From contig NC_133618.1 of NCBI RefSeq assembly GCF_048593235.1, forward strand, positions 178,029,162 to 178,093,161: a stretch of DNA of 64,000 nt. The letters are read 5' to 3'. This document shows positions 1 to 64,000 of this stretch, piece by piece. The position numbers and the translations under genes are program-made. Each line of letters opens with the position of its first letter. Within the stretch, counting starts at the first letter, position 1. Under the pieces are notes generated by a model. The model was not told the origin of the DNA. It did no database searches and was given only the letters and a program-made list of their open reading frames with translations. This DNA is from Sminthopsis crassicaudata. Lineage: Eukaryota.

Positions 1-13121: not shown

Positions 13122-16100
13122 TAACTGAAATAGATTTTCATGCTTCATTAAATATTGAGTAGGCTATTCATTAGAAGTGAGCTAAGAAGGAATGTGAAGA
13201 CAATAAGACAACCTGCCTGACATCCATCCCTTTCTTGTAAAACCCTCCCCCTCCTTCCCATCTATCCAATGTCTATTTAGTCTTCAAAGTCTAACTTTGG
13301 TCCCTCCTTGTAGTGAAGTCATATCTTCCCAGCCTAGCCTGAAGTGATTTTTTTCCCCCTCTCTTGTCTGTTCTGACTGTAAGGCAGCTCATAACCACTG
13401 GATCACTGGGAGGGTGACGTATTCTCTTGTTATTGTAAAAACTTTTAGGAAGAGGAGCTTGTCTTGGTGGTCCTGGTACCAAGTAGAGTCTCTTTCTATG
13501 GATGCTACTTCATAAATGTCAAGTCTGCCACTATATGATGTTTGGCATGTATTTTTTTCCCCTGATGCACAGTTTCCTTATCCATAAAGTGATAAGTTGA
13601 ATTAGATGTTTTCTGGCTCTGACATCTATGATTTCATTCCAATTATAAGCTACAATTTTTCTTTCTCCTTATTTGACTTGTAGAAAAATTTAGTATAACA
13701 TGATAAGCATCTGATACCAGAGAAATAGCTTCTCTCTCTCTGAACTTCCTGTAAGTATCAACAGCAAGTTTTCCAAGGCTTCATATATACCACAGGAACT
13801 GGACTATACCTTCTCACTGCTGGTGATAGCATATAGAGGAATCACATTCTGTCTGTTTTGTTGTCTGAATTCCTTAGAGAAATAGACTTTCTCTATATTT
13901 CTAAGGCTATAGAGAGCTACAAGATTTTGGTAGGAAGATGAATTGAGAAAGAAAGATAGTTTTCAGGATTACCCTTTTGCTTGACACATCATCCATTTAT
14001 CTAGTACTAGTTTTTCTTCTGAGCTTCAGTTCCCTATCATCAATTATCTATTGAACATTTCTAATGAAACATTCTGGAGATCTCAAATTCAATATATCCA
14101 ATATTCATTGTATTTTCCTCCAAATTCCTGCCCCTTCCAAATTTCTCTATTTGTATCAAATGAACCATCTTTCCGATGGTTTCAAGGATTTGTAACCTTG
14201 ACATTATTCTGGACTCTTTCTTTTCTCTCACCCCTCATATTCAATTATTTTCTAATTCTTATGTTTCTATTTTACAACATGTCTTTCATCTGACAGCTTC
14301 CATCATTCCATTCTTATAATTCTTTCTATTAACATAGCCATTACCTTTTTTCAGGCCTTAAGCTACCTCTAGCCTAGATTATTGTAATAGTTCCCATTTT
14401 ATTTTCCTGCTTCAGCTCTCTTAAAAATTCATCCTGTACAGTTTCCAAAGTGATTTTCTGTAAGCACAGATCTGACTGTGTGATTACTTTATTCAACCCA
14501 CTCTTTTTGTCTTCTAAGCTAAAATATAGAATCTTTTGGGAACCCTTTGACATCCCTTTCCGAATTAATAAGTTCTTATTTTCCCTCCTTTCAACCTCTC
14601 TCCATGGAAAAAAAAGCAAAAGAAAAATTTTACAACAAATATGCAAAAAATTTATTCTATCACCTCTTTTTAAAGGATTGGATAGCACTTTTCATCATTG
14701 GTCCTTTGAAATCATGATTGATTATTAGATTGTTCAGAAGTTTTAAGTCTTTCAAAATTCTCTATTGTTTGCCAGGTTGTTTTCATTTCACTCTCTATCA
14801 GTTCATGCTAAGCTTTTCAGTTTTCTCTGAAACTATTGCCTTCACCATTTTTTTTAGATTGTAATTTTCCATTATATTCATGGATCATAATTTGTTTGGT
14901 TTTCTTCTAATTGATTGATATCCTCTTAATTTCTGGTTCTTTGCAAACACAAGAAGAATAGCTATAACTATTTTTTATTTATAAGGCCCTTTTATTATTT
15001 TTAAATATCTTTGGGGTATATATTTAGTGATTGTATTGATGGCTCAAAAGTTACACTCAGTTTACTAGATTTTGGGGCATAGTTCTACTAGTTACAATTT
15101 GGCACCTTTGGGAAAAATCCCTTAAATTCTTTGGCTTTCAGCTGGATTAATGACTCTTAAGTTTCCTTCTAGTTTTAGGTCTAATGCACTCACACAACTA
15201 GATATTGAGGCTCAAAAAGAGAGAAAAATATGAGGTATACATTTAAGGACATTTCCCATAGAGCAATGAAACTATGAGAATGAAGTCAAGGCAAAAATTT
15301 TTGTCCTATCTCTGGTGTTGCTCAGAGAGAAGCTGGTTGAATCCATCTATATCAAGTCCCTTGTATAACTTCAATTCCTGATATAATTTAGCATCATGTC
15401 CTATGGTAAATTAAAGGCTCTACTTAGGATAGAAACCATGTCAACCACACTAGATCCCAAGAAAAGGATTTAGGTAGCCTGGTCAATGTTAATGGCTACT
15501 TCCCTTCACCTTTCTGTTTATCCTTTACTTCTACTCTCCCTTCACCCCTTACCCATTGTAGTTGCAAGGAATTGGAAACTGAGTGAATGCCCTAAGTTGC
15601 AAAATGGCTGAATACCATTTGGTTCACATTCAGCATTTTCTCCAGAAATCTGCTGAGGTGAAAAAGCAGAGGAAATTTCAGTAAATCTCTATCTACCTTT
15701 AAGAAAGCTTTCAACTTTTACTTTCTTCAAACTCTTTTTCTATGGATTTCCATCTCATCTTTGCAATGCAGAGGAAAAAAACAAGAGAATACATCAGAAG
15801 CACTTCTTCCCAGGTATTTTTTCCATTCAGTTTAGGCCAATGTAGCATTTAACTTGCTTTGAGGAACGTTCAGTAAGTAGCTATTCTGTGAAAGTAAGAC
15901 ATCATAGCATAAAGTGATGGCAAACTTTCAGAGCTAAGGAGATGACTCAAGTCTTTTACATACTAGCTATGTGACTCTGAACAAGTCACATAATGTCTCA
16001 GTATTCTTACTAATTCTTTAAAACTATCATTTGCAAAAACAGGTCCTGATCTACATTGATAAAGAGAATTTCTGTACTGTATATTTGTAATACCAGTAAA

Positions 16101-16538
16101 ATCACAGGTCTGGTCTTTCCTTCCCCTAAACAATGTTGTGCAGGGCACAGAGTTATTTGTTTAAAATTCAAAGGTAAAATAAAGACACAGGGGAGCTCTT
16201 CTACTTCATTGAGGATATCTAATGATCCTGTGTCTCTCAGAGCCCATAAAGATTATGAAACTACAGAGCAGGGGGAGATAACTACTGGTCTGCGTGGTCA
16301 AAAACATTTTTTCATCAAGGAGGAAGGACATTAGTTGGACTTTGAAGGATGTGTGTTGTGTAGGCAGAAAAGAGGAAAAGGGCATTCTAGGCAGAAGAAT
16401 AGGATGAACAGACCTTCTACTTTCCTGCCTACTCATGCCCTTTCAGATCTTCTTTGAGGTTTCAACCCACACACTACTCAGTAAAACATGGAAAACTGGC
16501 CCTTTTCATCAGCTCCTGGCTCAGAGCCCTGCCATAAC

Positions 16539-16545
16539 TATAAAA
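16539..16545 (+). promoter_or_regulatory. TATA box upstream of exon B
   Basis: TATAAAA about 85 nt upstream of the ATG at 16629. Confidence 0.7.
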
Positions 16546-16628
16546 ATTAGCCAAATCATACCTGCCTCCTTTGGCTAAGGAATTTGGGTTCCATTGTTTT
16601 ACAGATTCCTCTCTACTGACACTAAGCC

Positions 16629-16686
16629 ATGAAAATTTTGTACTTCCTGTTTGTGGTCCTTATTTTCCTGGCCCAAGTTTCTCAAG
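16629..16686 (+). CDS. Beta-defensin-type exon 1 (exon B), signal peptide; no canonical exon 2 found
   Basis: gccATG; 58 nt encoding MKILYFLFVVLIFLAQVSQ+G, then donor GTAAGA. Same length and phase as the other defensin first exons. Resembles the human DEFB107 signal peptide as I recall it (MKIFVFILAALILLAQIFQ). Confidence 0.8.
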
Positions 16687-17239
16687 GTAAGATGGGAATC
16701 AAAAGAAGTAAAAAGATACAGGGACTTCACCATAGGTTGTCTCTTCCTGAGAGAATAACCCACAATTCTTAGGAGAGATGACGTAGACTCAGTCCTTGTT
16801 TAGTACTAAGAGAAAGCCTTGTGGAGACATGAGAGGTTATGGTTAGGAAACTGAGATTTGGTTGTCCTGATTCTATTCCTTATTCTCCTAACTCTTTCTT
16901 TTAAAACTACAAGAGCATATTGAACATAGCAAGAGCACACCATAATTTTACCCTACACCTTGCAGTTATAGTAACTTTTAGACCCACTTTCTTTTCAGGG
17001 AGAGTTAAGTTCATGAAGAGAAGCTCTGATAGTCAGAATATTTTTCAGAGTCTGAATTTTCCAGACTGGAATTTCCAGAGGTTCAATATTTGTGTAATTA
17101 ATTCCCCCAATTCTCCCTCTGGTGCTCTTTTAATGGCTTTTAAAGTCTAATAGAATGATTCATAATTTATTCCAGAAACAATTGTGAGTATTCAGAGTTG
17201 ATTGAATAGGTGAATGATGTGTTCAAATCTACATTAAAG

Positions 17240-17900
17240 ATTATTCTGACAACTAGATGGAAAGGGAAATAGACTGGGGAGAGATTTGAGGCAATAGACC
17301 AGTTGGGAAACCATTATAATAGTCCAGACAAATGGACTGATGAGGGCCTGAGCTAAGGGAGTGAATGTGTCATAATGATAAGGGGATGAATGCAAGAGTT
17401 ATTATGTTGTTAGAAATGACAAGATTTGACAAATAATTGATTATGTGGCATGAGGACAAAAAAAAAGGAATCTAGAAGACTAGACTCAATCAACAAGCAA
17501 TAAGAACTTATTGAGTGGTGTCCTGAAAGTTCAGAAGAGAAATTGGTCTAATGATAATGCATTCTGTTTTGGACATGTTGAGTTTGTGATCCCTCCAGTT
17601 AAAAATGTTTACTACTCAGTTGGGAATATGAGATTGGAACTCAGGAGAGGGACCAATGACAAATATAGACATCTGAGAATCATCTGTGTAGAGGTGATAA
17701 TGAAACCCATTCAGGCAGATAAGGTCAGCAAGTGAGAAAGTATATAATAGAGAAAAGAGGATCTAAGATATAGTGTTAAGGTGTCTCAGAAGATATGATT
17801 TATGGTGAACTAACAAAGGAAACTGGGAAGGAACAGTAAGACAGATGAGAGGAGAAACAGGAGAAGAGTCACAAAAAATTCAGAGAAAAGTGAGTATTCA
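17240..17900 (+). mobile_element. L2 LINE fragments
   Basis: Typical L2 remnant text (ggacatgttgagtttgtgat..., atagacatctgagaatcatctgtgtagaggtgataatgaaacccat). Approximate. Confidence 0.55.
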
Positions 17901-18239
17901 GGAAGAATGATGATGACCACTTGTGTAGGACTGAAGATCTGTAAAGCGTGTTTTTTTTTTTTTTTTTTACAGCTATTAACTCAGTTAACTTTCATAATAA
18001 CTTTATGATATAGATATTATTATTCCCATTTTATATAACAGGAAACTGAGTCTGAGAGAGATTGCGACACTTCATAAAGGTCACATTGTTTGTGTTTGAG
18101 ATAGGATTTCAAACTTTTTCCCCTAGTACTTCCTAATTCCAAGTTCAGTATTCTCTTTATTCATTGTATTATCTATGCTTGTAGTCAATAGTGTGAAATA
18201 GAAATAGCAAGATGCAGAAGAATTGAGGAAAAGCCATTA

Positions 18240-19000
18240 CATTTTCTATTTAAGAAGGCATTAATATTTAAAAATGGCCAAAACATCCTTAAGTTTTCTC
18301 TTCTTCAGATTTAGCATCCTCAGTTCCTTCCACAGATTTTCCCGTAGCATGGAATCCAGCCTATTCACCATCTTTGCTATTTCTTTCAAATGTAATCCAT
18401 GTGTGGTGCTCAGAAATAAGCACCTTTCTTTTAGTTATGGTGTGACCAAATCTAATAAACCTTGGAATTGTTTTGAACACAATTTAAGGCAGTCTAAATT
18501 AGCATGAGTGGTCTTGGTTACCATTCTGGTCTGTTGAGTCCACAAACTATCTTCCCCTCTCAATCATTTTCATAGAAACTGTTGCTAACTATACCTCTAA
18601 CATCTTGTATTTGTGATGGTAATATGCAGACTAACTGTAGAACTTTATAATCACTACTAGACTAGGAATTTAGCCATTATTAGATTCAACCTACACTTCA
18701 AGCCTTTTTGGACCTGAACTCTGTCATTCAGTGTATTAAGTGGCACTCTAATCTTTCTGTGTTGTCAGAAAATGTGATAATCCAAATCGTTCTCAAGATT
18801 CTGAATAAGAAAGCCCCAAGGATAGAGTAATTGGATACTTCTAGAGAGACCTTCATTCATGTTGATATAGACTTATGACTTAATGACCAGAGATTCTCGT
18901 GAAGTATACCCAATACATTTCTACCAAGAGTAGATTGTTGACAAGATTACATCTTTGCAGAATTTCCATGTGTAAGAAAGGGAAATTTATAGATTAGTTA
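18240..19000 (-). mobile_element. L3/CR1 LINE RT 3' fragment
   Basis: The minus strand encodes LRMLNLKKRKLKDVLAIFKY, matching the CR1 motif LGLFSLEKRRLRGDxIAVFKY; further decayed RT-like residues lie upstream. Confidence 0.65.
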
Positions 19001-21489
19001 TTCCAAATCCTTAACTTTATAGATCTCCCAAATTAAAACATTTGAAAGGCCCTGGAGAAAAAGAAGGCCTTGAAGAAGGCTCAAATACACATCAATACAC
19101 CAAATAAAATATATCTGAGGATCATTTACTAATAATGCTAGTGAATGAGTGAAATTTTTTTCCCTCTTTTTCTTCTCTTTTTTCAATGAATAAGAATTTA
19201 TTTTTTTTTATTATTTTAAAAGAAAGAAAAGAAAAACAAAAACAACATCTTTGCAGCAAATCTGAATAGTCAAGCAAAGTGAATCAGCATATTAGCCAAT
19301 TGTATTTCATTCCACATATTTCCGCCAATGTCCTTTTTTTTTTTTTTTTTTTTTTTTCCTTTCAGGAGGTATGTTTCTTCATTGTTTGTCCTCTGTGGCA
19401 CCATGGTTGATTTGCATCAGAGTTGTTTTCTTTCAATATCTGAATACAAAAACATAAAAGTAAGGCCCCTCCCCTCAAGAATTCTGTTTGGGCAGATTGG
19501 AGCCACCAGAACAAGGCGATAGTATAGCATATTGGAGAGGAGACTGGATGGATTTACAATAAACAAGACATATTTGAATCTAATCTAATATCTCCTAGTT
19601 GCGTGATCCTTGGACAAGTTACTTTGTTTCCCTTGATGTTACTTTGCTCTGTAAAATGGAGCTAATACCTCACAGGGTTCACAAGATTAACTGAAATATA
19701 GAGAAATATAATGTCCTTTTAGAACCTCTATGCTATATGTAAATGCCAGTTAAGAGTTATGGCTGTCCAGGGATACACTTTCTCAGGGATATACTCTTAG
19801 GGCCAGAAAAGAGCATATGTGATTACTTCATATGACATCAAAAAGGAAGAGAACCTTGATCTGGGTCTTGGAGTGATAAGCAGAAATTGGTTGTAGGCAT
19901 AGACAGAAGGGAGTTAGGTTTTTTTAGGCAAAGACATGGTGTGAACACTATGCCCAAACTGTCTATGGAATTTTTGGTTAACTCAAATTTTCAATACTAT
20001 TAAATGGATTGTGATAATCTATTCAATGTCAGTCATTTTCCTCAGGCAAAAGTGCCTCAGGCTTTGCAAAACCAATGAACATTATAGGACTCAAAATCCT
20101 TCTTACTGGAATTGAATCCTTTTGTGCCACAGGGACCATAAATTCCGAGATGTCTTGGTTTCATGTATCCTCATCTTGCCCCCAACCTTTTCCACATAAA
20201 TTGGAGACCACTGATGATAGAAGAAGAAAATAATTTTAGGAATTCTTCAGGAAAGACCAAATCTCAGCTTTTAGGAAAGGACAGATGAAAGGCAGGTTTA
20301 GCAACATGGTTTACAGAAATCTTTACAAAAACTTTTCCTTTATCCTTCTGGTTTAAGCAACAATTGAAATAATACAAACTTGACCACTACAAGTCCGTGT
20401 ACCAAAAGGGTTCTAGTAGGGATCTTTGGAGTTGTCCCTCTGGCAGATGCAAAGAAAAGGATTTTATCCTCCTTGGGTTAGTAACCCAACCATTCCACAT
20501 AGTTTCACTTTTCATTCAGGCTCTTCATGAGATGTTTGTTGCTTGTTCTTACTTCTAGGGATCATTCTTTAATTCTTATGCTGGTTTCCTAGAATCTTCT
20601 TTTGATCCCTTCTTTGATCCACAATTCAATTTCCAATTAAAATAGGTCTTCTTGAAACTTATAACTTATGTTTCTATTTTCTTTTCACTCACTGGTCCCC
20701 TTCTCAGCCGCTCCCTCCAACTTGTCCCACTTCCCTGCATATAGTCTAGGACAGTATCCAAGAGAGTTTTCTTAGTTCTCATAGCTTGATTCCTCTTCTT
20801 TTTCTTTGCTTTTTCACCAGCTTCCAAGTCATTTCTAACAACCCATTCACCCCATCTTTAACTCTATCTACCCATCGTTTTCTCAGGTCTTTGAGCTTCT
20901 GACCTCTTTATTATACAGTCAAGAAGTGATAGTTAGCATTAGGCATCAGATGCATAATATTGTGTCACAGGGTCACTGACCTACTGGAACTAATGGGTCA
21001 AAATGGAAAAGTTGTAGTGGGAAGAAGGGAGAGAAGAAGTTATTGGAGAAGAGAAGGATTTAAGGAATGGACTTTCTCTCAACAGCTGTCATTCCCCCAG
21101 TCTCTACTTAATAGTTCCTCACTGTCCTTCTCTTCAGACAAATTACTCTTTTCAGTTTCATTTTCTAAGCTGATTGAAGCACATTTTTTCCTACTTTATT
21201 TTCTCATAGTTTTTTCACCTCCCAGGAAAAAAAATTTAGGATTAAAAATATTCTCCCTCTTCTGCCTTGAAATAATAGTTTTAGAGATGAAAAAGACCTT
21301 GGAAACCATTGATTTCAACATCTTTATTTTATAGCAGAGAAAATGGAAACTAGTTTAAACTATTACTGAGAGCTTCACAGCCAGTCAGGATCTGAGATGG
21401 GATTTGAACCAAAGACTTTATTAGCCCAAGTTCAGTTGTCAAATCCACGATGATACATTATTTTATTCTCGATATACTTAGTCTATTGG

Positions 21490-21730
21490 AGTAGCTAGTT
21501 GGTACAGTGGATAGAACTTGGGCCTTTGAGTCCAGAAGATCTGAGTTCAATTTCTGCCTCAGATACTCACTAGCTGTGGTCCTGGGCAAGTCATTTAATT
21601 TTGTTTAGCTCAGTTTCCTCATCTGTAAAATGACCTGGAGAAGGAAATGATAAATTACTCCAGTATCTTTGACCAAAAAAACCCAAATGGGTCATGATGA
21701 GGCAGACACAACTGAAATGACTGAATAAAA
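21490..21730 (+). mobile_element. MAR1/MIR-type CORE-SINE
   Basis: tRNA-like head (gtagctagttggtacagtggatagaac), CORE (cagtttcctcatctgtaaaatg) and RTE-like tail (ggagaaggaaatg...ccaaatgggtcatg). One of many similar copies in the window. Confidence 0.8.
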
Positions 21731-24726
21731 ACTAGTCTATTACCTAGTTTGGAGAATTCTCCTTCTAAACGTTTTCTTAACTTGATTCCTCTTCTCTCTG
21801 TTGATCTTAATTATTACACTATCTCACTTCTTTCTTGTCAATCCTTACCGGTGTCATCTATCCACTCATTTTATTTTCAGTGAGGATTTATTAAGTACTC
21901 AATATGGTCCTGGGCTTGTGTTAGGTTGGGAGATATAGAGAAAAACCCCCAAATAATCCCTTCCTTCAAGGAATTTACCTTCTATCGGAAGAAAACAACA
22001 CATATATAGAAAGCTAAAGGTTCTATCTACATCTACCTATCTATCTCTATTTCAAGAGAGGGTACCAATGCCAGAGGTGATGCCTGAGTTGACTTTTTGC
22101 TTTTTCTTTGTATCTTTAGTATTTAGCTTAGTAACTTGCACTTATTAACTGCTTCATAAATGCTTGTTGAAGGGCAGAATCCAGAGATTTTATTAGGGAA
22201 GGAAAGAATATATTCTCAGTAAAGGGGACAATTGGTACAAAGGCATGGAATGGACAAACAAGTCTAACTGAACTAGAGATTGCATGCATAACAATGTGTA
22301 ATAAGGCTGGAAAGGCAGGTATCATACAGATTGGGAATGGACATTAAATGCCAAGTAGAAAAGTCTGCATATTATTGTAAAGGAAATAAAGAGCCATTGG
22401 GACTTTTCAAGGAAATGACTTGCTAAGAAATGACTTACTTTGGGAATATTACTTGGACATCTGTGTAGAGAACTTATTGGAAAAGTTAGAGACTTGGGGA
22501 AAGGAAAATTATTAGGAAGCTGTTGCAAAAATCTGAGCAACAAGTAATAATAAGGGCTTGAACCAAGGTGGTGGCTGTGTGAGTAGAAAGAAGATAAGAG
22601 ATGACAGATGTAGAGCTAGAATGAATTTATAGACTGAAAATCAGGAAGGGGGAGAATTTAAGGATTATTCTATGACTGAAAAAACATGTATAAACAAGAG
22701 AATATAAATATATAAATAAGAAGGAAGTATTGTGGAATTGGGTGGTGGTGGTGGTGGTAGTGAAGAGGTTGTAGAATAATGAATTCTCTTTTTAGAAATG
22801 TTGAGTTTGGAAGTCTATAGGATATCCATTTGAAGATGTCCAATAGGTAAATGCTTATGTAGACTTAGAATTCAGAAGAACAAGTGGGGTTGAATATAAG
22901 CTGACTAGATATGATAAATGAACCCACATCAGGTTTCTGGTTACCTCCATGTCCCCAAATATTGCTGAGTTACTTAAATTTGAGTTCCCTTGTGGAAAAG
23001 ACATAGGATGTTCTTCTAATTCTGCTCCATAACAATATGATTTTTATGAGTTTGAAATTGTTGTATTTTCAAAACTCAACAGAGAAATATTCATGTTGAC
23101 AAAAGTACAGAGGCATAAATAGTGAGTGGACATTAGAACCAAGAAGACAGATTCAAGTTGAATTTATAGGCAAATTTCCTTACTAGAAGCTTTCTATAGT
23201 AATGAAATCACATATCAGATCAGGATAAATAAAGTATTAAAATGAATTACATATGAAGTGGAAAATAACCTAAGTTGTTTAGTTTGTTCCAGTTTTCTGT
23301 GCACATCATGGAGAAAAAAAATATCTTTTTCTTTATTCTGTCAAAGCTAACTTAATTGCTTTGCCAACAATTTGTCCTAGACCCATATGACTAGTATCAT
23401 TTAAGTCTTAAATCAATGGATTCAATTTGTCAAAAGTTCCACCACAAGAATCTATTTTCCCTAACCGTAAAGAAACTCTTTATTCTGGATAGATCCTTTC
23501 TCTTCAACCCCACATTATAGTCCTCATAGGGTTGTCTTCTTTCTTGTCTGACTATAATGCTTATTGAAACTAGTCTTCCCTGTGGCTCTTGAATTAGAAA
23601 GAATTTAATTCTTTCCTTCTGAAAGAATTCAACAAGAGGTAAACCTGGACACAGATGATAAAATAGGCAATTATGACTATATCAAGTTTAAAATGATCTT
23701 TAATTAATAAAATCAATAAAATCAAAGTAGTTAGAAGTTACAGATAAACAAAAGATGGTAATATATTTGCACTAAATATCACTGATAAAAATTTGATACA
23801 CAAGGTATACAAGGAAAATAGATAACACCAAAAGCCACTTTGTTGTTCTTATTGTTCGGTCATTTCAGTAATGTCTGATTCTTCGTGATCCCATTTGGGG
23901 TTTTCTTGAAGATCATTTTAGAAATGAGGAAAGTGAAGAAAACAAGGTTAAGTGATTTGCCCAGGATCACAAAATTAGTAAATGTCTGAGATAGAATGTG
24001 AATTTAGATCTTCCTGATTCTAAGCCTAATGTTCTGATTACTGGTCCATCTAGCTGTGTGCCAAGAGCCAATTTCTAAAATATAAATATTTAAAGAATGC
24101 AAGCAGGTTTTGCACTCAATAAGTTGAAAACTAGTTTTCAGGAAGGGCAAGTGAGAAAAGAACTGAGCTTTCAGGTTTTTTGTTTTTGTTTTTGCAAATG
24201 AGAATTTTTTCCTGCTCTGAAAAGGAGGAGAAAACCAGGTTGAAAATATTAGTGTTAGCTGCTTTATTCTGGTGTTACAGTGGATAGCATGCCAAAGTCT
24301 TCTTGAGTTCAAATCTGGGGTCAAACACTTACTAGCTGTACAACTCTGGGCCGGTCACTTAAGCCTCTTTGCCTGAGTTTCCTCAACTGAAAAATGAGCT
24401 GGAGAAAAAAATGGCAAATCATTCCACCTATGATCTTTGTCAAGATCTTTTACCAAAAAACCCTAAATGGGGTCACAAAGAGTCACATTTTCTTGAAAAC
24501 TATTTGTTAATAAAATTCAAATTAGTTTTAGGAAATATGTTTTGTAAATGAAGTTCCCTTAGGCAGCTCCATTTGTCAGTAATGTAAAAAATGTGGGAGG
24601 AGGCAGTAATGTGAGAGAATAGTGAGACATGATTTTATTAGTTGGATCCACAAGAAATTCATCCACCAAAAGGATAAAACCTAATACAGAGAATGGGTAG
24701 CCCTCTGAGAGCTAAAACAACATTGA

Positions 24727-25168
24727 TGATGTAGTGTTCTGGTTGGTTTTATGTAGATCTCTGGACCAGCCTTCATTTCAGTTGAGTAATCACAAGCACA
24801 GCCAGGTGTTAAAGTCCAAATTCTTTGTTTTCTCCTTCATAGTCTAGTTTCCTTGCTTGGGGCCCAGTTTCCTTTCTTGTGGCCTTCAGAAGGGCCTTGG
24901 TCTCCATGGAGAAATGCAGGAGGCCAGCCACCATAGTGGTGTGAGATGGAGTGAATCTCTCTGGCTATTTGTCCCAGCTTATAAGTCCTATTATAATTAC
25001 ATCATTGTAGGTATGAATCTTGTAGAACTATATTAAGTACAAAGTACTTGTACTGAACTAGAGAACTATTAAGCACCATGCTAAACTAGATAACCACTGT
25101 ATTGTCAATTCCACTGACTTAACATCTTGTAAGAATCCTTATTTCAAGTACAGAGTTCTGGCCCATAA
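24727..25168 (-). mobile_element. Solo LTR of a marsupial ERV family
   Basis: Starts tgatgtagtgttc and contains cagccaggtgttaaagtccaaattctttgtt and gtaagaatcctt, recognised as a dasyurid LTR family. Right boundary approximate; no TSD confirmed. Confidence 0.6.
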
Positions 25169-25809
25169 GATGATTATCCCTAGATTGCCTTTTGGTTTTA
25201 TGTAGAACTAAGAGAAGGTTGGTACCAATATTTGTCTGATTGCATCTAGTCATTATTTAATGAGGTCAGGCACTATCTTTAGTAACATTTTATTATTACA
25301 AAAAATGAAGGAGGCAGAGAACAACAGAGATGCCAGACAAACAAATATCTAAAATGAAAAAAAATTATAAAAGAAAAATTTTATGTATTCTTTAAATGAG
25401 AATTCTAGTGAGCATAAAGCAAATTCTTAGCAAAACTTGTGAAGCAATTCTTTTATAGATTTTTAACAACTTGAAAAAGAACATGATGATCAATAAAAGT
25501 CAGTAAAGTTCAAAAGTGATTTGACATTTTCTTCTTCATTCCTTCCATTCATATGTGGAGGAATGTTGGTGATGAATGTTGTCACTTAGAAAAATCCAGT
25601 AGATGGGAGAGACTTTTAATTACTGAAATAACCTCTGCTGTCATATTCACTTGTAGTACAGAGGAAGCTACAATGTGGCATTTCACTTCAGTGTTTATCA
25701 CCTTTTTGGCTATGATTTGTGGTGGAATTATATCTTGAACTAATGCAGTCACCAAAATGTCATTCATTCATCAAGAAAAACAAAAAGGCAGAGGATCATT
25801 ATGTGGGAA

Positions 25810-25815
25810 TTTATT
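25810..25815 (-). terminator. Polyadenylation signal of gene C
   Basis: tttatt = AATAAA on the minus strand, about 50 nt after the stop at 25865. Confidence 0.7.
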
Positions 25816-25864
25816 TTAAAGTTTGCCACTCAACAAAGGACTCAACAAAGATTCACACTGCTGA

Positions 25865-26022
25865 TCAGGAAGGTTGTGGATGACTCTTTGTCCTCTTTTT
25901 TGTGTTTTTCTCACAGCACAGTTTTTCCCCAAAGCACATGGATATCATGATTTCATTTTCAAGACAACGCACCCGACAGAATCCCTTGGGCTTCCAACAC
26001 ACATGGGTAAATCTGCTCCTGA
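25865..26022 (-). CDS. Beta-defensin gene C exon 2 (paralogue of gene A, DEFB108-like)
   Basis: Acceptor tttctttgtgtag|TC AGG. Translates (V)RSRFTHVCWKPKGFCRVRCLENEIMISMCFGEKLCCEKNTKKRTKSHPQPS*, spacing C-x6-C-x3-C-x9-C-x5-CC. Confidence 0.95.
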
Positions 26023-27270
26023 CTACACAAAGAAATGAGTTGGTTAGATAATTGGTTCTTCCAACAGTCTATACACAATTTGTTTAGGAGCTTGAAGAGA
26101 CAGTCCTCAAGTCTATCTTAATAGGCTATTAATGAATCCACAAATTTATAAGAATTGAAATTTTGAATTCTGTTGCCCCTTCCCAAGGTACCCAGAACTG
26201 AACACAATATACCCAGAATTGAACACAATGCTTAAGGGCAGACTTCAACAGAAATATCATATTCCTATTCTGGAAATTAAATGTCTCTAAAGTTATCTAA
26301 TATTTGATGAGACTTGTTAGCCATGGATCATAGTTAATCATACTGTTAATTCATATTGAGCTTTATTCTCAGTATTATCACTAGATCTTTTAAAAATAAA
26401 CTATTATCTAGCCATACCTTCTTCATTGTATACTTGTGATTTTGATGTAGATTTATTTTACTTAGCCTCACCTGAAATGTTAGCTTGTTGAGATTTTGAT
26501 ATTTTGGAATTAGGGATTTTAGGATTATGACTTTTGTCATCTGTATGGTAGATAAGATATGAAAATTTGATAAGCAGGTCATCTATGTCTCTACTGAAGT
26601 TATTGATAAAAATGTTTAGCAGTGGAAGAATAAGTGGGGAATTGAGAATTTCCTTTAATTTGATATAAACCTACTAATAATGACTATCTCATATTCACAT
26701 TTATAAAGGGTATTCTTCATAACAAACTATGAGGTAACTAATGATGTGTTAACATTGCTTTCATTTTATAGATGAGAAAACTGAGAAAAGGAAAAAGGAA
26801 ATGACCTGCCTATGCTCACAACCTTAGCAAGAGACACGCTGTGTCTTGATGATGGAGTCGTGTATTAGAACAAATGCTTTCATTATAATAAATTAAATTC
26901 CAGTCTTCTTTGAAAAGTCCACCCTTGAGAGGACCACAAGGAATAAAATATATATAATCTATTCCCAGCAAGCTTATAATTGATCTGAAGAGGGAAGACA
27001 CATAAATATAGAAAAAATAAAAAAGGATACACATCAGTAATCTCAAAGGGATTCAATCATTAAGGAGGTCAGAGGAGAGAAAAATAATTTCCTTTTAGTT
27101 GGTTGTAGAAGACTCTTGGAGTTGAAATTTTGGGGGGAGGGCATGCAAAGAATTGGCTGGATTTTGGTAGGTAGATGGAGAGAAAATTTATGGAACCAGT
27201 TCAGATCAGAAGAACAGTGTAATGAAACATGGAGTTGCAAGTAGATATTGGGTTTTTTTGTTTGTTTTTA

Positions 27271-27323
27271 TTTTTGTTTTTGTTTTTGTTTTTGTTTTTG
27301 TTTTTGTTTTTGTTTTTGTTTTG
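27271..27323. repeat. (TTTTTG)n simple repeat
   Basis: Directly visible, within the gene C intron. Confidence 0.95.
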
Positions 27324-29547
27324 GTAGTAGAAATTTGACTCAACAGGAGATTCCTAGAAAGGAGTAGTAAGAAATGTGCCCAAAAGATGGGATTGAGGCC
27401 ATATTGTGCATTTTTAGTAGAACTAATTCTTTTGTGGAGATTAGTAAGGATATTTTAAGTGAACTAATGTAATAATTAGGTTAATATTTCGAGAGGGTTA
27501 CTTTGTGCCATGAACAATGTCACTGTGGGGAGGGGCTAGGGTTAAGATGGTGCTTTCTAAACTTTATGTAACAGAATCTCTTCCTACCATTTTTAGAAAA
27601 ATATTGTCACTTTCTCTATCCCTCCTATCCTAGCAATGTTCTTACTTATTGTGTTGAGGATAAGTTATTGGTGTCATAAATCTATGTGACATTAAATCTG
27701 GCAGATTTTACTGGTGAGAGTCAACCTTAAATTTGACCTCCATTGTATATAAATAGCTGTTTGAAATTTGGAAAGATTTGGAATGAATCTTTTAATGCTG
27801 TTGTTGTCATTGACATTGATTTGAGACTTTTTTTTCCTTGAAAAAAGTTAATATATTTTTTGTGAGAGTTGTATTTAAACATATTAAGTCATTTTCATTA
27901 TTGTTTTATCTCCCTGATTTGAGAACTTTATAGCATATTTCTTTGCTTTTAGAAGGTTTACTCCACAAAATGGAAAATTCTGAATTAAGAAAATAGTGAT
28001 CAAATTCTGAGGAAAAGGAAAATATAAAAGATGAATAGGGGAGATTTTTTCAAGTTGGGTTTGATAAGTGTGCTGACGCTTGAATATTGGGGTCATAGGA
28101 AAAGGAAATGTCAAACATAAAATTTAACAAGAATAAAGATCATTGTTCCACTGAGATCTTCCATTGATGTCTTATCCTGGTAGGATTTACTTGTGGCTCC
28201 TAAAGGCAGAGCATACTTAATTTTTAGAAGCTTTGAGATAGAACCTGTCTCTCTCCTATATAGATTAGCCTAGCTAAGTGTGAATAAGCTTATAATTAGA
28301 GCACTGGCTACCAGACAATAACTTTCCCCACCATTGTAACATATTATTCTAATTAATGTCTTTTTCTTTTAATCTAAAAAAAATTGCTTGTATAATTTAG
28401 TGGGAGTGAACTTGTCAGGTGTCCTACTGCTAGTCATTGACAGAGATCCTTAGAGCTCTAGCCACTGTCAAATTTGGGAACATTTGTGATCTTGTCAATA
28501 ACATTGCCTAGGTCTGCTCTCTATGCTAATTAAGACGTCTATCCTTCTGCTCTTTAAAACTGTTCAAATTATTATTTTATTTCCTAAGCATTCTCAAACT
28601 CTTTACTTGTTATATATGTCTCTATCAAAAATAAAGAGCAGGCAGCACCATTTAAAACTTAAGTCAAATGGTTATGCTGAAAAATATGTGCATTTGTGGG
28701 GGAGGGCAGGATGGTTCTCTAGAAGAGTTGGATGTGGACATAAATGTATTAATTTGACAGCACTGAATATCTTTGAAGGGAAGGTGGAGTGTGCTTGTTC
28801 ATATGCAAGAGGAGATAGTAAGCAAAAAAGATATTGGATTGGACAGAATTCCTACTAAGCTAGAAATTGGAGTGGGGAAAGGGAAGTGACAGATGACACT
28901 GAAGCTTATGATTGAAATACGAATGGCATCATGGAGAGACCCCACAGATTTTGAAGAGGTAAATGATCAGGGCATAGTCATTTAAGGATTATTTATTAAG
29001 CATTTATTAGGTATACACTGCTGTGAAAAATTTTGGAGCAAAATGAAAGGGAAATGACTCCCTCAGAAGCAAATTGGTAGGAATCATGGAAACTTGGAAA
29101 GAAATTCCAATGTTCTACTCAGTGCAGGAATCTCAGTAAAGCAGTAAATAATATACTGAATTTAAAGTTCAAATCCCAGCTCTGCCACTTACTTACTATG
29201 TGACCTTAGATAAATTACTCAATTTCTCTGAGAATATGAACTTTTTTCTAACTCTAAATCTATGGTCTTATGATCCTCTCTAGGACATTCCTGAGAGCTT
29301 CTTTTTAAACAGATCTAGTGACAGAAAGCTCATTTAATCCACCCTCACTTTTTTATTTTTGAGTTTTTTCAATTAGTTCCCAACCTGGGAGAAAGTCTCA
29401 AAGGAACCTTTTGGACTTTGGATTGTTTAAGGACCCAGGACTGGTTTCTCTGAACTTTCCTCAAGAGCTATATCTCCCCTCCTAGGAAGACAAGGCATGG
29501 GATATAGTTTCCCTTTTCCAGCACTGATAGTTTAGTTTCCACCTTAC

Positions 29548-29605
29548 CTGTAGAAATTTGGGTCAGGAAGATAAAGAGAGCAAACATGAAGCACAGGATT
29601 CTCAT
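29548..29605 (-). CDS. Beta-defensin gene C exon 1 (signal peptide)
   Basis: gccATG; 58 nt encoding MRILCFMFALFIFLTQIST+G, donor GTAAGG. Joined to 25865-26022 (intron 3525 nt) it gives a 71-aa precursor. Confidence 0.93.
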
Positions 29606-29686
29606 GGCTGTGATGTTAACAGTGATATTGTGGAATGAGAAAGCATGAGTTCTTTAGATGAGGGAATCAGTATCCTACTGTAACTC

Positions 29687-29694
29687 TATATATA
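29687..29694 (-). promoter_or_regulatory. TATA box of gene C
   Basis: TATATATA about 82 nt upstream of the ATG. Confidence 0.7.
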
Positions 29695-30941
29695 ATTTTT
29701 ACAGGCCCCCAAGGAAGCTTTGGCCTGGGAAGTAAGCTAAGATTGAGCAGTTCCCATGCTTCATTGCATAGGGACTGGGCTAGTGATAAGAAGAATTTAT
29801 GCTTGTTCACACCAATATCCTACCTTGCATGCTTTTCTCCCTCCTTTTTCTATCCAATGCTTATCTAAATGAAATCCCTCCTTGGATGTGAATTTATAGC
29901 TTCCCTCCCATCCTGAAGTGATCTTCCTTTCCTTTGTTATACTTTCAAATCATTCAATTTATCCAACTGGGTCCTTTACAGAAAGACATTTCCTTTACTA
30001 GAATCTAAAAACAAAGATCTTTTGTCTTAACTTTTTGGCACTAAGCACAAACCATTCCCATAGAAAGTACTCCATAAATTCCAACTCTGTGATTGTGTGA
30101 CTTTTGGCAAGGCTCTTCATCTCTCTGAGACTGAGTTTCCACATCTATAAAATGAAGACCTTGGACTAGATGATTTTTCAGGGTACCTACAAGCTCTGAT
30201 AGATATTTTATTCTAAAGAGAGGCTGCCGTTTTCTTTTTCAAAACTTTGAATTCTCTTATTAGAATCTAAGAACAAAGACCCTGTCTTTTGTCTTAACTT
30301 CTTGGCACTTTAGCTTAACTTTAGCCCTTAATTTTGTCAGTTTCTGCATTTTAATTCTAATAATAGCACCTAGTTCCTGGAGTTGTGAGCATCAAAAGAG
30401 AGATTTGTAAAGCATTTTGAAAATCCTAAAATACTATATAATTGTAGCCATCATTATCTTTAATAATTAAAGAGTGGTATACTTAGCAGAGAAACAGATA
30501 AACAAACAAACAAAAACAATTTATGAGGAGTGAAGGTATATGGAATTAGATTGAAGAACGAGAGCTTGGTTCCTTGTAACCAATATCAACCTACTGGACA
30601 GTACCTTGAGAATCTTTCTCTAGTTATACTTTTCATCTTGAGAGTGAGTATAAGAATGCAAGATAAAGGGAAGGAAGAATGCACAAGAAGGGAAAAACCT
30701 CTGGGAACTTCTTCTATGAGACCTTGGATATATTGGTTAGGTAGGTCCTGGGCTGACTTTCTTTTTCATTTTACTAGTGGCTCAGAACACGAGAAAATTC
30801 TCAGACTCAATTATTCATTGAATTTCTGTAATATATTATGCTAAACTTGCTTCTGTTCTTCCTTTCCCCAAGAACTGTGACTTGGACCTTGCAGGAAGGC
30901 TTCTGGATTTTTTTTCTTATAAACAATAATTTACACCTTAT

Positions 30942-30990
30942 CTGAAGAAATTTAGGCTGGAACAGAAAAGATGAAGCCAAGGATTCTCAT
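30942..30990 (-). pseudogene. Dead beta-defensin exon 1 (exon D), paralogue of the gene A/C first exons
   Basis: ATGAGAATCCTTGGCTTCATCTTTTCTGTTCCAGCCTAAATTTCTTCAG|ATAAGG reads MRILGFIFSVPA*ISS. It has a 9-nt deletion relative to 58 nt, a CAA>TAA nonsense change and a GT>AT donor mutation. The upstream flank is homologous to the A/C promoters. Confidence 0.85.
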
Positions 30991-31116
30991 CTGAAGTGTG
31001 TTTGTGGAGTGAAAGTATTCCTTTCTTCTAACAAAGGGAAATCTTACAGTGTTCACTTTTCTTCAAAGTCTTGAGGTATTTGACTTAGTAAAGTAACTAA
31101 AAGTGAATAGATTTTC

Positions 31117-31455
31117 TTTCTTTTTTTAATAATAGGTTTTTATTTTCAAAATATATGCAAAGCGTTTTCAACATTCTTCTATGAGACCTTGGAAAACCTT
31201 GGGCTCCAAATTTTCCTTCTTTCTCTTGACCCCTCCATCAGACAGCACATAATCCAATATATGTTAAATACATACAATTCTTCTATACCTGTTTCCATAT
31301 TTATTATGCTGCACAAGAAAAATCAGATCAAAAATAAAAAATGAGAAAGAAAACAAAAAGCAAGCAAACAACAACAAAAAAGATGAAAACACTATACTGG
31401 GATCCACAGTCAGCCCCCACAGTCCTCTTTCTGGATGTAGCTGGATCTTGCCAAG
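31117..31455 (-). mobile_element. 5'-truncated L1 3'-UTR insertion in the exon D promoter
   Basis: Begins with a T-rich tail on the plus strand; flanked by a 14-bp TSD GTGAATAGATTTTC at 31103-31116 and 31456-31469. Confidence 0.85.
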
Positions 31456-31629
31456 GTGAATAGATTTTCAAGCTCAGAAGAATAACTCATGTTATGACTG
31501 CTGAAACCAAACTAAAATGTAATTGAGAAATATTTAACAAAATAAACAAAAATATTAAAACATAATGTTAGTGAATGATTTTCAAGTTCTGTGCTGCCAG
31601 GCATTCTGTTTCTATGTGAGTTAGGTTCA

Positions 31630-34290
31630 TTATTGGTCCTCATGCTCAAAATGACATCACTATGTTGGGATTAAGGTACAACGTGTCTGACAATGGCAGA
31701 TCATAGAAACTTGAAAGGGCATAAACAAGTTATTCATAAAGAATCCATATGAACAATTGGAGTAGAAATCTCTCTAAATTTGCACAACTCATATTTTTCT
31801 CTTTTTTTTTTTTGAGTTATTGAAATTCTGCTTTGTTCATAAAGTACAGTGCTTTCTTTAATATAGGTACATCATGCTGGGTGAGCCTGTGCCAGTTTCT
31901 CCAATGTCTCATTATCATTCCTAAAGTTCTTCTTGTCATAATTGCTCATATTGCTTCTTCTGACCTTGTGTTAATGCTTCCTTTTTGTAAGTTCTCTGTA
32001 AATTAGTCTTTTAAGTGCATATCCATTTGTCACTTGAACAATATGGCCAGCCCTTTGAAGTTGTGCCTCTTTGCAGGAGAGTTCAAATACTTGTCAATTC
32101 AGTTTGAGAAAGACCTCAATATTCAGTATCTTATCTTGCCAGATGATCTTCAGAATTTTTTAAAAGACAATTCAAATGGAAATGATTCAATTTTCTGACA
32201 TGATATTGGGTATACTATTCAGATTTCACAAGCCTACCTCTTCTCTCCTACATTTTCCTTCAGAACCTTCCTCTAAATGAGCTTGCTCTACCGATGCTTT
32301 GTGTATATCCCTGGAAAGTATATTGCCATGGTAAGTGAATTTATATATAGCACTCAAAATTTCTCAATTTGCTATAACCACTTGTTCCATATAGGTGGTG
32401 CAGTTCTGGCTGGTAGAGAACTTTTGTTTTTCTTGGTGTTAATTGTCAGATCAAAATTATCACAAACAGGAGAATCTATATTTTATTGCATCTCAGCCTT
32501 AGAGGGTACATTGAGTGCACAATCACTCACATACCAACTCTCCTTCTACTTTAGTCTGAGCTTATAGCTTTTAAAAGTTTAATATACTACATTTAGTAGC
32601 TCACTTTGAAGCTGTTTTCTTCCTCATTCCATCATGAAAATAAGCACACAGTCCTGTTTCATCATCCTAATGATGGGGAAAGTCCAAAAGCATTGTCCAT
32701 TATCCAGAACTTATTTAAACATATTCTCATAATAATCACTAAGACATTTAGCTTCAATTTATTGGTAAAAAGAGATATTTAGTCTCTGTCTTTTAATGAA
32801 AATTGAAAACTCATGAACTCTGAGGAAACAAATTTTGCCATGATCTTCCCCAAACCCTCATCAGTATCAAAAACCCTGGTCAAATTGAAGAATATTGTGT
32901 ACATCTCTTTTTTACTCCTTCATTTTTCTTGGAGTTTAGACAGCAGACAATACAATGGCTTTAGCACTGGCTGATGACAATCTGTTGAGAACATTATGGA
33001 AGTGTTCAGCCCATGTTTCTAGGATTATGTCCTTGGCACTAATCTGTGCGGCTCCACCCATACTGAGTATTTAAGATCCACTTTGGCCCATAAATAGCCT
33101 TTAGGGCATCACAAAAGTATCTTTGATTGTTACTATCAATGTAAAATTGCATTTCATTTACCTTCTCAGTCAAGAATCCTATAACTCTCTAAACTTTGTA
33201 CTTTACTTTTGATCAAGTTTATTTACTTTTTTATAATAAAATTATTTTTTTTGATAGCGTTAAATGCTCCTTTCTTAGAGATGGATGAACTATCCTGCTA
33301 GGAAACTCTATAAAGTTTTGCTTAGCAGCTTCTGAATTTTCCTATCATTTTTGTCAAACCAGTTTTGATGTTTGTGAGTATTCTGGCTCAGATGAGTAAA
33401 TGTGGTGTTGTATACCAAGTATCTGAAAGCATGTGCCTACTCTGGTGATGAAGTCAACCAGGATTATAAGCTTATCCTCTTTGGCACATTGATGATGAGC
33501 GTCTCCAGCTCTTCATAAAAGGTGTTTTTTTTTTTTTTTTTTTTTGTTTTGTTTTTTTTGTTTTTGTCTTTTTATTCATTAGGGTTTATTATAGTGGGAG
33601 AATATGTACTGATGTTGGTGGCAAGTATATTCCTTAAAAAAAGGTTACTCCCATTGCGGCTTCAGTCCAGTAAAGAGTAAGTAAAATCCCTTTGACCTGG
33701 ATTGCTTATGTGCAAGATTGTGACTACAACTCTCACTGTATCTGTACCTGCTGTTTTGTTACTTGTTTGTCAATACAGTACTTCAAGATAAATAAAAGTG
33801 GTAAAATAGTATGAGCGATGTCTTTTGAATTTCACATAAATTGAATTTAAGTGACACAGAATTCACATCAGCCTCACTTTTCCAGTCATAAAAGTGTAGT
33901 GGCAAGACAAAAGTCAGTATGACTGACAATGGTCCAGTACAGTGGATGACTTTGGCATCTTTAATGTCTAACCATGTTCTAAGCATTCCACAATACTTGC
34001 TTCCATTGCCTTCATAGCCTTTCGGAACAAATTGCTCACATTTTTCCATTCCATCAGGGAAGTCTTTACATGCTTGGTGGCACCCCTCTAACTCACTGGC
34101 TCTTAGTTAGTTTCAACCCATCTTCAGCATAGCCTGTCAGCCAATATGATTTACTGGAGTGTGACTGCAGCTCAGACTAAGCTTTTAGAGTCTTAGGTGA
34201 AAACTGGTGACAGGTGGACACCAAATGTGGAAAACAGCCCTGAAAAGGGCTTGACAGCCCTCATGCCAAAGATACTAGTCTTTCCTAAAT
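31630..34290 (-). mobile_element. RTE-clade LINE (marsupial RTE), long degenerate copy
   Basis: 3' end caaaatgacatcactatgttgg...; RT C-terminal text (gacaattcaaatggaaatgattcaattttctgacatg); 5' UTR ccaaatgtggaaaacagccctgaaaagggcttgacagccctcatgccaaagatactagtctttcct. Many stops and deletions. Confidence 0.85.
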
Positions 34291-34659
34291 GCTTGCATGA
34301 ATTAAATGATGTACAGGTTTAAGAAAACAAATAGAACTCATAACAGCATTCATAGAAAATATTAGTAACTGACACACATAACATTTTATGTATTTAAGTG
34401 CCTTGTACAATAAATTATGTTTGAATTTTATAGTTACCCTATGAGGTAGTGCTACAGCTATTAATATTTCCATTTTTCTGATTCTCAGAAAGGTTAAGTG
34501 ATCTCACCATTCCATGGTCATAGAGTGATGGTCAGAGGTAGGATCTGAAACTGGATCTTGACTCTAAGTTCAGGGTTGTATTCACCATGTTGCCTATCTA
34601 TAACCTTATCTAGGGAACATTCTTACCCCAGAAGTTTGTAAAGATTTTGTCACTTAAAG

Positions 34660-34838
34660 CAGAGGTATCAAATATGCAGCCTTCAGGTCCCATGTGGCTT
34701 CCCAAGTCTGACTAAAATGTATTTGGGAAATAGCAAAATAAATAAAAGTACAAACTTACATCACATTAACATGTGATTTTCTAAGTTATTATGTGACCAG
34801 CAAGAATCCTTATGTATGGTTTAATGATCTCTGTTTCT
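34660..34838. mobile_element. Small non-autonomous hAT-like DNA transposon (MITE)
   Basis: Starts CAGAGGTATCAAA; flanked by near-identical 8-mers ACTTAAAG (34652-34659) and ACTTAAAA (34839-34846), and an 8-bp TSD is typical of hAT elements. A partial related copy lies near 31490-31610. Confidence 0.55.
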
Positions 34839-35001
34839 ACTTAAAAGTACTAGTTTGGGTATGGCATCTGGAAACTATCCTTTCATGTTAGGGCTTTTTT
34901 CTTTATTCATGATTCTCTTTCATGTTATTATTGAAATAAATTTCAAAGTACAGATAATCCCTGCTTGGGAGGAGGAGAAGGAAGCTATTTCTAAAGGAAA
35001 T

Positions 35002-35337
35002 TGTAAAGGGCTGAAACTCTTGAGTTAATGCACTGAGGTCGGATAACTGAGCTAATTACTGATTGGACAACACTCTACAAGAATATGCTTGGAAAATGGC
35101 CCTTCCCACTATCCTGTTCTGGCCTAATCGTTTGGTTTATACAGAGAATTGTAGGAGGGACTAGGGGATGGAGTAAGACTAGCCAGTCACTTCTGGGCAG
35201 AAGACAAAGAGATGAGGTCACTGAGATCCTATGTCCATCCCCTTGATTTCTATCACTAAAAACCAGGAATAAAGACTTTTGCTTATCCTGACTCTGGATG
35301 ATTCTAAGGTATCCAGGGTGCTAACACAGTTATCACA
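35002..35337 (+). mobile_element. Solo LTR, ERV class II (beta-like)
   Basis: TGtaaagggc...ttatcaCA, 336 bp, internal AATAAA (ggaataaagac), perfect 6-bp TSD GGAAAT at 34996-35001 and 35338-35343. Confidence 0.9.
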
Positions 35338-36841
35338 GGAAATGCCTCTGAGAAACTGTTAAAAAATTTCCCAGTAATACAGATAAAGTGCTACATTGTA
35401 TCTTAGAAGCAATTACTGTGCTTTTATGTATATTCATTACTGGTTTGTTATGAAGCAAAGTGTGTTATTTAATATGTGGGACAAGTATTTTTCTCTATAT
35501 TGTGAAATCTGGAGCCTAGAAAGCCATGCAATATGTTGCTTTGGGAGAATGGAAGGCATTAAAAAAAAAAGACTCTTATTTGTTAAACTAAAAATACCAT
35601 GAAATACTATCTCTAGTCTAATTAAAAGCCTTTAAAAAATCTTTTTTGAAGTTGAAATAGGTATGGATCCCCCCACCCCCCCACCTCCACCATAGATCTT
35701 TCACTAGTGACCAACAATTTAACAAAGAATATAGTATCTCTAGTCTAGTTATGATCATTGCATATGCATCCACCAAGAGAATTGTTTTTTTTTTTTTTTC
35801 ATTAGAAGTTAAGATATTATTCTCAGAAAGGAGAAAAAGAAATTTTACTTCTTGAGGGGAATGGTCCAATGAAGGAACTGAATTATGGCCTTTTTGGAGT
35901 ATTAATCCAGGACCCTATTTAAATATATTTAATATATTATTATTTTTTCTTTGATCAGGATTCATATAAACATTATCTGAAAACATCTTGGGTCAGAGAC
36001 ATGATGGAGAACATAGAGGAACTATATCATTCTGAATATCTCTCTTCTTTGAAATATGAAATGCTTTAAGAATTAGATAATCATAAATTAGATAAAATTA
36101 TTTCTGGCATATTGGTGCCTAGCTACAGAATATATTGTTAATATATATTTTTATGGAGGTAATGAAATTTACTATCCTTGGAGGACTTCAATAGAGGCTG
36201 TTTGATCAATAACTATTCACTTCTTATAAATATAGAAAGTACATAATCTCATAGTTCTCTTATCTCAAACTGTATGAAAAAAGTCTAATTTCTTCAAAGT
36301 GGGCATGAAGAGCTTGACCTCTATAAATTTAATATATCCCTGTCTCCCATTCAAAATACCATGTCTTGTAACAAAGGATAAAATAGAAAACCAAAAAGAA
36401 AAAAAAAAAAACAGTTTTCCAAAACAAAACAACAAATTAACCAAGACTGAGAGTATGTGGAGTGTTAAATACCCATAGTTCCTCATCTCTGCCAAGCAGG
36501 GTGTGAGAGGCACTTATCATAATTCTTCTTTAGGACCATTATAATAGCACAACATTCAGTTTTGAATTTAATGTTGTACTTTCCATTTTTATTGTAGTTA
36601 TTTTGCATTGTTTTGCTTATTTTACTTTGCATCAGTTCATATAAAATTTCCCATGTTTTATATACATTTTTTGGTCATCCTTTTCTATTTGGTGAGTAGG
36701 ATATGAAATTTTTGAATTGTATGTCTTATAATAAAATGAATATGATTTGTAGCAGTATTTCATATGGTTGTTGATCTTCACAAACCCTTCACATGATTTA
36801 TTTGTTTCATTATGATATATTTGTTATATATTTCTTTATAG

Positions 36842-36945
36842 TACCTTACAAATGGCAAAAGAAGTGTGAAACAGGAAAAGGGCAAAGGCGAAAGGCATAA
36901 GGGAAAAGATTATCTCCTCTTGTAATCCAAATTGAATATTTAAAG
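36842..36945 (+). pseudogene. Probable decayed beta-defensin exon 2
   Basis: Strong acceptor tatatttctttatag|TA, phase 1. Reads (V)PYKWQKKCETGKGQRRKA*, then after a frameshift EKIISSCNPN*IFK. C1, the G-x motif, RK, the conserved E and C4 sit at defensin positions, and TTT lies at the C5 position. Only 2 of 6 Cys are intact. Confidence 0.42.
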
Positions 36946-37099
36946 TATCCAGATTGAGAGCAAAGATCCTAACACAACCAAATTCTGTGGCTCGTTTTTT
37001 TAGAAGAAAATGGGGATTTTCAGGGATGGGATAGTCAGCTTTTAGTTCTGTGAAATAGAATAATATATTCAGATTCTAATGAAGGACAGGCTTCTAAAC

Positions 37100-38130
37100 C
37101 AAAGGAGCAGATCCTTTTAAACATTCCTTAGCAGGAGATTACAGAAATATATCCAGAAAATAATTCACTATGAATAAGTTTGATTCATACCAGGAATGAA
37201 AAAAAAAAGTTTATTACTAGAAAAATAGCTAGCAATAATGTGTTCAAAGAACAAAGATAACAAAAATAATATTTCAATAGACAAAGACTATATTTGAAAA
37301 ATTCAGATTCACTTCTGAGAAGAATTCTAAAAATTATATGAAAGGGCCCTTATTTAAATATAATTTAAAAAGCAAGTGCCAGCATTCTTTGTAATATAGA
37401 GATGCTTGAAGCTTTTCTAATGCAAAGATGAAGCAAAGAAGTCTTTTCTCCCCATGATTATTTAACATAGTTCTAGAAAGATTAGTTATCATGATGAGAT
37501 GAGGGAAAAGTCAAAGTTATAAATACTAACAAAGGAAAAAAAACTATCCTTATTTGTAGATAATGTAATGAAATTTTTGAAAACCTCAAATAATTGAATT
37601 AATAAAAATAAAAATTTTATACAAAGCTAGAAATAAATGATTGTAAGAGAAATTTTACTGCAAAATGCAATATCAAATTATCTGGGAGTTAACAACACAA
37701 ACATGAAATTTCATAGAATCATAAACTTAGGACTAGAAGAGTCCTTAGAGGTCATGTAATCTAACCTCCTCATTTTTTAGATAAGGAAACTAAAACTCAA
37801 AGAGTCAAAGGGATTTGTTCAGTCACCCAATTCATAAATCCAGCACTATAGTATATATATATAACTACAAGATTTTTATAGAAAAAAAAGGAGACCAAAT
37901 CATGAGGGATAATCATCAATCATGTTGGATTTTGCCAATACAATAAAAATGACAATACTACCTAAATTAATTTACAAATTTAATGCATATTTAATATACA
38001 CATATGTATATGTAGGAATTTAGAGAAGGAAGAATCACTTTGGATTAAAATAATTAGTGATGCTTTCATGGATGAAGTAAACCTTGGAGTTTGGTTAGGA
38101 ATGTATATAGTCAAAAAATAAAAGGAATTC
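37100..38130 (+). mobile_element. Very degenerate L1 ORF2 fragments
   Basis: Remnants such as taagtttgattcataccaggaatg, atccttatttgtagataatgtaatg and cctaaattaatttacaaatttaatgc. Approximate. Confidence 0.55.
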
Positions 38131-39191
38131 AACATGAGGCCTTTCCATTTAGTTTCCTCCATTCAAACAAGGTGAGCTTATATATATTCAACAGCAACAA
38201 TGAATGCTGGTGAAAGCCATGCAGATGGAGTTTGGGAGCTGGGATGTGACAATAGTGAGAATCAAAGGATGATGACATATTGGGAAGGAAAACTGAATAT
38301 TGTTTAGAAGAATCACAATGCTTATGAGGAATATATGACAATGATAATAGGGTCTTTGAGGAATAACAGAAATGTGTTGAATCAGATTTCCTTTGAGATA
38401 TTTTCCAATTCTTAAATTGTTTTATTCTTTGCCAGAGAGGGACCAATGAAAGCGTGATAAGGTGGAGAATGGGGGAAAAGATATAAGATCCAGAACTCTG
38501 ATATAGAAAGTGAATTTTGAATACTTCCCCTTAAAAAGGCCTCAGCCAACATACTAATGTAAATAATAAATAATGTGCAGGTTCTAGAGGAAGGTGAAGA
38601 TCCTGGAAAAAGGACTAACCTACCATGAATCTTTGTTGATACAGACTTTGAGTGCTTTCTTTGTATTATTGTATTTTATTGTATAAATGAATTAATCAAC
38701 AAACATTTGTCAAGTGATTAATATGTGTCTTGACATTTTGCTAGAAATTGAAAATATAAAGATTAAAAAAACCCTTGATCTCAGGGAGTTTCCATTTTAT
38801 TGAAGATAGCAACATATACATTTATAAATATATTATACAAAATACAGAATGATTTAAAGAGGAAGAGAGGATGGTAGTAGTTGAGACCAAGAAATGAAGA
38901 GAGTATATATGAATGTAGGTTTTATCTGGAAAATGAGACAGATTAATGAGATTTTGAGCCTATAATCTTGGTGGCAAGTTAGAGATACTGGCCTTTCTGG
39001 ATTTTACTTCAATAGGGATAAAATAGGCCAGACAGAAATTGAGAAACCAAAAAGTGCCTCTAGAGTTTTTATCAGGAAGGAGTCTGACATGGGGTCACAT
39101 TCCAGAAATAACCCACTGAACCTTGACAATAATAGGATGTATGAATGGTTGATTCCATTTCTCACAGTGAAAGTTGTCTTGCTGGGTCATG

Positions 39192-39316
39192 CTATTTTTT
39201 TAAGTAGCAACAGTACATACTTTGCCTACAGAGTCCAGTGGCTATTTCTTCAATTTTACATTTTTTGCGACATTTTCCACGCCCAAGTCTGCATGTGGCA
39301 CAGATCCCATAGGCAC
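39192..39316 (-). CDS. DEFB105: Beta-defensin 105 orthologue, exon 3 (mature peptide)
   Basis: Acceptor (T)39 ggtgcag|GT GCC. Translates (G)AYGICATCRLGRGKCRKKCKIEEIATGLCRQSMYCCYLKK*. The extra N-terminal CxxC and LGRGKCRK match human DEFB105 as I recall it (GEFAVCESCKLGRGKCRKEC...). Confidence 0.93.
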
Positions 39317-39322
39317 CTGCAC

Positions 39323-39365
<43 letters not shown>

Positions 39366-39879
39366 CTGAGGTCAGACATTGACACTTTTCTAAGGTGCTG
39401 AAATTGATTGATTAGGCAGGAAAGAAGGAAATCCATACAATCATTGCCATGCTCAAGAAGGGTTCACAGTCTGCACTGAATGCATTGGGACCTTCAAAGC
39501 TACTAAGGGAGAAGATGATATGGGCAGCTAGGTGTCAGACTGGATAAAGCACTGGGCCTGGAGTCAGGAAAATGAGTTCAAGTTTGTTCTCAGACAGTTA
39601 TTAGCTTTGTATTCCTGAACAAAGTTTGCCTCAGTTTCCTCATTTTAAAAAGGAAATGGCAAGCCACTTTAGTGACTTTTCCAAAAAAAACCCCATATGA
39701 GGATCAGAAAGTGTCAGAAACAACAATAACAAAAAGACAAAATAGTTTTTCCTTTTCTTGAAGCTTATCCTTTGATGATGGTAGAGAAGGTGAATAAAAG
39801 TTAAAATGCTATCAAACTTAAAGAGCAAAATCAAACAATGATCATCTACCTAGGTCTAGCTTTTAAGATGTCTATAACA

Positions 39880-40029
39880 GGTGCAGCTAGGTGGCACAGT
39901 GGATAGAGTACCAGCCCTGAATTCAGGAGGACCCAAGTTCAAATCTGGTCTCAGATACTTAACACTTCCTAGCTGTGTAACCCTAGGCAAGTCACTTAAC
40001 CCCAGCCTCAGAAAAAAGGAAAAAAATAA
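39880..40029 (+). mobile_element. WSINE1-type young SINE in DEFB105 intron 2 (antisense to the gene)
   Basis: gcagctaggtggcacagtggatagagtaccagccctg... with an A-rich tail and a 15-bp TSD AAGATGTCTATAACA at 39865-39879 and 40030-40044. Confidence 0.92.
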
Positions 40030-42492
40030 AAGATGTCTATAACACCTACAAAATTTGCAGAGAAGTGAAAGGCAGTCATTTAAAAAAAAAAAAGCATTAA
40101 GTAAGAAGAAAATCATATAATTTGGAATTTCAGCAAATGGGAAAAATTTGTGATGGAATCTAGTTTGGTATAAGAAGTGATGAGCAGTATGCTCTCAGAA
40201 GAACCTGGATAGACCTGTGAGAACTGATACAAAGTGAAACAAGCAGAACAAGAACATTGTATATAGTAATAGCAATACTGTATAATCATCAACTGTGAAT
40301 GAATTATTATTATTAGCTATTCTGAGCAATACAATGATTCAAGATAATTACAAAAGATCTATAATGAAAAAATGCTGTCTGTCTTCAGAGAAAAACTAAT
40401 AGAATCAGAATGCAAATTGAAGCACACTTTTAAAATTTTCTTTGCTTTCTTGTTTTTAAATCAGTTTTCTTTTGCAGCATGACTAATATTTGAAATATGT
40501 TTTTGTGACTGAATATGTATAGACTATATCAAATTTTATGCTTCCTCAAAGGAGAGGAGAAGGAAAGAAAAAGGGGGAAAGAATTTGAAACTTAAAATAT
40601 TTTTTAAAAAAAAGAATGTTAAAATTCCTTAGGTAACTGGAAAAAATAAAATTAAAAAAGATGCCGTTAATTCTTCCTATTGGACCTAGATGCCAAAGGG
40701 TATGAATTAAGAAGTGGTAGGCCTTGGAGGTAGTGACAAGAGATACAGGAAAAAATTAGGTTTCAGGAAGAACTAGAAGACAAAAAGAATGTATAAGTAA
40801 GAATATGAAAAACCACAAGATCTAGGAGAATAGATGTAGAGCAGGGAAAGACCTCAGAGTTTAATTCGTCCTGCCTCATTTTACAGATGAGAAAACTCAG
40901 ATCTATAGAAGTTATTTATCCAAGGTTATATGGATAGTAAGTAGTAGCATTGAAATTTGACCTAGGGTCCTCTGATTCTTAAGCTGAAGATTCTATTATT
41001 TTATTACAATAGAATTCCAGAGTGCATAGGGGAAAGAGTTGGTGGAGGAGAATAGCCACTAAAAAGGAATAGGACTGGATTTTTTTCTCTATGAGGAGGA
41101 ACAGCAGCCTTAGTTTAACTTATTCACACTCATTGATACCCTAATCTTTGATTTCTATCAGGTTAAAGTTTAAAATAGTAACAAAACCACATATTCAATG
41201 TTTCATCAAAAATTCCATTTGGGAAGAAGTATTGTCCAGGATCTTAGAATAGGAGATAGAGAGCTGCCTTCCCCTTCCTCACTTTGACTACATAGCATCA
41301 ATAAATTGTTGACAAATAATCAATCTTGAGTGCTAAATTATTTGTTCTTAATTTAACTGGATCTTCTTATGGCCATAGTAGTGGATTATACTAAAAGCCA
41401 AAAAGACTTGAATTCAAATCCCATTTTTAAGAATTATTATGTCTATGGTCTTTGGCAAATCACTTAATCACTCTGATTCCAAATCTTCATGGTCTCTTAT
41501 AGTTCTCATTTTTATCATCTCTTACTATATAAAACTCTATAACATAAATCTTTACCTCTAAACCTAAATCTGAGCTCTACCCTAAACCTATAGCTCGAAA
41601 TCTGTAACCTGGAAACAGGAAATCTGACAGTCATCGATTATATTTCCCACATGCAGCTGATCCACTTTCACTAAGGGCATGGATTTGAAATTAATTTATC
41701 TTTTTTTTCAAGACTGTGAGAATCTTACACTCGAATCACCTATATTCTCTTGTTTAGTTTTCTTGGTGACCACTGGTATTCACTTACAATGGCTAGATAT
41801 GCAGAGGAGCTTATGACTGTGCAGTAGACACTTTTCTTTCCTGAAATGTTAAATGCTTGATGTGGGGATGAAGACTGGTTAGCATTATGTCCTATTTAAT
41901 TAAGCAAACTAGTCTAGATTACCAGAGACAAGTCATGGACTAAGGAATGAAGGGACTATTATGTGGAAAGTGGCATAAGATAACAGCTAGGTAGAGAGCA
42001 ACAGGTGGGGAATAGGAAGATGGGAATAGTAGACTGGGGAAAGAAGAATGATTTGGACTTTCCATTATGTGATTTTCTCTTTGCCTCTAAACTGCCGCAA
42101 GATAGCCTTTTTATGGCTCTAACAGTTTTCTAAACTTCTATACTCAAGGTCAGGAAGACTTCCAATACTGTGGTGTAGTGGAAAGAGAGATGGAAAGCTT
42201 AATTCAAAACTGCCCCCAGTATTTATGTGATCCTGGATAAGCCATGTATCTCCCTTCTTGCCTTAATTCCTCAATCTATAGAGGGAAGTAGTAACACTTG
42301 GATGTGATGCTGGCTAAACCATTTAATAAAGCTTTCCCTACTCTCTCTGCTTCTTTTCTATAATATATAAAGGGAATTGAAAATAGGGAATAGGCTTGTG
42401 GCAGGGAAAGTGCTTTATAAAATTTATTGAATTATAAAATGTGTGAATTATCACCATTGAGATTTAAGGAATAGGGAAACCTGGGAACTTAC

Positions 42493-42534
42493 CTTCTGAA
42501 ACCAATGGGTGATCTGGAAGTCCTGCTTCATAAC
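42493..42534 (-). CDS. DEFB105: Beta-defensin 105 orthologue, exon 2 (42-nt propiece exon)
   Basis: cttttgactttag|GTTATGAAGCAGGACTTCCAGATCACCCATTGGTTTCAGAAG|GTAAGT reads (G)YEAGLPDHPLVSE(G). It is symmetric phase 1-1 and parallels human GCQAGLDFSQPFPSG as I recall it. Confidence 0.9.
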
Positions 42535-43212
42535 CTAAAGTCAAAAGCAAATGTTTGTGGCAATTCCAAAAGTTTGTTTGGCACAAATTGGGGTGGGATG
42601 AGGAGGGAGAGAATATCCTATATTATATGACTTATCCCTACTCTGACCCTGGCACGTCTGAATTTAAGGTTCAAGTCTAATTCTGGTTAGAGAAGTACAG
42701 ACTTGACCTTAGAACAGACAAGAAGAATGAGAGATCTGTTTTGGTCAAGATTATCTATCCATAGAGCACTTCATCTGTTTTTTTAAAAACAAATGATATG
42801 CTTGGGGGCAACTTGAAGTTGTTGAACTTCCTTCCTCTATCCCATTTTCATTTTTTTTTTTTCCAAGTGCTTGAGCTACTGAGGATCAATTCTATGCCCT
42901 ATAATATATCAGTATAGGACTCCTATGAGATCAACTAGGACCATTTACCTGGTCTAATGAGAGTTTCTTTGAATAAGTAAGAACAACTTTTCAATATTAA
43001 TCATAACATCACAGAACCAAAGCTAGAAGGGGGCCTTTTAGAATTTTTAGAAAATAGAGACCCAGAGAGGGATTCAGAGATTTGTCCAGGAATAGGCAGA
43101 GAAGTAAGCAACAGTGGCAGGATTTGAATCCAATGTACTGATGCTAGAATCACTACTTTTTTCAGTGCCCTTTGCCCCACCAGGATTTCCTGAGCGAGTG
43201 AAGTTCCTTTAC

Positions 43213-43273
43213 CTGGGAGAATTTGAATCAGAATGTAGATGATAGCAAAGTTTAAGGAAAGGATTCTCTGCAT
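43213..43273 (-). CDS. DEFB105: Beta-defensin 105 orthologue, exon 1 (signal peptide)
   Basis: gccATG; 61 nt encoding MQRILSLNFAIIYILIQILP+G, donor GTAAAG. The three exons total 228 nt, a 75-aa precursor. Confidence 0.9.
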
Positions 43274-43363
43274 GGCTGAGGGTAGAGACAGGGCTGATGT
43301 GAAGAGGAATCAGCAGAACAGATGAAGACTAGGCTCCCTGGGAAGTAAATAAAAGGTGCCTTC

Positions 43364-43370
43364 TTTTATA
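43364..43370 (-). promoter_or_regulatory. TATA box of DEFB105
   Basis: TATAAAA on the minus strand about 90 nt upstream of the ATG. Confidence 0.75.
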
Positions 43371-46310
43371 TTTGTAGTGGGGAGTAGAGAGAGGTTTGGA
43401 ATGATGATGTTTAATGAAGTGCAACGGAAGGAAGCACATTTCTATGCTCCATTGCCAAGGTCAAATGAGGGTCATTAAGAATTGAGCAATATTTTGTCTC
43501 AGCCCAGTGCTTTCCATTTCCTCACTGGTGAGCTCAAAAATTCATTGTTGCTTTGAAGAAATCACATATCCCTTACGGGTAAACCTCAGTTTATTCATTT
43601 GTCAAATGTTGGGCTTGGACTAGAAGATCTTCAATAATTTGTAATAGTGTAAACATATTGAGAACAAAAGTTTGAGAACCACTGCTCTAGATCAGTTATT
43701 TTCAGGTTCTCTTGAGATATGTCACTGGTATGATATGTTCTCATGGAGTTTCAGACCAATCCCAGTAAAAATTATGACAATTTTGCTCTCTTCTTTCCTT
43801 TCTGCTTATTCCACAATACTCACATTTCCCGTTTCCATTAAATGATGAATTTATTCAAAAATATTTATTGATCTCTAGTATGTATTGGGCATTGAAAGAG
43901 ATATAGAAATCAATGAGACAGGATTTCTAATTACTCAGAATTTATATTTATGGGCTCATTCTTCTCTTTTATCATTCTCTTATCACCTCATTTCCAAAGT
44001 TTCATCTATTCTATCTCCACATTATCCTTTGGGTCCATCTCCTTCTACTCATAGATCTACTAACTTGAATTCCTAACCACATATTGCCTCTTTTCTGATT
44101 GGTTCTAATAGCCCTTCTACATGACATTTCTGACTCTATCTTCCCCCTTTTGCAATCCACCTTCCATTTAGCTCCCCAAATAGTCTTTCTGTGAAAGACT
44201 CTTCTCCTGAAAATTCTTTAGCAGCTCCTGCTAACAGAATTTTATGGTATCAGTCTCTAAACAATAGCTGGAGCTATCAAAGTAGGCCTAGAAACAGGTT
44301 TTTTAGAAATCAGTAGTGGTTTAATTATTTTATTTCAGAATGAGGAATGGTTTACAGAGTGCTTGGCAAATTGAAAGCTCTATTGGGAAGGAGACTATAT
44401 CTGTTTTAGTAAAGGTAGAGAGAGAGTTTATACAGAAATTATAAGTGGAAAGGAAGGGGAAGGTGCATTACAATACAATCTTTTCTAGGGTCTTAGCAGT
44501 TTCCAATGAGAAGTCCACCAATGAGAAGACCATACAATAATTTGTTTGATTGTTTCAAATCTTGAGGATTGTGACAACACCAGGGCACAGAACCAGAGTT
44601 CTGTGACTGACACAGTTATCAAGTTAGTCCTTCATTCATTTCATTTATTGAATATAGGTACAATAGAACATAAGAATGTAGCCATTGTTAGAATGATTGA
44701 TAATTTTAAGCTGCATGGAGAGTTTCTTGCTCCCAAGTCAGAAAAGGCAGCTCCAAGGAATCTAAATGATTAGTATATTCATTACCCATTACCCATAAGC
44801 CTTTTTACACTTTCAAATGTCTCTGGATAAAATATCAACTTTTGGTGTAGAATTTAAGACTCTTTACAATGTGGCCTTCCATTATCCTAAAAGCATAATC
44901 TCAAACTGATACCCTTCATGAAAACAAACTATGGTGTAGCTAAATGAACCTACTGATTGCTACTTGAACTTGATATACTCTAAATTCCTAGACCTTGGTA
45001 CAGAATAGCCAGAATACTGTGAGACCATGACTGGATATTCTGTCACTAGGAAAGAAGAATGGCAAATGAGAGCTCACCTAATGCAAAAGTTTGCAGCGCT
45101 TCATCTTCTTGAGTTCAAATCTGCTCTCAAACCCTTACTAACTGTATGACTTTGGACAAGGCATTTACCCATATTTCCTCATCTATAAGATGAATTGGAG
45201 AAGGAAATGACAACCCAAGTATTTTTGCCAAGAACATTTCAAATGGTGTCATGAAGAGTACGACATGATTAAAAGGATTAAAATTTTGATGCTCAAAATT
45301 TTGGGGCTCTAGGGCAAAGACATGACTACTCTATCTTAGTTATGTATAGTTCTAAGACACACTGCCTTAATCTGACAATACATCACAGAACATTTGCAAA
45401 AGCTTCCTGCAAAGCATGGAACACGCTTTATTCTGATCTTTGCCTTTCATGATTCTTTACTTAACATATTACTGCTTTTTGGGAAAATGAAAATCTGATT
45501 TCTACTGAAAACCCAGAGCAGGCAAGGCTCCTGAAGCATTGACATAACAGTAAATAGACAGACTGAATGTTGAACTGGTGACCTACTTAATCTATATTTA
45601 TCTATATCCTCTTTGAAGGTCACAAGGAATGAATGACAGACAAGATTGGCACAGAACTACAGGATCATTGATTAGATTTGGAAGAAATCTTTGAGGTCAC
45701 AGTCCAATTTTTAAAATTTATAGATGATGAATTGAGGTCTAGATAAATTAATTGATTTGTTCAAAATCATCCATGTGCTAAATTGCACAGCTGGGATTAG
45801 AACCCAAGTTCTCCTACCCAAAGGGGATCTTTTCCACAGTTCTACACATATTCTCTATACTACTTGAAGATTGAATGCCCATATATATGATTTTCCTATT
45901 TCATAAAATAGAGAAGACAGCTAGAAAGCATAGTGGGTAAAGCCCCACACCTAGAGTCAGGAAGATTCATCTTCTTGAGTTCAAATATGTTCTCAAACTC
46001 TTACTAACTCTATAACTCTGGATAAGTCACTTACCCACATTTGTCTCAGTTTCCTCATCTGTAAAATAAACTGAAGAAGGAAATGGCAACCAAGTGTCTT
46101 TGCCAAGAACATCTCAAATGGGGTCATGAAGAGTATGACACAATTGAAAGGATTAAAAAAATAACAACAAAAAGGAAGATGCAATCACCTTCCCCATAGG
46201 TGAATCTCTAATGATGAATCTTTAGATATTGTTATTGAGATCTGGGAGATATTTAGGGGATTACTAGTAAGTTGTGTAGAGTCAATCATAGTATGAAGTT
46301 GCCTTTCTTT

Positions 46311-46448
46311 TTTTTGTAAGGCAATTGGACATAAATAACTTGCCCAGGGTCACATAGCTAATAAGTGTTAAATGTCAGAAGCTAAATTTGAACTCAGGAC
46401 CTCTTGATTTCAGTGCTGGTATACTATCCACTGTGCCATATAGCTGCC
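46311..46448 (-). mobile_element. WSINE1-type SINE
   Basis: Reverse complement of the WSINE1 head and body (aacttgcccagggtcacatagcta...atccactgtgccatatagctgccc) with a T tail. Confidence 0.8.
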
Positions 46449-47862
46449 CTTATCATCTAAATTCTTAGGTTGACCTTGCGATGTTGTCATCACATGAAAC
46501 TAGAAATGAAATTACTAATTTTGCCACCAAATACTGCTCTTACTTTATCCTATGTGTTACAATGGGGTTCTGGGAAGCAGAAAGATGAGAGAGAAAGTTC
46601 CAACATTGGGTAATTGAAGTAGTGCTTACTATGTTCACTCAAGGATCCTGCTTTTCTTTTTTGGTAAATAGTATTTTCTCTTTTCCCAATTACATGTAAA
46701 GATAATTTTTAAATATCCATTTAAAAATTAAGATTTTGAATTCAAATTTTTCTCCCTTCTTCTCTCCTTTCTCCCTTTCCTAAAACAGCAAGCAATCTGA
46801 TATAGCTTATACATGAGCAATCAGGTAAACATCTTTCCACATTAATCATGTTGTGAAGGAAAAAATAGAGCAAAAGCAAAAAGCCACAAAAACAACAAAA
46901 AAGTGAAAGTAGTATGCTTTGATCTGTATTCAGATTCTTAATTTTTTCTTTGAATGTGGATAGCATTTTCTATTCTGACTTCAAGTGCTTTTCTTTAGGA
47001 TTTAATTAGTTCAAATAATTAGGAATAACCTAGCATATAAATACTTTAAAATATTTTCTTTTTAAAAAGTACATTTAAAAACAATTTTTAACATTTGTTT
47101 TCTTAAATTTTGAGTTCCAAATTTTCTGTTTCTTTTTCTCTCTTCCTCCTCCCCGAGAAGACAAGAACTTGATGTAGATGATCAGTCATGTAAAACATAT
47201 TTTTATGTTAGTCATATTATGAAAGAAAACATATTTCATTAAACAGAAGTCAATGGATGGATGACTGTCTCAGGAAAAAGAATGAGTAGGAAGAGGAATC
47301 AAAGTCTCCTTTGATTTCTCAGCCAAAAATCCTAAAGTGCCTATCCCTTCCTAGAAATGTTATTTGGCTTTAGAAAAGTTTGAATTCAAAGAATCAGTAT
47401 TAATTCTATTTCCCAAAGATCATGAAGTTGATAGAAGCCCACAAACACAAATTTGGATTTGTATTACTTTATTAATCTTTATTCTCTTAGGAAAGAAATG
47501 AAAAAAAAGTTTTTAAAGTCTACATTCTGGATTTTTGTTTAAATGCCTTAGATCAGCCATTCATTCATTCAATATGTACTTGTTTATTAGGCACCATGAA
47601 CTGAGGAGGTAAAGAAAAAAGTAAATCTGCTTTCAAAGGACTTACATTTTTTCAGAGAAAAATAATATGGATACAGATAAGAAAACAAAAAAAAAAATTG
47701 AATGCAAAGTAATTTCCAGTGATGAGAGTCAGGAGAGCACTAGCAACTTGTGGAATCAGGACAGGGTTCTTGATATTGTTATTGGTTTTATTTATTTTTT
47801 TAATTTAAAAATATTTTTTCCACTTACAAGTAAAAACAATTTTCACCTTCATTTAAGCAATC

Positions 47863-48208
47863 NNNNNNNNNNNNNNNNNNNNNNNNNNNNNNNNNNNNNN
47901 NNNNNNNNNNNNNNNNNNNNNNNNNNNNNNNNNNNNNNNNNNNNNNNNNNNNNNNNNNNNNNNNNNNNNNNNNNNNNNNNNNNNNNNNNNNNNNNNNNNN
48001 NNNNNNNNNNNNNNNNNNNNNNNNNNNNNNNNNNNNNNNNNNNNNNNNNNNNNNNNNNNNNNNNNNNNNNNNNNNNNNNNNNNNNNNNNNNNNNNNNNNN
48101 NNNNNNNNNNNNNNNNNNNNNNNNNNNNNNNNNNNNNNNNNNNNNNNNNNNNNNNNNNNNNNNNNNNNNNNNNNNNNNNNNNNNNNNNNNNNNNNNNNNN
48201 NNNNNNNN
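47863..48208. other. Assembly gap (346 N)
   Basis: Run of N inside an old L1 3'-type fragment. Confidence 1.
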
Positions 48209-48689
48209 CTAGCTTTTCATTGGAGAGGGATAGAGCTTTTCATCATAGATCCTTCAGAATTGCCTTGGTTCTTTGTATTGCTAGAATAGTTAAGTCATTT
48301 ACAATTTATCATTGTACAATATTGTTATTACTTTGTATTATAATCTCATAGTTCTGCTTCTTCCACTTTGCATTCGTTTATGTAAGTCTTTCCAGCTGAA
48401 AGCATCTTACTTATTGTTTTTTTTGTAACACAATAATATTTCATTACAGTCATACACTACAACTTGTTTACCCATTCTCCAATACACGAACATTCCTCTG
48501 ATTTCCTATTCTTTGCTGCTACAAAAAGAGTAGCTATAAATATTTATTAAGCATTTAAAGTGTTGTATTCTAAGGAGGTAAATACAAAGAATAGATAGTC
48601 CCTTATTTTTAAGGAGCTTTTATTCTAATGAGGGTGACAAGAGACTATCCAAGTAGTCACTGAATTCCTTATAAAAGCTTTTACAATTA

Positions 48690-49862
48690 TGGTTGTGCTA
48701 CAAGCAATAAAAACAGATAATGGACCTGCATATACTTCTAAACATTTTGCACACTTTTGTGCACAGTATAAGGTTTTATACACCACTGGCACACCCTTTA
48801 ATCCTCAAATACAGGCAATAGTAGAGAAGAGAAACTTCAAGGTGCTCCTCCAAAAACAAAAGAAAGGGGGAGCCACAGGCAACCCTAGAGAACTTCTAAA
48901 TTTAGTTCTCTATACTATTAATTTTTTGATTTTTGATAAAGATGCACTGGCTCCGGCAGACAGGTTTTATCATCTGCTGGAAGGGAAGTGTCCAGTGTGA
49001 GCAGCTCCATTATCTAAAGATAGTGGATGATGTAGAGAGATCCAGAAAGTGGTGAATGGATGGTTCCATTTGTGACTACAGGCACCACTGAAAGAGCAAG
49101 GCTGTTAACCCTATGAATATGGCAATTGACTTATGAACATCAAAAATTGTTGATGAGACTACTACAGGACTTCAAAATCTGCAGGAATCATTGGATTCCC
49201 TGACACAAGATGAGACTGTTGCAGGCTTTCAAAACTTACATCAATCATTGGATTCCCTGATACTTAAGTAATGGACAATAGATTGATTTTGGATTTGGCT
49301 GCTGAAGGAGGTGTATGTGTGATTGTTATTTATATACCCTCCTTCTATGACTTATGGACATGTATAATTCCTCATGTTGATTCATATTGTTTGTTACATC
49401 ATTACCAGCCTGTGTTATATTACTATGTGCTTGTGTAATACTTCCCGTGCTGATGGATTTAGGTATATCTGTTTTAAGTAAGACCCTTCAGCCCAGAGGA
49501 AACCTGCTAACAATATCTGGTTTGGTGTTCTCACCTTCCTGAGAAGGCAGGGAGGGTGGAATCACTCCCTTTTTTTGTTTGTGCTTTCACCTCCCTTCCT
49601 GTGAAGTCGGGGAGGGTATGATCACTTTCTTTTTTTTGGTATTCTCACATCTCTTCCTGAGAAGTCAGGGAGGGCTTGACCACCTGTGTTCTAAAACAAA
49701 AGAAAGCAGGAGATCTAGAGGCCTGAACTCTGGAGATGTATACTTGAAATAAAGTATTAACTCAGTGGAATTGATGAGATAAAGATTATCTAGTTCACAT
49801 ATATCTAGTATGCTATAATGATATAATCAAGACTACGACAGAAAGCTAGCCCGAACATTACA
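48690..49862 (+). mobile_element. 5'-truncated, internally deleted ERV: class II integrase core, env TM remnant, PPT and short 3' LTR
   Basis: ORF 48689-49000 (IKTDNGPAYTS...TGTPFNPQIQAIVEK) is a beta-type integrase. 49143-49330 gives ...QNLQESLDSL...VMDNRLILDLAAEGGVCV (TM/ISD). PPT aaaacaaaagaaagcaggaga lies near 49693-49713, and the LTR runs about 49714-49862, ending ttaCA. Confidence 0.85.
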
Positions 49863-51422
49863 GACATCCATTTTGTTTATAACAAAATGTATACTGCTGC
49901 TAATAATGATGATGATGATAAGAATAGTAGACAATATTTATACAATGTACATTATGTACCAGGCACTGTGCTAAGTGCTTTATAATGTTTATCTCATTTT
50001 ATACTCACAAATATCCATGGCAGATGGGTGTTATTATCCTCATTTTATACAGGAGGAGGCATACAGAAATTAAGTGACTTTCCCAAAGTCACATAACTAT
50101 CAAGTATCTGAGGCTGGATTTTGAGACTGCAGGTCTGGTGCCATATCTGCCTACTCACTTATTGCTATTAATATTTTTATAATGTGTTTTTTCCATCTGC
50201 CTTTGACTTCTTTGGGATATAGGATTACATCTGGTCAAAAGCTATGCATGATTTAGTGACTTTGGATGTATAATTCTAAATTACTTTGCAGAATGGTTGG
50301 ATCAATACAGAGCTACAATAACAGTGCTTTAGCATGCCTATCTATTCACCACTTTTTCTAGCACTTATAATTTTTATTTTCTGTCATATTTGACAATCTG
50401 ATGAGTGTGAGATGCAACATTAGTGTTGTGCCAACTTGCTTTATACTAATTAGGAATTTGGAACATTAAAAAAAAATCTGATTGTGATAGCTCACATTCT
50501 TCCCTTGATCTTTTCATATTTGTTGATCACTTATCTATTGGGGGAATTACTTTCTAGTCTACCTTTTCAGCACTAGTTCCTTTTGCTAAAGATCAAGTAG
50601 ACATTAATTTTTCTAACATACTCTCTGTTATAGCAAGACTCTATCCTCCTTTCGGGTCCCCAAACGTGGCACTGCATCTTCTGTTCCTATGATTTTTCAT
50701 AGGATATCTCCATTTCTGGAATTCTCTTCTTCCTCATCTCTGCTTCTTAGAATCTCTAGCTCCTTTCTAGGGATCCTAGCTTCTTGAATTGATAGTGCAT
50801 CAGCTAGGAGGGAATCAAAGGAATAAATCAATCTGTGAAAAGATTAGTTTCTTAAAGGGACCACAACCAGCTTCATTCCCCCCTCAAGCAGTTAAAACTT
50901 AAATTCATTTAAGAGAACAAAATGACTTGGAGCAGAGACTCTTATTGAGGCAGAATTGAAGATTTTCTCCTTCAAGGATTTTCCAAGTTCCAGGGTCCCC
51001 TCTTCATTCCCCCCCTCAATGCATGTTGGATAAAAGGGGCAATGATCTCCTCTTAACTGCTTTGAGCTGGCAAGGGTCATAGAGATTTGGGCGTTCATGC
51101 CAGGAGATGAGGCATGAGGTGTGGGGTTTGGGGGATGGCAGCAGGGCATCTAAGGGGTGTTTGTCCCAGTCAGTTGTCTCCAGTCAGTCATCCCATGTTC
51201 TCCAGGCTGAAAGGCAGTTGAGAATCCAAAGTTTAAAGCCTAGAGAAAACAGATCTAAGGAGCAGATTAAAAGTGGGGTGTCATCCAGGTGGAGATGGCG
51301 ACATTCAGGAACGGGAAATGCATCAGGTCCCTTCTGTAGGCTGCCTGTAAGAATGTTGATGTCCTATCTAACTATCAAAGAGAAATAGGAGAAAATGCTG
51401 GGAGCAAAAGATTAGTAAAAGG

Positions 51423-51987
51423 TGTTAAGTACACTAGAGTTTAGCCCTTTCACTCTTAATTTCTAGGAAAGTTAATTTCTCTTTGGGTTGGGATTAAGGG
51501 TGTGGACTAAGAAGTCTGGGTAGACCCCAGACCTTGATATCTAGCAAGATAAGAATGCAGTTTAAGCTCTTAGAAATCTTTTAACTGTGCTGCTTTTCTT
51601 TAAAAATAATAGAGTTGGTTCCTCAATAAGCAAAGATTTTAAGCCTTCCCTCCTACTATCCCCACTCTTATGGGGGAGGGGTGAAAGAGGTCAGAGGGAG
51701 TACAAAGTACCAGCATTAACTACCCAGCTTACCGGCCCCTGAGGTGTTCAGAATGTCCTGGGATAAAAGGGGAAACAGGGCCAGACCCCAAATTCCTATC
51801 AGGGAGCAGGATGCTGGGGGGCCAGTTGGACCCCTGCTGTGCATTGCTAAGGAGAGGTGTAGTAGGAATGGGTATGGCATTTCTTTGTTCTCCATTCAAT
51901 AGCTCTTCACCTAACTCTAGACAGTATTCATATTCATATTCTATAGTCTCTGGGTTCCTTGAGAAACTGAGGTAAAATTGTGACACA
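51423..51987. mobile_element. LTR inserted within the provirus internal region
   Basis: TGttaagtac...tgtgacaCA, a GC-richer LTR-like block. TSD not found; ends approximate. Confidence 0.5.
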
Positions 51988-52650
51988 ACAGAGCAAGGGA
52001 GAATTTGTCAGGGATCAAGTATAGAACAGAGAATAAGTCTAGAGAGAACTTGAGAAAAAGACAACAGGAAAGACAGATCTCTTTCCTTAAAGGTGTTCAC
52101 CGAATTGAAGTTGAGTTTTGAAAATAGCTTCAGTTTCTACCATTAACTCATTTCCTGCTGCAATCAGGGGAATGAGAGGAGAAAAGAAAGAAAGAAGCTA
52201 TCTTCACTCTCTTAACAATTTAATTTGCCTTGATTTTGAATTTTATTCCCCAGCCATCATTCCAAAGGTTTTTCTTGAAGCTGCAACCTGGCCAAGGTTG
52301 GAGCATAGAAAAGAAACCTTTAATTGTTGGTAGGGGCATAGAATGCAAATCCAGAAAAAAAAAATAGGAGAGAATGTGTTAAGAGCAAAATGTTTTGGGT
52401 CTGAGAAAATTAGGAGTTAGGAGCGAAAAGTTCCCACCTGTAATGTTAGGTAGGAAAATGAGAGAGAGATAGAGAGCAAGTGAGTGAGCCTGGTTTAGCT
52501 ACGCTATTCATCTCTCCAAGAGCAGCTGAGAAAAGTTTAAGTGCCCTGAGGCCAGGAAAAAAAATGAGAGCAGTTTGAAAATCCCAGTCTTTGTAGACAG
52601 CCTCATGAGTGTGCAAAAACATAATTTTGAGGCTCCTACAGTTAAAAGAC

Positions 52651-55449
52651 TGTGACAGGAGGCATTGCTCTAATGCAGGATGATCAAATCAGGGAAACCG
52701 AGTCCTGTTTTAAAATGTATGGGACATTAGAAATAATTCAGAATTTTAGCAAAGTTGCAGGATACAAAATAAATCCACATAAATCCTCAGCATTTTTATA
52801 CATTACCAACACAATCCAACAGCAAGAGATACAAAGAGAAATTCCATTCAAAATAATGGTCGATAGTATAAAATATTTGGGAATATATCTACCAAAGGAG
52901 AGTCAGGAATTATATGAGCAAAATTACAAAACACTTGCCACAAAAATAAAGTCAGATTTAAATAATTGGAAAGACATTCAGTGCTCTTGGATAGGCCGAG
53001 CGAATATAATTAAGATGACAATACCCTCTAAACTAATCTGTTTATTTAGTGCTATACCAATCAGACTTCCAAGAAACTATTTTAATAACCTAGAAAAAAT
53101 AACAACAGAATTCATATGGAACAACAAAAGGTCGAGAATTTCAAGGGAAGTAATGAAAAAAAAATTAAGTGAAGGTGGTCTAGCTGTACCTGATCTAGAA
53201 CTGTATTATAAAGCAACAGTCACCAAAACCATTTGGTATTGGCTAAGAAATAGACTAGTTGATCAGTGGCATAGGTTAGGTTCACAGGGCAAGATAGTGA
53301 ATAAAAATAGCAATCTAGTGTTTGACAAACCCAAAGATCCCAAATTTTGGGATAAGAATTCATTATTTGACAAAAACTGCTGGGAAAACTGGAAATTAGT
53401 ATGGCAGAAACTAGGCATGGACCCACATTTAACACCACATACTAAGATAAGATCAAGATGGGTCCAAGATTTAGGCATAAAGAACGAAATCATAAATAAA
53501 TTGGAGGAACATGGGATGGTTTACTTCTCAGACTTGTGGAGGAGGAAGGAGTCTGTGTCCAAGGGAGAACTAGAGACCATTATTGATCACAAAATAGAAC
53601 ATTTTGATTACACCAAATTAAAAAGTTTCTGCACAAACAAAACTAATGCAAACAAGATTAGAAGGGAAGTAACAAATTGGGAAAACATTTTTACAGTTAA
53701 AGGTTCTGATAAAGGCCTCATCTCCAAAATATACAGAGAATTGACTTTAATTTATAAGAAATCAAGCCATTCTCCAATTGATAAATGGTCAAAGGATATG
53801 AATAGACAATTTTCAGATGATGAAATTAAAACTATTTCTGCTCATATGAAAGAGTGTTCCAAATCACTATTGATCAGAGAAATGCAAATTAAGACAACTC
53901 TGAGATATCATTACACACCTGTCAGATTGGCTAAAATGACAGGAACAAATAACGATAAATGTTGGAGGGACTGTGGGAAAACTGGGACACTGATGCATTG
54001 TTGGTGGAGTTGTGAAAGAATCCAACCACTCTGGAGAGAAATCTGGAATTATGCACAAAAAGTTATCCAACTGTGCATACCCTTTGATCCAGCAGTGCTA
54101 CTACTGGGCTTATATCCCAAGGAAATACTAAAGAAGGGAAAGGGACCTGTATGTGCCAAAATGTTTGTGCTGCCCTTTTCATAGTGGCTAGAAGCTGGAA
54201 GATGAATGGATGTCCATCAATTGGAGAATGGTTGGGTAAATTATGGTATATGAATGTTATGGAATATTATTGTTCTGTAAGAAATGACCAATAGGAGAAA
54301 TACAGAGAGGCTTGGAGACACTTACATCAACTGATGCTAAGTGAAACGAGCAGAACCAGAAGATCATTATACACTTCAACAATGATACTGTACGAGGATG
54401 TATTCTGATGGAAGTGGATATCTTCAACATAGAGAAGAGCTAATCCAATTCCAATTGATCAATGATGGACAGAATCAGCTACATCCAGAAAAGGAACACT
54501 GGGAAATGAGTGTAAACTGTTATTTTTACCTTCTGAATCCAATTCTTCCTGTGCAACAAGAAATTCGGTTCTACACACATATATTGTATCTAGAATATAT
54601 TGTAATATATTTAACATGTATAAGACTGCCTGCCATCTGGGGGAGGGGGTTGGGGGAGGAAGGGAAAAAATCTGAACAGAAGTAAGTGCAAAGGATAATG
54701 TTGCAAAAAATTACCCATGCATATGAACTGTCAAAAAAAGTTATAATTATAAAATAAAATAAAAATTAAATTAAAAAAAAAACTCCAAAAAAAATGTATG
54801 GGACAAGATTTATAATGTATGGGACAAGCATGCTTTCTGAGGGCTGGAAGCTGTGGCTTAAGAGCCAGGTAAAAGGTCTGGGAGGGGCATGGCCTGGTTG
54901 TCCAGAATGCCAACAAAGTTCCCTTTTAAAAGTTGATGGGAAACTTTTCCAGAGATTTGAGAAGATTTAGATTGAGTCCTCAAACTCCCCACTGTATAGA
55001 ACCTCAAGAAGGGGACAGGATAGGAGCATTTAAATGTCATGTTGCCAAGCCATATGGGAGAGGTCTGAAAAAGGCCTTGAATTCTGTGATATCCTCACTC
55101 CATGGGGGAGGGGGAGGAAAGATCAGAGTGAGGGTGGGAGAGAAAGAGATCCCATCATATCTGGTGTATCCTGAATGGCAAGGGCTGATCTGGCAATTCC
55201 ACACTGGAACTTGAGGGTGGGGTAGCTCATCTAAGACCCCAAATCTTGCTGGGAGAGCAAGACAAGGAGAGACCACTTACCACTATTCAGGGAGTAGCAG
55301 CCATAGGTAGAGATGTATCTCTAAGCTCACCCCAGTTCAGTGATCTTTCTCCTCGCATCTACAGCCTGACCATTAAAGACTCCATTGTATTTAACAGTAG
55401 AGTGGGAGAGGGGCCCAACCACGGCTCCTCTTAAATTTTTGCAGTTACA
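52651..55449 (+). mobile_element. About 720-bp LTR split by an L1 insertion
   Basis: TGtgacagg (52651) to tgcagttaCA (55449), with ATTAAA near 55373. The two halves rejoin across the L1 TSD. Confidence 0.6.
52727..54790 (+). mobile_element. Young 5'-truncated LINE-1 (ORF2 RT C-terminus, Cys-rich domain, 3' UTR, poly-A)
   Basis: The 510-aa ORF track entry is L1 ORF2 from LEIIQNFSKVAGYKIN onward, open for about 1.45 kb until a frameshift near 54170. 15-bp TSD AAAATGTATGGGACA at 52712-52726 and 54791-54805, at a TTTT/AAAA endonuclease site. Confidence 0.97.
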
Positions 55450-57239
55450 GATCAAAAAAAATGCTGGTTTGGGACTCCCAAGAGGGATGGGTTCCCTAGA
55501 ACAGCCATGTGTCTCCTTGGTCTTGGGAGGTATTAAAGAGACACTTCCTCTTGTGTCTTGAAGTGCCTGAGTGCAGGGCTTTTTGGTGAGAGATTAAAAA
55601 AAAAAAAAAAAAAAAAAAAAGATTAGAAATGCCTTGAGATGTAAAGGAAGGTCCTGCTATCTCTAAAAATAGAGTGTGACAAAAAGAGGCCTTTTTGCCT
55701 GAAATGCAAATACTTTTCAAGGGAGAAAACTGCCCAAAGCCCAGACCTGGTATGGGTGCTCACTACCTTTAGAGATAGGGTGAGACGAAAGAAGGAATGC
55801 AGATATTCTTCCTGAAAGAATACTGCACAAACAGCTCAAAACCTAGATTGGTTCTGAGTGCACTGAAAAGGTTGAGGTTCTGTTTGGTCACCAAATTATG
55901 TCTAGGTTTTGGGGATTTGGTCAGGGAACCAAATGATGGGATAAGATTTGGGGTACCCAAATAAACTTGAGGTTTAGTGGCAGGTTTGGGGTTCAGGGAC
56001 TCAAATGGAGCTCCCCTGCAATCCCTCAGGATTCAGTGCAAGGATAAAGAATTAAATGAGGTCTAGTGGTGACACAAGAGTCCCCTGTAAAGGAATTTAC
56101 AGACCAGAAAACCTAGATCGATAAAAGAGGTTTATTATGGGGATTGGAAGTAAGGTTCAAATCTAGTTAGTAAAAGATGTTAGGTAAAGAGAGGTTGGCA
56201 CTAGAAAACAGTATTCCAGTGGGCAGAGACTCTTGATATGCCAGGTGTAAGGCTGGCATGTTTGGAACCTCTGCAAAGAGAGGATTCCAGCTTGACTCTT
56301 TTATAATGAGGGATTTAACTAAAGGGGTCTGTGGGTGGAGTCCCAAGTTGGCTCAGAGCCAATGGGAGCTGGGAGAGCCTGGATCTCCTGTTGAAATTTA
56401 AAGGAGTGCTTTTGACCAGGATTTGTGAATCAAAGGCCCTAGCTCCTTAAATTGATACTGCATCAGCTAGGAGGGGTTGGGAATCAGAAAGGAATAAATC
56501 AATCTGAAAGGACTTGTTTCTTAAAGGGATCACAACCCACTTCATGGGAACTTAAAAGAAATGTGAGAGCAACATTGATGGACTGGTAAATCAGAAAGGG
56601 AAAATTGACTGGAGATTGGGATTGAGGATGATGAATAGGTTTATGAGAGGGTGAAACAAAGGAAAAGATGGAGAGACTAGAGATTTTACCCAGAGTTGTT
56701 TGAATTTTGTATTGTAGGGATGTAATTATGCATATTATAGATAATGATATCAGGAGCATGACATCTTGTGTGCAAACAAACTAGAAGGATGATGCAGTTT
56801 GTAGAAGTTGGGGAAGATGATGACCTGGGAAGTCAGCATGTTTGAAGAGACATTAATGTGCATAATTATGTATTTATATATGTACTTATATATACTTATA
56901 TATAATACATGTATATGTATACACAAAGATACATACATATATAGACACCCACATATATGAGTGTGTATATGTATATGCAGGAGTTACTTTAGAGAAGAGA
57001 TAAAGAACTTTTTGAGGAAAGAGAATAACTTGGGGGCATGCTAAGTGGTTAATAATTGACCCTAGCATCAAGATGGGGTGATAAATCTAAATAGAGTGGA
57101 TCTCCAGGAAGGCTGCTGAGCTATGGTGAAAGGGGGAATATCTGGAAATGGCCAAAAGGAACAATGAGAATGAATCCTTTTACTACATCAGTATATTTTT
57201 GTTTGTTTATAATGAGTGTAGTATGAGAGAAGGAAATAC

Positions 57240-58210
57240 TCATTCTAGACCCTACTCTCTGTTGTCACTTTCAAGCAGTTCCTGTACCATCATCACTCAG
57301 CAATCTTTCCTCTTTTGAGATTCACTCAAGTCATATATACAATTCAATTAAAATTCTGGCGGCTGTTGTTTATCAGCTTTCCACATTATTCACCTTTCCT
57401 TAAAGTTCAGTGCCTAGCTGACATACTTTTTCTTCTCCCCTAATTCTTCTTTGATACTAGAGGACTGCAATATTCTCTGCTTTCTTATTCACTCACCTTT
57501 TGTTAAACAAAGTTGGAGAAAATAAAAATGTGTTGACTGGATCCCTTAGAAATTTCTGTGGGCCCCTACTGAAGTAATGAAATCTATTTACACATCCCTA
57601 ATTGAATCACCATAGCTGCATTTTCAAACTTTTTCATCTCTCCTCAAATCCTCACATAGTTCTCTCTCTTCCCATCCTCTCAGCTGAGAGTTTTGCCTCA
57701 TTAAAGAAAATTAAGCTGTTTTCTGAGAACTCCCATTTTCTCTCTTTCTCCTCAATTTATATAAGCCAGACATCTTTTGCACTATTTCCTGCTTTGCCCC
57801 TACTCAAATGCAATGACAATACTTTTCCTCATCAAAGCAAATCCCTCTATAGGCACAAGTGGTGAAATTCTACCCTTGGATCAGTCTTCTCCAAAAAAAC
57901 TGATACACTATCATCCCCACTCCTTTATTTTTCTTCCATCTCACCCCATATAAGATCTGATTCTCTACTGTCTACAAATATGCCTCTGTCTCCCAAATTC
58001 TCAAAAAACCCTCTCAATCTGTCCATTCTCATTAGTTGTTTTCTCATATGTTCTCTCTTTTGTATATACACTTTTAGAGAAAGCCTTCTTATAATCAGTA
58101 CCTTCATTCCTTTCATATTATTCTCTTTTTTACTCTCTAAAGTCTGGCTTCTGCTCTCCTTTTTCAACTAAAACCTCTCTCATCAAATTGCCAAATCTGA
58201 TTACAAATCT
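57240..58210. mobile_element. L2 LINE fragments
   Basis: Pyrimidine-rich degenerate L2-type sequence (cttcccatcctctcagctgagagttttgcctc..., caaatccctcta). Approximate. Confidence 0.5.
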
Positions 58211-58282
58211 AATGGCACTTTTAAGAATTGTTATCTCTGGCAACAGAAGTGAAGGACAACTGTTCATTCAAAATAAATAATT

Positions 58283-58428
58283 GGGGGCAGCTAGGTGGTG
58301 CAATGAATAGAGCACCAGCTCCTGAAGTCAGGAGAACCTGAGTTCAAATCTGCCCTCAACACTTCCTAGTTGCGTGACCCTGGCCAAGTCATTTAACCCC
58401 AATTGCCTCAGCAAGAAAAAAAAAAAGT
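58283..58428 (+). mobile_element. WSINE1-type SINE
   Basis: ggggcagctaggtggtgcaatgaatagagcaccag...aaccccaattgcctcagc followed by an A tail. Confidence 0.9.
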
Positions 58429-59463
58429 AAATAAGTAAACAAATAAGCAAATATTCAACTGACTGGCATTTAAAAATTGAATTTTGGAGAGGAAAATAAT
58501 CTGGGACCTCAGAAATGTGATAATTCTTTCAGGAGAGAAAAGAAAACAGGTCTTTTAGTACCAGAGGTATGAATTGCCTTACCCACATATGTTCACCTTT
58601 CTCATGAATTCTGTATATATTTGTTGAAAGTGTTTCAAGGTTTAAGTGTTTAGAGGAATTGTGGAGAAATTGCTTTTATTATGCCCTTTTAGTAAATGCA
58701 TTTGCTTTGAAGTAATTTTTTTCCCCTACTGGCTGACTGTTAAGAGGAAACTCACTAATGGAGTTTGTTCATTGTTTAAGAGTATGTATCTGTAGAAATA
58801 TTTTTTAAGACCTTGAAAGTAAGTAGCAGACATTCCCAACCTGTGAACGTAAATGCAACTTAGGGGAAACATTACAGAGAATCCCTTCCAATTCAATAAA
58901 GACAAAAGCTTGTTCACAATCTAAAAAGGGCTTATGAGCATGACTTTAATTTTTGCAATTGGTTCAACAGCTTGTAATCTTTCCTTTGCTCTGTGATTAC
59001 ATTTTGTGTTTTCTAGATTCAGAAGCTTGTGGAAGACATAAAATATAAAATGAAGAGAAAAGAGGAGAAAAAAGGAGTTTAGTAAAAAAAAGAAAAAACA
59101 CATCATTTGAGAGATAAGATGTTTAATATCATGTACTCATAGTTCCTCACTTTGGAATCTAAAGGAGCTGCATTTTATCTTATCATCTTAAGCTGTTTTA
59201 TTTTCACAGTTTGTTAGACTTTTTTTTTTTTTTTTTTTTTTTTACTTCTAGGGAGATCTACTCTTGGTATCCAATTAAAGGAACAAAGCCACTTCTCCTG
59301 TGCCCTGCATCAGAATTAGAGAAAAGGAAGGTCTCCAGAGCAGTGTTCTGAATGACACCCACAGAGAGCAGTAGTGAAAGATGATGACTCACCTTCTACC
59401 GTTGACACAATTCATTAGACCATGGAAGGGCTTTTATCCCTGCAAGCTTCATTGATCAAAAAG

Positions 59464-59493
59464 ACTTCCTGGCCCAGAAAGAAGTATATATAA
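59464..59493 (+). promoter_or_regulatory. DEFB106 core promoter: ETS-like ACTTCCTGGCCC and TATA (TATATATAA)
   Basis: ETS-like motif at 59464-59475 and TATA at 59485-59493, about 60 nt upstream of the ATG. Confidence 0.7.
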
Positions 59494-59553
59494 GGGTGCT
59501 TGGTTTCATGGAGTACTCTGATATCTGTTGATCTTCTTCTGGAGATTTCTGCC

Positions 59554-59611
59554 ATGAGGACCCTTCCTTTTCTCTTTGCTGTTTTCTTCTTTTTGACTCA
59601 AGCTAACTCAG
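59554..59611 (+). CDS. DEFB106: Beta-defensin 106 orthologue, exon 1
   Basis: gccATG; 58 nt encoding MRTLPFLFAVFFFLTQANS+G, donor GTAAAA. Human DEFB106 begins MRTFLFLFAVLFFLTP as I recall it. Confidence 0.93.
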
Positions 59612-60312
59612 GTAAAATGTATCTTTCTGTAGGAATAGGTCAGATATAGACTGGAGAAATTTGGGTTATTCTCTTGTGAGAGAAAGCACTTCCATCAGTG
59701 TAAAATCATAAATGACTAGACAGGTCCTTGGAACCACAGGGACAGCTATTAACAGAAATAATGTCATATATTTCTTGGAGATTTATACTTTGAAATACAT
59801 TATGTTAAATAATGGTAGTTTTTGTGACTCAGATTGTCACATACATAGGGTATTGGGAAAGTTATATCTGCTCCCCAAACTTCAGTTTTCACACCTCTTG
59901 ATGTGGGAAAAGGGAAGTGACCTAAAAACATATTAAAGGTTCAGTAATTAATAGGCAGTAAGAAAGATGACCTAGAAGAGAGAGATGAGATAAAGGGAAG
60001 GAAAAATAAGAAAGGAATAAAATATATCAAAGAGAATATTCTGTGAATTTCATCCCTCTCCCCTCTGCAACTTCCTCCCTCCTCCCATTGAATTTCTGAA
60101 GCCAATCTCAGCCCTGGTGATATAGTCTGGGAGCAGTTTGAAAGCCTGAAACTTATATATTTACAGAATATCCTTTCTCATATCCTCAGTAGCTATAATT
60201 TAGCAATTATAAATAAACATTATGTACCAGGCACTATGCTAACTGCAACAATCTGGTCAAAAGCAAAACAGTTCTGTCCTCAAAAAGGGGAGATAATAGG
60301 AGTATATATATG

Positions 60313-60316
<4 letters not shown>

Positions 60317-60380
<64 letters not shown>
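60317..60380. repeat. (TA)32 microsatellite in the DEFB106 intron
   Basis: 64 nt of perfect TA repeat. Confidence 0.98.
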
Positions 60381-60381
<1 letters not shown>

Positions 60382-60840
60382 TCCTACATATATAAAATGA
60401 ATACAAGATAATGTTAGGAGAGAATACTAACAATTAGGAGAGAGGGTGCAGATCAGGAAAAGATCCTTATGGAAAGTGGTACTTGAACTTTGAAAGAAAG
60501 CAGGTATTCTTTGAGGCAGACAATCCATGTCTATGCACTCTAGACATAGGGAAACCAGATAAATCTGTAGATGAATATTTAGAAAAAGCTGTTTGCTTTG
60601 ATGATGCCCTATATGGTATTCCTATTTGTTAGAATTCAAGCCTAAGCTGATTGTCTGAATACCTCTTGATGTGGAAGGAATGACATTAGGGAAACAGTAT
60701 TGTCTTGTTCTCTTCTCATGAAGGTCAGGGCTGGGCTGAGCAGCCAGCAATTATTCAGGAACCGGGTCCAGGAATTATATAAGAAAATCAGCAATGTTTT
60801 ACTAGGGAAATAATTTTTGTGACTCCTTCCACTTATATAG

Positions 60841-60977
60841 TTGGAGCTGGATTGCTTGATGAGAAATGTCACCATTACCAGGGGAGATGTACGAATATGT
60901 GTCAGATAAATGAAGATATTGTCGCTCTCTGCAGCAAATTTCAACAATGCTGCAAACTGATAGAGCCATGCCACTGA
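60841..60977 (+). CDS. DEFB106: Beta-defensin 106 orthologue, exon 2
   Basis: Acceptor ccttccacttatatag|TT. Translates (V)GAGLLDEKCHHYQGRCTNMCQINEDIVALCSKFQQCCKLIEPCH*. DEKC, NE.I.ALC and the C-terminal I.PC seventh Cys match human DEFB106 as I recall it (FFDEKCNKLKGTCKNNCGKNEELIALCQKSLKCCRTIQPC). 64-aa precursor, intron 1229 nt. Confidence 0.95.
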
Positions 60978-61004
60978 CTTCGCAGGATCTGCTGTGCTCC
61001 TGAC

Positions 61005-61432
61005 TGTGTGACTCAGAAATGGTGAGGGGTCACTATTTAATAATAAAAAAAAAATCTGGAGAGATCTCTAGAAGCAAAGCAAAGTTTATTATATGTTCTC
61101 AAGAGATTGGGTGTCCCACTTGGAGAGCAGGCAATGGAAGGGAGGAGGCACCTTCTGGGGGCAGCATAAACACTTTAATCCCTAACACAAAGACTCATTC
61201 TCATTGGCTGAGGGTGTCATTTTAAACACCAGAATTATCTAAGAAACTGAACTCGATCAACAAGTATACAGTTGCCCATATTTGATTGAAATAGGGAGTA
61301 TAGCAGGAAAGGGACTTAAGTATGCCCTTGAATCAATGCTCAAAGACCTTCAGGCCTACTCCAACTCTGAAGTAGATGAAGCCTTACTCAATTTTCACAA
61401 ATCTCTTGAGAGATCTCACCTCATCTCCTTCA
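61005..61432 (-). mobile_element. 3' LTR of a class I ERV
   Basis: On the minus strand, PPT AAGAGGGGGG (61435-61444) then AC, then TGAAGGAG. CCAAT at 61203-61207, LTR AATAAA at 61085-61090, U5 ending ...gagtcacaCA at about 61005. The left boundary is inferred. Confidence 0.75.
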
Positions 61433-64000
61433 GTCCCCCCTCTTATTTGTATACTGAGATCTCTTCAAATTTTTGTAACATAACTTCACATTCCCTATCT
61501 AATTCCTTATCCCCTTCTGGCTCCTGTCTCTCTTCCTTGGGCTCTGGCTCCCACCCTTTTAGCACCATCAATCTAACAGACCCTTCAGCTTTCCCTTCCA
61601 ATCCAATCATTCTGGATAATGAGATTTGGACTATTCTAGTTATCAATCAGATCTAGTGCCTTAGCTGTCTGATTGATGATAATCTCTACAACTGCTTGAA
61701 GNNNNNNNNNNNNNNNNNNNNNNNNNNNNNNNNNNNNNNNNNNNNNNNNNNNNNNNNNNNNNNNNNNNNNNNNNNNNNNNNNNNNNNNNNNNNNNNNNNN
61801 NNNNNNNNNNNNNNNNNNNNNNNNNNNNNNNNNNNNNNNNNNNNNNNNNNNNNNNNNNNNNNNNNNNNNNNNNNNNNNNNNNNNNNNNNNNNNCCCCAAC
61901 TTCCATCTTGAGCCCAGGTGGTTGGCACATGCTCTGTTCAGGAAGAAAGAAAAAAAATTGGCCTTATTAATGCAATATAACAGATCCCTGTCCAATAAAG
62001 AGGTAGGTGAGTATACTGTGAGGTCAAAATGAAATTCTTAGGGGGAAATATATCAGCTCCCAAACAGGTGAAGAGGTAATAAGAAGAGTGTTCCTATTCA
62101 GTGGAGGCCCCATCCTCAAAATGTAATTTTAGGTCTCCCTATCTTCAACTGTCCACTCTGATAAAGGTGGTACCACAGGTCCTTTTGTTCTGGTGTGATG
62201 TGTCCAGCCTCGTTCCTGGGTCCGAATTGCAGTGTCTAAGGTCAGTATCACCTGGTAAAGTCCGTCCCAGCATGGAGTCAACTTCTCATCCTTCCAGAAT
62301 CGGATCAACACTCAATCTTTAACCTGACTTCTATGAACAGGGAAACCTAGCGGAGGAGTCTGAGCTATTAACCCTTTTGTTGTAGTTCTTAAAATATTGT
62401 ACCAATGATTTAACATATCTCTTAGGAAATACATCTTTTGTCCCTAAAATAGGGTCCCAGTTTCCCATATGATAAACCTGGAAAGTATGACTATACAATA
62501 ATTCACAAGGTGAAAGCCCAATATCTCTACCTAGTTTGGTTCTGATTCTGACCAGAGTGAGAGGAGGCATTTAGTCCAAGGTAGTTGGGTCTCTAAAGAT
62601 AACTTAAGTCAGCTGCTGTTTTATTTCTTGATTCATCCTTTCTACTTTCCCAGAAGGAGGAGGATACCAAGGGGTGTGGAGATCACAAGTGATTTCTAAG
62701 ATCCTAATCAGATTCTGCAATATTTGGGCAAAAAACTGTGTTCCGTGATCAAAGTCTATCCTTTCTACTATTCCATATCTGGGAACAATTTGTTCTAATA
62801 AGACTTTACTTACTGTCAAGGCAGTTGCCCGGGCTGAGGGAAATGCCTCCATCTATAAGGTCAAATGGTTCACTATGGCCAGCAAGTATTTGAAGCGACT
62901 CACTGGTGGCATCTCAGTGAAGTCCACCTGGATGCTTTGGAAAGGTCTGATTCCTGGAGGTCATCCCCATTTTGGGACCTGGCATTAAGCAGCCTTGTTA
63001 ATCCTTCGACAAATGAGACAGCCATCCACCAGTTGTCAGGCCATATAATATAGGCCAGGGGAAACATGCCTTGTCAGTACAGCATGACACAGGTTTTGGA
63101 CATCCCAGTGACTGCCCTGGTGCAGTTGCTGAAAGACCAGTCTCATATTTGCTTTGGTCAGTACTTCTCTGCTGTCAGGTAAGAGCCATCATCCCTTCCA
63201 AGTTCTCAACTGCTCCGAGAGTTGAGGCCTTTTCTTTTTCCTTCTGGGTAAAACTGGGAGAGGGCAGACTAGGGGATAGTACAGGTATCAAGGCCATTAT
63301 AGGAGCCAGCTCCTGGTCTCCGGCTCCCTTGACTTCCTCATTTGCTAATCAGTTTTTCCTTGCCTCAAAAAAATTTCCCATCTGATGTCCCTTTACTGCT
63401 ATATAGCTAGGAGCCAGAATGTTTTCCAGTACCTCTCTGACTAATGTATGATGGACTAGTTCTTTACCCTTACTATTTACAAACTCTATTTCTTTCCAAA
63501 TCCTTCTAAATACATGCACCACACCCCAGGCATATTTAGAATCAGTGTATATAGTCCCTTCTTGGTCCCTTAATAATTTCAACCCTTGATTTAAGGCATA
63601 TAATTCACAAGTTTGAGCTGACCAATGGGCAGGTAGACTGCCCTTAGTAACATTGGAAGTTTTATCTCCATCCACAATAGCAAACCCATTTTTCCTTTTC
63701 CCATCTACCATTCTAGAAGAGCCATCTATAAACCAATTTAATCCCCATTGGCCATTTTGGTACTTTTGTTTGAAAATCAGTTAACTTTAAACAACAATGT
63801 GCAATTTGAAGGTATCTTCTACTCCTGTGTTATCAGAGTCAAACCCAGAGTACTTCCTCATGCTAGCTTTAGTCTACTCAGATATTTGGCTGGTGACTCA
63901 TCCTTCCCCTGAGTCACCCCAAAGGCCTTTTTCATGTTCTGTGCCTTTGGCACTGCATTTTGAATTCTCGTAATTGTCAGTTTTGGTTTCTGGAAGAGGA
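61433..64000 (-). mobile_element. Class I ERV internal region (HERV-I/ERV3-like): gag CA remnant, RNase H, integrase, env TM remnant; degenerate and deleted
   Basis: gag MHR-like VPKAQNMKKAFGVTQGKDESPAKYLSRL (about 63800-64000). RNase H WFIDGSS...WSAQTCELYALNQGL...GTIYTDSKYAWGVVH. Integrase VPRYGIVERIDFDHGTQF...GKVERMNQEIK and WDGLYQVILT. Env PTTWAQDGSW...LQAVVEII.NQTAKALDLI. Continues past the window end. Confidence 0.92.
61702..61893. other. Assembly gap (192 N)
   Basis: Run of N inside the ERV env remnant. Confidence 1.

What the first reader, a model, noticed from the sequence alone, without database searches (positions are those of the whole stretch)
60978..61432. ERV LTR inserted 27 nt after the DEFB106 stop codon appears to supply its polyadenylation signal and points a promoter back into the gene
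The antisense 3' LTR (PPT-defined start at 61432; inferred CA end at about 61005) begins almost immediately after the TGA at 60975-60977. The first downstream AATAAA (61042-61047) lies inside the LTR's U5, read on the opposite strand. The native 3' UTR would have been displaced beyond the provirus, so an intact immune gene would depend on a retroviral sequence for 3' end formation. The LTR promoter (CCAAT at 61203-61207) is oriented to transcribe antisense across exon 2.
Basis: partly seen in the sequence, partly recalled or inferred. Interest (0 to 1): 0.7.

Follow-up and report, generated by a model that had tools for sequence, protein, structure and literature searches.

The report
Retroviral end inside a defensin mRNA
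An old, broken retrovirus sits backwards 27 bases after the stop codon of a marsupial beta-defensin 106 gene, the spliced RNA runs into the viral end, and that end likely supplies the gene's polyadenylation signal: a real but ordinary case of a known kind.

Summary
The anatomy is confirmed. A defective class I provirus lies antisense to a two-exon DEFB106-like gene (NCBI label: fat-tailed dunnart). Its 3' LTR spans 61005-61432, 27 nt after the stop; 30 of 30 family loci end at that edge. The sister LTR lies about 4 kb on (11.6% different), with a 3-of-4 target-site match. One spliced contig (1 of 4 runs laid, depth 2.9) joins exon 1 to exon 2 and reaches 61013, so LTR sequence is in the mRNA. 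No signal hexamer precedes that point; the first is AATAAA 61042 in antisense U5, followed by a U-rich tract that is the LTR's own signal read backwards. Use of this site is inferred, not shown: no data gave a 3' end. The hexamer is a family trait (43 of 49 copies), not a local invention. Antisense promoter activity is unsupported: the orientation is right, but a G-rich box is missing and the LTR's own signal lies before the gene. The pre-insertion 3' end could not be identified. Transposon-derived poly(A) sites are common; the minus-strand LTR class is the rarer one. New member of a known kind; modest interest.

The parts
59554..59611 (+). DEFB106-like exon 1 coding part (signal peptide), phase-1 donor at 59612
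   Evidence: loose end of the X1 contig matches 59580-59609
60841..60977 (+). DEFB106-like exon 2 coding part to TGA; six-cysteine beta-defensin motif plus a seventh Cys
60978..61004 (+). host-derived 3' UTR, 27 nt, ending in the target-site copy TGAC (61001-61004)
61005..61432 (-). 3' LTR (428 bp, TG...CA) of a defective class I provirus; U5 end faces the gene
61005..61013 (+). LTR bases reached by the spliced contig
   Evidence: run X1 record 1, 0 differences
61019..61027 (+). 5' splice-site-like motif ATG|GTGAGG in antisense U5 (function untested)
   Evidence: core in 45 of 49 copies
61042..61047 (+). AATAAA, predicted poly(A) signal of the gene, overlapping a 10-A run (61045-61054)
61085..61097 (+). 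U-rich tract, predicted downstream element; 61085-61090 is the LTR's own AATAAA on the minus strand
61174..61207 (-). LTR core promoter remnants: CCAAT 61207-61203, TATA-like GATTAAA 61180-61174; the G-rich segment between them is missing
61433..61447 (-). polypurine tract
61448..64000 (-). broken internal region (continues to about 65019): integrase pieces 62129-62308 and 62604-62849, RNase H 63349-63777, Gag p30 piece 63858-64037

Best explanation
A defective class I provirus lies antisense 27 nt after the DEFB106-like stop codon, the spliced mRNA runs into its 3' LTR, and the gene likely ends there by using an AATAAA on the reverse strand of U5. Shown: the insertion, its edges, the intact ORF, and LTR bases in a spliced transcript. 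Inferred: CPSF would read AATAAA 61042, cleavage would fall near 61060-61076, and the LTR's own signal read backwards (TTTATTATATGTT, 37 nt on) would act as the U-rich downstream element. This back-to-back pair came ready-made with the virus family, so the insertion likely was tolerated because it brought a replacement 3' end. Its age is roughly 10-20 million years on borrowed rates. The LTR promoter points at the gene but likely makes little or no antisense RNA over it.
For: Edge and target site. Spliced contig 59542-59609 + 60839-61013 with 0 differences; exon 2 is single-copy in the assembly, so the contig is not from a retrocopy. None of 13 hexamer variants lies between the stop and 61013; the first is 61042. 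The 65-nt stop-to-signal distance resembles 2 of 4 neighbouring defensin exons (50 and 106 nt). 43 of 49 copies carry the antisense AATAAA and 40 of 49 carry it together with the reversed own signal, 32-37 nt apart in 38 of those 40. The stop is at the same place in koala and bilby orthologues, so the protein was not cut.
Against: No poly(A) tail or 3' end was seen. The contig stops 29 nt before the hexamer and is one record at depth 2.9 in 1 of 4 runs laid; contigs cannot show ends. Run X3 holds exact or near-exact pieces of this LTR beyond the predicted cut (61072-61349), and X2 and X3 hold intron pieces: DNA, nascent, read-through or antisense RNA, not told apart. T content 20-60 nt after the hexamer is only 0.30. 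The other 2 of 4 neighbouring defensins have no canonical hexamer within 390 nt. A donor-like motif 20 nt upstream could damp the site. In human, LTR-derived sites are strongly plus-strand biased and antisense ones are weaker (PMC2553571, PMC3517506, passages). Survival of the hexamer is no sign of selection: it is a family trait.
Confidence: 0.68

Rival explanations
1. The hexamer at 61042 is weak or unused; the mRNA reads through the LTR and ends at a later signal in the provirus (61994, 64107, 65055, 65265) or at several sites.
For: Exact LTR pieces beyond the predicted cut in X3; modest U content and an upstream U1-like site; antisense LTR sites are weaker in human (PMC3517506, passages).
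Against: In X1, the only run with the spliced form, nothing was laid on 61016-61235, which is not proof. The hexamer is canonical and has a U-rich tract at a usual distance.
Confidence: 0.17
2. The mRNA splices from the donor-like motif at 61021/61022 over the provirus to host DNA and uses a host signal; the LTR is then a short exonised piece, not the terminator.
For: ATG|GTGAGG motif 44 nt after the stop, close enough that the mRNA would escape nonsense-mediated decay by the usual 50-nt rule (rule recalled).
Against: No such joint or loose end among those shown (30 loose ends not shown). No candidate acceptor and terminal exon were identified.
Confidence: 0.08
3. The LTR's main effect is regulatory: its promoter fires across exon 2 and produces an antisense RNA that tunes the gene.
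For: Orientation; CCAAT and TATA-like box retained; unspliced pieces over intron and exon 2 in X2 and X3; other copies of the family are abundant in those runs.
Against: The G-rich box present in 43 of 48 copies is missing here, and CCAAT-to-TATA spacing is 22 nt against 39-42 in 38 of 41 copies. The LTR's own AATAAA at 61085-61090 is intact and lies between the predicted start (about 61150) and the gene. Contigs give no strand.
Confidence: 0.07

Closest known systems
Transposon-derived poly(A) sites in 3'-most exons (Lee, Ji, Tian 2008, PMC2553571; passages)
   Same: An LTR holds the whole predicted site region of a host gene; 639 human sites are LTR-associated, 219 of them ERV1.
   Different: Those are mostly the LTR's own plus-strand signal; here it is the reverse strand of U5. 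Those sites were mapped from transcripts; this one is not.
TE-derived termination sites (Conley and Jordan 2012, PMC3517506; passages)
   Same: ERV LTRs terminate host transcripts, at or near canonical ends.
   Different: Sense LTRs are enriched and stronger; this is the rarer antisense class.
TE-derived signals in immune genes, e.g. the L2 signal in IL18R1 (review PMC13709765; passages and section 2.2)
   Same: A TE hexamer shapes the 3' end of a defence gene; the review stresses that a hexamer alone does not prove use.
   Different: There it makes a truncated isoform; here the protein is unchanged and only the UTR is replaced.
HERV-H LTR signals of HHLA2 and HHLA3 (recalled, not read here)
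   Same: A provirus-derived LTR supplies the main 3' end of a cellular gene.
   Different: Recalled as sense-orientation use of the native LTR signal.
Dasyurid class I ERVs (PMC11334065, PMC4408412; passages)
   Same: Dasyurid genomes are ERV-rich; a devil ERV1 family has 4-nt target duplications; gamma-like clades have LTRs in the 281-469 nt range given for all eight clades.
   Different: The devil ERV1 solo LTRs described are 589-711 nt, against about 430 here. Assignment to a named clade was not tested.

Membership tests
Class I (gamma-like) endogenous provirus | Two related LTRs with TG...CA ends | tested here: met
   428 and 437 bp, 373 of 422 aligned sites identical, sisters in a 49-copy tree with support 0.825
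Class I (gamma-like) endogenous provirus | Target-site duplication | tested here: met
   4 bp with one mismatch; family length 4 bp in 17 of 17 solo-type copies
Class I (gamma-like) endogenous provirus | Polypurine tract before the 3' LTR | tested here: met
Class I (gamma-like) endogenous provirus | Primer-binding site after the 5' LTR | tested here: inconclusive
   TGG-start sequence 4 nt after the LTR resembles a tRNA-Pro site; resemblance recalled, not tested by a tool
Class I (gamma-like) endogenous provirus | MLV-type gag and pol domains in order | tested here: met
   4 of 9 stop-free pieces hit Gag_p30, RNase_H, rve, MLVIN_C in proviral order; only RNase_H passes the curated cut-off
Class I (gamma-like) endogenous provirus | Placement by reverse-transcriptase phylogeny | not testable with these tools
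   no RT match; the Gag p30 piece lies about 80 nt from the RNase H piece
TE-derived poly(A) site | TE sequence is part of the mature host mRNA | tested here: met
   spliced contig reaches 9 nt into the LTR; one record only
TE-derived poly(A) site | Signal hexamer and downstream element lie in the TE | tested here: met
TE-derived poly(A) site | Mapped cleavage site within or 40 nt from the TE | not testable with these tools
   all 18 listed runs are contigs, which show no ends
TE-derived poly(A) site | Site absent from orthologues that lack the TE | not testable with these tools
   no relative genome held; only proteins of orthologues were seen
DEFB106 / Defb15 orthologue | Six-cysteine beta-defensin motif, two-exon layout | tested here: met
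DEFB106 / Defb15 orthologue | Closest relatives are DEFB106/Defb15 | tested here: met
   7 of 10 looked-up hits are named beta-defensin 106, 106A-like or 15; 1 'beta-defensin', 1 uncharacterised, 1 unnamed; sole PDB match is human beta-defensin 106
DEFB106 / Defb15 orthologue | Conserved gene order in the cluster | tested here: inconclusive
   four other defensin-motif exons nearby, not named
LTR promoter insertion (antisense) | Promoter oriented into the gene | tested here: met
LTR promoter insertion (antisense) | Family-typical core promoter intact | tested here: not met
   G-rich box missing, spacing halved
LTR promoter insertion (antisense) | LTR-initiated transcripts that read into the host flank | not testable with these tools
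   no stranded reads

The most novel reading that the evidence does not exclude
This dasyurid LTR family (at least 2,000 candidate copies) carries a built-in two-way terminator, in which each strand's AATAAA supplies the other strand's U-rich element. At DEFB106 it became the only working 3' end of a conserved male-tract defensin, while selection wore down the promoter that faces the gene (12 private changes against 2 in the sister LTR over that half of U3).
Probability: 0.2. Interest if true: 0.55.

Novelty: new member of a known kind. Interest (0 to 1): 0.3.

Why it matters
If confirmed it is a clean, datable marsupial example of a provirus replacing a gene's 3' end without touching the protein, in the less common antisense orientation and in a laboratory marsupial. 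The paired LTRs and relatives with or without the insertion would allow a direct test of how a host tolerates an insertion in a terminal exon. It does not change general understanding: thousands of TE-derived poly(A) sites are known in human.

Tried and rejected
(1) LTR ending near 61057, hexamer host-derived: rejected. (2) Hexamer newly evolved at this locus: rejected; 43 of 49 copies have it and the nearest outside copy L042 has the same AATAATAAA (11 of 60 loci dropped first: 4 duplicates, 7 with no end motif found). (3) Insertion truncated the protein: rejected. (4) The two LTRs come from different insertions: unlikely; mutual best hits, sisters, 3-of-4 target site. (5) AATCAA at 65553 as the decayed native signal, 120 nt from the stop on a host-only count: kept only as a lead, because 72% of 120-nt windows hold a one-mismatch hexamer. 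(6) No listed holder is on record as RNA. 15 of 18 runs hold next to none of the words; this is no evidence on expression. (7) Lack of X1 cover past 61013 is not used as evidence. (8) No silent-stretch control was obtained (one search gave no result), so the unspliced pieces in X2 and X3 stay unexplained and the far flank was not examined for RNA. (9) Word-index protein searches found only the protein itself. (10) One search had a faulty end-gap setting and was replaced. (11) Earlier findings: none. (12) Paper searches found no paper on this locus; one found nothing. Subscription journals are not covered, and no supplements were opened.

Full report
The gene. The window holds a two-exon beta-defensin: ATG at 59554, phase-1 intron 59612-60840, TGA at 60975-60977. 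The 64-aa product is in NCBI as beta-defensin 106A-like of Sminthopsis crassicaudata. It matches Pfam Defensin_beta_2, and its only PDB match is human beta-defensin 106. Of 16 library hits (including itself) I aligned 12 and looked up 10; 7 are named DEFB106 or Defb15. Koala and bilby proteins stop at the same position (...EPCQ...ESCQ against ...EPCH), so the insertion did not shorten the protein. Exon 2 with its flank is single-copy in the assembly. Four other defensin-motif exons lie within about 56 kb upstream and 11 kb downstream.

The insertion. A search of the genome with 60950-61480 gave 2,306 candidates, 40 scored. The best hit is a second LTR at window-equivalent 65020-65456, and the reverse search returns this LTR first. 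The two are sisters in a tree of 49 copies (support 0.825). They differ at 49 of 422 sites (K2P 0.127; 0.109-0.116 on the multiple alignment). The target site is TGAC against TGAA; solo copies show the family makes 4-bp duplications (12 perfect, 5 with one mismatch, of 17). The 3.6-kb interior is broken: 4 of 9 stop-free pieces match Gag p30, RNase H, integrase core and the MLV integrase C-terminus, and the Gag piece abuts RNase H, so a large part is missing. With the devil rate of 5.95e-9 per generation and 1-2 year generations (PMC11128018 and bioRxiv 10.64898/2026.03.30.708387, passages) the age is about 10-20 million years; a 4-year generation, my assumption, gives about 40.

RNA evidence. 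Eighteen runs were listed, all contigs, all only guessed to be RNA; 3 hold the stretch or part of it. Four were laid on 60400-61700. Run X1 has a 243-nt record matching 60839-61013 without a difference, whose 68 remaining letters end in sequence identical to exon 1 (59580-59609). It is therefore a spliced transcript, and it reaches 9 nt into the LTR. It stops without a loose end at depth 2.9, which says nothing about the true end. X2 and X3 hold unspliced intron pieces, and X3 holds exact or one-difference pieces of this LTR from 61072 to 61349, beyond the predicted cut. These may be DNA, nascent RNA, read-through or antisense RNA; I have no control to tell them apart. High depth over the LTR in X2, X3 and X6 comes from short pieces shared with other copies.

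The poly(A) signal. None of 13 hexamer variants lies between the stop and 61013; the first is AATAAA at 61042-61047. Since the mRNA reaches 61013, it must end in or beyond the LTR. Candidate cut dinucleotides are TA 61069, CA 61075 and CA 61080. The tract TTTATTATATGTT begins 37 nt after the hexamer, and its first six letters are the LTR's own signal read backwards. This arrangement is inherited: 43 of 49 copies have antisense AATAAA in the last 70 nt, 4 ATTAAA, 2 neither (one of the 43 lies in a microsatellite), and 40 of 49 have both elements. The sister LTR has ATTAAA. Against use: T content 20-60 nt downstream is only 0.30, a donor-like motif sits 20 nt upstream, and later canonical hexamers exist. 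Two of four neighbouring defensin exons have AATAAA 50 and 106 nt after the stop; two have none within 390 nt. I put use of this site as the main 3' end at about two in three.

The displaced flank. DNA beyond the 5' LTR is single-copy apart from one 36-45 nt stretch. On a host-only count its first canonical hexamer is ATTAAA at 936 nt, and an AATCAA with TGTA before it and a GU-rich stretch after it lies at 120 nt. That would fit a decayed native signal, but 72% of 120-nt windows hold such a near-match, so it is a lead only. No relative's genome was held.

The promoter. CCAAT (61207-61203) and a TATA-like box (61180-61174) face the gene. A G-rich segment found in 43 of 48 copies is missing, and the spacing is 22 nt against 39-42 in 38 of 41 copies. 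A transcript starting near 61150 (inferred from the TATA position) would meet the intact LTR signal at 61090-61085 before it reached host DNA. Private changes are even between the two LTRs overall (22 against 17, p 0.52) but 12 against 2 in the promoter half of U3 (p 0.013, one of four segments chosen by hand). This hints at erosion of the gene-facing promoter but is post hoc.

Comparison. About 8% of human poly(A) sites are TE-associated and 639 are LTR-associated, with a strong plus-strand bias (PMC2553571, passages). Antisense LTR sites exist and are weaker (PMC3517506, passages). Antisense ERV strands carry many predicted signals (PMC1794541, passages). A recent review covers TE-derived signals in immune genes and requires 3'-end evidence (PMC13709765, passages and section 2.2). 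Dasyurids are ERV-rich (PMC11334065, passages). It works like a TE-derived poly(A) site; membership awaits a mapped cleavage site. Searches found no paper on this locus within the held library; PMC11711154 (passages) mentions DEFB106 only for human copy number.

Verdict. Real feature, anatomy exactly as reported, LTR shown in the spliced mRNA by one contig, signal use likely, dependence and antisense transcription not shown. New member of a known kind; interest 0.3.

Noticed in passing
window 61019-61027 (+): 5' splice-site-like ATG|GTGAGG in antisense U5, 44 nt after the stop; its core is in 45 of 49 family copies.
   Followed up: partly
window 61151-61292 (-): 12 changes private to the gene-side LTR against 2 in its sister over the promoter half of U3 (p 0.013, post hoc); 11 of the 12 are shared with at most 2 of 46 other copies.
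   Followed up: partly
L031 1020-1456 (window-equivalent 65020-65456): The 5' LTR lacks the TATA-like segment, while the 3' LTR lacks the G-rich segment: each has a different deletion in the core promoter.
   Followed up: partly
L031 1553 (window-equivalent 65553): AATCAA with upstream TGTA and downstream GU-rich bases, a possible decayed native signal; not above chance.
   Followed up: partly
window 4744-4830, 25913-25999, 39207-39293 (all -); L031 8174-8260 (+): Four more beta-defensin cysteine-motif exons with open frames; not named.
   Followed up: no
L006-L016, L018-L030: A young subfamily of this LTR, with nearly identical copies on the tree, each preceded by a polypurine tract, suggests a recent burst of proviruses in this genome.
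   Followed up: no
window 61254: One X3 contig (depth 3.8) reads T for C, the letter held by the sister LTR; a possible allele or an error.
   Followed up: no
window 60302-60380: Long (TA)n microsatellite in the defensin intron.
   Followed up: no
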